A stretch of 9,264 bases of DNA, taken from IMG/VR virus record IMGVR_UViG_2548876863_000017; one strand, written 5' to 3'. This stretch comes from a virus. Its lineage: Duplodnaviria; Heunggongvirae; Uroviricota; Caudoviricetes. Position numbers and translations under genes: made by a program. Shown here piece by piece: positions 1-9,264 of the stretch (within the stretch, counting starts at the first letter, position 1; every line of letters starts with the position of its first letter). The notes beneath the pieces were generated by a model. The model searched no databases. It had not been told where the DNA came from and saw only the letters and a list, made by a program, of their open reading frames with translations.

Positions 1-2
1 GT

Positions 3-917
3 CATCGGGCATTATCTGAACATAAAACACTATCAATAAGTTGGAGTCATTACCGATTTAATATTAATAATTCCTCAGTTACTTATATTGATATTGACTC
101 CAATGATACAGACCATATTACTATTGGTATCGACAACCAAGAACCAATAGAATTACCTGCGAACTATAAAGACAAAGAACTCGTCCGTACTATCATTAAT
201 GACAACATAGTTGAGAAGACTCATGATATCAATAACAAGGAAATGATCTTCAGCGCATTAAAAGAAATATATGATGGAGATCCTGGTTTTATCTTCGATA
301 AGATATCACACAAACTCAGACATACGGTAACGGAATTTGATGAGAGCGGGAAAAGCGAACCAACGGACTTATTTACCTGGTACGGTAAAGATAAAAAAGG
401 CGACTCTCTCGCTATTGTAATTAAAAATAAAAACGGAAATGATTACTTATCTCTCGGTTACTACGATCAGGACGACTACCACATTCAAAGAGGAATTCGT
501 ATTAATGGTGATAGTCTCACCCAATATTGTAGTGAAAACGCCAGGAGTGCTTCAGCGTGGTTTGAAAGCAGTAAAGCTATCATGGCAGAATCATTTGCAA
601 CAGGTTCCGATCATCAGGTTATAAACGAGCTCAACGGGGAAAGACTGAGAGAACCTAACGAAGTTTTTAAACGTTTAGGTCGAGCAATAAGATATAATTT
701 TCAAGTGGACGATGCAAAATTTAGACGCGATAATGTAAAAGAAATAATTTCTAATTTATTCGCTAACAAAGTTGACGTTGACCATCCTGAAAATAAATAC
801 AAAGACTTTAAGGATCTCGAAGATAACGTTGAAAAAAGACTTCAAAATCGCCAGGCGAAATATCAAAATGAAATTAATCAACTATCTGCGCCAGGTGTTA
901 ATTTTGATGATATTTAA
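3..917 (+). CDS. yfdF: 3' portion of an AT-rich hypothetical protein gene whose 5' end lies left of the window; probable yfdF homolog by synteny
   Basis: Frame 3 is open from position 3 to the TAA at 915-917. Hand translation of 3-242 gives HRALSEHKTLSISWSHYRFNINNSSVTYIDIDSNDTDHITIGIDNQEPIELPANYKDKELVRTIINDNIVEKTHDINNKEMIF with no stop, so the 224-aa track ORF (243..917) is only the tail of a longer CDS. No domain recognised. The symbol is inferred from the K-12 gene order fadL-yfdF-mlaA-yfdC-argW as I remember it, not from recognising the protein. Confidence 0.55.
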   Translation, partial: HRALSEHKTLSISWSHYRFNINNSSVTYIDIDSNDTDHITIGIDNQEPIELPANYKDKELVRTIINDNIVEKTHDINNKEMIFSALKEIYDGDPGFIFDKISHKLRHTVTEFDESGKSEPTDLFTWYGKDKKGDSLAIVIKNKNGNDYLSLGYYDQDDYHIQRGIRINGDSLTQYCSENARSASAWFESSKAIMAESFATGSDHQVINELNGERLREPNEVFKRLGRAIRYNFQVDDAKFRRDNVKEIISNLFANKVDVDHPENKYKDFKDLEDNVEKRLQNRQAKYQNEINQLSAPGVNFDDI

Positions 918-1057
918 AATTATTTTTCCAGTTTTTTGATTTTTCAACGCCTGAATATCGGAAATAGTCAGTGACGAACATCAGTATTTTTACATCATTA
1001 CGTCCGGGTCATTGTCGGTTTATCTCCTTTTACTTGTGGTAATTGAGGGATAACAAC

Positions 1058-1090
1058 AAAAAAGGTGAGTTTTGCGACTCACCTTTTTTA
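1058..1090. terminator. Bidirectional rho-independent terminator between convergent yfdF-like and mlaA genes
   Basis: Seen in sequence: A-run (1058-1063), stem GGTGAGT (1064-1070), loop TTTGCG (1071-1076), stem ACTCACC (1077-1083), T-run TTTTTTA (1084-1090). This gives a perfect 7-bp GC-containing stem with A-tract on one side and U-tract on the other, located 9 nt beyond the mlaA stop (1099-1101 on the - strand) and about 140 nt beyond the yfdF-like stop. Confidence 0.65.
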
Positions 1091-1098
1091 TTTGTTTC

Positions 1099-1854
1099 TT
1101 ATTCAGAATCAATATCTTTTAAATCATCCTGAATCGCTTGTGCGTTCGGATTTTCCTGCGGTTTGAGTTCGCCGCCATTAGCGATGAAATCATGACGCTG
1201 GAAGTACGCTTCGCGCACCATAATATAAGGATCGGACGACTGACGCAGCAGACCATCGGAATCCAACAACTGCGCACGAGTTTCTATCCCTTCAAGCGTC
1301 CATTTACCCACAGACATCGGCCAGGTCAGCCAGGAAAGAACCGGGTAAAGACCATCCGCCATATCACCACCGTCATCACGCAGCGTGAAGCTACCGTAGA
1401 ACGGTAACTGAACGTAAGGCCCATAACCCACGCCATAATGACCAAGCGTACTACCGAAGCGGTGAGGTTCAGTCCGTTGCAGTTTCGGGTTCGCCATCCC
1501 TGCAACATCAATAAAACCGCCCATCCCCAAAATGGTGTTCAGGAAAAAGCGGGTAAAGTGGACCATCCCCTGATAAGGGTCGCCCTGCAAGAAGTAGTTA
1601 ACCATCACCGCAGGTTCTTCAAGGTTGCCAGTAAAGTTGCTCAAACCGTTACGCGCCGGTTGCGGAACATAATCACGCCAGGCGACAGCGACCGGTCGAA
1701 CAATATACGGGTCTAATACATTGAAGTTGAAGTTGTACATGGTGCGGTTGAACCCTTCTAACGGGTCAGAACGCCCTTGCTGATCTGTACCGGAACTCGC
1801 ACACCCCACCAGAAGCGTAGTTCCCAGAGCAAGCGCCGACAGGCGAAGCTTCAT
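1099..1854 (-). CDS. mlaA: MlaA (VacJ), outer-membrane lipoprotein of the Mla phospholipid-transport (lipid asymmetry) pathway
   Basis: 251-aa product with N-terminal lipoprotein signal (MKLRLSALALGTTLLVGC, lipobox LVGC); I recognise the translation as the MlaA/VacJ family. Length equals E. coli MlaA (251 aa). GGAG Shine-Dalgarno lies 7-8 nt upstream of the ATG. Convergent with the yfdF-like ORF and divergent from yfdC, as in E. coli K-12. Confidence 0.9.
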   Translation of the reverse strand: MKLRLSALALGTTLLVGCASSGTDQQGRSDPLEGFNRTMYNFNFNVLDPYIVRPVAVAWRDYVPQPARNGLSNFTGNLEEPAVMVNYFLQGDPYQGMVHFTRFFLNTILGMGGFIDVAGMANPKLQRTEPHRFGSTLGHYGVGYGPYVQLPFYGSFTLRDDGGDMADGLYPVLSWLTWPMSVGKWTLEGIETRAQLLDSDGLLRQSSDPYIMVREAYFQRHDFIANGGELKPQENPNAQAIQDDLKDIDSE

Positions 1855-2147
1855 AAATGTCTCCCTGTTTTTTTATGGCTTATGCAGTTTGCCATCCATG
1901 ACGGAACGATACCGTATCCGCCTGTTTAGGTGTGGGCGATTGTAACAGCACGTCAACTGATGTCCAGACGCCCTGATTTGCTGATTTGATCATAGCCTGG
2001 TAATCGCCGCCCTGTAGGCTACTTGATTCTATAGAAACAGAAAAAGGCAAACGCAGCCTTTTCTACATTTTCAGAGTAACTCCCGTCAGTTGCGAGCAAA
2101 AAAGCCGCTACGCTTTAGCTATACGTGCTAATTCAAGAGAAGAGACC

Positions 2148-3080
2148 ATGGACAACGACAAAATTGATCAACACAGCGACGAAATTGAAGTTGAGAGCGA
2201 AGAAAAAGAGCGCGGCAAAAAAATAGAAATAGATGAAGACCGACTCCCCTCCCGGGCGATGGCAATTCATGAGCATATCCGCCAGGATGGTGAAAAAGAG
2301 CTGGAACGCGACGCAGTGGCGCTACTGTGGTCAGCCATTGCGGCGGGTCTGTCGATGGGCGCTTCGTTACTGGCAAAAGGGATATTTCAAGTCGAACTGG
2401 AAGGTGTGCCGGGCAGCTTCTTGCTGGAGAATCTCGGTTATACCTTTGGTTTTATTATCGTCATTATGGCCCGCCAGCAATTATTTACCGAAAATACCGT
2501 GACTGCGGTACTACCCGTCATGCAAAAACCGACAATGAGCAACGTCGGCTTACTTATACGGTTATGGGGCGTCGTGCTGCTGGGTAATATTCTCGGGACA
2601 GGTATTGCGGCGTGGGCATTTGAATATATGCCTATCTTCAATGAAGAAACTCGCGATGCATTTGTCAAAATCGGCATGGATGTGATGAAGAACACCCCCA
2701 GCGAGATGTTTGCCAACGCGATCATTTCCGGCTGGCTGATCGCCACTATGGTTTGGATGTTTCCTGCAGCGGGTGCGGCAAAGATTGTGGTGATTATATT
2801 GATGACCTGGCTTATTGCCCTGGGTGACACCACCCATATCGTGGTCGGTTCTGTTGAAATCCTCTATCTGGTGTTTAACGGTACGCTGCACTGGAGCGAT
2901 TTCATCTGGCCCTTCGCACTACCTACTTTAGCGGGGAACATCTGCGGCGGCACCTTTATCTTCGCGTTAATGAGTCATGCACAGATTCGTAACGACATGA
3001 GCAATAAGCGTAAAGCAGAAGCACGCCAAAAAGCAGAACGTGCGGAAAACATTAAGAAAAATTATAAAAACCCGGCATAA
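2148..3080 (+). CDS. yfdC: YfdC, inner-membrane protein of the formate/nitrite transporter (FNT) family
   Basis: 310-aa product with an acidic, charged N-terminal extension followed by multiple hydrophobic helices, consistent with an FNT-type channel. Length and position (between mlaA and argW) match E. coli yfdC as I recall it. Confidence 0.8.
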   Translation: MDNDKIDQHSDEIEVESEEKERGKKIEIDEDRLPSRAMAIHEHIRQDGEKELERDAVALLWSAIAAGLSMGASLLAKGIFQVELEGVPGSFLLENLGYTFGFIIVIMARQQLFTENTVTAVLPVMQKPTMSNVGLLIRLWGVVLLGNILGTGIAAWAFEYMPIFNEETRDAFVKIGMDVMKNTPSEMFANAIISGWLIATMVWMFPAAGAAKIVVIILMTWLIALGDTTHIVVGSVEILYLVFNGTLHWSDFIWPFALPTLAGNICGGTFIFALMSHAQIRNDMSNKRKAEARQKAERAENIKKNYKNPA

Positions 3081-3138
3081 ATGGCGAGGGTTTAAGCAAT
3101 CGAGCGGCAGCGTACTTACCCCGCACTCCATTAGCGGG

Positions 3139-3144
3139 TATACT
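3139..3144 (+). promoter_or_regulatory. Candidate -10 element (TATACT) of the argW promoter
   Basis: TATACT hexamer sits 11 nt upstream of the first base of the mature tRNA, followed by a GC-rich discriminator (CATGCCGC). No convincing -35 found (CTTACC at 3115-3120 is a poor match). Sequence-only inference. Confidence 0.3.
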
Positions 3145-3155
3145 CATGCCGCATT

Positions 3156-3230
3156 GTCCTCTTAGTTAAATGGATATAACGAGCCCCTCCTAAGGGCTAA
3201 TTGCAGGTTCGATTCCTGCAGGGGACACCA
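3156..3230 (+). tRNA. argW: tRNA-Arg, anticodon CCU (argW); probable prophage attachment site
   Basis: I folded it by hand. Acceptor stem GUCCUCU pairs with AGGGGAC (one G-U). Anticodon stem AGCCC/GGGCU has loop CUCCUAA, giving anticodon CCU. T-arm is UGCAG-GUUCGAUUC-CUGCA with the GTTCGA motif. Discriminator A and encoded CCA at 3228-3230. Total 75 nt. A P4-type integrase gene follows immediately. Confidence 0.92.
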
Positions 3231-3325
3231 TTTATCAGTTCGCTCCCATCCGTACCAGTCCGCAAAATCCCCTGAATATCAAGCCTTCCGTAGATTCACG
3301 GTTCGTCATGGTTCGCGTCAGATCG

Positions 3326-3355
3326 TTGACAGCCGCACACCATGACGGGTAAAAA
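3326..3355 (+). promoter_or_regulatory. Candidate integrase promoter: consensus -35 TTGACA with a weak -10 (TAAAAA)
   Basis: Perfect TTGACA at 3326-3331. An 18-bp spacer leads to TAAAAA at 3350-3355 (4/6 match to TATAAT), 37 nt upstream of the int ATG. The -35 is flanked by an 8-bp inverted repeat: CGTCATGG at 3304-3311 and CCATGACG at 3340-3347. Sequence-only; unvalidated. Confidence 0.3.
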
Positions 3356-3391
3356 GTGGATAAAATAATTTTACCCACCGGATTTTTACCC

Positions 3392-4546
3392 ATGCTCACC
3401 GTTAAGCAGATTGAAGCAGCAAAGCCGAAAGAAAAACCATACCGCCTTCTCGATGGTAATGGCCTGTACCTTTATGTCCCTGTATCCGGGAAAAAGGTAT
3501 GGCAGCTTCGCTATAAGATTGACGGTAAGGAGAAAATCCTGACCGTCGGAAAATACCCGCTTATGACTTTGCAGGAGGCAAGGGATAAGGCATGGACCGC
3601 GAGGAAAGACATCTCGGTTGGCATCGATCCGGTAAAGGCGAAAAAGGCTTCGTCTAACAACAATTCCTTTAGTGCGATTTACAAGGAATGGTACGAGCAC
3701 AAGAAGCAAGTATGGTCAGTAGGGTATGCGACTGAACTTGCAAAAATGTTTGATGACGACATTTTACCTATCATCGGCGGCCTTGAAATTCAGGATATTG
3801 AGCCAATGCAACTGCTGGAAGTAATCCGCAGATTTGAAGATCGCGGTGCAATGGAACGAGCCAATAAAGCCCGCAGAAGATGCGGCGAGGTTTTCCGTTA
3901 CGCTATTGTCACCGGAAGGGCTAAATATAACCCGGCACCTGACCTTGCTGACGCCATGAAGGGATACCGCAAGAAAAACTTCCCGTTTCTTCCTGCAGAC
4001 CAGATCCCGGCATTTAACAAAGCACTGGCAACATTTTCAGGAAGTATCGTATCGCTCATTGCGACCAAAGTTTTACGCTACACAGCCCTAAGAACGAAAG
4101 AGCTTCGTTCCATGCTATGGAAGAACGTCGATTTTGAAAACAGGATTATCACCATCGACGCCAGTGTGATGAAGGGTCGCAAAATTCATGTGGCTCCTAT
4201 GTCAGACCAGGTGGTTGAACTTCTCACTACGCTAAGCTCTATCACCAAACCAGTATCAGAGTTTGTTTTTGCCGGGCGCAACGATAAGAAAAAGCCAATC
4301 TGCGAGAACGCGGTATTACTTGTGATCAAACAAATCGGCTATGAAGGTCTGGAAAGCGGTCACGGATTCAGGCATGAATTCAGCACGATTATGAACGAGC
4401 ACGAATGGCCTGCTGATGCTATTGAAGTGCAACTGGCACATGCCAACGGCGGATCTGTGCGCGGGATTTACAACCATGCTCAGTATCTCGATAAGCGCAG
4501 AGAAATGATGCAGTGGTGGGCTGATTGGCTAGATTGGAAAATATGA
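3392..4546 (+). CDS. intS: P4-type tyrosine integrase (site-specific recombinase), IntS-like
   Basis: N-terminus MLTVKQIEAAKPKEKPYRLLDGNGLYLYV... is the typical P4-family arm-binding domain. The C-terminal catalytic domain has an HxxR motif (HGFRHEF) and a candidate catalytic Tyr (GIYNHAQYLDK). It lies immediately 3' of a tRNA. The track ORF starts 12 codons earlier (ATG 3356), but ATG 3392 gives the canonical family N-terminus and a 384-aa product. The intS symbol is by analogy to the K-12 argW-adjacent integrase. Confidence 0.88.
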   Translation: MLTVKQIEAAKPKEKPYRLLDGNGLYLYVPVSGKKVWQLRYKIDGKEKILTVGKYPLMTLQEARDKAWTARKDISVGIDPVKAKKASSNNNSFSAIYKEWYEHKKQVWSVGYATELAKMFDDDILPIIGGLEIQDIEPMQLLEVIRRFEDRGAMERANKARRRCGEVFRYAIVTGRAKYNPAPDLADAMKGYRKKNFPFLPADQIPAFNKALATFSGSIVSLIATKVLRYTALRTKELRSMLWKNVDFENRIITIDASVMKGRKIHVAPMSDQVVELLTTLSSITKPVSEFVFAGRNDKKKPICENAVLLVIKQIGYEGLESGHGFRHEFSTIMNEHEWPADAIEVQLAHANGGSVRGIYNHAQYLDKRREMMQWWADWLDWKI

Positions 4547-4607
4547 TAACTATGATATTATCATTATTTACAACAATAAAGTTAACATACACTTTTGAGA
4601 CTTAGAT

Positions 4608-5699
4608 GTGATTAAAAAAAACCTAGAATCCATACAATTTCTTAGAGCGGTGGCAGTTTTGTTGGTGGTTCTATTCCACTACCGTTTTGATGCAGAATCT
4701 TTGATAGCAAACTCAAAGATAATTTTCTTCAATGGATCTATTGGGGTCGACCTTTTCTTTGTTATAAGTGGATTCATAATTTACTATGTTACCGACAACA
4801 ACAAAAAAGGCATTTTCGAGTCAGCATCGTTTATATTAAAGCGAGTAATTAGGGTTTTACCGCCTTATCTTTTAATATCATTTATTTTTGTTTATTTCGG
4901 TAATAAAGATTATATAAAGTTAATACAGTCAATCTCATTCATCCCATTATCTAATAAAGAACCTCCTTTTTATGGATACCCCTCTCTTGTTGTTGGATGG
5001 TCGCTTAACTATGAGATTTACTTCTACATCCTTGCGGCCATTGGGATAATGTTTTTTGGAAAGTGCAAATGGCTTGTTATATCAACATCAATAGTGTCAT
5101 TGATAATGGTGCTGGCATTAATAAACGGAAACATATCATTATCTACCAGTGTGGACTACAACATTAATAGTAGTTACCTTTCGATGGCAACAAATAGTAT
5201 TATTTTAGATTTCACTTTAGGTGTTGCGTGTGGATACTTAGCTAAGCGTGACAATAAGGTTAGCAATACAGCTGTAATAACACTATCTATAGTTTCTATT
5301 GCTATATTTATTATGTGTCTAATGGGTATTTTTAGGTCTGAGCATGGCCCTATGTTTTGGGGGTTGTCGTCATTCTTTTTGGTGCTATCATTTATTGAGC
5401 TAGAAAAGAGAAGCATTTTATATTTTCCTAAGATTCTTATAGTAATTGGCAACATGTCATTTTCAATATATTTAGTTCACATTCCGTGTCTTGTGCTATG
5501 TTATTATTTATTCAATAACATACATCCACTTTTCAACCTAGATAATAAACCTTTACTTATATTTCTATCATCATTAATAGCAACATGCATTTCTTCGTTT
5601 TTTTATTATCATTTAGTAGAGCGATATCTTTGTGAATATTTGAGAAAGTCCATTTTCTCAGCATTATTTATATTTAAAATTCATTCAAGATCTAATTGA
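4608..5699 (+). CDS. Acyltransferase-3 (AT3) family integral membrane protein; candidate phage-encoded O-antigen O-acetyltransferase (Oac/OafA-like) for lysogenic conversion
   Basis: 363-aa polytopic hydrophobic protein. The N-terminal helix carries the AT3 signature spacing of a conserved Arg and His ([14 protein letters not shown]: R13, 10 residues, H24). Position between int and tailspike is where Sf6 carries oac and P22 carries gtrABC (from memory). Start is GTG at 4608: an in-frame TGA sits at 4596-4598 and no in-frame ATG precedes the conserved motif. Only a weak SD (GAGA). Very AT-rich. Substrate and function are inferred. Confidence 0.78.
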
Positions 5700-7640
5700 T
5701 ATATACTTCTTAGCTGTCGACATCCATGGATAGGTTGTCGACGGAAGGTTTTTAAAATGAATTATTGTTTCTCCATTTGTTCCTATTGTCACATATGAGT
5801 TATCTGCACCAAAAGAAATTGTATTAAATCTTGTCATCCTTCCTTGGTACAAAACAGAATTAGAACCATCTGTTGATATTGCTCTAAATTCATATGTACA
5901 ATCACCGTCAAAATATATAGGAGTTATCGCAAATACCTCTTCTCCAGTGTAAGTCAGAGAGTCAATGCGATAGTTGCAGCAGTACTTAACATTATCATCA
6001 ATTGGGATTTCAGCAGTAGGATAAACAAATGGTAGCTGTGTTTTTAAGTTAATTAAGACTGAATTCTTGAATGTATCAGTATTAACAAGTTTTATATTTG
6101 GAAGAGATGTTCCATATTCTGAAACAGATATTTCAGCATTAACAAGGCCATACATGACAACCATGTCATGTATGTTAAACATCCATCCACCATCACCTAT
6201 CTTTAGAAGATGTGATTTAAAGTCGCCATCTGTTTTTCCCAATACTGTTTTAACATTCTCACAGTATATATTATTGAGATTTGTACTAAAGTTCTCACCA
6301 TTAATAGTGATCGCTCTATTCATTTGCTCGAAGGCGCTTCCAGAGAATGTTACATTCTGTGTATTATTTTGAGGGTAAGATGAATTGAATGGTTCAGAAA
6401 GTAAAACACCTAGATCCCTACCTGATATTTTACCTTTGAATGCAACGTTATTTGTTGCACGACCAAGGAATACAGGATACAAGCCTTTAACAGTATCATG
6501 GTCATCAATTATGCAGACATCATATTCAGGGTAAAATCCCTGAACTGAACTTATGGCGATTGCACACCTATAAAATGACACGTCTTTTATATAACACCCT
6601 AACGTAAAGCATCTAAGATTGAAGCAATTTGAAATACCAATGAATTGTATTCCTTCAAATGAAGAGTTTCTCACAATTGCATTGGCGATACAATCCTGAT
6701 CAGAAAGTCCTGATGTATTTGATGTGATCTGGCCTGATAAAAAATACCCTGTTTCAAAAAGAGGAGTAGTTGTAGTGTCAAGATCGGAAACAATTGTTGT
6801 CTGATCACCAACGAAAGCAGTATTAGAAGAAAATATAGTTTTCTGATTTAATGTATAAACGTAATTACCCAATCCTATTTTTCTTCGCTGACCATAGCTA
6901 CCTAACCCTGCGGCTATTGCTGCTTTCTGAAATGCAGGAGAAGAATCGAAATCCGTCTTTTGCTTCGCTGGATATGCGCCAAACCTATCAACATGCAAAG
7001 GAAGTGTCGTAACCCATTTGCTACCAAGCGAATCAATAAACCATGAACCACCATCTGTTTGACCTGGAATTCCAGTTTCACCAGTTCTTCGCATGATATT
7101 TGTTGCATGTGCAGTATTAAATGCGCCTACAGAATCAGCGTGATACTTTACAATAGTCATTGTTTTAATTGCAGATGGAAATGAAGAGGATAATGCAGTT
7201 TCAAAATCTGGAACATACATTGAAGATGCCAAATCATTCATATTGGCATTACCATAGCCAACCAAATAGGCACCATAACTGCCGGCAAGATCTTGCCTTA
7301 ATTGGTCAGGGTCATACTTCAACACATTAGGAAAATAGAACTGCTTCGCACCATATGCATCATAAACAGCCATAGAATGGCCTTGCACGGTAACGAATTT
7401 GGCAATCTGTCCGTTATATACCGGGTAACCAGCAGCGTTAATGATGATTGGTTGCGATACAGGAACATGAGAGCCGTCTTCGTTCTCCACATAAACCTGA
7501 ATCTGGTTTTCAGGATTTACCGGGTCAGTGTCAATTTTACCGATATAAATTTTGCCATTGGCAACCGCTTTAAAAGAACGAGCCATAGTGAAGAGTTGCG
7601 AAGGCATGCTTACCACAACATTTGCGGTGATATCTGACAT
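5685..7640 (-). CDS. Tailspike protein: P22-family N-terminal head-binding domain fused to an unrecognised, probably beta-helical, receptor-binding/depolymerase C-terminal domain
   Basis: From the ATG at 7640 (GGAG SD 7-8 nt upstream) the product begins [113 protein letters not shown]. From memory this matches the conserved N-terminal domain of P22 gp9 and the Sf6/HK620 tailspikes. The remaining roughly 540 residues do not resemble the P22 gp9 body as I remember it. The track ORF starts 16 codons upstream (ATG 7688), which I consider an over-extension. The 3' end overlaps the acyltransferase 3' end by 15 bp. Confidence 0.85.
5714..5753 (+). terminator. Possible weak intrinsic terminator for the acyltransferase transcript, embedded in the 3' coding end of the convergent tailspike gene
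   Basis: CTGTCGAC (5714-5721) can pair with GTCGACGG (5737-5744) as an 8-bp stem with one G-U. The 15-nt loop contains the perfect palindrome ATCCATGGAT. A TTTTT run at 5749-5753 follows, but 4 nt after the stem. Starts 15 nt after the acyltransferase stop. Geometry is imperfect for a canonical terminator. Confidence 0.25.
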
Positions 7641-7761
7641 TTCATTGCTCCAGACGAATGATATGATGCAACCATGATGTGATTGCATACCGAAATGGTA
7701 CTATTGAGTATTTATCCAGTAGGTTACGATGCCATTCCACCCAACTGGTGAGGCATCAAGG
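7641..7761. promoter_or_regulatory. Divergent regulatory region between the tailspike and mnt-like genes; candidate promoters and operator
   Basis: 121-bp AT-rich spacer between divergent start codons. Inverted repeat ATGCAA (7666-7671) / TTGCAT (7683-7688) with an 11-bp spacer. Repeated ATGAT(G) motifs at 7658-7667 and 7674-7679. A CACC-N5-GGTG dyad at 7738-7750 loosely resembles the CCAC/GTGG half-sites of the P22 mnt operator as I recall it. No promoter hexamers could be assigned confidently. Confidence 0.4.
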
Positions 7762-8028
7762 ATGTACAGCAAATACGACGAGGCGCAGTTTCACTTGAGA
7801 CTTCCGCATGAACTCCACGCGAAAATTAAGCAGCGTGCGAAGATGAATAACAGATCGCTGAACTCAGAGATAATTGCAGCGATTGAAGAATCATTGGATA
7901 AACAAAGCTCTGCATCAGTTTACATTGACGATGCAGAGCGTATGGCAGAACAACAATCTGATATGGTTAAGAAAATTGTCTTTGATACGCTTAAGACCAT
8001 GTATAGCAATAATAAAAAGGAAACATAG
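7762..8028 (+). CDS. mnt: Mnt-like ribbon-helix-helix (Arc/MetJ superfamily) repressor
   Basis: 88-aa product MYSKYDEAQFHLRLPHELHAKIKQRAKMNNRSLNSEIIAAIEESL...DDAERMAEQQSDMVKKIVFDTLKTMY. It aligns by eye with P22 Mnt as I remember it, both in the N-terminal RHH DNA-binding part (FNFRMPMEVREKLKFRAEANGRSMNSELLQIVQDAL) and the C-terminal tetramerisation helix (NDAERLADEQSELVKKMVFDTLKDLY). GAGG SD at 7750-7753, 8 nt upstream of ATG 7762. The track ORF starts at ATG 7729, 11 codons upstream; I prefer 7762 from the homology. Confidence 0.82.
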   Translation: MYSKYDEAQFHLRLPHELHAKIKQRAKMNNRSLNSEIIAAIEESLDKQSSASVYIDDAERMAEQQSDMVKKIVFDTLKTMYSNNKKET

Positions 8029-8098
8029 AAATCTAGTTTCCGGCTAAAATGGCATTACCTTCATGATATCCTGTGAAAAACTAAGGAGAGTTAACCAT

Positions 8099-8584
8099 AT
8101 GAAAAAATCACTGTTAATTATCCCGCTTCTGCTGGTTGGATGCGCAAAAGTAAGTGACTATCAAGCAAGTTGCGAACAACGCTATCAAAAGCTTAGCGAT
8201 ATGGCTAATTGCCTTGATGCCAGTGTGAAGAACGACTCACGCATGGCATCAGCACCAACACCTAAGCTGTATGTCCTTGCTGCAAAGATGCTCGGGCAAG
8301 GTGTCGATGAAGGCAAGATAAGTGACGCACAGGCAAGACTTGAGCTTCAGAATCTTTATGTTCAATTACAAAGCCAAGAACAAGCCCAACAAATAGCACA
8401 AAGCCAAGCATTCCAGCAGGCTTTATTGAATTATCAGGCTGTAAACACAATGCAAGCGATCGAGCAAAAAGCGCGCCAGCCTGTTATAACTCAACCTTAC
8501 CCAACACGCGTTGACACATATACAAACTGCAATTCAGGATTTGGAAACACGGTAACATGCAACAGTAGCAGTAATATCAGGTAG
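8099..8584 (+). CDS. Predicted outer-membrane lipoprotein of unknown function, Gln-rich; moron in the slot where P22 carries sieA; candidate superinfection-exclusion or lysogenic-conversion gene
   Basis: Strong SD AAGGAG (8083-8088), then ATG 8099. The product starts MKKSLLIIPLLLVGCAK: a type II signal peptide with lipobox LVGC, and Ala at +2 after the lipidated Cys, which predicts outer-membrane sorting. The mature part has a Gln/Ala-rich probable helical segment (LQSQEQAQQIAQSQAFQQALLNYQ) and a Cys-containing C-terminus. No family recognised. The track ORF (8063) is extended upstream by 12 codons. Confidence 0.75.
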   Translation: MKKSLLIIPLLLVGCAKVSDYQASCEQRYQKLSDMANCLDASVKNDSRMASAPTPKLYVLAAKMLGQGVDEGKISDAQARLELQNLYVQLQSQEQAQQIAQSQAFQQALLNYQAVNTMQAIEQKARQPVITQPYPTRVDTYTNCNSGFGNTVTCNSSSNIR

Positions 8585-8598
8585 TTATATCTTATCTT

Positions 8599-9264
8599 TT
8601 ATTGCTGTTCTGCTGTAATTTGACTTGAAAGTATAGGGCGTATCGCATTTGCAGCATTATTTAGCGCTCTTTCATAAGCTGGCGTTCCAGTTTTAGTGTT
8701 TGCCAGACGTAAGAGAGCATTCCTTGCTGCTTTGGACTCATACAAGCGCATCATTGCACCAAAACCAGCCTCAAGCCCCATTGATACGCCAAGGGTCGCA
8801 GTTGCGCCAATCGTCCTTATCCTGTTGGCTTGCGATTGCCCCGTCTGAGTTACTACATTTGCGGTGTCTGACCTTGCTGTTTGCTGTAGAACTTCATGAA
8901 GAGCATCAAGCTCTTTTATGTGCTTTCCAGAAAAAATAGTGTTGTAAATTTCACCGCCTGACTGAGATTTCAGCTTATTAACTTCAGTGATGAACTTGGC
9001 TGGAGAGTCCCCGGCCTTTTCCGCTATTTTGCTGACGTAAGCTGCACGCATAGCATCTTTCCCCTTATCATCCAGTGCGCTCCAGATTCGTTTCACGTCA
9101 GATGGTTTTCTGCTTAATACAACGGTATTTATAAGTTCAGGACTGGCTTCACTGCTTGCCTTGTTGAGCTTGTTGGCAATGTTTTTATTAAGCACCTTAT
9201 TATAAACGTTGTAAGCGTACAGCGAGGGCCGTATTGACGGGGATGTGTTATTCAGCTGGCAGTG
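8599..9264 (-). CDS. 3' portion of a phage late gene (5' end beyond the right edge); possibly an ejection/injection protein (P22 gp16-like) by synteny
   Basis: I translated the - strand frame from 9264 down to the track start (GTG at 9195) and found no stop (...[33 protein letters not shown]...), so the track ORF start is an artefact of the window edge. Stop is at 8599-8601. Same orientation as the tailspike and convergent with the lipoprotein. The functional call is from position only; I do not recognise the sequence. Confidence 0.5.

Follow-up and report, generated by a model that had tools for sequence, protein, structure and literature searches.

An attL junction at argW carrying an IntS/TorI-type recombination module and the integrase promoter of a P22/Sf6-like prophage

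The closest described counterpart of the junction reported here is the attL-intS region of the E. coli K-12 element KplE1 (CPS-53), reportedly characterised by Panis et al. in 2007 and 2010, with the sites said to have been first mapped in the 2007 JBC paper. To our knowledge, there is a single functional IHF site in the module, on attR. In the account of this attL that was available in part (PMC2951348), the integrase promoter PintS is repressed about 5-fold by the integrase IntS and by the excisionase TorI, and the TorI sites I4 and I5 are each needed for repression by TorI. The same account gives primer-extension starts at 2464536/2464537 and prints the -10 element as 'TAaAAa'; the arm-type site P'1 overlaps this element, and the P' sites share TAAA.

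The satellite phage P4 provides a more distant comparison. Its integrase belongs to the same family and has the same domains as the one encoded here, its core lies ~150 nt upstream of int, and its arm sites comprise two direct repeats in the P arm and direct as well as inverted repeats in the P' arm, the last of which overlaps the int ATG. Int and the P4 excisionase both exert negative control over P4 int, as their counterparts would here; however, the P4 arm motif, GGGGGCAT, is different, and the P4 excisionase Vis has been proposed to act on the mRNA and not at the -35. P4 integrates at leuX, a different tRNA gene. Lambda likewise uses a heterobivalent tyrosine integrase that acts on core and arm sites, with directionality set by an excisionase. 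Lambda int, though, is read towards attP from PI and PL, coupled to xis and sib-controlled (PMC2951348, in the part available), whereas in our window (the whole 9,264-nt stretch of DNA that was analysed) int has its promoter within attL and points away from the core; the gene is not coupled to that of the excisionase and is probably autoregulated.

We conclude with high confidence that positions 3216-3392 of the window are the attL of a prophage with an IntS/TorI module, fused to the integrase gene's own promoter (Table 1). The element is P22/Sf6/HK620-like and this is its left end; the junction at argW has already been described. As the original prediction proposed, the core lies within the tRNA gene's 3' end: argW is intact, with CCA encoded, its final 15 nt come from the prophage copy of the core, and phage homology begins exactly at 3216. 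The core is the same as the 16-nt duplicated core of KplE1 (PMC2951348, in part), which lies at the same tRNA in the K-12 genome, and is identical to the annotated attP cores in the HK620 and Sf6 records, in agreement with the proposed use of argW by CPS-53 and by Sf6. When the left flank, the core and the right flank of attR were joined, the resulting empty attB was matched at 100% identity in E. coli genomes, the exact reconstructed site being found in 912 of 5426. A scan of 2900-4800 against Rfam at a permissive threshold returned nothing besides the tRNA. We note that the CUS-3 record labels another 16-mer, the argW T-arm, as 'attL core'.

Table 1. Features of the argW-int junction (window coordinates)
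Feature	Position	Strand	Basis or remark
argW, tRNA-Arg(CCT)	3156..3230	+	ARAGORN; Rfam tRNA, 63.4 bits
attL core CTGCAGGGGACACCAT, 16 bp, predicted strand exchange site	3216..3231	+	last 15 nt of argW plus one
TorI (excisionase/RDF) site I1, GTTCG	3238..3242	+	K-12 mapping, identical sequence
TorI site I2, GTCCG	3258..3262	+	20 bp from I1
TorI site I3, GTTCG	3301..3305	+	within first GGTTCG of the original prediction (3300-3305)
TorI site I4, GTTCG	3311..3315	+	within second GGTTCG of the original prediction (3310-3315)
TorI site I5, GATCG	3321..3325	+	abuts -35
Inverted repeat CGTCATGG (3304-3311) / CCATGACG (3340-3347)	3304..3347		status uncertain
-35 hexamer TTGACA	3326..3331	+	HK620 and Sf6 annotations mapped; PMC2951348 (in part)
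-10 hexamer TAAAAA	3350..3355	+	inside P'1; 18 nt after -35; identical to K-12
Predicted int transcription start (T, A)	3361..3362	+	identity mapping of K-12 primer-extension starts
Arm-type site P'1, GGGTAAAAA	3347..3355	+	overlaps -10
Arm-type copy GGATAAAAT, one mismatch	3358..3366	+	within HK620 'attP' repeat_region mapped to 3346-3367
Arm-type copy TGGGTAAAA (first TTTTACCCA of the original prediction)	3369..3377	-	sequence repeat
Arm-type copy TGGGTAAAA (second TTTTACCCA of the original prediction)	3384..3392	-	HK620 'attP' repeat_region maps to 3367-3392
int, IntS-type (P4-like) tyrosine integrase, 384 aa	3392..4546	+	Pfam; IntS identity
attR			expected order: torI, second CTGCAGGGGACACCAT, CCTTGTGTTTATCC

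The integrase gene shares the orientation of the tRNA and points away from the core, and its ATG lies where predicted, 162 nt past the last tRNA base. Its assignment to the P4 type was upheld by three Pfam domains (Arm-DNA-bind_3, PF13356 (DUF4102); Phage_int_M, PF22022; and Phage_integrase, PF00589) and by full-length alignment with P4 Int at 35% identity (E = 6e-77), in which the catalytic residues R234, H324, R327, H350 and Y360 are aligned; NCBIfam gave only a below-cutoff domain match for the integrase (233 bits against a cutoff of 434). The protein is identical to K-12 IntS at 381 of 384 positions, its C-terminus being one residue shorter and the last three residues different. We also considered GTG 3356 as the start and rejected it: this codon is upstream of the transcription start mapped from K-12, and MLTVKQ, at 3392, opens every homologue. 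The spacer between tRNA and int differs from that of K-12 at five of 161 nt (among them G3300 and A3339), and none of these differences falls in a TorI pentamer, a promoter hexamer or an arm copy.

From the core through int, the window is 96-97% identical at the nucleotide level to the Lederbergvirus phages HK620, Sf6 and CUS-3, and the HK620 and Sf6 records place the attP core, the int promoter and the attP repeats at the same mapped positions. Homology to HK620 and Sf6 stops at ~4534-4541, which marks a mosaic boundary. Past int, KplE1 carries the gtr-like yfdGHI, whereas the window has an Acyl_transf_3 gene followed by a P22-type tailspike of 667 aa (head-binding domain PF09008, 223 bits); the three phages share with the window the gene order of int, an O-antigen or capsule modification gene and a convergent tailspike. 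Sf6 Oac is 24% identical to the acyltransferase of the window, and the receptor-binding part of the tailspike has no close phage match. Arc and Mnt domains are found in 7729-8028 (the immI region), and the window also matches genes for DNA transfer (ejection) proteins. NCBIfam returned no match for the acyltransferase, the tailspike or two downstream ORFs.

To place the K-12 sites on the window, we mapped coordinates through the int ATG (2464567 = 3392). The published 28-nt TorI block I1;2 (K-12 2464409-2464436) then falls at 3234-3261 and the block I3;4;5 at 3297-3324 (PMC2951348, in part). The five TorI pentamers, which form two blocks and all lie on the + strand, are identical to those of K-12, and the second block ends at the -35. 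I1 and I2 are 20 bp apart, and I3, I4 and I5 follow at intervals of 10 bp, I3 and I4 sitting in a tandem 10-nt unit (TCACGGTTCG/TCATGGTTCG). None of 2000 dinucleotide-preserving shuffles of 3231-3394 contained three G[AT]TCG motifs at exact 10-bp phasing. The original prediction was correct in every position it gave, and independent repeat finding recovered all of its repeats; it had missed GATCG at 3321-3325, GTTCG at 3238-3242 and GTCCG at 3258-3262. The first G of its first GGTTCG (G3300) is private to the window, the corresponding base being A in K-12, HK620, Sf6 and CUS-3.

The TTGACA that had been put forward as part of an autoregulated int promoter matches the dissected attL of K-12 KplE1 (PMC2951348, in part), and this sigma-70 promoter has been named PintS in K-12, 'prophage excision' promoter in HK620 and pX in Sf6. 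An alignment of 28 sequences, comprising 24 genome loci together with the window, K-12, HK620 and Chronis, shows no variation in TTGAC. A scan for consensus promoters and terminators gave four hits, all at chance level; PintS was not among them, since the scan demands a final T that its -10, TAAAAA, does not have.

The TTTTACCCA pair, which had been suggested as integrase arm-type sites, proved to be two of four GGGTAAAA-type copies, as in the K-12 KplE1 attL (PMC2951348, in part); the two forward copies at 3347-3355 and 3358-3366 had been overlooked, and the copy at 3384-3392 ends on the first base (A) of the int start codon. The window contains four exact matches to the 8-mer GGGTAAAA, three of which lie within 45 bp here; three or more exact GGGTAAAA/TTTTACCC copies were seen in 0 of the 2000 shuffles. 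Taken one at a time, the originally listed repeats and the TTGACA are only marginal against the same shuffles, of which 1.7% contain a direct repeat of 9 nt or more and 3.2% contain TTGACA. The number and limits of the P' sites were set by reading the sequence, as the available part of PMC2951348 names P'1 and the sites that share TAAA. An HK620 'attP repeat' inside int, corresponding to window 3760-3770 and to AGGTAAAA with one mismatch, was considered as a fifth copy and is probably a chance match, since one-mismatch matches are expected ~8 times in the window.

The same layout downstream of tRNA-Arg(CCT) was found at 24 loci in other enterobacterial genera, including Citrobacter, Pantoea, Edwardsiella, Xenorhabdus, Tatumella and Serratia, whose Int proteins are 58-99% identical and whose int genes lie ~160 nt from the tRNA in nearly all cases. 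Among these loci, the arm motif shifts in concert: GGGTAAAA gives way to GGGCATAT both at the forward copies and at the inverted copy that overlaps the ATG. The excisionase motif does likewise, from GTTCG to GTAAAC, GTTACC or CGAAC. That the arm and excisionase motifs change together while the -35, which would be read by the host RNA polymerase, stays fixed offers a tidy confirmation, at the level of sequence comparison, that the repeats are probably recognised by element-encoded proteins. The motif swaps may form a natural, and perhaps uncatalogued, set of variants that share a single att architecture and differ in specificity.

Not all of the repeats could be assigned as originally proposed. 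As phased direct repeats inside attL, the two GGTTCG copies might be taken for integrase arm-type sites; we regard this as highly improbable, however, because the GTTCG, GATCG and GTCCG motifs present here were identified in K-12 as TorI sites by footprinting and mutagenesis, and mutation of I4 or I5 there removes repression by TorI but not by IntS (PMC2951348, in part). Across genera, the five pentamers change as one set and do so independently of the arm motif; at two loci (L022 and L032), for example, they have changed while GGGTAAAA is kept. The suggestion of arm sites and an autoregulated promoter thus stood for the TTTTACCCA pair and TTGACA and failed for the GGTTCG pair, which corresponds to TorI sites I3 and I4. 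The 8-bp inverted repeat lies where it was predicted, bracketing I4, I5 and the -35 with its dyad centre at the I5/-35 junction, and it could have a function by itself, either as an operator for a dimeric or further regulator or as a hairpin in transcripts that start at argW or at the phage's establishment promoter, pI, and read through attL or attP. Inverted repeats of 8 nt or longer arise in just 4.3% of the 2000 shuffles, and single-strand folding z-scores are about -2. In the same register, 14 non-E. coli relatives have 61% Watson-Crick cells compared to 25% ± 10% in 1273 other registers (one of which alone reaches 61%), the repeat is 76% paired across relatives compared to 34-51% on sliding, and its covariation score of 0.33 (0.21 in shuffles) was equalled by 0 of 500 shuffles, although two things inflate these pairing and covariation counts, the relatedness of the sequences in the alignment and the use of one of these sequences to derive the structure. 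On the other hand, single uncompensated changes break the repeat, which is not a recognised element, in HK620, L010 and CUS-3; three of its eight pairs involve bases that are conserved in any case as parts of I3, I4 and CGGGTAAAA; and RNAalifold does not predict the helix. Its left arm is 5' of the mapped transcription start and hence absent from the prophage int mRNA, and no role for it is reported in those parts of the literature examined. An independent function is in our view improbable; with the evidence for a conserved structure mixed, we do not claim the repeat as a feature, and the alignments point to a weak residual symmetry, above background, in the other genera.

The alternative that bears on the element as a whole is that it is a dead fossil, in which the attL sites are intact but attR and torI have been lost or split off through IS-mediated rearrangement, such that there would be no excision in the source strain. 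IS ends indeed bound the window: an IS1 end cuts yfdF at one edge, and at the right edge an ISEc8-type end (IS66-family, not IS3-family) cuts a gene for a DNA-transfer protein at 9210. NZ_AP042519.1, the closest complete genome, is 100% identical over the window except at the IS ends and where the record has one IS1 insertion, and belongs to a strain other than the source, since the IS positions differ. Its element contains at least nine IS copies, and the replication and nin genes are inverted with respect to the late genes. The annotation includes P22 capsid, scaffold and portal genes; those for capsid, portal, tailspike and lysis are IS-flanked pseudogenes. Given the cut at 9210 and these pseudogenes, the window does not belong to a complete inducible phage genome, and a prophage interrupted in this way by IS elements is not an inducible phage, unlike HK620, Sf6 and CUS-3, which are intact infectious phages. 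Loss of excision is nonetheless a rather unlikely reading. The int gene is full-length, its product matches the functional IntS at 99% identity, no attL site is broken in sequence, and K-12 KplE1, itself a 10-kb remnant, still excises (PMC2951348, in part). NZ_AP042519.1 also retains the right-hand partners, which lie outside the window: an attR core 43.9 kb downstream, an adjoining intact torI that is 100% identical to the K-12 gene, and the P-arm sites with one A-to-G change. The anticipated second core copy further right was therefore found in that genome, and of the two outcomes that had been opposed, a bounded element or a degraded one, this element would be both. By analogy with KplE1, we infer that the attL copy is still functional in the source strain.

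For an attL with an IntS/TorI module, as we read this junction, IntS would exchange strands in the 16-bp core common to phage attP and the argW 3' end; as the exchange would take place within a shared core, the tRNA gene would be rebuilt and the phage P' arm would now follow argW. IntS bound to the arm sites would repress its own transcription because the promoter sits inside the recombination site, TorI at I4 and I5 would block the -35, and the integrase would thus be kept at a low steady level, with excision triggered by TorI made at the prophage's other end. Here binding, transcription start and repression are carried over from K-12 by near-identity and would be expected to apply in the same way, whereas the positions, identity and conservation of the sites, the core, the empty site and the attR of the near-identical genome were observed directly. 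For annotation, the value lies in an exact left prophage boundary (core 3216-3231) and in an explanation of the intergenic repeats by already published IntS and TorI sites that overlie a promoter under autoregulation; the junction is real but ordinary, and opens no new question. About 35% of complete E. coli genomes carry the module.

Megablast against phage records aligned the window from 3216 through int, at 96-97% identity, with HK620, Sf6, CUS-3, HK633, IME10, Kapi1 and others. The 16-bp attP core annotated in the HK620 and Sf6 records falls on 3216-3231, the int promoter annotated in the same records ('prophage excision' in HK620, pX in Sf6) on 3325-3375, and the 'attP' repeats of the HK620 record on 3346-3367 and 3367-3392. 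A single copy of the core, CTGCAGGGGACACCAT, is present in the window and in each phage attP, and two are present in K-12, whose cryptic prophage CPS-53/KplE1 lies at argW with the integrase gene, intS, at one end and the excisionase gene, torI, at the other. From the tRNA to the ATG, the K-12 attL differs from the window at 5 alignment positions, and K-12 IntS and the window's integrase are 381/384 identical. Homology to HK620, Sf6 and K-12 stops within the final codons of int (about 4534-4546), where the protein ends in WKI in the window versus EKV plus one more residue in K-12; the end of int appears to mark a mosaic recombination boundary between a conserved integration module and variable cargo.

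The K-12 counterpart of this DNA was dissected experimentally by Panis et al. (PLoS Genet 2010, PMC2951348). According to that paper, the duplicated KplE1 core is 16 nt long; the promoter, PintS, consists of TTGACA and TAaAAa, and its transcripts start, by primer extension, at a T and an A located 31 and 30 nt ahead of the ATG; attL holds five TorI sites in two blocks, whose pentamers (GTTCG, GATCG, GTCCG) were replaced by CAAGC in mutants; and the arm-type P' sites of IntS, on the attL side, have TAAA in common, the first overlapping the -10. PintS is repressed ~5-fold by IntS and by TorI, and I4 and I5, adjoining the -35, are needed for repression by TorI. The published cloned fragment, -223 to +64, places the ATG at 2464567, and the K-12 sites were mapped to the window accordingly. 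By this mapping, the GGTTCG pair is predicted to be TorI sites I3 and I4, TTGACA the -35 of the int promoter, and the TTTTACCCA pair two inverted arm-type copies. The original prediction had proposed the spacer elements as candidate integrase arm sites, an autoregulated int promoter or both; the arm-site reading holds for the TTTTACCCA pair but not for the GGTTCG pair, and the promoter reading is upheld for TTGACA by the match to the -35 of the IntS- and TorI-repressed PintS. Two forward arm-type copies, GGGTAAAAA and GGATAAAAT, precede the inverted pair, and the P arm, at attR in the lysogen, has two further copies, TGGGTAAAAT and CGGGTAAAAT. The junction, core, promoter, arm sites, excisionase sites and regulatory logic are already published, and the junction finding is correct and ordinary; the 160-nt P' arm is present at ≥95% identity in 1898/5426 complete E. 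coli genomes.

Features of the window, an E. coli chromosomal contig, with copies of the argW 16-mer in comparison loci
Feature	Position	Strand	Remarks
IS1 end	1-54		cuts yfdF
yfdF, truncated			first gene in window order
mlaA	1099-1854	minus	
yfdC	2148-3080		
argW, tRNA-Arg(CCT)	3156-3230		single tRNA found; ARAGORN, Rfam concurs
argW T-arm 16-mer TTGCAGGTTCGATTCC	3201-3216		
TorI block I1;2	3234-3261		GTTCG 3238-3242, GTCCG 3258-3262; mapped from K-12
TorI block I3;4;5	3297-3324		GTTCG 3301-3305, GTTCG 3311-3315, GATCG 3321-3325; mapped from K-12
GGTTCG direct pair	3300-3305 and 3310-3315		
8-bp inverted repeat	3304-3311 / 3340-3347		CGTCATGG / CCATGACG
TTGACA; predicted -35	3326-3331		-35 mapped from K-12
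Predicted -10	3350-3355		mapped from K-12
Predicted transcription starts	3361 (T), 3362 (A)		mapped from K-12
TTTTACCCA direct pair	3369-3377 and 3384-3392		
int ORF	3356-4546		ATG at 3392
Acyl_transf_3 gene	4608-5699		3' of int
Tailspike gene	5685-7688	minus	667 aa, P22 head-binding domain; convergent
Arc/Mnt protein	7729-8028		
Hypothetical ORF			between Arc/Mnt protein and DNA-transfer protein gene
DNA-transfer (ejection) protein gene, truncated	8599-9195	minus	P22-like
ISEc8 (IS66-family) end	9211-9264		cuts DNA-transfer protein gene
TTGCAGGTTCGATTCC copies in other loci	L001 1192-1207; L002 2692-2707; L005 17131-17146; L006 11276-11291		in HK620, Sf6, K-12 and the closest genome (L005)

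Re-reading of 2900-4700 bore out all the coordinates originally assigned to these elements, and a repeat search independently recovered the same pairs, together with further inverted matches of GGGTAAAA(A) (3347-3355) with both TTTTACCC copies and of GTGGATAAAAT with ATTTTACCCAC. When the spacer was shuffled 2000 times with dinucleotides preserved, the features first noticed were singly only marginal (1.7%, 4.3% and 3.2% of shuffles); at least three exact GGGTAAAA copies, or three G[AT]TCG in 10-bp phase, each occurred in 0/2000.

The 8-bp inverted repeat has no mismatch in the window, K-12 or Sf6; HK620, L010 (an aligned genome locus) and CUS-3 retain 7/8 pairs, their changes being uncompensated, and elsewhere 2-6 of 8 pairs remain. 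Its pairing and covariation exceed those of shuffled or slid controls, in counts from interrelated sequences and with the structure drawn from one of them; without the E. coli sequences, its register has 61% Watson-Crick cells versus 25% +/- 10% in other registers, and z-scores for folding are near -2. Of the eight pairs, three involve bases whose conservation is accounted for by TorI and arm sites, the transcription start is downstream of the left arm, and RNAalifold did not find the helix in the aligned sequences. As an element in its own right the inverted repeat is unproven, and we regard it as largely a by-product of abutting sites.

A single search of species-representative genomes, using the integrase as query, gave 77 loci. 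At 24 enterobacterial loci with 58-99% identity in Int, tRNA-Arg(CCT) lies upstream of int, with a gap of ~160 nt in nearly all and of 161 nt in the window. The TTGAC of the -35 is unchanged in 28/28 aligned sequences. Arm copies are mostly of the GGGTAAA type, with a concerted switch to GGGCATAT / TTATGCCCA in L019, L027-L030 and L034 that involves the forward copies and the inverted copy overlapping the ATG, the remaining inverted copy being degenerate in most of these loci. The phased pentamers also change as a set, to GTAAAC, GTTACC or CGAAC types, which in the same loci (about 1340-1500 each) stand at unchanged positions. Such concerted switches around a fixed -35 are what one would predict for repeats recognised by element-encoded proteins and a -35 recognised by host RNA polymerase. 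In both motif groups the first arm site also serves as the -10 (TAAAAA or CATATT). All elements are retained in Klebsiella phage Chronis, whose nucleotide identity is 77%. The layout recurs, with a motif of its own, in P4 (Int 35% identical): two direct repeats in the P arm and, in the P' arm, two direct repeats plus an inverted one overlapping the int ATG; the GGGCATAT / TTATGCCCA motif of the more distant argW relatives resembles P4's GGGGGCAT. In the argW-int spacer of Xenorhabdus hominickii (L024, about 1300-1400), the 8-nt unit CCCTTAAAT, repeated in tandem, replaces the upstream TorI-type block.

Of the genomes matched, NZ_AP042519.1 was closest, with 100% identity to 55-9210 of the window except for an IS1 in its tailspike gene. 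An attR copy had been predicted further right, and this closest genome, which is not the source strain, has another copy of the core 43,884 bp downstream of the one at attL, with P-arm sites and a torI identical to that of K-12 ahead of it and the dsdC flank after it. An empty site rebuilt from the left flank in the window, the core and the right flank of NZ_AP042519.1 has a 100% identical match in ATCC 8739, among other genomes, which proves precise insertion; most of it is present in 912/5426 genomes. The element in NZ_AP042519.1 has many insertions of the IS3, IS21, IS66 and IS1 families, together with pseudogenes and an inverted segment. Within 2867555-2911454 (L004, L005), late genes run leftward, and replication, nin and lysis genes rightward between IS3-family copies; these opposed orientations would indicate an IS-mediated inversion within the prophage. 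IS positions differ between the source strain and NZ_AP042519.1. The window's own IS end sits inside the ejection protein gene, which is 13 nt longer in NZ_AP042519.1 and ends there at an IS629-like element; the two insertions, only a few bases from each other, are thus independent events.

The Acyl_transf_3 protein shares only 24% identity with Sf6 Oac, and its ORF and that of the tailspike, convergent, overlap by 15 nt. Megablast against 50,697 phage records gave no match to this gene or to the receptor-binding part of the tailspike (about 5685-7290); together they are probably a serotype-conversion/host-range cassette not yet in any deposited phage. The single 99-aa Arc/Mnt ORF fits two Pfam models, Arc (residues 18-60) and Mnt (residues 68-92); at the equivalent position RefSeq has a shorter Arc-family protein of 88 aa.

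The argW T-arm 16-mer has an exact copy just upstream of torI/hkaC/gene 18 in HK620, Sf6, K-12 and the closest genome, so the last 31 nt of argW are present in the element as two pieces about 293 bp apart, with torI and the P arm between them. In the CUS-3 record the 16-mer is labelled 'attL core', and in that of HK620 the cII-dependent integration promoter is placed at this point. Since the 16-mer includes a GTTCG pentamer, it could be a TorI site at torI's own promoter.

Follow-up and report, generated by a model that had tools for sequence, protein, structure and literature searches.

A stand-alone AT3 acyltransferase gene, most likely for lysogenic conversion, and its pairing with a tailspike receptor-binding region in a P22-like argW prophage of Escherichia coli

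The argW locus and the acyltransferase gene

The window analysed here, i.e., the whole stretch of 9,264 nucleotides, belongs to the E. coli chromosome and matches contig JABXUO010000002.1 (assembly GCA_014105715.1) with 100% identity. It contains the tRNA gene argW with the genes next to it and part of a P22-like prophage integrated at this site; the features are collected in Table 1. A scan of the window against Rfam gave the tRNA as sole match. The prophage integrase IntS has a length of 385 amino acids if the start aligned to the Int protein of Shigella phage Sf6 is taken (384 amino acids in the PGAP call), and 378 of 384 positions (98%) are identical between the two proteins. In the source genome, the prophage is interrupted by IS elements.

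Table 1. Genes and further features of the analysed window.
Feature	Position	Strand	Evidence or remark
yfdF, interrupted	243-917		leftmost gene of the window
mlaA	1099-1854	-	51.5% GC
yfdC	2148-3080		between mlaA and argW
tRNA-Arg (CCT), argW	3156-3230	+	ARAGORN; Rfam tRNA, 63 bits; prophage attachment site and left boundary
intS, prophage integrase	3392-4546	+	Pfam Phage_integrase and Arm-DNA-bind_3
sigma-70-like promoter candidate for the AT3 gene	4534-4561	+	consensus scan; overlaps the int end
variable cassette, AT3 gene and tailspike receptor-binding part	4542-7295		blastn break points
ribosome-binding region, weak	4597-4610	+	GAG 4597-4599, GTG start 4608-4610; read from the sequence
AT3 acyltransferase gene	4608-5699	+	Pfam, PHROG, AF2, conserved motifs
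overlap of the convergent AT3 and tailspike 3' ends	5685-5699		15 bp; ORF coordinates
tailspike gene, P22-type	5685-7640	-	convergent with the AT3 gene
tailspike receptor-binding part, about aa 116-651	5685-7295	-	35.6% GC; beta-helix depolymerase-like
hairpin followed by UUUUU, candidate intrinsic terminator for the AT3 transcript	5708-5753	+	RNA fold
tailspike N-terminal P22-type head-binding domain	7296-7640	-	Pfam PF09008, E 7e-67
mnt	7729-8028		beyond the tailspike gene; followed by a lipoprotein-like ORF and a truncated gp16-like gene

Directly of interest is the AT3 gene located between intS and the tailspike gene, which the ORF listing gives as a reading frame of 363 amino acids with a GTG start. 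The 1092-nt CDS is likewise called by PGAP, from this GTG onward, in two complete E. coli genomes (WP_024239904.1, "acyltransferase family protein"), which confirms the gene as it had been proposed in a preliminary description of this DNA. An error of frame or start site was rejected, because the GTG is the sole in-frame start 5' of the codon for the essential R13 and is also the one used by PGAP. A 93-aa antisense ORF inside the gene (5174-5455) was considered spurious. While the GTG start itself stood, the in-frame TGA that had been placed directly before it was found at 4596-4598, three codons upstream; an out-of-frame ATG-TGA (4606-4611) overlaps the start. The SD sequence is as weak as previously described and consists of the GAG listed in Table 1 only. 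In the orthologue of Obesumbacterium, an ATG is found at the codon where the E. coli copy has GTG, and the SD is equally weak. A start-codon change in the AT3 gene is plausible, and, given the weak SD of the orthologue, the gene seems to be translated at a low level as a rule.

In the lysogen, the AT3 gene is probably transcribed from a promoter of its own directly behind int, for which a consensus scan gave a sigma-70-like candidate (TTGGAA, 16 nt, TG-TATTAT) as a pattern match only. At the equivalent position, a putative oac promoter is annotated in Sf6. The transcript probably ends at a candidate hairpin within the 3' end of the tailspike gene, which starts 9 nt past the AT3 stop codon and is embedded in the last tailspike codons. 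Folding of the RNA segment 5690-5765 resulted in -18.4 kcal/mol (z = -2.3). The hairpin sequence is conserved in Obesumbacterium and Buttiauxella; the segment is, however, also under coding constraint, which could explain this conservation.

Family, motifs and fold of the AT3 protein

As sole Pfam domain of the protein, PF01757 (Acyl_transf_3) was detected with an E-value of 2.5e-31 and 109.4 bits versus a cut-off of 31, and the alignment covers residues 7-334 of 363 and profile positions 2-325 of 326. PHROG 3333, labelled "O-acetyltransferase", matched residues 3-348 to profile positions 3-361 of 372 (E 1.1e-58). The AF2 model (pLDDT 94.4, 119 homologues) features about 10 long or transmembrane helices, and the hydropathy peaks agree with approximately 10 transmembrane helices. 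It stops after helix 10, so that, according to Pfam and AF2, the architecture is AT3-only, lacking both an SGNH domain and an 11th helix. The earlier view of an AT3-domain-only membrane protein is hence borne out.

The same applies to the conserved Arg/His pair suggested for helix 1, which is represented by R13 and H24 with the X10 spacing of the R-X10-H motif. Both residues are invariant or nearly so across the 119 homologues, as is R79-V-I-R82, which fits the RXXR motif at helix 3. Moreover, E338 is conserved and aligns with a further conserved and functionally important glutamate of AT3 proteins. The motifs R/K-X10-H and RXXR were defined, with mutational evidence, in previous studies (PMC9558356, PMC9833829), and these motifs as well as the glutamate were reported to be essential in Oac, OafA and OafB (PMC9558356, PMC9833829). 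Assignment to the size class of phage and Salmonella O-antigen acetylases, as initially put forward, fits one of the two proteins named: Sf6 Oac (OacA) is likewise an AT3-only O-antigen O-acetyltransferase and comprises 333 amino acids versus 363 here, whereas OafA is a larger AT3-SGNH fusion. In fact, Salmonella OafA, OafB and GtrC(BTP1) have the AT3 domain and the motifs in common with the prophage protein, but additionally possess one more helix and an SGNH domain in the periplasm, both of which are absent here; OatA is likewise of the AT3-SGNH type.

In a PDB sequence search, nothing matched the AT3 protein at an E-value of 1 or better, no equivalog was matched in NCBIfam, and the PADLOC defence-system models gave no family at E 0.01 or better. 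A fold search against the viral models of BFVD yielded a single unnamed protein of 637 amino acids and was uninformative. Human HGSNAT, an acetyl-CoA-dependent acetyltransferase whose acceptor glycan lies on the opposite side of the membrane, was the best fold match of the AT3 model in the PDB (prob 0.99, TM-score 0.40). This transmembrane protein has been solved with acetyl-CoA (PDB 8vli, 8vkj); with an identity of only 12-15% and its eukaryotic lysosomal origin, it offers a mechanistic analogy only.

In comparison to the Obesumbacterium and Buttiauxella orthologues, the dN/dS of the AT3 gene was about 0.15-0.18, at a dS near saturation, and the gene is, judged from these ratios, under purifying selection. 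Such values argue against the idea of a remnant in decay that is hardly or not expressed and whose product no longer matters. This idea could draw on the GTG start in place of the ATG of the Obesumbacterium orthologue, on the weak SD and on the IS elements cutting the prophage of the source genome, but the ORF is intact and the identical protein is present in contigs from 237 blocks of the sequence collection, all catalytic motifs are retained and the SD of the orthologue is weak, too, i.e., low translation seems to be the normal state. Furthermore, the AT3 gene has stayed intact beside disrupted tailspike genes, namely in E. coli OkiPb01684, where the tailspike is split by IS1, and in F829, where the matching tailspike is truncated to a 165-aa remnant. 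Altogether, we regard decay as very unlikely. The stand-alone AT3 inner-membrane acyltransferase is instead most likely a lysogenic-conversion gene of the P22-like argW prophage.

A cassette formed with the tailspike receptor-binding region

The N-terminal head-binding domain of the neighbouring tailspike matched the N-termini of the Sf6 and P22 tailspikes in the PDB and is common to the O26 and Sf6 prophages. The tailspike model is beta-rich and, at a pLDDT of 67, only moderately confident, being poor for the first 115 residues; its best match was the Sf6 endorhamnosidase tailspike (2vbk, E 1e-5), followed by capsule depolymerases, and the best PHROG is labelled "colanic acid degradation". 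From the model, the protein looks like a glycan-binding depolymerase, whose predicted fold does not discriminate between an O-antigen and a capsule target. For the receptor domain, dN/dS amounted to about 0.08-0.14, again at a dS near saturation, so that this part is under purifying selection as well.

Comparison by blastn delimited the exchanged segment with break points at 4541 and 7296 versus an argW prophage of E. coli O26:H11 and at 4534 and 7300 versus Sf6. As homology is lost at 4534-4541 and regained at 7296-7300, the exchanged unit consists of the AT3 gene and the tailspike from about residue 115 onward, and this cassette replaces the corresponding segments of both Sf6 and the O26:H11 prophage. 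Similarity to other genera covers a core of about 2.6 kb (4606-7187): the alignment with Obesumbacterium extends over 4609-7187, with 72.6% nucleotide identity over the main segment 4609-6680, and that with Buttiauxella over 4606-7182, with 66%.

Obesumbacterium proteus and Buttiauxella gaviniae also harbour the closest AT3 homologues (Table 2). Both genes are convergent with a tail-protein gene and show the same overlap of the 3' ends (15 bp in Obesumbacterium, 12 bp in Buttiauxella). The values given for the receptor domain of these two species refer to the C-terminal approximately 535 amino acids of the tail protein as compared with the E. coli tailspike. The N-termini and the phage backbones differ, with no Pfam domain on record in Obesumbacterium and Tail_spike_N in Buttiauxella versus the P22 head-binding domain here; both loci, moreover, lack an adjacent integrase, and their AT3 genes start with ATG. 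At the sequence level, the AT3 gene and the C-terminal approximately 535 amino acids of the tailspike are thus seen as a cassette recurring across three genera. While a prophage-encoded AT3 conversion gene is of a known kind, its pairing with a receptor-binding domain across genera is the added finding.

Table 2. Identity of AT3 relatives and of the adjoining receptor domains to the proteins of the E. coli cassette.
Locus	AT3 protein	Receptor domain
Obesumbacterium proteus	74%	65%
Buttiauxella gaviniae	54%	64%
Xenorhabdus bovienii (truncated AT3)	51%	28% over 240 columns
E. coli P0054	34%	none
E. coli O26:H11 prophage	32%	none
E. coli P0109	31%	none

The similarities of AT3 protein and receptor domain drop together, and at an AT3 identity of 34% or less no receptor-domain similarity was detectable. 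A tailspike or tail-fibre gene adjoins the AT3 relatives in all 7 genomic loci and in 9 of 10 IMG/VR contigs. The family of the receptor domain is tiny, with 6 clusters of relatives found, and in two cases, a lytic-like phage contig and the end of a prophage, no AT3 gene lay next to the domain. A pattern scan of genome contigs, which relied on very generic peptides, gave, among the matches listed, distant AT3 proteins of mostly 22-35% identity and a few short segments of up to 45%, almost all of them from non-enteric bacteria and MAGs.

This linkage is also relevant for the question whether the AT3 protein could serve a function unrelated to the phage receptor, e.g., peptidoglycan O-acetylation or the acylation of small molecules, and merely be carried along at a prophage end prone to recombination. 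The functions of AT3 proteins vary widely (PMC9558356), and the NCBIfam and PDB sequence searches gave no characterised close homologue. In addition, phage Kapi1, which likewise resides at argW, provides a precedent for a gene in the same slot lacking an LPS phenotype, as the change in the LPS ladder neither required the gene lying between its tailspike and int nor was brought about by this gene alone. The Kapi1 result implies that position alone can mislead, although acetylation may escape detection by SDS-PAGE. Against a function of this type stand the presence of a receptor-binding tail protein next to AT3 in 16 of 17 loci across phage types, the joint variation of AT3 and receptor-domain similarity, and the SGNH domain that is fused to known AT3 peptidoglycan O-acetylases (PMC9558356) and absent here. 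We therefore consider an unrelated function most improbable.

A further step would be to understand AT3 gene and tailspike part as a discrete "recognise-and-mask" unit, which would be moved intact between unrelated phages and enterobacterial genera, interlocked by the overlapping 3' ends and by a terminator within the last tailspike codons, and in which the acceptor of the AT3 enzyme would co-evolve with the glycan specificity of the tailspike. We put this forward tentatively, as a possibility that may well turn out to be wrong. If true, the AT3 sequence could predict phage receptor glycans, and the tailspike sequence could predict AT3 acceptors.

The base composition gives further hints on the origin of the cassette. 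According to the preliminary description, sample lines of the AT3 gene had a GC content of 20-28% against about 53% in mlaA, and the gene was probably acquired separately from the rest of the prophage. These statements need to be corrected: the complete AT3 ORF has 31.6% GC (60-nt lines from 23% to 43%, median 32%), values of 20-28% are confined to the lowest lines, and mlaA is slightly lower than assumed (Table 1). The low-GC tract does not end with the AT3 gene, but runs through the receptor-binding part of the tailspike to about 7290, and GC rises only in the head-binding domain (43.6%). Instead of a separate acquisition, the AT3 gene constitutes half of the roughly 2.6-kb cassette together with the receptor-binding domain of the tailspike. 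Since the cassettes of Obesumbacterium and Buttiauxella are equally low in GC (AT3 30-32%, receptor domain 36%, flanks 48-49%), this feature is a long-standing property of the cassette rather than the trace of a recent separate import.

Characterised relatives and the probable acceptor glycan

The closest counterpart regarding the genomic setting is phage Sf6, which integrates at the same argW site and carries oac in the same slot and orientation between int and a convergent tailspike gene. The lysogenic-conversion slot proposed for the AT3 gene is thereby supported, as the order intS-AT3-convergent tailspike at argW is that of Sf6. Sf6 Oac and the prophage protein have the R-X10-H and RXXR motifs in common; their similarity, however, is restricted to the N-terminal half, with 24% identity over 196 alignment columns (E 4e-4). 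Differences were further found in GC content (41.8% for Sf6 oac versus 31.6%), in the 3' region, where Sf6 features an intergenic terminator between oac and tailspike in place of the 15-bp overlap, and in the tailspike, the receptor domain of Sf6 having no sequence similarity to that of the prophage. Judged by these comparisons, the AT3 gene is a non-orthologous occupant of the Sf6 oac slot.

A second argW prophage for comparison is found in E. coli O26:H11. Its AT3 protein (WP_000440209.1) belongs to the same subfamily (32% over 358 columns, E 4e-38) and its backbone is 97% identical at the nucleotide level on both sides of the cassette. There, the AT3 gene also adjoins the tailspike gene, but lies in the opposite orientation and is co-directional with it; the receptor domain of the tailspike is unrelated, and the AT3 protein is likewise uncharacterised.

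Among stand-alone AT3 proteins acting on surface polysaccharides, Oac of Pseudomonas phage D3 was matched by tblastn with 28% identity over 71% of the query (E 6e-6). D3 oac forms part of a three-gene conversion module. ExoZ of Sinorhizobium meliloti (pSymB exoZ) gave 26-29% over about 70-79% of the query (E about 1e-9); this enzyme acetylates succinoglycan and is encoded in an exopolysaccharide cluster of non-phage origin, whereas the AT3 gene studied here lies in a prophage. Neither of the marks of an ExoZ-type enzyme, i.e., location in an exopolysaccharide cluster and close similarity to ExoZ, was found for the prophage AT3. The homology to Oac and other AT3 proteins expected from the preliminary description thus exists, but is remote: the values for Sf6 Oac (24%) and D3 Oac (28%) are no better than those for ExoZ. 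As a consequence, the assignment to the O-antigen follows from the context and not from the sequence.

Taking the AT3 relatives and the tailspike context together, acylation of the receptor glycan is the best reading, and we consider it likely that the AT3 protein is a lysogenic-conversion enzyme acetylating the glycan which serves as receptor for the tailspike, probably the LPS O-antigen, and thereby altering the serotype and blocking the phage's own tailspike. From work on AT3 proteins, we infer that cytoplasmic acetyl-CoA would act as donor and enter a pore lined by R13, R79 and R82, and that H24, situated close to the periplasmic face, would be the site where a surface-polysaccharide sugar receives the acyl group. 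The acceptor would be the glycan that is bound and cleaved by the adjacent tailspike, in the probable case LPS O-antigen. Its acylation could change the serotype and prevent cleavage or use of the receptor by the phage's own tailspike and by related phages, resulting in superinfection exclusion and a protected O-antigen of the lysogen. For such a role of the AT3 protein, a precedent is given by Sf6 Oac, as acetylation by this enzyme blocks the Sf6 endorhamnosidase (PMC9558356). GtrC of BTP1 is reported to represent a further functional precedent for O-antigen acetylation (PMC4413052).

An alternative option would be that the AT3 protein acylates a capsule or exopolysaccharide targeted by the tailspike, such as a K antigen, O-antigen capsule, colanic acid or ECA, instead of the LPS O-antigen. 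In this respect, the tailspike model fits capsule depolymerases of Klebsiella and Acinetobacter almost as well as the Sf6 tailspike, but the nearest structural match remains an O-antigen endorhamnosidase. The P22-like phage CUS-3, also an argW resident, has the K1 capsule as its target and modifies it, which counts for an acceptor of this kind, as do the PHROG label "colanic acid degradation" of the tailspike, the similarity of AT3 to ExoZ, which equals that to O-antigen acetylases, and the occurrence of the cassette in three genera. Conversely, of 5426 complete E. coli genomes only 2 contained the AT3 gene, and such a low frequency is more in line with a rare, serogroup-specific glycan than with the common ECA or colanic acid. 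Furthermore, the receptor domains of tailspikes from E. coli Lederbergvirus prophages generally track the O serogroup of the host (PMC10408124). On balance, we view a capsule or exopolysaccharide acceptor as rather unlikely. The O-antigen acetylation module suggested earlier can consequently be retained as a probable surface-glycan acetylase, based on slot, motifs and linkage to the tail gene, while its acceptor could be another glycan targeted by the tailspike, e.g., capsule.

When prophages acylate the O-antigen, the serotype, the epitopes relevant for vaccines and the sensitivity to phages are altered. In this context, the AT3 gene would be a further uncharacterised example, present in bovine and STEC-associated E. 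coli, and leaves the current understanding of such conversion systems unchanged. Together with the tailspike, it offers a testable matched pair of a putative depolymerase and an enzyme that would protect against it. For the annotation of this AT3 clade, the rule would be to inspect the neighbouring tail protein.

Concerning the hosts, the gene order mlaA-yfdC-tRNA-intS was conserved at 10 of 10 loci with the identical AT3 protein, among those listed. The gene was present in complete genomes of serotype O109:H10 (OkiPb01684; PMC12613899) and serogroup O49 (F829), and the two hence give no clean serogroup link. The O49 type of F829 is not informative for the AT3 gene, because its tailspike is a remnant and is followed by a second, different module of AT3 gene and receptor domain. 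This second module was found in no other complete genome, including five other O49 genomes. In OkiPb01684, fliA and rihB are direct neighbours owing to a rearrangement bounded by IS1, and the rfb region is located elsewhere.

Tandem modules and relatives of the cassette components

In E. coli F829 (O49), two AT3-plus-tailspike-C-terminus modules are arranged in tandem, as is also the case at loci L012 and L013. The first F829 module consists of the AT3 gene of the window and a 165-aa remnant of its tailspike, and the second comprises a different AT3 gene (354 aa, 29% GC) and a tailspike of its own that is interrupted by an IS3 element. This arrangement looks like the footprint of a cassette exchange by recombination.

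The receptor domain of the window tailspike belongs to a very small family, for which a set of 5.8 billion proteins yields six clusters at 90% identity. Among isolated phages, the closest relative of the domain occurs in PhiG17, a virulent phage of E. coli O157:H7, with 31.6% identity across 70% of the query.

A longer AT3 relative of 655 aa is encoded on the IMG/VR contig L119, and by its length it could be of the AT3-SGNH type. Here, the convergent neighbor is not a tail gene, but another gene resembling O-antigen acetylases (PHROG 6705).

Coordinates of the features discussed in this part
Feature	Sequence	Position	Remark
yfdF	window	243-917 (and 1-242)	224-aa ORF
ATGTGA	window	4606-4611	overlaps the GTG start (4608-4610)
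Tailspike receptor domain	window	5688-7301
173-aa ORF	window	8063-8584	between mnt and the gp16-like gene; PHROG 6067 match
gp16-like DNA-transfer gene	window	8599-9195	198 aa, truncated
IS66 and IS3 elements	source contig (L008)	12641 onward	downstream of the gp16-like gene
Tandem modules	F829 (L002/L006)	8001-14014
Region of the AT3 relative and its convergent neighbor	IMG/VR contig (L119)	1073-5165	AT3 relative is a 655-aa ORF
fliA-rihB junction	OkiPb01684, NZ_AP042519.1 (L022)	about 2,658,500-2,661,300	via IS1 copies

State of the prophage and the ORF following mnt

Since the gp16-like gene is truncated and followed by IS66 and IS3 elements, the prophage of the source strain is a remnant; despite this state, the AT3 gene and the tailspike are both intact. 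The ORF preceding the gp16-like gene has no match in Pfam; it matches PHROG 6067 (E 2e-110), whose function is unknown. If the second Met serves as start, its product carries a lipoprotein-type signal (…LLLVGC…). In the gene order of P22, sieA presumably sits at a roughly equivalent position, and the ORF may represent another moron or a superinfection-exclusion candidate.

AT3 start region and chromosomal surroundings

At the start of the AT3 gene, an out-of-frame ATG is immediately followed by TGA. Such a minimal start-stop could compete with, or be coupled to, initiation at the GTG, but it may equally be a chance occurrence.

On the chromosomal flank, yfdF (36% GC, which is low) appears to be interrupted in the source strain, as only a 224-aa ORF is open in comparison to 352 aa in most other strains; in two other assemblies, the gene is split into 147 and 215 aa. 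In OkiPb01684, a truncated fliA is joined directly to a rihB fragment via IS1 copies, and consequently the segment of about 250 kb normally holding his, rfb and gnd sits elsewhere in this genome.

What the first reader, a model, noticed from the sequence alone, without database searches (positions are those of the whole stretch)
5685..7640. Mosaic tailspike: conserved P22-type head-binding domain joined to an unrecognised receptor-binding domain
The first roughly 113 residues match the P22/Sf6/HK620 tailspike N-terminal domain almost motif for motif (from memory). From about residue 114 ([17 protein letters not shown]...) the sequence is unrelated to the P22 gp9 body as I recall it and is Asn/Ser/Thr/Gly-rich, as expected for a beta-helix glycosidase or esterase domain. 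Domain swapping at exactly this junction is the known route to new O-antigen or capsule specificities in P22-like phages, so this C-terminal domain probably defines a distinct host polysaccharide specificity and possibly an uncharacterised depolymerase.
Basis: partly seen in the sequence, partly recalled or inferred. Interest (0 to 1): 0.7.

Follow-up and report, generated by a model that had tools for sequence, protein, structure and literature searches.

The report
Mosaic P22-type tailspike, uncharacterised receptor domain
This is an intact phage tailspike gene that joins the standard P22-type virion-attachment domain to a rare, uncharacterised sugar-cutting beta-helix domain; it is an ordinary example of a well-known way phages change host range, and here it sits in a decayed prophage of E. 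coli.

Summary
Window 5685-7640 (minus strand) encodes a 651-aa protein. Residues 1-113 are a full-length P22-type head-binding domain (PF09008, E 2e-66), 91% identical to Sf6, 75% to P22 and up to 97% to E. coli P22-like phages. From residue 114 there is no sequence match to any Pfam family or solved structure.

The receptor domain is rare. Only 8 clusters among 1.84 billion representative proteins have it full-length, and 1 of 5,426 complete E. coli genomes. Its relatives sit on other phage attachment domains.

Three glutamates (E296, E438, E461) are conserved across about 120 distant relatives, so I infer a glycosidase. A convergent, overlapping, low-GC O-acetyltransferase gene points to O-antigen as the receptor.

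The only serotyped carrier is O109:H10, which is a weak lead to specificity.

The window's prophage at argW is broken by IS elements, but a 99% identical allele lies in an apparently intact P22-like late region.

Verdict: a new member of a known kind.

The parts
5685..7640 (-). Tailspike CDS, 651 aa plus stop codon
   Evidence: The exact protein is found on at least 24 E. coli contigs.
7648..7651 (-). GGAG ribosome-binding site, 7 nt upstream of the ATG at 7640
   Evidence: read directly from the sequence.
7302..7640 (-). P22-type head-binding (virion adaptor) domain, aa 1-113
   Evidence: PF09008 E 2e-66, covering 1-113 of 113 model positions. Sf6 and P22 PDB hits. 186 phage records match. 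GC 43%.
7227..7301 (-). Start of the swapped module: helical neck, aa 114-138 ([17 protein letters not shown]...)
   Evidence: Helices in both AF2 models. Homology to modules with other N-termini begins here. DNA homology to other E. coli tailspike genes ends at codons 116-131.
7002..7226 (-). Small alpha/beta subdomain before the beta-helix, aa 139-213; the most conserved stretch among the close relatives
6051..7001 (-). Right-handed parallel beta-helix body, aa about 214-530, beginning with the cap motif HVDRFGA...DS.PAFQKA
6753..6755 (-). E296 (FETGY motif), candidate active-site carboxylate
   Evidence: Invariant in the close family; E in 68% of 116 distant relatives.
6327..6329 (-). E438, candidate catalytic carboxylate
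   Evidence: Invariant in the close family; E in 85% of distant relatives.
6258..6260 (-). E461, candidate catalytic carboxylate, 23 residues (about one helix rung) after E438
   Evidence: E in 98% of distant relatives; the only invariant column of alignment A2.
5688..6050 (-). C-terminal all-beta domain, aa about 531-651
   Evidence: Strands in the AF2 model, pLDDT 55-76. Conserved only in the 8 close clusters.
4608..5699 (+). Convergent Acyl_transf_3 O-acetyltransferase gene (363 aa); its 3' end overlaps the tailspike 3' end by 15 bp; GC 31.6%
   Evidence: PF01757 E 2.5e-31. phrog_3333 O-acetyltransferase E 1e-58. Always adjacent to this tailspike. Present in 2 of 5,426 complete genomes.
3356..4546 (+). 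IntS-type prophage integrase (annotated homologue is 384 aa, so the start is probably at 3392)
3156..3230 (+). tRNA-Arg(CCT) argW, the prophage attachment site
7729..8028 (+). Mnt-like repressor (Arc fold plus Mnt C-terminus), divergent from the tailspike gene
   Evidence: PF03869 and PF11423.
8599..9195 (-). Remnant (last 198 aa) of a P22-type DNA-transfer/ejection protein gene, cut at 9210 by an IS junction
   Evidence: phrog_770 positions 449-664 of 668. Breakpoint at 9210 is shared by all related loci.

Best explanation
The gene encodes the tailspike of a P22-like (Lederbergvirus-type) temperate phage that integrated at argW.

**How it is built.** Residues 1-113 dock the spike onto the tail of the virion. 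From residue 114 a horizontally exchanged receptor module follows: a helical neck, a small alpha/beta subdomain, a right-handed beta-helix and a C-terminal beta domain.

**What I infer it does.** The module binds and cleaves the host's surface polysaccharide, most likely the O-antigen, so that the phage can reach the outer membrane. By analogy with other tailspikes it probably works as a trimer. The chemistry is most likely glycoside hydrolysis, using conserved glutamates (E438 and E461 on adjacent rungs, with E296 nearby).

**The neighbouring gene.** The low-GC acyltransferase travels with the module. It probably O-acetylates the same O-antigen in lysogens, blocking superinfection as Oac does for Sf6.

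**State of this copy.** In the window's own genome the prophage is defective, so this copy is an intact relic and not part of a working virion. A near-identical allele sits in an apparently complete late operon elsewhere.

**Shown and inferred.** Shown: domain identity, junction, fold class, rarity, modular distribution, genomic context. Inferred: trimer, catalysis, catalytic residues, O-antigen as substrate, O109 as the specific target.
For: - **Head-binding domain:**
- **Junction:**
- **Modularity:** the same receptor module sits behind PF09008 (P0001, P0004), behind PF18668 (P0003, P0005, P0007), and behind other N-termini (P0002 from Obesumbacterium, P0006), in siphovirus-like and other phage contexts.
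- **Conserved carboxylates:** E296, E438 and E461, together with N308, N397, R408, Y459 and W486, are conserved across about 117 distant relatives. E438 and E461 fall in confident strands 23 residues apart.
- **Acyltransferase linkage:**
- **Composition:** GC is 36% in the receptor module and 31.6% in the acyltransferase, against 43% in the head-binding domain, 41-45% in neighbouring phage genes and 47-52% in chromosomal genes.
- **Phage context:** late-operon position next to mnt, int and argW. An apparently intact late region carries a 99.1% identical allele.
- **Carrier serotype:** the only carrier strain with a known serotype is O109:H10 (PMC12613899), and its O109 wzx/wzy genes were seen directly.
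Against: - No activity, substrate or oligomer data exist.
- Model confidence is moderate (mean pLDDT 63 from a 7-sequence alignment). No coordinates were available, so the spatial clustering of the glutamates was not checked.
- No profile link to any enzyme family with a known mechanism was found beyond the generic N-cap motif, so hydrolase and lyase cannot be told apart.
- The O109 link rests on one strain in which the gene is IS1-disrupted. O-antigen clusters recombine independently of prophages. F829, which keeps the acyltransferase and a 3' remnant of the tailspike, is O49.
- The 64%-identical relative P0004 has no adjacent acyltransferase.
- The window's prophage is defective, so the gene has no demonstrated present-day role there.
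Confidence: 0.75

Rival explanations
1. The receptor module is a polysaccharide lyase (beta-elimination), not a hydrolase, and acts on an acidic O-antigen or capsule.
Against: The strongest conservation is on carboxylates (E461 98%, E438 85%), the usual signature of beta-helix glycosidases. No conserved Lys or Ca-site pattern was evident. There is no sequence link to any PL family.
Confidence: 0.15
2. The target is a capsule (K antigen) or other exopolysaccharide and not the O-antigen.
For: P22-type head-binding domains are also fused to capsule enzymes, for example the CUS-3 K1 endosialidase, whose N-terminus is 96.5% identical to this one. Many of the structural neighbours are capsule depolymerases.
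Against: The tightly linked Oac-like membrane acyltransferase sits in the int-proximal position. That is the arrangement known for O-antigen-converting P22-like phages such as Sf6 (established knowledge). Most E. coli and Salmonella Lederbergvirus spikes correlate with O serogroup (PMC10408124).
Confidence: 0.12
3. The protein is a non-catalytic binder, or in this genome simply a decaying relic with no function.
For: The prophage in the window has lost its ejection-protein genes to IS elements. Truncated versions of the gene (165-500 aa) are common in E. coli and Shigella sonnei. In OkiPb01684 the gene is split by IS1.
Against: The ORF is intact, with a good RBS. Nine full-length alleles with 96.5-99.8% identity exist. 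A 99% identical allele is in an apparently intact late operon. The putative active-site residues are conserved in the window copy.
Confidence: 0.1
4. The receptor module is an esterase or deacetylase, like the SGNH tailspike gp63.1 of phage G7C, and removes O-acetyl groups instead of cutting the chain.
For: The closest isolated-phage relative is in a Gamaleyavirus (phi G17), the genus of G7C. An acetyltransferase is the neighbouring gene.
Against: There is no SGNH or other esterase Pfam hit. The fold is a beta-helix. The conserved motifs are not GDS(L)-type.
Confidence: 0.03

Closest known systems
Sf6 gp14 tailspike (PDB 7sg7, 2vbk) with the Sf6 oac-int gene arrangement
   Same: The head-binding domain is 91% identical over residues 1-113. 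The prophage uses argW with an IntS-type integrase. An Acyl_transf_3 O-acetyltransferase lies between int and the tailspike gene. The body is a beta-helix.
P22 gp9 endorhamnosidase and the HK620 tailspike
   Same: The head-binding domain is 75% identical to P22. The architecture is the same, and the gene sits at the same position at the end of the late operon, after mnt.
Escherichia phage phi G17 (Gamaleyavirus) protein AWY03367.1 / A0A2Z4PZS2
   Same: It is the closest receptor-domain relative in any isolated phage: 31.6% identity over 71% of the module, and Foldseek E 3.6e-22 with TM 0.78 normalised to the target.
   Different: It belongs to an N4-like lytic phage with a different virion adaptor. 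It is annotated as hypothetical, and neither its substrate nor its host serogroup is known. At about 30% identity the specificity is probably different.
CBA120 TSP1 (PDB 4oj5) and Kuttervirus tailspikes such as Mutine gp049
   Different: Sequence identity is 9-15%, and these spikes attach to myovirus baseplates through different anchor domains.

Membership tests
P22-like (Lederbergvirus-type) tailspike | N-terminal head-binding domain (Pfam PF09008) covering the whole model | tested here: met
   E 2e-66, positions 1-113 of 113. PDB hits to Sf6 and P22 N-termini.
P22-like (Lederbergvirus-type) tailspike | Gene at the distal end of a P22-type late operon (after the ejection-protein genes and the immI region), next to the int/att end of the prophage | tested here: met
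   Window: gp16/20 remnant, orf173, mnt, tailspike, acyltransferase, int, argW. An intact relative has coat through gp7, gp20, gp16, mnt, arc, ant, tailspike.
P22-like (Lederbergvirus-type) tailspike | C-terminal body folded as a right-handed parallel beta-helix | tested here: met
P22-like (Lederbergvirus-type) tailspike | Homotrimer with receptor-destroying enzymatic activity | not testable with these tools
   Needs protein expression, SEC/MALS or a structure, and LPS digestion assays.
Characterised receptor-domain families of P22 gp9, Sf6 gp14 and HK620 gp9 | Sequence homology of the body (residues after about 125) to one of these enzymes | tested here: not met
   phmmer and profile searches of the PDB find nothing beyond residue 128. 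The A2 profile reaches Sf6 only at E 0.02 through the cap motif.
Pectate-lyase-like beta-helix superfamily (Pfam PF12708 / clan Pec_lyase-like) | Match to a clan member model at the gathering threshold | tested here: inconclusive
   The window protein itself has no hit. 14 of 28 relatives in A2 match PF12708 (best E 2.7e-13). The A2 profile hits the GH55, GH28 and PfbA cap regions. The fold-level match is strong.
SGNH-esterase tailspikes (G7C gp63.1 type) | SGNH/GDSL hydrolase domain | tested here: not met
   No such Pfam hit. The fold is a beta-helix.
Phage O-antigen O-acetyltransferases (Oac type), for the neighbouring gene 4608-5699 | Integral-membrane Acyl_transf_3 domain encoded at the int-proximal end of a P22-like prophage | tested here: met
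   PF01757 E 2.5e-31 over residues 7-334. phrog_3333 and phrog_6705. Position shown. Activity was not tested.

The most novel reading that the evidence does not exclude
The receptor module and its roughly 120 distant relatives (FETGY...E438...YxE461 signature) form a previously unclassified family of beta-helix glycoside hydrolases. The window enzyme would specifically cleave the E. coli O109 O-antigen, which contains unusual L-RhaN3N derivatives. The linked acyltransferase would be the matching serotype-converting O-acetylase. Together they would give a new enzyme specificity and a reagent for typing or targeting O109 STEC.
Probability: 0.2. Interest if true: 0.5.

Novelty: new member of a known kind. 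Interest (0 to 1): 0.3.

Why it matters
Tailspike receptor domains decide which surface polysaccharide a phage can attack. They are also used as serotyping reagents, as anti-virulence enzymes and as parts for engineered phages or tailocins.

This one is a rare, uncharacterised specificity. It has no solved structure, no Pfam family and no isolated-phage representative above about 32% identity. Expressing it could add a new O-antigen depolymerase, possibly for O109, a serogroup found in eae-positive STEC from cattle.

The conserved E296/E438/E461 signature would also give a testable active site for about 120 related but unannotated phage proteins.

The principle itself, domain swapping at the DPDQ junction, is textbook knowledge for P22-like phages, so the finding extends a catalogue and does not change understanding.

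Tried and rejected
1. **Direct sequence searches for a characterised relative of residues 114-651.** PDB by phmmer and by two profiles, Pfam, NCBIfam and PHROGs gave only a generic cap-motif link and one PHROG of Kuttervirus spikes.
2. **Phage genome collection (tblastn).** No Lederbergvirus carries this module. The best hit is phi G17 at 31.6%. The host serogroup of phi G17 could not be found in the literature library.
3. **Inferring the receptor from carrier serotypes.**
   - OkiPb01684 is O109:H10, but the gene there is IS1-split.
   - F829 (O49) has only a remnant.
   - I tried to tie the 5.2-Mb carrier contigs to O109 by exact look-up of O109 Wzy, Wzx and glycosyltransferase sequences. 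This was inconclusive, because only the longest contig per sequence is reported.
   - A literature search for the carrier assembly accessions found nothing.
4. **Locating the O-antigen cluster of OkiPb01684.** This took several calls because an IS1-mediated rearrangement had moved about 250 kb.
5. **Promoter, terminator and repeat scans around the gene.** Nothing above chance, and no terminator between the convergent genes, which overlap.
7. **Esterase and intramolecular-chaperone (S74) readings.** Considered and rejected for lack of any domain match.
Full report
**Observation**

Window 5685-7640 (minus strand) is a 651-codon ORF ending in a stop. The mechanical ORF list starts it at an upstream ATG (7688). 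The ATG at 7640 has a GGAG 7 nt upstream and gives the MSDITANV start shared by all homologues.

**N-terminal domain**

- Residues 1-113 match Pfam PF09008 (Head_binding) end to end, with E 2e-66 and 221.7 bits against a cut-off of 24.
- phmmer against all PDB chains finds Sf6 gp14 (7sg7, E 8e-65, residues 1-119) and five P22 gp9 N-terminal constructs (E 1e-44 to 1e-50).
- Identity over residues 1-113 is 91.2% to Sf6 and 75.2% to P22.
- In the phage collection 186 records match, up to 97.3% identity (E. coli P22-like phages; CUS-3 at 96.5%).
- The same N-terminal DNA is present in 1,151 of 5,426 complete E. coli genomes.

**Junction**

Three independent lines place it at residue 113/114.

- PDB alignments end at residues 109-128.
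- DNA matches to other E. coli tailspike genes end at nt 348-394 of the gene.
- Relatives of the C-terminal module that carry quite different N-termini begin to align at LRxxLAG, residue about 114.

GC content also changes at the junction. It is 43% in the head-binding part, 36% in the rest of the gene and 31.6% in the next gene, against 41-45% in neighbouring phage genes and 47-52% in flanking chromosomal genes.

**The C-terminal module**

*Sequence searches.* Residues 114-651 have no Pfam, NCBIfam or PDB sequence match. The only family hit is PHROG 13781, 'tail spike protein', at E 1e-11 over about 200 residues.

*Viral structure library.* Against predicted viral structures the best match is the phi G17 protein (E 3.6e-22), followed by Kuttervirus spikes.

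**Rarity and modularity**

- A word-indexed search of 5.8 billion proteins found 6 clusters.
- An exhaustive profile search of 1.84 billion representatives found 8 clusters with the full module and 123 hits in all at E <= 1e-3. The remaining hits match only the helix core.
- The close relatives carry different virion adaptors:
  - PF09008 (P0001, P0004);
  - the TSP1/Gp66 N-terminal domain PF18668 (P0003, P0005, P0007);
  - an unrelated N-terminus in an Obesumbacterium protein (P0002);
  - another unrelated N-terminus in P0006.
- P0005 follows a siphovirus-type tail gene cluster, and P0006 lies in a different phage context.
- In isolated phages the nearest relative is an unannotated protein of the N4-like phage phi G17, at 31.6% identity over 71% of the module.

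This is the horizontal exchange of receptor modules across phage genera described by Pas et al. 2023 (PMC10408124).

**Likely chemistry (inferred)**

I aligned about 117 distant relatives to the family profile. The following are conserved, in full-length numbering:

| Residue | Conservation among distant relatives |
|---|---|
| E296 (FETGY motif) | 68% |
| N308 | 92% |
| D353 | D or N |
| F368-Y369 | 88-92% |
| N397 | 89% |
| R408 | 61% |
| E438 | 85% |
| Y459 | 92% |
| E461 | 98%; the only invariant column of A2 |
| W486 | 60% |

E438 and E461 lie 23 residues apart, each at the third position of a confidently modelled strand. That spacing is about one helix rung, so they probably sit on adjacent rungs of the same face. 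Catalytic carboxylates of GH28 beta-helix glycosidases are arranged in this way (my own knowledge, not tested here).

No profile link to a family of known mechanism was found beyond the generic cap motif VxxFGAxxDxxxDxxxAxQxA shared with PF12708 and GH55. I therefore favour a glycoside hydrolase, at roughly 60% of the probability mass within the depolymerase reading, but lyase chemistry is not excluded. I had no access to model coordinates, so the spatial clustering of these residues is untested.

**Neighbourhood**

The window is E. coli chromosome at argW. The gene order is:

1. yfdF remnant
2. mlaA
3. yfdC
4. tRNA-Arg(CCT)
5. IntS-type integrase
6. Acyl_transf_3 gene (4608-5699, plus strand)
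7. tailspike (minus strand)
8. mnt-like repressor
9. a lipoprotein-like ORF
10. the last 198 codons of a P22-type DNA-transfer protein gene

The acyltransferase converges on the tailspike and overlaps it by 15 bp. It matches PHROG 3333, 'O-acetyltransferase', at E 1e-58. It accompanies this tailspike in every locus examined and is equally rare, present in 2 of 5,426 complete genomes. This is the arrangement known for serotype-converting P22-like phages such as Sf6 (established knowledge), and it is my main argument for O-antigen as the receptor. The 64%-identical relative P0004 lacks such a neighbour: its prophage ends next to torS.

**State of the prophage**

- The exact protein is on at least 24 E. 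coli contigs, always at argW. In those seen, the prophage is cut up by IS3, IS66 or IS1 elements.
- The window is 99.98-99.99% identical over positions 55-9264 to two of them, L008 and L009. All related loci share a breakpoint at window 9210, which implies one ancestral truncation. Window 1-54 is an IS1 end inserted in yfdF.
- The copy in the window is therefore an intact gene in a defective prophage.
- The gene is not confined to that relic. Nine full-length alleles of 96.5-99.8% identity exist. One of them, P0001 at 99.1%, lies in an apparently complete late region: coat, gp4/10/26-like genes, gp7, gp20, gp16, mnt, arc, ant, tailspike, acyltransferase.

**Receptor specificity**

- Among complete genomes the full gene occurs once, split by IS1, in strain OkiPb01684. 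This strain is O109:H10, stx2a, eae-positive (PMC12613899).
- I located its O109 wzy and wzx genes after tracing an IS1-mediated relocation of about 250 kb.
- The O109 antigen contains L-RhaN3N derivatives (title of Perepelov et al. 2011, as cited in PMC7685785).
- F829 keeps only the last 517 nt of the gene plus the acyltransferase, downstream of a second tailspike-acyltransferase pair. It is O49.
- An attempt to link the other carriers to O109 was inconclusive.

O109 is a lead with perhaps 30-35% probability, not a finding.

**Comparison and novelty**

The protein passes the tests for membership of the P22-like tailspike class: head-binding domain, gene position and predicted beta-helix. It fails the test for membership of the characterised receptor-domain families of P22, Sf6 and HK620. 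Its receptor module is an uncharacterised, rare family within the pectate-lyase-like fold.

That makes it a new member of a known kind. The mechanism of diversification is textbook, and the specific enzyme is new and testable. The score of 0.7 overstates the surprise, and I give 0.3.

Noticed in passing
window 1-54 and 243-917: The first 54 bases are an IS1 end (100% identical to the IS1 copy in locus L001) inserted in yfdF. The related loci are colinear with the window only from position 55, so yfdF is disrupted in the window's genome.
   Followed up: partly
window 8599-9264: Only the last 198 codons of a P22-type DNA-transfer/ejection protein gene remain. Homology to all related loci breaks at 9210. 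Positions 9211-9264 match only loci L008 and L009, where an IS66-family element follows. The prophage in the window is therefore defective.
   Followed up: yes
window 8063-8584 (+): A lipoprotein-like ORF (MKKSLLIIPLLLVGC lipobox, counting from the second Met) of unknown function (phrog_6067). It lies between the ejection-gene remnant and mnt. Loci L024 and L025, which carry the 99% identical tailspike allele in an apparently intact late region, have a Rap1a-like (PF18602) gene at about the same place. It may be a moron or superinfection-exclusion gene.
   Followed up: no
window 7729-8028 (+): A Mnt-like repressor (Arc fold plus Mnt C-terminal motif) lies divergent from the tailspike gene, with no arc or ant genes between them. 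Loci L024 and L025 carry mnt-arc-ant.
   Followed up: partly
L002 (E. coli F829, NZ_OY754443.1) 1581-8810: Nested remnants of two tailspike-acyltransferase modules lie at argW. First comes an IS3-cut head-binding fragment with a different 391-aa receptor part and a different Acyl_transf_3 gene. Then come the last 517 nt of the window's tailspike, its acyltransferase and intS. This looks like a record of serial module replacement. F829 is O49.
   Followed up: partly
NZ_AP042519.1 (OkiPb01684) 1.20-1.33 Mb and 2.658-2.661 Mb (L015, L018, L022): About 250 kb of chromosome (fliA to rihB in K-12 terms, including fliC, the his operon, and the O109 rfb and colanic acid clusters) is missing from its usual place. 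A single IS1 sits at the junction, and the segment lies inverted near 1.2-1.33 Mb.
   Followed up: partly
protein clusters P0127, P0131, P0132, P0136, P0138, P0128: Truncated versions of the receptor module (165-500 aa, 96.7-99.4% identical) are annotated as hypothetical proteins on dozens of E. coli and some Shigella sonnei contigs. Remnants of this module are therefore more widespread than the intact gene.
   Followed up: no
L005 9945-12443: The 64%-identical head-binding relative P0004 sits at the end of a P22-like prophage directly next to the host torS gene. It overlaps torS convergently by 12 bp and has no acyltransferase, so the prophage uses a different integration site and the module is not always linked to an acetylase.
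   Followed up: partly

What the first reader, a model, noticed from the sequence alone, without database searches (positions are those of the whole stretch)
4608..7640. Receptor-modification gene and receptor-recognition gene are convergent and overlap by 15 bp
Seen in sequence: the acyltransferase stop (TGA 5697-5699) lies inside the tailspike 3' end (stop codon TCA on the + strand at 5685-5687), so the two convergent genes share 15 bp and leave no room for independent terminators. This tight packing, together with the composition difference between the two genes, suggests the acyltransferase was inserted against the end of the tailspike gene. The pairing is functionally meaningful: phages typically modify the O-antigen that their own tailspike recognises in order to exclude relatives. 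Convergent overlapping transcription may also cause antisense interference between lysogenic (acyltransferase) and lytic (tailspike) expression.
Basis: partly seen in the sequence, partly recalled or inferred. Interest (0 to 1): 0.5.

Follow-up and report, generated by a model that had tools for sequence, protein, structure and literature searches.

The report
Prophage tailspike and acyltransferase overlap
In an E. coli prophage, the gene for the tail protein that recognises the cell surface and a gene that probably modifies that surface really do overlap tail-to-tail by 15 bases, but this is a compact version of a known phage layout, and the two genes were acquired together rather than one being inserted next to the other.

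Summary
The AT3 acyltransferase ORF (4608-5699, +) and the tailspike ORF (5685-7640, -) converge and share 15 bp, codon-aligned on opposite strands. The locus is a P22/Sf6-like (Lederbergvirus) prophage at tRNA-Arg argW, ordered int -> acyltransferase -> <- tailspike. This is the known layout of Shigella phage Sf6 (int-oac-tailspike), but Sf6 has a 33-bp spacer with a terminator.

The insertion inference is not supported. The low-GC block (GC3 0.25-0.31) covers the acyltransferase and the tailspike receptor-binding domain together. The composition breaks lie at int|acyltransferase and inside the tailspike, after the head-binding domain. The same pair, with a 15- or 12-bp overlap, occurs in an Obesumbacterium-type prophage and in Buttiauxella, on different tail adaptors. 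DNA homology is limited to about 4560-7230, dS exceeds 1, and dN/dS is 0.09-0.21. So the two genes form an old, co-inherited cassette.

"No room for terminators" is only half right. A conserved hairpin with a U-run (5714-5753), the most stable local structure in the cassette, lies 15 nt after the acyltransferase stop, inside the tailspike ORF. It is absent from a tailspike homologue that has no acyltransferase. What the acyltransferase modifies and any antisense effects remain untested. This is a new member of a known kind, of modest interest.

The parts
3156..3230 (+). tRNA-Arg (CCT), argW; chromosomal side of the prophage junction (attL side)
   Evidence: ARAGORN; Rfam tRNA, 63 bits. RefSeq contexts have the same order yfdC - tRNA-Arg - intS.
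3392..4546 (+). Prophage integrase IntS (Sf6/HK620 type)
   Evidence: Pfam Arm-DNA-bind_3, Phage_int_M and Phage_integrase. About 95-97% DNA identity to the int genes of Sf6, HK620 and CUS-3. PGAP coordinates transferred from L001.
4534..4564 (+). Promoter-like sites (TTGGAA-16-TATTAT; TGGAAA-18-TATCAT) across the int stop and the 21%-GC spacer 4547-4607. Candidate acyltransferase promoter.
   Evidence: Consensus scan only; spacer GC 0.213. The region is not conserved in L008/L009, so this is weak.
4608..5699 (+). AT3-only integral-membrane acyltransferase (363 aa, GTG start), the presumed lysogenic-conversion gene
   Evidence: Pfam PF01757, E 2.5e-31, residues 7-334. phrog_3333 O-acetyltransferase, 1.1e-58. 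About 9-10 hydrophobic segments. Conserved R13, H24, GxxVDxFFxxSG, KRxxRxxP and WxLxxE columns. dN/dS 0.15-0.21.
5685..5699 (.). 15-bp convergent overlap, codon-aligned antisense (TCA AGA TCT AAT TGA)
   Evidence: Direct reading. The same register and a 15/12-bp overlap occur in L008 and L009.
5714..5753 (+). Hairpin (5714-5744, two GTCGAC arms, -16.5 kcal/mol), then AAGG and U5 (5749-5753). Candidate terminator or 3'-end stabiliser of the acyltransferase mRNA, embedded in the tailspike ORF.
   Evidence: RNAfold z = -2.3 to -3.5 in three lineages. Most stable of 1039 40-nt windows on + in the cassette, rank 1 in L008 and rank 2 in L009. The arms are built from rare NNG/TCG codons (third-position G = 12%) in all three lineages, even where the amino acid differs. 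The hairpin is absent in L006, which lacks the acyltransferase.
5685..7295 (-). Tailspike receptor-binding part (residues ~116-651), predicted beta-helix plus C-terminal beta domain. Very rare sequence family.
   Evidence: Only 6 protein clusters at E<=1e-5 among 5.8 billion. No Pfam or PDB sequence hit. AlphaFold pLDDT 63.5 with a beta-rich core; best Foldseek hit is the Sf6 tailspike 2vbe, E 2e-4, TM 0.40. dN/dS 0.09-0.16.
7296..7640 (-). Tailspike N-terminal head-binding (adaptor) domain, conserved among P22-like phages
   Evidence: Pfam PF09008, 221.7 bits, residues 1-113. About 95% DNA identity to Sf6, CUS-3 and HK620-group phages. GC 0.43 against 0.36 for the rest of the gene.
4560..7230 (.). 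Approximate extent of the co-inherited low-GC cassette (acyltransferase plus receptor-binding domain)
   Evidence: Sliding-window DNA identity to L008 and L009 rises above background only between about 4560-4600 and about 7200-7250. The GC and GC3 breaks fall at the same places.

Best explanation
The window holds the left end of a P22/Sf6-like prophage integrated at argW. The order is integrase, then an AT3 membrane acyltransferase transcribed in the int direction, then the last gene of the late operon (the tailspike) coming the other way. This is the Sf6-type serotype-conversion layout.

The acyltransferase and the receptor-binding part of the tailspike together form one old, low-GC, two-gene cassette. 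It has been swapped as a unit onto different phage tail adaptors. The breakpoints are just upstream of the acyltransferase and at the adaptor/receptor-binding junction inside the tailspike.

The 15-bp overlap is an inherited property of that cassette. The usual 30-65-bp spacer with a bidirectional terminator is missing. The poorly conserved C-terminal tail of the acyltransferase reads into the antisense of the conserved tailspike C-terminus until the first stop.

A conserved hairpin with a U-run, placed 15 nt past the acyltransferase stop and encoded within the tailspike's last 25 codons, most likely ends or stabilises the acyltransferase transcript.

Functionally (inferred, by analogy with Sf6 Oac), the acyltransferase is expressed from the prophage and acylates the surface polysaccharide that the tailspike binds or cleaves. 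This would mask the receptor against superinfection by the same or related phages.
For: Shown:
- Gene identities.
- Context at argW with an Sf6-like int and head-binding domain.
- Sf6 has the same order, with a 33-bp spacer and an annotated terminator.
- Homologous acyltransferase/tailspike pairs occur in L008 (74% / 65% aa identity, 15-bp overlap) and L009 (54% / 64%, 12-bp overlap).
- These pairs sit on different N-terminal adaptors and among different neighbouring genes.
- DNA homology is confined to about 4560-7230.
- Both genes share low GC3 in all three lineages.
- dS>1 with dN/dS 0.09-0.21, so the linkage is old and both genes are under purifying selection.
- Decayed prophages keep the acyltransferase plus the adjoining tailspike 3' part (F829; Buttiauxella).
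- The hairpin is the top-ranked local structure, is conserved through rare G-ending codons, and is absent where no acyltransferase is present.
- In the overlap, the one difference between the window and L008 is synonymous for the tailspike (AGA/AGG Arg) and changes Ser to Pro in the acyltransferase. The tailspike end is therefore the constrained partner.

Against: - The acyltransferase substrate and the tailspike receptor are unknown, and no experiment links them.
- The linkage is not absolute. A 64%-identical tailspike sits in a P22-like prophage with no acyltransferase (L006, next to torS). A 40% relative also lacks one (L007).
- Acyltransferases of the same subfamily pair with other receptor-binding genes: Xenorhabdus (51%) with a distant RBD (28% identity over 240 aa), separated by a normal spacer and terminator, and P0004 (57%) next to a tail-fibre assembly gene.
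- Only three independent lineages carry the cassette.
- The U-run begins 4-5 nt after the stem, so the hairpin is not a canonical intrinsic terminator.
- The palindrome partly reflects a repeated Ser-Thr dipeptide in a conserved protein segment.
- The promoter prediction is weak and not conserved.
Confidence: 0.7

Rival explanations
1. One reading: the acyltransferase is a later, separate insertion (a moron) that landed against the 3' end of a pre-existing tailspike gene in this prophage. On this view the overlap and a composition difference are scars of that insertion.
For: The acyltransferase is the most AT-rich gene in total GC (0.316 against 0.36 for the receptor-binding domain). The region between int and tailspike is a known variable site in P22-like phages (PMC10408124). 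Over long timescales the acyltransferase subfamily has indeed been combined with other receptor-binding genes.
Against: GC3 is as low or lower in the receptor-binding domain (0.25) than in the acyltransferase (0.31), and the breaks flank both genes. The same junction, overlap register and hairpin are present in two other lineages at dS>1 on unrelated backbones, so the junction predates this prophage. What was swapped into the P22-like backbone is the acyltransferase plus the receptor-binding domain together.
Confidence: 0.07
2. The overlap exists for regulation. Convergent transcription through the shared 3' ends gives transcriptional interference or antisense RNA pairing, so that lytic (late-operon) transcription silences the acyltransferase, or acyltransferase transcription dampens leaky tailspike expression in lysogens.
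For: No terminator-like element for the tailspike transcript was found on the - strand downstream of 5685, so late transcripts probably run antisense through the acyltransferase. The overlap has been retained over long divergence. A functional antisense RNA exists in the tailspike region of the P22-like prophage BTP1 (PMC7067206).
Against: Relatives do well with a spacer and a bidirectional terminator: Sf6 33 bp, SI8 63 bp, the second F829 cassette 31 bp, Xenorhabdus about 30 bp. The conserved hairpin just past the acyltransferase stop argues that transcription is stopped rather than allowed to run on. The BTP1 asRNA lies at the tailspike 5' end and is unrelated. No RNA data are available and no Rfam family matches.
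Confidence: 0.15
3. The adjacency has no functional meaning. The acyltransferase is a generic host-benefit moron that acylates some other glycan (capsule, ECA, peptidoglycan, exopolysaccharide). It sits beside the tailspike only because the end of the late operon next to int/att tolerates cargo. Co-inheritance then reflects physical proximity alone.
For: AT3 proteins have many substrates (PMC9558356), and databases name the relatives 'ExoZ' or 'exopolysaccharide production protein'. The acyltransferase remains intact and 100% identical in prophages whose tailspike is broken by IS1 or truncated, so its benefit does not depend on a working phage. Its subfamily also pairs with other receptor-binding genes.
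Against: In every context recovered, acyltransferases of this subfamily lie directly beside a receptor-binding gene: a tailspike or a tail-fibre/assembly gene (more distant ones). The characterised precedent with the same layout, Sf6 Oac, is annotated as the lipopolysaccharide O-antigen acetylase next to the tailspike endorhamnosidase (annotation; that it modifies the phage's own receptor is established knowledge, not tested here). Both halves share a low-GC3 signature.
Confidence: 0.2

Closest known systems
Shigella phage Sf6 serotype-conversion locus: int (gene 16) - oac (gene 15) - tailspike (gene 14)
   Same: Integration at argW with a ~95% identical int and tailspike head-binding domain. 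The order and orientation are the same: int -> AT3-only acyltransferase -> <- tailspike. Both acyltransferases are AT3-only proteins of about 330-360 aa with no SGNH domain.
   Different: The acyltransferase is only 23% identical to Oac. The receptor-binding domains are unrelated in sequence, with only a beta-helix fold resemblance (TM 0.40). Sf6 has a 33-bp spacer with an annotated oac terminator, whereas here the genes overlap by 15 bp and the hairpin lies inside the tailspike ORF.
Other convergent AT3/tailspike pairs in P22-like (pro)phages: Salmonella Lederbergvirus SI8, the second cassette of E. coli F829, a Xenorhabdus bovienii prophage
   Same: All have a convergent acyltransferase and a tailspike with a head-binding domain, between int and the late operon. 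The F829 and Xenorhabdus receptor-binding domains are distant homologues of this one (27-28% identity over 190-240 aa of the central part). The Xenorhabdus acyltransferase belongs to the same subfamily (51%).
   Different: They keep a 30-63-bp spacer, and F829 and Xenorhabdus have a GC-rich hairpin there. The SI8 acyltransferase is 34% identical and F829 AT3#2 about 26%.
gtrABC / GtrC(BTP1) O-antigen modification operons of P22, epsilon34 and BTP1
   Same: These are prophage-expressed O-antigen modification genes beside the tailspike/att region. They limit superinfection and are mobile between phage types (PMC2629481, PMC7067206).
   Different: They use different chemistry and proteins: a bactoprenol-glucose pathway or a GtrC-family acetyltransferase in an operon with gtrA. 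They are not a single AT3 gene overlapping the tailspike.
Coliphage CUS-3 neuO + endosialidase tailspike; E. coli phage vB_EcoP-611R6 OafA-like gene
   Same: A polysaccharide acetyltransferase lies immediately downstream of the tailspike, between it and int, in argW-type P22-like phages.
   Different: These genes are co-directional with the tailspike. NeuO is annotated with a heptanucleotide repeat region and, from established knowledge, is not an AT3 protein. In 611R6 the gene abuts the tailspike head-to-tail.
Modular exchange of tailspike receptor-binding domains between phage genera
   Same: This receptor-binding domain is found on four different N-terminal parts: P22 head-binding, Tail_spike_N, and two N-termini with no Pfam domain match. 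This matches what is described for E. coli O-antigen-specific RBPs (PMC10408124).
   Different: Here the exchanged unit includes the downstream convergent modification gene, welded on by an overlap. I did not find this stated in the papers I read.

Membership tests
AT3 (Acyl_transf_3, PF01757) membrane-bound acyltransferases | Significant match to the family profile over the full domain | tested here: met
   109.4 bits against a 31-bit cut-off, residues 7-334 on profile 2-325/326; phrog_3333 O-acetyltransferase, 1.1e-58.
AT3 (Acyl_transf_3, PF01757) membrane-bound acyltransferases | Polytopic membrane protein (~10 TM) with conserved TM1 Arg/His, the VDxFFxxSG motif, the RxxR motif and WxLxxE | tested here: met
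   Invariant R13, H24, G43, V47, F50, F51, S54, G55, K78, R79, R82, P85, W131, L133 and E136 in an alignment that includes Sf6 Oac. About 9-10 hydrophobic segments by a Kyte-Doolittle scan. That these motifs define the family is from established knowledge of AT3 proteins (PMC9558356 was listed but not read for this point).
AT3 (Acyl_transf_3, PF01757) membrane-bound acyltransferases | Acyl transfer to a defined extracytoplasmic glycan | not testable with these tools
   No substrate information. Database names such as 'ExoZ' are transferred annotations.
P22-like (Lederbergvirus) tailspike | N-terminal head-binding domain | tested here: met
   PF09008, 221.7 bits, residues 1-113. About 95% DNA identity to Sf6, CUS-3 and related phages.
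P22-like (Lederbergvirus) tailspike | C-terminal right-handed beta-helix receptor-binding or depolymerase domain | tested here: inconclusive
   The model has mean pLDDT 63.5 with a beta-rich core. The best Foldseek hits are tailspikes and depolymerases (Sf6 2vbe, E 2e-4) but TM is only 0.40. No sequence match in Pfam or PDB.
P22-like (Lederbergvirus) tailspike | Trimeric enzyme that binds or cleaves O-antigen or capsule | not testable with these tools
   Needs biochemistry.
Sf6-type lysogenic (serotype) conversion locus | Modification gene between int and tailspike at the attL end of an argW prophage, transcribed opposite to the late operon | tested here: met
   The order is identical to the Sf6 annotation.
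Sf6-type lysogenic (serotype) conversion locus | Own promoter and terminator, allowing expression in the lysogen | tested here: inconclusive
   Only consensus-level promoter-like sites at 4534-4564, not conserved in the other lineages. The conserved hairpin and U-run at 5714-5753 is not canonical, with a 4-5-nt gap between stem and U-run.
Sf6-type lysogenic (serotype) conversion locus | The modification alters the receptor of the phage's own tailspike and blocks superinfection | not testable with these tools
   Inferred from analogy and co-inheritance only.
Antisense-regulated convergent gene pair | Overlapping transcripts with a demonstrated regulatory effect | not testable with these tools
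   No RNA data. The only known RNA family in the window is the tRNA.

The most novel reading that the evidence does not exclude
The acyltransferase and the tailspike receptor-binding domain form a portable 'recognise-and-mask' cassette. Its 3' ends are fused by the overlap, and the modifier's terminator hairpin is written into the last codons of the tailspike. Recombination therefore cannot separate receptor specificity from the matching receptor-masking function without damaging one gene. The unit has hopped between at least three unrelated tail architectures (P22-like head-binding, Tail_spike_N type, and an Obesumbacterium-prophage type), and it persists in decayed prophages.
Probability: 0.4. 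Interest if true: 0.45.

Novelty: new member of a known kind. Interest (0 to 1): 0.3.

Why it matters
Temperate phages that change the surface polysaccharide they themselves recognise shape bacterial serotypes and phage host range. This locus adds a previously uncharacterised acyltransferase/tailspike pair to that class. The closest cultured-phage relatives are about 32-34% identical, and the receptor-binding domain has only six relatives (protein clusters) among 5.8 billion.

It also gives a clean example in which the receptor-binding domain and the modification gene travel together as one unit across phage types. If the functional match is confirmed, such cassettes would help predict host range and prophage-driven serotype changes from sequence. 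The embedded hairpin would be a compact example of a transcription signal encoded inside a convergent gene. The general principle is already established from Sf6, P22 and CUS-3, so the gain is incremental.

Tried and rejected
- DNA searches of the cassette (4540-7300) against 50,697 phage records found nothing, even at blastn sensitivity. Only 2 of 5,426 complete E. coli genomes carry it.
- Scans of genome, viral and metagenome contig collections with a receptor-binding-domain profile returned only loci already found by protein look-up: L015 = L009, L016 = L008, L017 = L006. No further independent lineages were gained.
- PDB sequence searches with profiles of both proteins gave no hits. NCBIfam gave nothing for either protein.
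- The AlphaFold model from a 5-sequence alignment is only moderate (pLDDT 63.5; residues 1-120 are unreliable). The fold assignment therefore stays at 'beta-helix tailspike-like'.
It found no terminator for the tailspike strand. Folding the - strand downstream of the tailspike stop gave only a weak AU-rich hairpin without a U-run.
- Upstream regions of the three acyltransferase genes do not align, so no conserved promoter could be defined.
- Codon-identity windows did not show a clear excess of synonymous conservation at the tailspike 3' end as a whole. The signal is confined to the hairpin arms.
- I considered typing the O-antigen clusters of the two complete host genomes to test receptor matching. 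I dropped this as uninformative: n = 2, both prophages are defective, and there is no serotype database here.
- Rejected readings: the overlap as an assembly or annotation artefact, and the acyltransferase as a pseudogene (intact, dN/dS about 0.15-0.21).
Full report
**Observation.** The ORF table lists 4608..5699 (+, 363 aa, GTG start) and 5685..7688 (-, 667 aa). The sequence shows TGA at 5697-5699 on the + strand. It shows TCA at 5685-5687, which is TGA on the - strand. The shared 15 nt, TCA AGA TCT AAT TGA, read S-R-S-N-stop for the + gene and S-I-R-S-stop for the - gene, with codons exactly aligned in antisense.

Pfam Head_binding aligns from residue 1 of the 651-aa form. Homologues begin MSDITANVV. 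Other assemblies have the gene called at 651 aa. Seven independent E. coli assemblies reproduce both gene ends at >=99.9% identity.

**What the locus is.** The window runs from a partial yfdF through mlaA, yfdC and tRNA-Arg(CCT) argW (3156-3230) into a prophage. The prophage genes are:
- integrase IntS (3392-4546);
- the acyltransferase;
- the tailspike;
- an Arc/Mnt-type repressor (7729-8028);
- a lipoprotein-like ORF (8063-8584);
- the end of a P22 gp16-like DNA-transfer gene.

Megablast to phages matches only int and the first ~115 codons of the tailspike, at about 95% identity, in Sf6, CUS-3, the HK620 group and Kapi1. The backbone is therefore a P22/Sf6-like Lederbergvirus at argW. Sf6 itself has the same order and orientation: int, oac (an AT3 O-antigen acetylase), then the convergent tailspike. 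In Sf6 there is a 33-bp spacer that carries an annotated oac terminator.

**The two genes.**

*Acyltransferase.*
- It is a full-length AT3 domain protein without an SGNH domain (PF01757, 109 bits; PHROG O-acetyltransferase, 1e-58).
- It has about 9-10 hydrophobic segments and the conserved family columns shared with Sf6 Oac, although identity to Oac is only 23%.

*Tailspike.*
- It has the P22 head-binding domain (PF09008, 222 bits).
- Its remaining ~536 residues match no Pfam, NCBIfam or PDB sequence.
- They have only six relatives (protein clusters, E<=1e-5) among 5.8 billion clusters.
- A moderate AlphaFold model (pLDDT 63.5) is beta-rich. Its best structural matches are tailspikes and depolymerases (Sf6 2vbe, E 2e-4, TM 0.40).
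- The closest cultured phages are 34% identical (acyltransferase, Salmonella phage SI8) and 32% identical (receptor-binding part, phage phi G17).

**Comparative evidence.**
- The cassette DNA (4540-7300) has no blastn match in 50,697 phage records. It occurs in 2 of 5,426 complete E. coli genomes.
- The nearest acyltransferase relatives outside E. coli lie beside relatives of this same receptor-binding domain, convergent and overlapping.
  - In an Obesumbacterium-type prophage (L008, identical to IMG/VR contig L016), the acyltransferase is 74% identical and the tailspike domain 65%, with a 15-bp overlap.
  - In Buttiauxella gaviniae (L009), the figures are 54% and 64%, with a 12-bp overlap in the same codon register.
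- The tailspike N-termini differ completely among the three: head-binding, an N-terminus with no Pfam domain match, and Tail_spike_N.
- The neighbouring genes also differ: int, a lysis cassette, and host metabolic genes.
- Sliding-window DNA identity between the window and either relative rises above background only from about 4560-4600 to about 7200-7250.
- dS exceeds 1 and dN/dS is 0.09-0.21 for both genes.

The two genes are therefore an old, co-inherited unit under purifying selection that has been grafted onto different tails.

Decayed prophages are consistent with this.
- E. coli F829 retains the acyltransferase plus only the last 165 codons of the tailspike. These are followed by a boundary-type sequence and a second, different acyltransferase/tailspike pair.
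- Buttiauxella retains the acyltransferase plus an N-terminally truncated tailspike among host genes.
- OkiPb01684 has IS1 in the head-binding region.

The linkage is not absolute.
- A 64% tailspike relative lies in a P22-like prophage directly against torS, with no acyltransferase.
- A 40% relative also lacks one.
- The acyltransferase subfamily also pairs with a distant receptor-binding domain in Xenorhabdus and with a tail-fibre assembly gene.

**Composition.** Total GC is 0.316 for the acyltransferase, 0.36 for the receptor-binding part, 0.43 for the head-binding part and 0.47 for int. At third codon positions the values are 0.31, 0.25, 0.43 and 0.51, and the same pattern holds in L008 and L009. 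The composition breaks lie at int|acyltransferase and inside the tailspike, not between the two genes. Its own refutation criterion (co-inheritance with uniform composition) is largely met.

**Anatomy of the junction.**
- The tailspike C-terminus ([15 protein letters not shown]) is identical in L008 and recognisable even at 40% overall identity. The acyltransferase tail after the last membrane segment is variable.
- Within the overlap, the window/L008 difference is synonymous for the tailspike and Ser->Pro for the acyltransferase. The acyltransferase frame therefore runs passively into a constrained tailspike end until the first antisense stop.
- Fifteen nt past the acyltransferase stop, a hairpin spans 5714-5744. 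It has two GTCGAC arms and -16.5 kcal/mol, and it is followed by AAGG and U5.
- It is the most stable of 1039 40-nt windows on the + strand of the cassette. It ranks first in L008 and second in L009.
- Its arms use NNG and TCG codons in all three lineages, although G occupies only 12% of third positions and the residue before the first arm differs (P/S/T).
- In L009, a Thr->Ser change closes the stem's one mismatch.
- The tailspike relative without an acyltransferase encodes the same peptide region with TCA/AGT codons and has no hairpin.

I infer that this hairpin is the 3'-end element of the acyltransferase mRNA, embedded in the tailspike ORF. It is not canonical, because the U-run starts 4-5 nt after the stem, so this remains a hypothesis (about 0.6). 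No terminator-like element was found for the tailspike strand.

Related pairs keep a spacer:
- Sf6, 33 bp;
- SI8, 63 bp;
- the second F829 cassette, 31 bp with a GGGGGCTAAGCCCCC hairpin;
- Xenorhabdus, about 30 bp with a GC-rich hairpin.

**Mechanism.**

*Shown:*
- the gene identities;
- the Sf6-type layout;
- co-inheritance of the acyltransferase and the receptor-binding domain with their overlap;
- purifying selection on both genes;
- the conserved hairpin.

*Inferred:*
- the acyltransferase is expressed in the lysogen from a promoter in or near the 61-bp, 21%-GC spacer (weak evidence);
- it acylates the polysaccharide recognised by the tailspike, which blocks superinfection as Oac does for Sf6;
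- the hairpin ends or stabilises its mRNA;
- late transcripts read antisense into the acyltransferase during lytic growth, with unknown consequence.

**Rivals.**
- Separate insertion of the acyltransferase in this prophage: about 0.07, contradicted.
- The overlap exists for antisense regulation: about 0.15, untested. Spacer-containing relatives and the hairpin argue against it. The BTP1 asRNA (PMC7067206) is a precedent only in the loosest sense.
- The adjacency has no functional link: about 0.2. It is favoured by the acyltransferase persisting without a working phage, and disfavoured by its consistent placement beside receptor-binding genes.

**Comparison with the known, and novelty.** O-antigen modification genes behind the RBP of Lederberg-/Uetakeviruses are recognised (PMC10408124). 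Conversion cassettes are known to move between phage types (PMC2629481). The int/att-proximal location of seroconversion genes guided the Kapi1 study (PMC8787464). This locus is a new member of that kind, with novel sequences.

Three details are distinctive: the 3' overlap replacing the spacer, a hairpin written into the tailspike's last codons, and clear evidence that the modification gene and the receptor-binding domain were exchanged together. They are of modest interest (0.3). Nothing here contradicts current understanding.

Noticed in passing
L002 (E. coli F829, NZ_OY754443.1) 8069-12128; window equivalent breakpoint at 6201: F829 carries two acyltransferase/tailspike cassettes in tandem. 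The first is this acyltransferase plus only the last 165 codons of the tailspike. Next comes a ~50-bp sequence that is 91-96% identical to intergenic 'boundary'-type sequences in Sf101, HK542, 434 and others. Then comes a different acyltransferase (26% identity) convergent with a distant tailspike domain (27%), with a 31-bp spacer and a GGGGGCTAAGCCCCC hairpin.
   Followed up: partly
window 6149-6174: A perfect 11-bp hairpin (CATACATGACA-ACCA-TGTCATGTATG) lies inside the tailspike ORF. It is the second most stable local structure on both strands and lies about 27 nt from the F829 recombination breakpoint. The peptide here is not conserved in L008/L009 and no equally stable window ranks among their top hits, so it is probably a chance palindrome.
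   Followed up: partly
window 8063-8584 (+): A 173-aa ORF with a lipoprotein-type signal (…LLLVGC…) sits between the Mnt/Arc repressor and the DNA-transfer gene, in the 'ant moron' position. It matches phrog_6067 (unknown function, 2e-110) and has no Pfam domain. It could be another prophage-expressed surface or exclusion factor.
   Followed up: partly
L001 (E. coli OkiPb01684) 10730-11878; L014 contig end: In the only complete genome with a 100% match to the cassette, IS1A interrupts the tailspike head-binding region, and the rest of the prophage is riddled with IS3/IS100. PGAP leaves the long 3' part of the tailspike unannotated. The short-read contig L014 ends at about the same position. 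The acyltransferase is intact in all of these.
   Followed up: partly
L009 (Buttiauxella gaviniae LXEP01000003.1) 7274-10916: The acyltransferase plus an N-terminally truncated tailspike (no ATG; starts inside the Tail_spike_N domain) sit between ordinary metabolic genes, with two short ORFs with no Pfam hit upstream. This is a minimal prophage remnant that still keeps both cassette genes and their 12-bp overlap.
   Followed up: partly
L024 (Xenorhabdus bovienii JAILTK010000004.1) 6001-8945: A 51%-identical acyltransferase is interrupted (called at 266 aa, but the C-terminal part continues in frame to about 7062). It converges on a P22-type tailspike with a different receptor-binding domain, across a ~30-bp spacer holding a GC-rich hairpin flanked by A- and T-runs. 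This looks like the 'unfused' state of the junction.
   Followed up: partly
L006 (PPYF01424700.1) 6001-10443: A 64%-identical tailspike in a P22-like prophage overlaps the 3' end of the host sensor kinase gene torS by 12 bp, with no conversion gene. The prophage appears to be integrated at the torS end, with its tailspike as the terminal gene.
   Followed up: no
L004 (phage vB_EcoP-611R6) 3256-6299: In this argW Lederbergvirus, an OafA/YrhL-type acyltransferase lies co-directional with the tailspike and abuts it, sharing one coordinate (4380). This suggests co-transcription with the late operon rather than lysogen-specific expression.
   Followed up: no
window 7641-7688 (-): The tailspike ORF extends 16 codons upstream to another ATG ([16 protein letters not shown]…). 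This extension is not part of the conserved protein and probably reflects only the absence of an in-frame stop.
   Followed up: yes
window 1-917 (+): The low-GC (0.35) ORF at the window start is the C-terminal two-thirds of yfdF, a host gene of unknown function. The N-terminal ~15 residues visible in the window differ from the OkiPb01684 copy.
   Followed up: partly

Follow-up and report, generated by a model that had tools for sequence, protein, structure and literature searches.

A described relative of the locus studied here is the immI region of phage P22, which consists of mnt, its operator Omnt, the promoters Pmnt and Pant, and the genes arc, sar and ant, and in which Mnt keeps ant silent. 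P22 Mnt also represses the ant gene of a superinfecting P22. Mnt is set apart from Arc by a C-terminal tetramerisation helix, and according to work from the Sauer laboratory His6, Asn8 and Arg10 of the P22 Mnt beta-strand reportedly read the operator. Villafane et al. (2008, PMC2629481) gave this variable region the name "ant moron" and described ST64T, ST104 and Para1 as carrying only mnt and one unknown gene there. The same authors suggested that the ant moron, Mnt and Arc may affect the level of tailspike, which in P22 is affected by transcription through immI (PMC2629481). The mnt-only moron is on record for phages L, ST64T, ST104 and ST160 (PMC2629481, PMC8022706), and for phage L Zaworski et al. 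(2020, PMC8022706) asked whether the mnt-only region is a remnant or has acquired a new function.

Another described system lies at the same place in a P22-like prophage. BTP1 lysogens make STnc6030, an antisense RNA over 700 nt long, at the junction of gene 16 and the tailspike gene, and it confers BTP1 superinfection immunity (Owen et al. 2020, PMC7067206). STnc6030 resembles the module described below in being a lysogen transcript from this junction with an orientation antisense to the late operon, and differs from it in being a non-coding RNA. The BTP1 junction is only 155 bp long, has no sequence similarity to our module and carries no mnt, and because mnt is absent we ruled BTP1 out as a homologue of the mnt module.

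The stretch of DNA that we analyzed, called the window below, is 9,264 nucleotides long and runs from E. coli chromosome into a P22-like (Lederbergvirus) prophage, of which it holds the right end. The chromosomal part holds yfdF, mlaA (1099-1854), yfdC (2148-3080) and tRNA-Arg(CCT) (3156-3230). The prophage part holds an integrase gene (3356-4546), a gene for an O-acetyltransferase of the Acyl_transf_3 family (4608-5699) and, on the minus strand, the tailspike gene (5685-7640), which matched Pfam Head_binding (2e-66) and PHROG tailspike families and which combines a P22-type head-binding N-terminus with a different receptor-binding body. The Shine-Dalgarno sequence of the tailspike gene, GGAG at 7648-7651 on the minus strand, lies 7 nt before the ATG at 7640 and is kept in all of the types that we aligned. 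The mnt homologue (7762-8028) and a lipoprotein gene (8099-8584) follow on the plus strand, and the 3' part of a gene for a gene-16-type DNA-transfer (ejection) protein (8599-9210; phrog_770, phrog_29117) lies on the minus strand. This last open reading frame is cut at 9210. From 9211 onward the sequence diverges from the intact gene of a related locus (L037), and positions 9211-9264 are 100% identical to an ISEc8-flanking end in another (L117). The prophage copy in the window is defective because an insertion sequence cuts gene 16.

With the tailspike gene starting at 7640 on the minus strand and mnt at 7762 on the plus strand, the intergenic region is 7641-7761, a spacer of 121 bp. We searched the whole window by tblastn with P22 Arc, P22 Ant and CUS-3 Ant and found nothing besides mnt itself, and the 121-bp spacer offers no room for arc. 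Neither sar nor any other Rfam family was detected in 7500-8700, at the gathering threshold or at E<=1. The features of a complete P22-type immI region, namely arc, ant, sar and a strong Pant overlapped by Omnt, are all absent here. Instead the locus has the form of an mnt-only ant moron, with mnt as the sole immI gene, placed between gene 16 and the tailspike gene and divergent from the latter. Since ant is absent, the sole established function of P22 Mnt, the silencing of ant, cannot apply in cis. The gene map of the preliminary description, an mnt-like gene separated by 121 bp from the start of the tailspike gene, neither arc nor ant, and a lipoprotein gene after mnt, was correct in each of these respects.

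The 88-aa product of 7762-8028 matched Pfam Arc (PF03869, E 9.3e-15) over residues 7-49, the ribbon-helix-helix domain, and Pfam Repressor_Mnt (PF11423, E 1.2e-12) over residues 57-81, the C-terminal tetramerisation helix. Its best relatives of solved structure were P22 Mnt (1MNT, 8.1e-19, residues 6-78) and the Mnt tetramerisation domain (1QEY, 1.1e-6), and its identity to P22 Mnt was 45-47%. This homology is far beyond chance and, judged by its sequence, the product is a true Mnt homologue, for which the Mnt C-terminal domain predicts a tetrameric state. We rejected the other identities that the preliminary description had considered, a toxin-antitoxin antitoxin or a CopG plasmid regulator: matches to HicB and FitA reached only ~1e-6, no toxin gene was adjacent and the context was that of a P22-like prophage. 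The N-terminal ribbon-helix-helix fold is common to the Mnt homologue, the HicB/FitA-type antitoxins and the Arc/CopG/MetJ autoregulators, and proteins of all these families often control their own expression by way of a palindrome in the promoter. These families, however, lack the C-terminal tetramerisation helix of Mnt, and no toxin partner is present here. Homologues that are now named "partition protein ATPase" ought to be renamed as Mnt-family repressors.

A Shine-Dalgarno sequence for mnt, GAGG, is found at 7750-7753. We took 7762 as the start and rejected a longer open reading frame that opens with the ATG at 7729, since its 33-nt extension measures 32 nt in Buttiauxella (L009) and Citrobacter (L011) and is out of frame there. 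The DNA-reading beta-strand is QFHLR here and HFNFR in P22 Mnt, so that in P22 numbering H6 is replaced by Q and N8 by H while the arginine is kept. These changes would fit an altered specificity and not a loss of binding.

The preliminary description had proposed a comparison with P22-like genomes that lack ant, and in such genomes the placement of mnt beside the tailspike gene recurs. Sf101 and IME10 have the same layout with a 121-bp spacer and with Mnt proteins 95-98% identical to that of the window. The layout is also that of VSe13 (135-bp spacer; Mnt 65% identical by tblastn), Gally (146-bp spacer; Mnt 58% identical by tblastn) and phages L/ST64T and ST160/SE1 (135-bp spacer). Out of 80 close IMG/VR relatives listed, ~62 had exactly 121 bp between mnt and the tailspike gene and none had arc or ant; the larger gaps contained an inserted HNH homing-endonuclease gene or an insertion sequence. 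A 135-bp gap was present in 55 of the 79 VSe13-type loci listed. The tailspike start, spacer and mnt occurred as one contiguous stretch in 223 of 5,426 complete E. coli genomes. A profile-based viral scan returned the same loci as the scan with a single protein, and in a profile search of genome contigs the matches past L016 were mostly distant Arc-like proteins.

The mnt-only phages (L, ST64T, ST104, ST160, SE1, Sf101, IME10 and Gally) have much in common with the window: the same slot between gene 16 and the tailspike gene, an mnt gene running away from the tailspike gene over a spacer of 121-146 bp, no arc, ant or sar, and a palindrome beside the -35 of Pmnt. They differ in their passenger genes, with none in Sf101, orf62 in L and the lipoprotein gene in the window, and L, ST160 and Gally also differ in recognition strand and operator. 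The mnt-only arrangement beside the tailspike gene is therefore not unusual but already known, common and published. As both the gene order and the question of remnant or function are in the literature, the finding is real but ordinary.

The spacers also record where the arrangement came from. In the 135-bp spacers the tailspike-proximal half is homologous to the leader of P22 gene 9, and the mnt-proximal half to the P22 Omnt/Pmnt region. In a single locus (L253) the DNA that separates the operator from the tailspike gene still encodes Ant residues 191-300 (93% identity to P22), a deletion scar. Together, the matching spacer halves and the scar argue that the layout derived from a P22-type immI region through loss of arc and ant. 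The ancestor would have had the P22 order of mnt, Omnt/Pmnt/Pant, (arc), ant and tailspike, and deletion of arc and ant would have joined the control region of Mnt directly to the short tailspike leader. With P22 immI the window still shares an Mnt of the same family with both domains, the same genomic slot, the same spacing of operator to Pmnt -35 and, in the 135-bp types, tailspike-proximal DNA homologous to the gene-9 leader. It differs in having no arc, ant or sar, in its decayed Pant and in its changed recognition residues and operator sequence.

At 7686-7702, the position homologous to P22 Omnt, we found a candidate Mnt operator, CATACCGAAATGGTACT, with the core TACC-N5-GGTA. Alignment of P22, Gally, ST160, L, VSe13 and the Buttiauxella locus L009 placed it one base from the Pmnt -35; the 17-bp P22 Omnt, AGGTCCACCGTGGACCT, likewise stops one base short of the Pmnt -35. 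The aligned loci fell into three classes. The beta-strand HFNFR of P22 goes with the site AGGTCCAC-C-GTGGACCT, the beta-strand QFNLR of Gally, ST160 and L with the perfect palindrome AGACCAC-K-GTGGTCT, and the beta-strand QFHLR of the window, Sf101, VSe13 and Buttiauxella with the consensus RTACC-NAAAY-GGTAC. All three palindromes are at an equal distance from the -35. Because a class-specific site occupies the homologous columns in each case, the operator co-varies with the DNA-reading strand. The Buttiauxella site has the perfect form GTACCAAAATGGTAC, and the candidate operator is an imperfect palindrome with arms of 4-5 bp, of which the left is usually imperfect.

The motif occurred once each in the 38.7-kb Sf101 genome, the window, a 47-kb E. 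coli region and 15 further loci, and was absent from a locus (L267) whose beta-strand is of the QFNLR class. When IMG/VR was searched with the motif only, an mnt start lay 69-81 bp to the right of it in 115 of the 119 loci listed. A symmetric operator beside its own promoter is typical of the Mnt family, and the candidate site would supply one here. We infer that Mnt binds 7686-7702.

Promoters were scored with a simple sigma-70 position weight matrix, for which the best scores in random 135-bp windows of Sf101 had a median of 5.2 and a 90th percentile of 8.5. The Pmnt homologue of the window (7704-7730, plus strand) has a -35 of TTGAGT (7704-7709), 15 nt and a -10 of TACGAT (7725-7730), at a position homologous to the annotated P22 Pmnt. 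Its spacer carries a 2-bp deletion relative to the VSe13, Gally and P22 types. It scored 7.7, within the range of random windows; P22 Pmnt scored 12.7, and the homologues scored 10.1 in Gally, 8.5 in L and ST160 and 7.6 in VSe13. The tailspike-facing Pant homologue (7707-7735, minus strand; -35 ATGGCA at 7735-7730, 17 nt, -10 AATACT at 7712-7707) scored 6.2, as against 16.4 for P22 Pant. In the other mnt-only types the best tailspike-facing candidates reached 4.8-5.3, at positions that were not conserved among the VSe13, L, ST160 and Gally types, and a consensus scan found no minus-strand promoter in the spacer. By these measures Pant has decayed to background.

The spacer also encodes a potential hairpin in the tailspike-sense leader, ATGCAAYCA-N5-TGRTTGCAT (7666-7688, minus strand), with a 9-bp stem and a 5-nt loop. 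Its single mismatch is a G.U pair, on the minus strand only, in 57 of 65 loci and is repaired in 5 loci by either of two substitutions, and one locus (L008) has a double compensatory change. Folding compared with shuffled sequences was not significant (z -0.87), so covariation is the one line of evidence for the hairpin.

The lipoprotein gene lies 70 bp 3' of mnt on the same strand, and a consensus scan of the plus strand predicted no terminator between the two. Its 161-aa product begins MKKSLLIIPLLLVGC, which contains the lipobox LLVGC, and belongs to phrog_6067 (1.4e-109). This secreted lipoprotein matched none of the families of Pfam, NCBIfam or PADLOC, and the annotations in phage records go no further than "hypothetical" or "putative lipoprotein". 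Gally, 720R6 and VSe13 have copies that are 96-98% identical. We compared three contexts for a promoter of the gene's own, and only ~25-45 bp of upstream DNA were common to them. It appears likely from the layout that mnt and the lipoprotein gene are co-transcribed in the window. Control of the lipoprotein gene by Mnt, as envisaged in the preliminary description, is not a requirement of the system. In Gally and VSe13 an oppositely oriented gene stands between mnt and the lipoprotein gene, and RNA-seq of the Gally prophage in E. coli LF82 found the lipoprotein gene and gene 14 expressed in LB with mnt and the tailspike gene at background (PMC9928086 and its supplement).

Over 67 distinct mnt alleles (2,016 pairs), pS was 0.122 and pN 0.016, giving a dN/dS of ~0.12; within the E. 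coli type only, non-synonymous changes per site were 0.20 times as frequent as synonymous ones. A premature stop was present in 1 of 89 mnt loci and the open reading frame was intact in 88. Across 65 loci the 121-bp spacer had a pi of 0.0175 and the four-fold sites of mnt one of 0.126, a ~7-fold lower diversity in the spacer, and 7692-7721 was invariant. The mnt gene is under purifying selection and is not decaying.

The reading that we favor, with moderate confidence, is that the locus is a functional, self-regulating remnant of immI, whose one operator sits at the mnt promoter and which probably also sets the expression of the lipoprotein gene, and that the late operon supplies the tailspike. 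What was retained would be a functional tetrameric ribbon-helix-helix Mnt, one cognate operator abutting its own -35 and the decayed stump of Pant. In the lysogen, Mnt bound to this single site would set plus-strand transcription of mnt, would probably set the level of the lipoprotein moron 70 bp downstream as well, and may also occlude residual initiation toward the tailspike gene; the tailspike itself would be made by late-operon transcription reading through. The sign of this regulation by Mnt is likewise inferred. The suggestion that Mnt is a relic that only autoregulates thus holds in part: an autoregulating remnant is the best fit, given an operator-like site at the Omnt position, and the low dN/dS and the single stop among 89 loci speak against decay.

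Several observations weigh against self-regulation as the whole account. A repressor that acts only on itself has no obvious selective value, yet purifying selection is clear, and our confidence is only moderate because pure autoregulation fails to explain it. In Sf101, IME10 and L there is no co-transcribed passenger gene with mnt. Some further function of Mnt is probably missing from the account. The Pmnt of the window also looks poor, with its 15-nt spacer and a score of 7.7, and the candidate operator is imperfect.

We also considered whether Mnt might be a lysogeny-specific repressor of a spacer promoter that drives the tailspike gene directly, so that both divergent transcripts would rise when Mnt is lost. 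Relative to the Pant homologue the candidate operator spans about -3 to +14, just as Omnt lies over Pant in P22, and in the listed operator-bearing loci the operator and mnt always adjoin the tailspike gene. The influence of immI transcription on the tailspike level of P22 (PMC2629481) would agree with such a role. In Gally, mnt rose 40-fold and the tailspike gene 21-fold in macrophages from the background seen in LB, while the upstream injection gene 12 was unchanged (PMC9928086), a pattern that a shared repressor would fit and that counts against pure self-regulation in so far as a local tailspike promoter could produce it. The joint rise could come from a shared local control region or, alternatively, from read-through out of gene 14, which is on the same strand in Gally and is absent from the window. 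Against the proposal, the tailspike-facing candidates (4.8-6.2 over all mnt-only types) score no better than random windows, far below P22 Pant, and their positions are not conserved, so the sequence offers no support for an Mnt-repressible tailspike promoter, and the consensus scan found none. The mnt module is also intact in relatives in which an HNH gene or an insertion sequence separates the operator from the tailspike gene. An unconventional tailspike promoter may be conceivable, but the rewired promoter that had been suggested for this locus is not visible, and we regard direct repression of the tailspike gene as unlikely.

Rather improbable, in our estimate, is trans-acting immunity, in which the orphan Mnt would act on other P22-like phages of the same operator class, superinfecting or co-resident, by repressing their ant promoter, and would thus keep foreign antirepressor from inducing the prophage. 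P22 Mnt acts in this way on superinfecting P22 (PMC8022706), trans immunity would account for purifying selection despite the missing local target, and the L253 fragment indicates that ant was once linked to the RTACC-NAAAY-GGTAC class. However, among the listed 119 operator-bearing loci and the 80 and 79 (~160) protein-found IMG/VR loci, no intact arc or ant adjoined an operator of this class; the L253 fragment was the only trace. A second operator copy that might serve as a trans target was absent from the 38.7-kb Sf101 genome, the 47-kb E. coli region and 16 loci, and the ant-like genes that VSe13-type loci carry on the other side of mnt have no operator copy.

We give little credence to the view that mnt is a functionless leftover that has not yet decayed, in the window copy or in general. 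Its attractions are that the literature is undecided for phage L (PMC8022706), that gene 16 of the window prophage is cut by an insertion sequence, and that deletion of mnt from Gally left macrophage survival unchanged in the sole assay done (PMC9928086). In addition, the recognition strand is changed by R13I in two alleles, one of which (L071) has an insertion sequence between mnt and the tailspike gene. Selection on the protein speaks against it, as do the intact reading frames, an operator kept in step with the recognition strand in three classes, spacer DNA much less diverse than the four-fold sites, and the presence of the module in the viable phages Sf101, IME10, L and Gally. Very improbable is the idea that the transcript matters more than the protein, with a Pmnt RNA that runs against the late operon where gene 16 meets the tailspike gene and hinders the late or tailspike mRNA of incoming relatives, while Mnt merely autoregulates; STnc6030 acts at the same junction in BTP1 (PMC7067206), and mnt and the lipoprotein gene run against the late operon with no terminator predicted before gene 16, but the low dN/dS reflects selection on protein sequence and not on RNA only, BTP1 has neither mnt nor sequence similarity here, and the Gally lysogen shows no more than background levels of mnt RNA in LB (PMC9928086).

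The self-regulating remnant therefore remains the reading that we prefer. The locus carries little weight as a discovery, with the gene, its family and its exact order all present in published, sequenced phages. What our analysis adds is the purifying selection on an mnt-only module, the co-evolution of operator and recognition strand in three classes and the loss of Pant, and together these suggest that the orphan Mnt does something useful. The residual interest lies in why an orphan Mnt is selectively maintained. We advance tentatively, as a possibility, that Mnt has a function independent of the antirepressor in hundreds of ant-less P22-like prophages, either as a silencer or environmental switch, operating during lysogeny, of transcription entering the tailspike gene from its junction with gene 16, at which the co-induction of mnt and tailspike in Gally inside macrophages hints, or as a guard in trans against a foreign antirepressor.

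The 121-bp spacer between mnt (7762-8028, plus strand) and the divergent tailspike gene (5685-7640, minus strand) contains further elements with dyad symmetry besides the candidate Mnt operator. Immediately before mnt, an inverted repeat, GATGCC-N18-GGCATC, has its arms at 7728-7733 and 7752-7757 and spans both the -10 element and the Shine-Dalgarno sequence of the gene. We found this repeat in all types of relatives that carry mnt without arc or ant, namely those of the window, VSe13, Buttiauxella, Gally, ST160 and L, whereas it is not conserved in P22. It could be a second protein site or a leader structure, both of which are possible.

On the tailspike side, the minus-strand leader can form a hairpin with a 9-bp stem and a 5-nt loop (7666-7688). 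In 57 of 65 loci its single stem mismatch is a G.U pair, and is so on the tailspike strand only; in 5 loci either of two substitutions repairs the mismatch, and one locus (L008) carries a double compensatory change. The folding energy of this hairpin was not significant. Unlike the window, P22 and the mnt-only relatives with a 135-bp spacer have another small hairpin at this position.

High identity of the tailspike to known phages was confined to roughly the N-terminal 115-130 residues, the head-binding domain. A different module forms the receptor-binding body, and its best PHROG match, over residues 1-462, is a family of tailspikes labelled "colanic acid degradation". Around its stop codon the tailspike gene shares 15 bp (5685-5699) with an O-acetyltransferase gene that runs convergently to it.

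The mnt product and its relatives end in one of two alternative C-terminal tails (7996-8028 in the window). The tail ...TMYSNNKKET accompanies the downstream lipoprotein cassette, while ...ELYKKDSS is found in loci without it, and because tail type tracks the presence or absence of the cassette, the recombination junction of the cassette falls within the 3' end of mnt. In two mnt alleles, one of them in locus L071, the recognition strand has the substitution R13I (FHLILP), which replaces the arginine equivalent to P22 Arg10. In L071 an IS3-family element also separates mnt from the tailspike gene, and this possibly reflects relaxed selection in a degraded prophage. In RefSeq phage records, such as that of Sf101 (NC_027398.1, 14284-14577), and in phrog_795, Mnt homologues commonly go under the names "partition protein ATPase" and "chromosome segregation ATPase"; for a ribbon-helix-helix repressor of 83-88 aa, these labels are an annotation error.

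Both termini of the window are IS ends. Positions 1-54 are 100% identical to one end of IS1A, and 9211-9264 to DNA that adjoins a copy of ISEc8, a member of the IS66 family, in strain OkiPb01684. At 9211 the homologue of gene 16 departs from the intact gene, and since this DNA-transfer protein gene is cut, the prophage copy is defective.

In many VSe13-type loci, a KilAC/ANT-type ant-like gene and an Arc-like gene lie on the side of mnt away from the tailspike, about 1.1-2.2 kb downstream, and are transcribed towards it (L205-L250); locus L253 has such an ant-like gene of 285 aa (1147-2004). The 96-aa "antirepressor" of VSe13 is the C-terminal part of a gene of this kind. No copy of the candidate Mnt operator was found at either the ant-like or the Arc-like genes of VSe13-type loci.

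In some close relatives, an inserted HNH (plus AP2-like) homing-endonuclease gene of 179-180 aa separates the candidate Mnt operator from the start of the tailspike gene (L052, 2969-3508; L076, 3327-3869), and in these the old tailspike 5' end survives as a stub (MSDIT...) adjoining the operator. In L253, a C-terminal fragment of ant (414-743; residues 191-300, 93% to P22 Ant) lies between a candidate operator of the QFHLR class, the beta-strand class of the window Mnt, and the tailspike gene. This fragment is a deletion scar, and it shows that a full immI region, the mnt-arc-ant arrangement of P22, was the ancestor of the mnt-only layout.

What the first reader, a model, noticed from the sequence alone, without database searches (positions are those of the whole stretch)
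8099..8584. Outer-membrane lipoprotein moron where P22 carries sieA: candidate undescribed superinfection-exclusion factor
In P22-like phages the interval between the last ejection-protein gene and the tailspike is a hypervariable accessory locus (sieA, hkcC, immI in P22). Here it holds an Mnt-like repressor gene followed by a 161-aa lipoprotein with a strong SD, lipobox LVGC and a non-Asp +2 residue (predicted outer-membrane). Known phage outer-membrane lipoproteins in comparable roles, such as T5 Llp and phi80 Cor, block the phage's own receptor. P22-like phages need outer-membrane proteins as secondary receptors for DNA delivery (OmpA/OmpC for Sf6, as I recall). A prophage lipoprotein that masks the secondary receptor or interferes with the ejection proteins encoded just downstream is therefore plausible. 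I do not recognise the protein family.
Basis: partly seen in the sequence, partly recalled or inferred. Interest (0 to 1): 0.8.

Follow-up and report, generated by a model that had tools for sequence, protein, structure and literature searches.

The report
Lipoprotein gene replacing phage sieA
A real, well-conserved gene for an uncharacterised outer-membrane-type lipoprotein sits in a P22-like prophage of E. coli exactly where phage P22 keeps its superinfection-exclusion gene sieA, which makes it a good but untested candidate for a new phage-exclusion protein.

Summary
Window 8099-8584 (+) encodes a 161-aa prolipoprotein (MKKSLLIIPLLLVGC|A, Ala at +2) downstream of an Mnt/Arc repressor gene. 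It lies between a P22-type tailspike and a gene-16 ejection-protein remnant cut by an ISEc8-like IS.

- **Family:** PHROG 6067 ("unknown function"); no Pfam, NCBIfam, PADLOC, PDB or fold relative.
- **Selection:** strong purifying selection (pN/pS 0.06).
- **Frequency:** present in 186 of 5426 complete E. coli genomes.
- **Position:** in all 86 related loci read it is convergent with, and 3-189 nt from, the gene-16 homologue. None has a SieA-like polytopic ORF.
- **Link to sieA:** in some prophages the 589 nt upstream are 98% identical to P22's orf59a-PsieA-leader region, and the identity ends 12 nt before the ATG. The ORF therefore replaces sieA behind the same leader.
- **Slot:** at least 11 unrelated ORFs, nearly all with a signal peptide, TM segment or lipobox, follow this leader in other phages.
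- **Expression:** published LF82 RNA-seq shows the 97.5%-identical Gally copy transcribed from the prophage (4.5x background) and induced in macrophages.

The function is inferred, not shown. Most likely it is an envelope superinfection-exclusion factor. The proposed receptor-masking mechanism is untested.

The parts
8099..8584 (+). Lipoprotein gene (161 aa; PHROG 6067; RefSeq WP_000749291.1 'hypothetical protein')
   Evidence: ORF and sequence. phrog_6067 at E 1.6e-110 over 161/161. pN/pS 0.059. 94 homologue clusters in Enterobacterales.
8099..8143 (+). Signal peptide with lipobox LVGC (Cys15 = lipidated +1 residue; +2 is Ala)
   Evidence: Read from the sequence. C15 invariant and G14 at least 90% conserved in 32 homologues. 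No Asp at +2 in the homologues shown.
8144..8473 (+). Mature N-terminal domain, residues 16-125: four-helix bundle with invariant Cys25 and Cys38, whose last helix continues as a long Gln-rich helix
   Evidence: AF2 model m1460d1ba60a2, pLDDT 88, helices 18-28, 32-45, 53-70, 76-125. C25 and C38 invariant in 126 sequences. This domain alone defines a superfamily of about 250 clusters at 50% identity.
8513..8575 (+). C-terminal beta-hairpin, residues 139-159, with a conserved Cys pair (TNCNSGFGNTVTCNSS); a module that is swapped between homologues
   Evidence: Strands 139-146 and 152-159. Cys pair conserved and two C-terminal variants seen on similar N-terminal parts.
8060..8088 (+). Conserved leader TTCATGATATCCTGTGAAAAACTAAGGAG (includes the SD AAGGAG at 8083-8088), shared with the 5' leader of P22 sieA
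   Evidence: 86% identical to the P22 sequence ending 7 nt before sieA's GTG. Conserved in most upstream classes, including the window's. The same leader precedes at least 11 unrelated ORFs in IMG/VR contigs.
7729..8028 (+). Mnt/Arc-family repressor gene (RefSeq start corresponds to 7762); stop is 70 nt before the lipoprotein ATG, with no terminator found between them
   Evidence: Pfam Arc 1.2e-14 and Repressor_Mnt 1.2e-12. RefSeq 'Arc family DNA-binding protein'. Terminator scan found none.
8599..9210 (-). 3' remnant of the gene-16-type ejection (DNA transfer) protein gene, convergent with the lipoprotein gene (14 nt between the two stop codons)
   Evidence: phrog_770 positions 449-664 of 668. 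99% identical to the C-terminus of intact L012-type gp16. Divergence from intact genes begins after 9210.
9211..9264 (.). End of an IS66-family (ISEc8-like) insertion sequence that interrupts gene 16
   Evidence: 100% match at about 9850 places in 3413 E. coli genomes, annotated as IS66/ISEc8 transposase regions.
5685..7640 (-). P22-type tailspike gene; the other boundary of the accessory interval
   Evidence: Pfam Head_binding 2e-66 on residues 1-113.

Best explanation
**What it is.** The gene encodes a prophage-expressed envelope lipoprotein that is one of several interchangeable cassettes in the sieA slot of P22-like prophages.

**How it is made (inferred from the sequence).**
- The precursor is exported.
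- It is lipidated at Cys15 and cleaved by signal peptidase II.
- Because +2 is Ala rather than Asp, the Lol pathway sends it to the outer membrane.
- This leaves three parts in the periplasm: a disulfide-braced four-helix bundle, a Gln-rich helical extension of the bundle's last helix, and a small disulfide-closed beta-hairpin.

**How it is transcribed.** It is transcribed in the lysogen independently of the late operon. In some prophages it sits behind the same upstream region and leader as P22 sieA. In this window it sits 70 nt after mnt and is possibly co-transcribed with it.

**Most likely function.** It protects the lysogen against superinfection, probably by P22-like phages. It would act at the outer membrane or periplasm on DNA delivery, either on the ejection-protein conduit or on an outer-membrane partner the phage needs. 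This would be the outer-membrane counterpart of the inner-membrane block made by SieA.

**Shown:** the gene and its lipobox, purifying selection, fixed position, the shared sieA leader, absence of sieA where it is present, and transcription of a 97.5%-identical copy in a lysogen.

**Inferred:** outer-membrane location, exclusion activity, and the target.
For: **1. Position.** In the window, 80 IMG/VR loci, phage Gally, and Yersinia, Morganella and Tatumella prophages, the gene is convergent with the gp16 homologue. Where measured, it lies 3-189 nt from its stop. This matches sieA in P22, which lies 22 nt from gene 16.

**2. Shared upstream region.** In L052 and L077 the 589 nt upstream are 98% identical to P22's orf59a-to-sieA-leader region. 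The junction is at the SD/start codon. According to PMC10883804, 85 bp upstream of sieA (putative PsieA) were enough for exclusion when moved to galK.

**3. Mutual exclusion with sieA.** No type-A SieA hit and no ORF of at least 90 aa with at least 3 hydrophobic segments lies in the tailspike-to-lipoprotein interval of 83 loci. Only 22 of 66 P22-like phages carry sieA.

**4. The slot behaves as an envelope-protein hotspot.** Of 116 contigs with the leader, 40 have this lipoprotein and 5 have SieA. The rest hold at least 9 other unrelated ORFs. All of those but one (a 140-aa ORF in 2 contigs) have a signal peptide or TM segments.

**5. Expression.** LF82_138 (Gally) is the second most transcribed prophage gene after c2 in LB, at 4.5x the prophage median. 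It rises about 16-fold in macrophages, while the injection gene next to it stays at background.

**6. Selection and spread.** pN/pS is 0.059. The gene is in 186 of 5426 E. coli genomes, all copies chromosomal. Every near relative (at least 46% identical) whose context could be read was in a P22-like prophage.

**7. Precedent (established knowledge).** Lipoproteins Cor and Llp inactivate FhuA. Ltp blocks injection by binding the tape-measure protein. T4 Sp inhibits the tail lysozyme in the periplasm. Cor is cited in PMC11436027.
Against: - No exclusion assay exists for any family member, and no paper mentions its identifiers.
- Guilt by position is not function. The same interval also holds regulators (mnt, arc, ant) and, in Tatumella, a Rap1a-family (T6SS immunity) gene.
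- The authors of the LF82 study scored Gally as having no moron, because this gene fell just under their 5x cut-off.
- Its induction in macrophages is shared by all five genes at that prophage end, on both strands. That may reflect regional derepression rather than dedicated control.
- The protein is nearly invariant next to four divergent gp16 types, which argues against a type-specific contact with gp16.
- More distant relatives of the N-terminal domain occur in ordinary chromosomal contexts, so the fold itself is not phage-specific.
- The promoter in the window's own configuration was not resolved.
Confidence: 0.5

Rival explanations
1. It is a host-fitness or virulence moron. On this view it is an outer-membrane lipoprotein that alters envelope properties (serum or macrophage survival, stress tolerance), like lambda Bor or plasmid TraT, and has no role against phages.
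For: The Gally copy is induced about 4-fold in cell-culture medium and about 16-fold inside macrophages. It is kept intact in a prophage whose gene 16 is IS-disrupted, both in this window and in L001. The gene is AT-rich, about 42% GC against about 50% for the flanking host genes, as is usual for acquired, H-NS-silenced accessory genes.
Against: Every near relative (at least 46% identical) whose context could be read was in a P22-like prophage at this one slot. All 190 E. coli copies are chromosomal and none is on a plasmid. General fitness morons such as bor tend to spread among phage types (my knowledge). The macrophage induction is regional, not gene-specific. The gene shares its leader with a proven exclusion gene.
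Confidence: 0.2
2. It is a periplasmic immunity or inhibitor protein. On this view it neutralises an incoming envelope-damaging enzyme. The enzyme could be a peptidoglycan hydrolase carried by a superinfecting phage's ejection proteins (as T4 Sp does for gp5), or an interbacterial toxin such as a T6SS effector or a bacteriocin.
Confidence: 0.12
3. It is a lytic-cycle accessory. On this view the lipoprotein is needed late in infection, for example to stop progeny from ejecting into envelope debris (as T5 Llp also does) or to assist lysis.
For: According to PMC10883804, P22 sieA at the same slot is also up-regulated during induction. The gene is embedded in the late region.
Against: It is antisense to the late operon. 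It is transcribed in uninduced LF82 cultures while the late genes are at background. Many P22-like phages lack it altogether (5 of the phage records; other cassettes), so it cannot be essential. The lysis cassette with Rz is elsewhere in Gally.
Confidence: 0.08

Closest known systems
P22 SieA (PHROG 7745; inner-membrane superinfection-exclusion protein; PMC10883804)
   Same: Same genomic slot and orientation (convergent with gene 16). In some prophages it shares the same upstream 589 nt, including the putative PsieA and the leader/SD. It is prophage-transcribed at a modest level. It is found in many of the same Enterobacterales genera and only in P22-like prophages. The two never occur together in the loci read.
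   Different: No sequence similarity. SieA is a polytopic inner-membrane protein with 4 hydrophobic segments. This protein has only a cleavable lipoprotein signal and is predicted to be outer-membrane anchored and soluble in the periplasm. Its function is untested.
Cor (phi80/N15) and Llp (T5): outer-membrane lipoproteins that inactivate the FhuA receptor
   Same: A small phage-encoded lipoprotein with a predicted outer-membrane destination and disulfide-forming cysteines.
   Different: No homology. The only PHROG Cor signal is E 0.035 over residues 1-31, i.e. the signal peptide. It is larger (146 mature residues), mostly helical, and carried by O-antigen-specific podoviruses that do not use FhuA. 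No receptor partner has been identified.
Ltp of Streptococcus phage TP-J34 (lipoprotein that blocks DNA injection by binding the tape-measure protein; PMC3952083, and cited in PMC10883804)
   Same: A prophage-expressed, lipid-anchored, mainly helical protein exposed in the compartment the incoming DNA conduit must cross. This is the best model for interfering with the ejection apparatus rather than with the receptor.
   Different: Ltp is from a Gram-positive host and is anchored to the cytoplasmic membrane. The two are unrelated in sequence, and no structural match appeared in the PDB searches.
Lambda Bor / plasmid TraT (lipoproteins conferring serum resistance; TraT also excludes OmpA-dependent events)
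   Same: An accessory outer-membrane lipoprotein expressed from a lysogen or plasmid. Expression is raised in host-cell-like conditions (Bor of prophage Perceval behaves similarly).
   Different: No homology by Pfam or PHROG. It is restricted to a single slot of one phage group.

Membership tests
Bacterial lipoprotein (signal peptidase II substrate) | N-terminal signal peptide with a basic n-region, a hydrophobic core, and a lipobox [LVI][ASTVI][GAS]C with Cys within roughly the first 15-35 residues | tested here: met
   MKKSLLIIPLLLVGC has K2/K3, no charged residue in positions 5-14, and L-V-G-C at 12-15. Cys is invariant in 32 homologues and at least 90% conserved in 126.
Bacterial lipoprotein (signal peptidase II substrate) | Actual lipidation and cleavage (globomycin sensitivity, palmitate labelling) | not testable with these tools
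   No LipoP/SignalP or experiment was available.
Outer-membrane-sorted lipoprotein (Lol pathway, '+2 rule') | No Asp at +2 (the inner-membrane retention signal in Enterobacterales) | tested here: met
   +2 is Ala and +3 is Lys in the window. +2 is A, V, T, Q or S in the homologues shown, never D. Localisation itself is not shown.
SieA family (P22 superinfection exclusion) | Sequence homology to SieA types A-C; polytopic inner-membrane topology; FxRYPxEAxxFNK motif (PMC10883804) | tested here: not met
   PHROG assigns 6067, not 7745. There are no hydrophobic 19-mers beyond the signal peptide, and the motif is not in the sequence.
SieA family (P22 superinfection exclusion) | Location between genes 16 and 9 of a P22-like prophage, convergent with 16, behind PsieA | tested here: met
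   This is a positional equivalence, not family membership.
Superinfection-exclusion protein (functional class) | Expression in the lysogen reduces plating or DNA entry of superinfecting phage | not testable with these tools
   No assay is reported for any member.
Cor / Llp receptor-blocking lipoproteins | Homology to Cor (PHROG 1119) or Llp; carried by FhuA-dependent phages | tested here: not met
   The only Cor signal is a signal-peptide-level match (E 0.035, residues 1-31). The host phages have O-antigen tailspikes.
Moron (independently transcribed prophage accessory gene) | Transcribed in the lysogen above prophage background, independently of lytic operons | tested here: inconclusive
   The Gally copy is 4.5x above the prophage median in LB and much higher in macrophages, with the neighbouring late gene silent. 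It is below the authors' 5x cut-off. No expression data exist for the window's mnt-linked configuration.
Moron (independently transcribed prophage accessory gene) | Own promoter and terminator flanking the gene | tested here: inconclusive
   The consensus scan found no promoter immediately upstream and no terminator. Some loci carry the annotated P22 PsieA region. The window keeps only its last 29 nt.
Type II secretion pseudopilin GspK (name given to a Cronobacter homologue) | Score above the NCBIfam NF037980 cut-off (130 bits) | tested here: not met
   18.9 bits over 53 residues. The source annotation is spurious.

The most novel reading that the evidence does not exclude
The sieA position of P22-like prophages may be a cassette-exchange hotspot. 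A shared leader drives at least 11 unrelated small envelope proteins. Its commonest occupant in E. coli, this lipoprotein, would be the founding member of a new exclusion family. It would work from the outer membrane and jam the podovirus ejection-protein conduit (or its outer-membrane docking partner) independently of gp16 type. That would be the first outer-membrane-anchored inhibitor of a podovirus ejectosome. The other cassettes would then be a ready-made library of further uncharacterised exclusion proteins.
Probability: 0.25. Interest if true: 0.75.

Novelty: new variant of a known kind. Interest (0 to 1): 0.55.

Why it matters
- **An unexplained gap.** Only about a third of sequenced P22-like phages carry sieA (PMC10883804). 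What the others put in that slot has not been examined in the papers found here.
- **A candidate answer.** This lipoprotein sits behind the sieA-type leader in about a third of the viral contigs sampled. It occurs in 3.4% of complete E. coli genomes, including EHEC O26:H11 and the Crohn's-associated strain LF82.
- **If it excludes phages.** It would add an unrelated protein family and a different compartment (outer membrane/periplasm) to the few known ways of blocking podovirus DNA delivery. It would also give a handle on the poorly understood gp7/gp20/gp16 conduit. It would matter for phage typing and therapy of E. coli, Shigella and Salmonella.
- **If it is a macrophage-induced envelope factor.** It would be relevant to AIEC biology.
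- **Either way it is testable.** The experiment is cheap: one plasmid and a plating assay.

Tried and rejected
- **Family libraries.** Pfam, NCBIfam and PADLOC scans of the protein and of 21 superfamily members gave no family. The only hits were noise: DUF2802 at E 0.39, GspK at 18.9 bits against a 130-bit cut-off, and scattered lipoprotein signal-peptide matches.
- **PDB sequence search.** A profile search gave nothing below E 0.4.
- **Promoter and terminator.** The consensus scan found no promoter just upstream and no terminator. My hand reading of a possible extended -10 (TGaTATCCT at 8064-8072) is not conserved in the Gally-type upstream class. I do not rely on it.
- **Second word-indexed search.** Running it with the superfamily alignment added almost no distant members.
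- **Contexts of distant relatives.** They were mixed: chromosomal, phage-like, and next to TIR/STAND genes. They gave no functional lead.
- **Considered and rejected.**
  - Spanin (Rz1-like): wrong locus, and Gally has Rz elsewhere.
  - Chance ORF or pseudogene: pN/pS is 0.06.
  - The longer ORF from ATG 8063: not conserved.
Full report
**What the window is.**

| Coordinates | Feature |
|---|---|
| 1099-1854 (-) | mlaA |
| 2148-3080 (+) | yfdC |
| 3156-3230 (+) | tRNA-Arg(CCU), argW |
| 3356-4546 (+) | IntS-type integrase |
| 4608-5699 (+) | AT-rich Acyl_transf_3 gene |
| 5685-7640 (-) | P22-type tailspike (Head_binding 2e-66) |
| 7729-8028 (+) | Mnt/Arc repressor gene |
| 8099-8584 (+) | the ORF of the finding |
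| 8599-9210 (-) | last ~200 codons of a gene-16-type DNA-transfer (ejection) protein gene |
| 9211-9264 | end of an IS66-family (ISEc8-like) element |

- This is the right end of a P22-like prophage at argW of E. coli.
- The nearest complete genome is OkiPb01684 at 99.9% identity. There the prophage is riddled with IS1, IS3-family and IS100 insertions.
- An apparently intact relative sits at the same site in O26:H11 strain 11368.

**Observation.**
- The start at 8099, not the upstream in-frame ATG at 8063, is supported by RefSeq, by the conserved SD and by the MKK start of all homologues.
- It is not a chance ORF. Across 83 loci there are 54 nucleotide alleles but only 28 protein variants, giving pN/pS = 0.059.

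**What the protein is.**
- It is PHROG 6067, "unknown function" (E 1.6e-110 over the full length).
- Nothing in Pfam, NCBIfam or PADLOC matches it.
- RefSeq calls it a hypothetical protein in every genome listed.
- Close relatives (46-99% identical) form 94 clusters, all in Enterobacterales: Escherichia, Citrobacter, Serratia, Klebsiella aerogenes, Cronobacter, Pectobacterium, Yersinia, Morganella, Providencia and Tatumella.
- They also occur in five sequenced phages: Gally, vB_EcoP-720R6, VSe13, a Salmonella phage record and Proteus phage Brookers.
- An exhaustive HMM search finds about 250 clusters at 50% identity (96 with E ≤ 1e-10). These share the lipobox and the first ~100 residues, and usually a C-terminal Cys-x10-Cys hairpin. 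None of the 21 members scanned has a Pfam or NCBIfam family.
- With a 126-sequence alignment AlphaFold2 gives a confident model (pLDDT 88):
  - a signal-peptide helix;
  - a four-helix bundle (18-28, 32-45, 53-70, 76-125) with invariant Cys25 and Cys38;
  - a Gln-rich extension of the last helix;
  - a Pro-rich linker;
  - a beta-hairpin (139-146 and 152-159) carrying the second Cys pair.

**Where it sits: the main result.**
- In the window, in 80 IMG/VR contigs carrying a protein at least 97% identical, in phage Gally, and in prophages of Yersinia ruckeri (63% identical), Morganella morganii (61%) and Tatumella (61%), the gene is always convergent with the gene-16 homologue. Where measured, it lies 3-189 nt from that gene's stop. 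This is exactly how sieA sits in P22.
- The upstream neighbour varies: an Mnt-like gene as here, P22-type mnt plus orf59a, ant/arc, a second lipoprotein gene (Gally gene 14), or the tailspike directly.
- The gp16 neighbour falls into at least four types, 34-48% identical to each other, while the lipoprotein stays at least 97% identical. The gene is therefore an independent module.
- In loci L052 and L077 the 589 nt upstream are 98% identical to P22 from orf59a through the mnt terminator and the annotated sieA promoter. Identity runs to a point 12 nt before the lipoprotein ATG, which is 7 nt before sieA's GTG. The ORF has replaced sieA precisely behind its leader and SD.
- Leavitt et al. showed that sieA with 85 bp of this upstream sequence is sufficient for exclusion when moved to galK (PMC10883804).
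- The window retains only the last 29 nt of this leader (8060-8088, 86% identical to P22). These follow the mnt stop by 31 nt. No terminator was found in between, so co-transcription with mnt is possible but not shown.
- No type-A SieA homologue, and no ORF of at least 90 aa with three or more hydrophobic segments, is present between tailspike and lipoprotein gene in any of 83 loci.

**The slot is a cassette hotspot.**
- I scanned IMG/VR for the leader CATGnTATCCTGynnAAAACTAAGGAG.
- I then read the ORF behind the leader in 116 contigs:

| ORF behind the leader | Contigs |
|---|---|
| This lipoprotein | 40 |
| 129-aa protein with a signal peptide | 17 |
| 109-aa N-terminal TM plus coiled-coil protein | 17 |
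| 107/109-aa TM plus coiled-coil pair | 15 |
| 62-aa two-TM protein | 7 |
| SieA | 5 |
| 106-aa TM protein | 5 |
| 75-aa two-TM protein | 5 |
| 140-aa soluble protein | 2 |
| Two small signal-peptide proteins | 1 each |

- Among the alternative cassettes scanned, all that match PHROGs fall in "unknown function" families, and the 140-aa ORF matches none; SieA alone is annotated.
- Ten or eleven of these twelve groups are envelope-targeted. That is what one expects of a locus devoted to changing the cell surface or periplasm of the lysogen.

**Expression.**
- Phage Gally is prophage 1 of AIEC strain LF82, and its gene GALLYPH_13 (LF82_138) is 97.5% identical.
- The values below come from S1 Table of Misson et al. 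(PMC9928086):

| Condition | log2(fpkm+5), two replicates |
|---|---|
| Stationary LB | 6.29 / 5.96 |
| Conditions labelled B1 and B6 | 7.9-8.2 |
| Macrophages, 1 h | 10.29 / 10.30 |
| Macrophages, 6 h | 8.70 / 8.54 |

- In LB this is about 70 normalised counts against a prophage median of 15.6. Only the c2 repressor is higher.
- The convergent injection gene GALLYPH_12 stays at 3.6-4.2 throughout.
- The authors' moron cut-off was 5x (78 counts), so they reported Gally as having no moron. The gene missed by a hair.
- All five genes at that prophage end, on both strands, rise in macrophages. The induction may therefore be regional.
That arrangement has a different upstream region from the window's.

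**Mechanism.**
- Shown: a selected, lysogen-transcribed lipoprotein gene that substitutes for sieA.
- Inferred from established rules: SPase II processing at Cys15 and Lol-dependent transfer to the outer membrane, because +2 is never Asp.
- Inferred from position and from the nature of the sister cassettes: a role in protecting the lysogen's envelope against incoming phage.
- I consider interference with DNA delivery at the outer-membrane/periplasm level the most likely function (confidence about 0.5). The target is open. It could be an outer-membrane protein used after O-antigen binding; Sf6 uses OmpA or OmpC. It could equally be the ejection-protein conduit or a peptidoglycan-cutting activity.
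- The near-invariance of the protein beside four gp16 types argues against a type-specific gp16 contact. SieA itself, however, excludes phages with very divergent E-proteins.
- The two interchangeable C-terminal hairpin variants on similar N-terminal domains look like a specificity module. I could not test that.

**Rivals.**
- A Bor/TraT-like fitness moron (0.2) is favoured by the macrophage induction. It is disfavoured because every close copy whose context could be read sat in this one slot of one phage group.
- A periplasmic immunity or inhibitor protein (0.12) is suggested by two things. A Rap1a-family gene lies next to it in Tatumella. SLT-domain proteins are the convergent neighbours in L212 (where SLT is fused to gp16) and L213. 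If the inhibited enzyme is phage-borne, this rival merges with exclusion, as with T4 Sp.
- A lytic-cycle role (0.08) fits poorly with antisense orientation and with expression while late genes are silent.

**Comparison with the known.**
- It works, at most, like SieA (same slot and leader), Cor/Llp (outer-membrane lipoproteins) or Ltp (a lipoprotein that blocks injection).
- It is a member of none of these families. The homology tests were run and failed.
- No paper in the library mentions WP_000749291, LF82_138, GALLYPH_13 or phrog_6067.
- The SieA paper does not discuss what replaces sieA.

**Verdict.**
- The protein is an unannotated family, so if it excludes phages it is a new variant of a known kind of system.
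- Interest is moderate to high (0.55). The claim is not startling to a P22 specialist. It is, however, frequent in pathogenic E. coli, directly testable, and it opens a set of at least ten sister cassettes.

Noticed in passing
window 9211-9264 (and L001 10611-10640): Gene 16 is interrupted by the end of an IS66-family (ISEc8-like) element, GTAAGCGTACAGCG..., found at about 9850 places in E. coli genomes. The 99.9%-identical genome OkiPb01684 has a different IS (IS3-family, TGAACCGCCCCGGG...) inserted 13 nt further into gene 16, plus IS1 in the tailspike. These look like independent IS hits on the same prophage.
   Followed up: partly
IMG/VR loci from the leader scan (L097 onward; e.g. L097, L099, L102, L111, L119, L131, L140): The sieA-type leader CATGnTATCCTGynnAAAACTAAGGAG precedes at least 11 unrelated small ORFs. 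Nearly all have a signal peptide or TM segments. Those tested that match PHROGs fall in 'unknown function' families (2651, 8100, 5962, 21338, 10450, 7294, 19844); the 140-aa ORF has no match and three groups were not scanned. This looks like a cassette-exchange hotspot worth its own study.
   Followed up: partly
L002 5447-5866 (-) (phage Gally GALLYPH_14 / LF82_139): A second predicted lipoprotein (MKRIIGVVAGAILLSGC..., 139 aa, phrog_6823 unknown) lies divergent from the lipoprotein gene in Gally-type prophages. It is even more strongly induced in macrophages (log2 from about 5.5 to 11.0 in PMC9928086 S1 Table).
   Followed up: partly
L212 4604-4942 (+) and 5468-8125 (-); L213 1762-4422 (-): In a Tatumella P22-like prophage a Rap1a-family (T6SS amidase immunity) gene sits between the mnt-like gene and the lipoprotein gene. 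There the gene-16 homologue carries an N-terminal SLT lytic-transglycosylase domain, and the convergent neighbour in L213 also has an SLT domain.
   Followed up: no
L091 7001-9329; L092 512-6956: A distant superfamily member (P0164, 33% identical over about half the query) lies directly upstream of a TIR-domain gene and, in L092, an nSTAND NTPase/WD40 gene. This is a defence-island-like neighbourhood in a metagenomic contig.
   Followed up: no
window 8513-8584; alignment A1 columns ~140-175: Homologues carry one of two C-terminal hairpin versions (…TNCNSGFGNTVTCNSSSNIR or …TTNCTTYGNQTRCQSY) on otherwise similar N-terminal domains (e.g. P0025). This suggests recombinational swapping of a small module, and both versions occur in E. 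coli.
   Followed up: no
window 7729-8028: The Mnt/Arc-family gene has no arc or ant partner here, unlike P22. Its target is therefore unclear. It lies about 90-120 nt from the divergent tailspike start, and the gene is 16 codons longer than P22 mnt (RefSeq starts it at 7762).
   Followed up: no
window 4608-5699: A very AT-rich (30-34% GC) Acyl_transf_3 gene lies between the integrase and the tailspike, and its 3' end overlaps the tailspike gene's 3' end by 15 nt. It is presumably an O-antigen acetylase for serotype conversion. O26 strain 11368 has a different acyltransferase in the opposite orientation at this place.
   Followed up: no
P0023 (Cronobacter dublinensis homologue): This homologue is annotated in NCBI as 'general secretion pathway protein GspK'. 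The underlying NCBIfam match is 18.9 bits against a 130-bit cut-off, so the name is an annotation error.
   Followed up: yes
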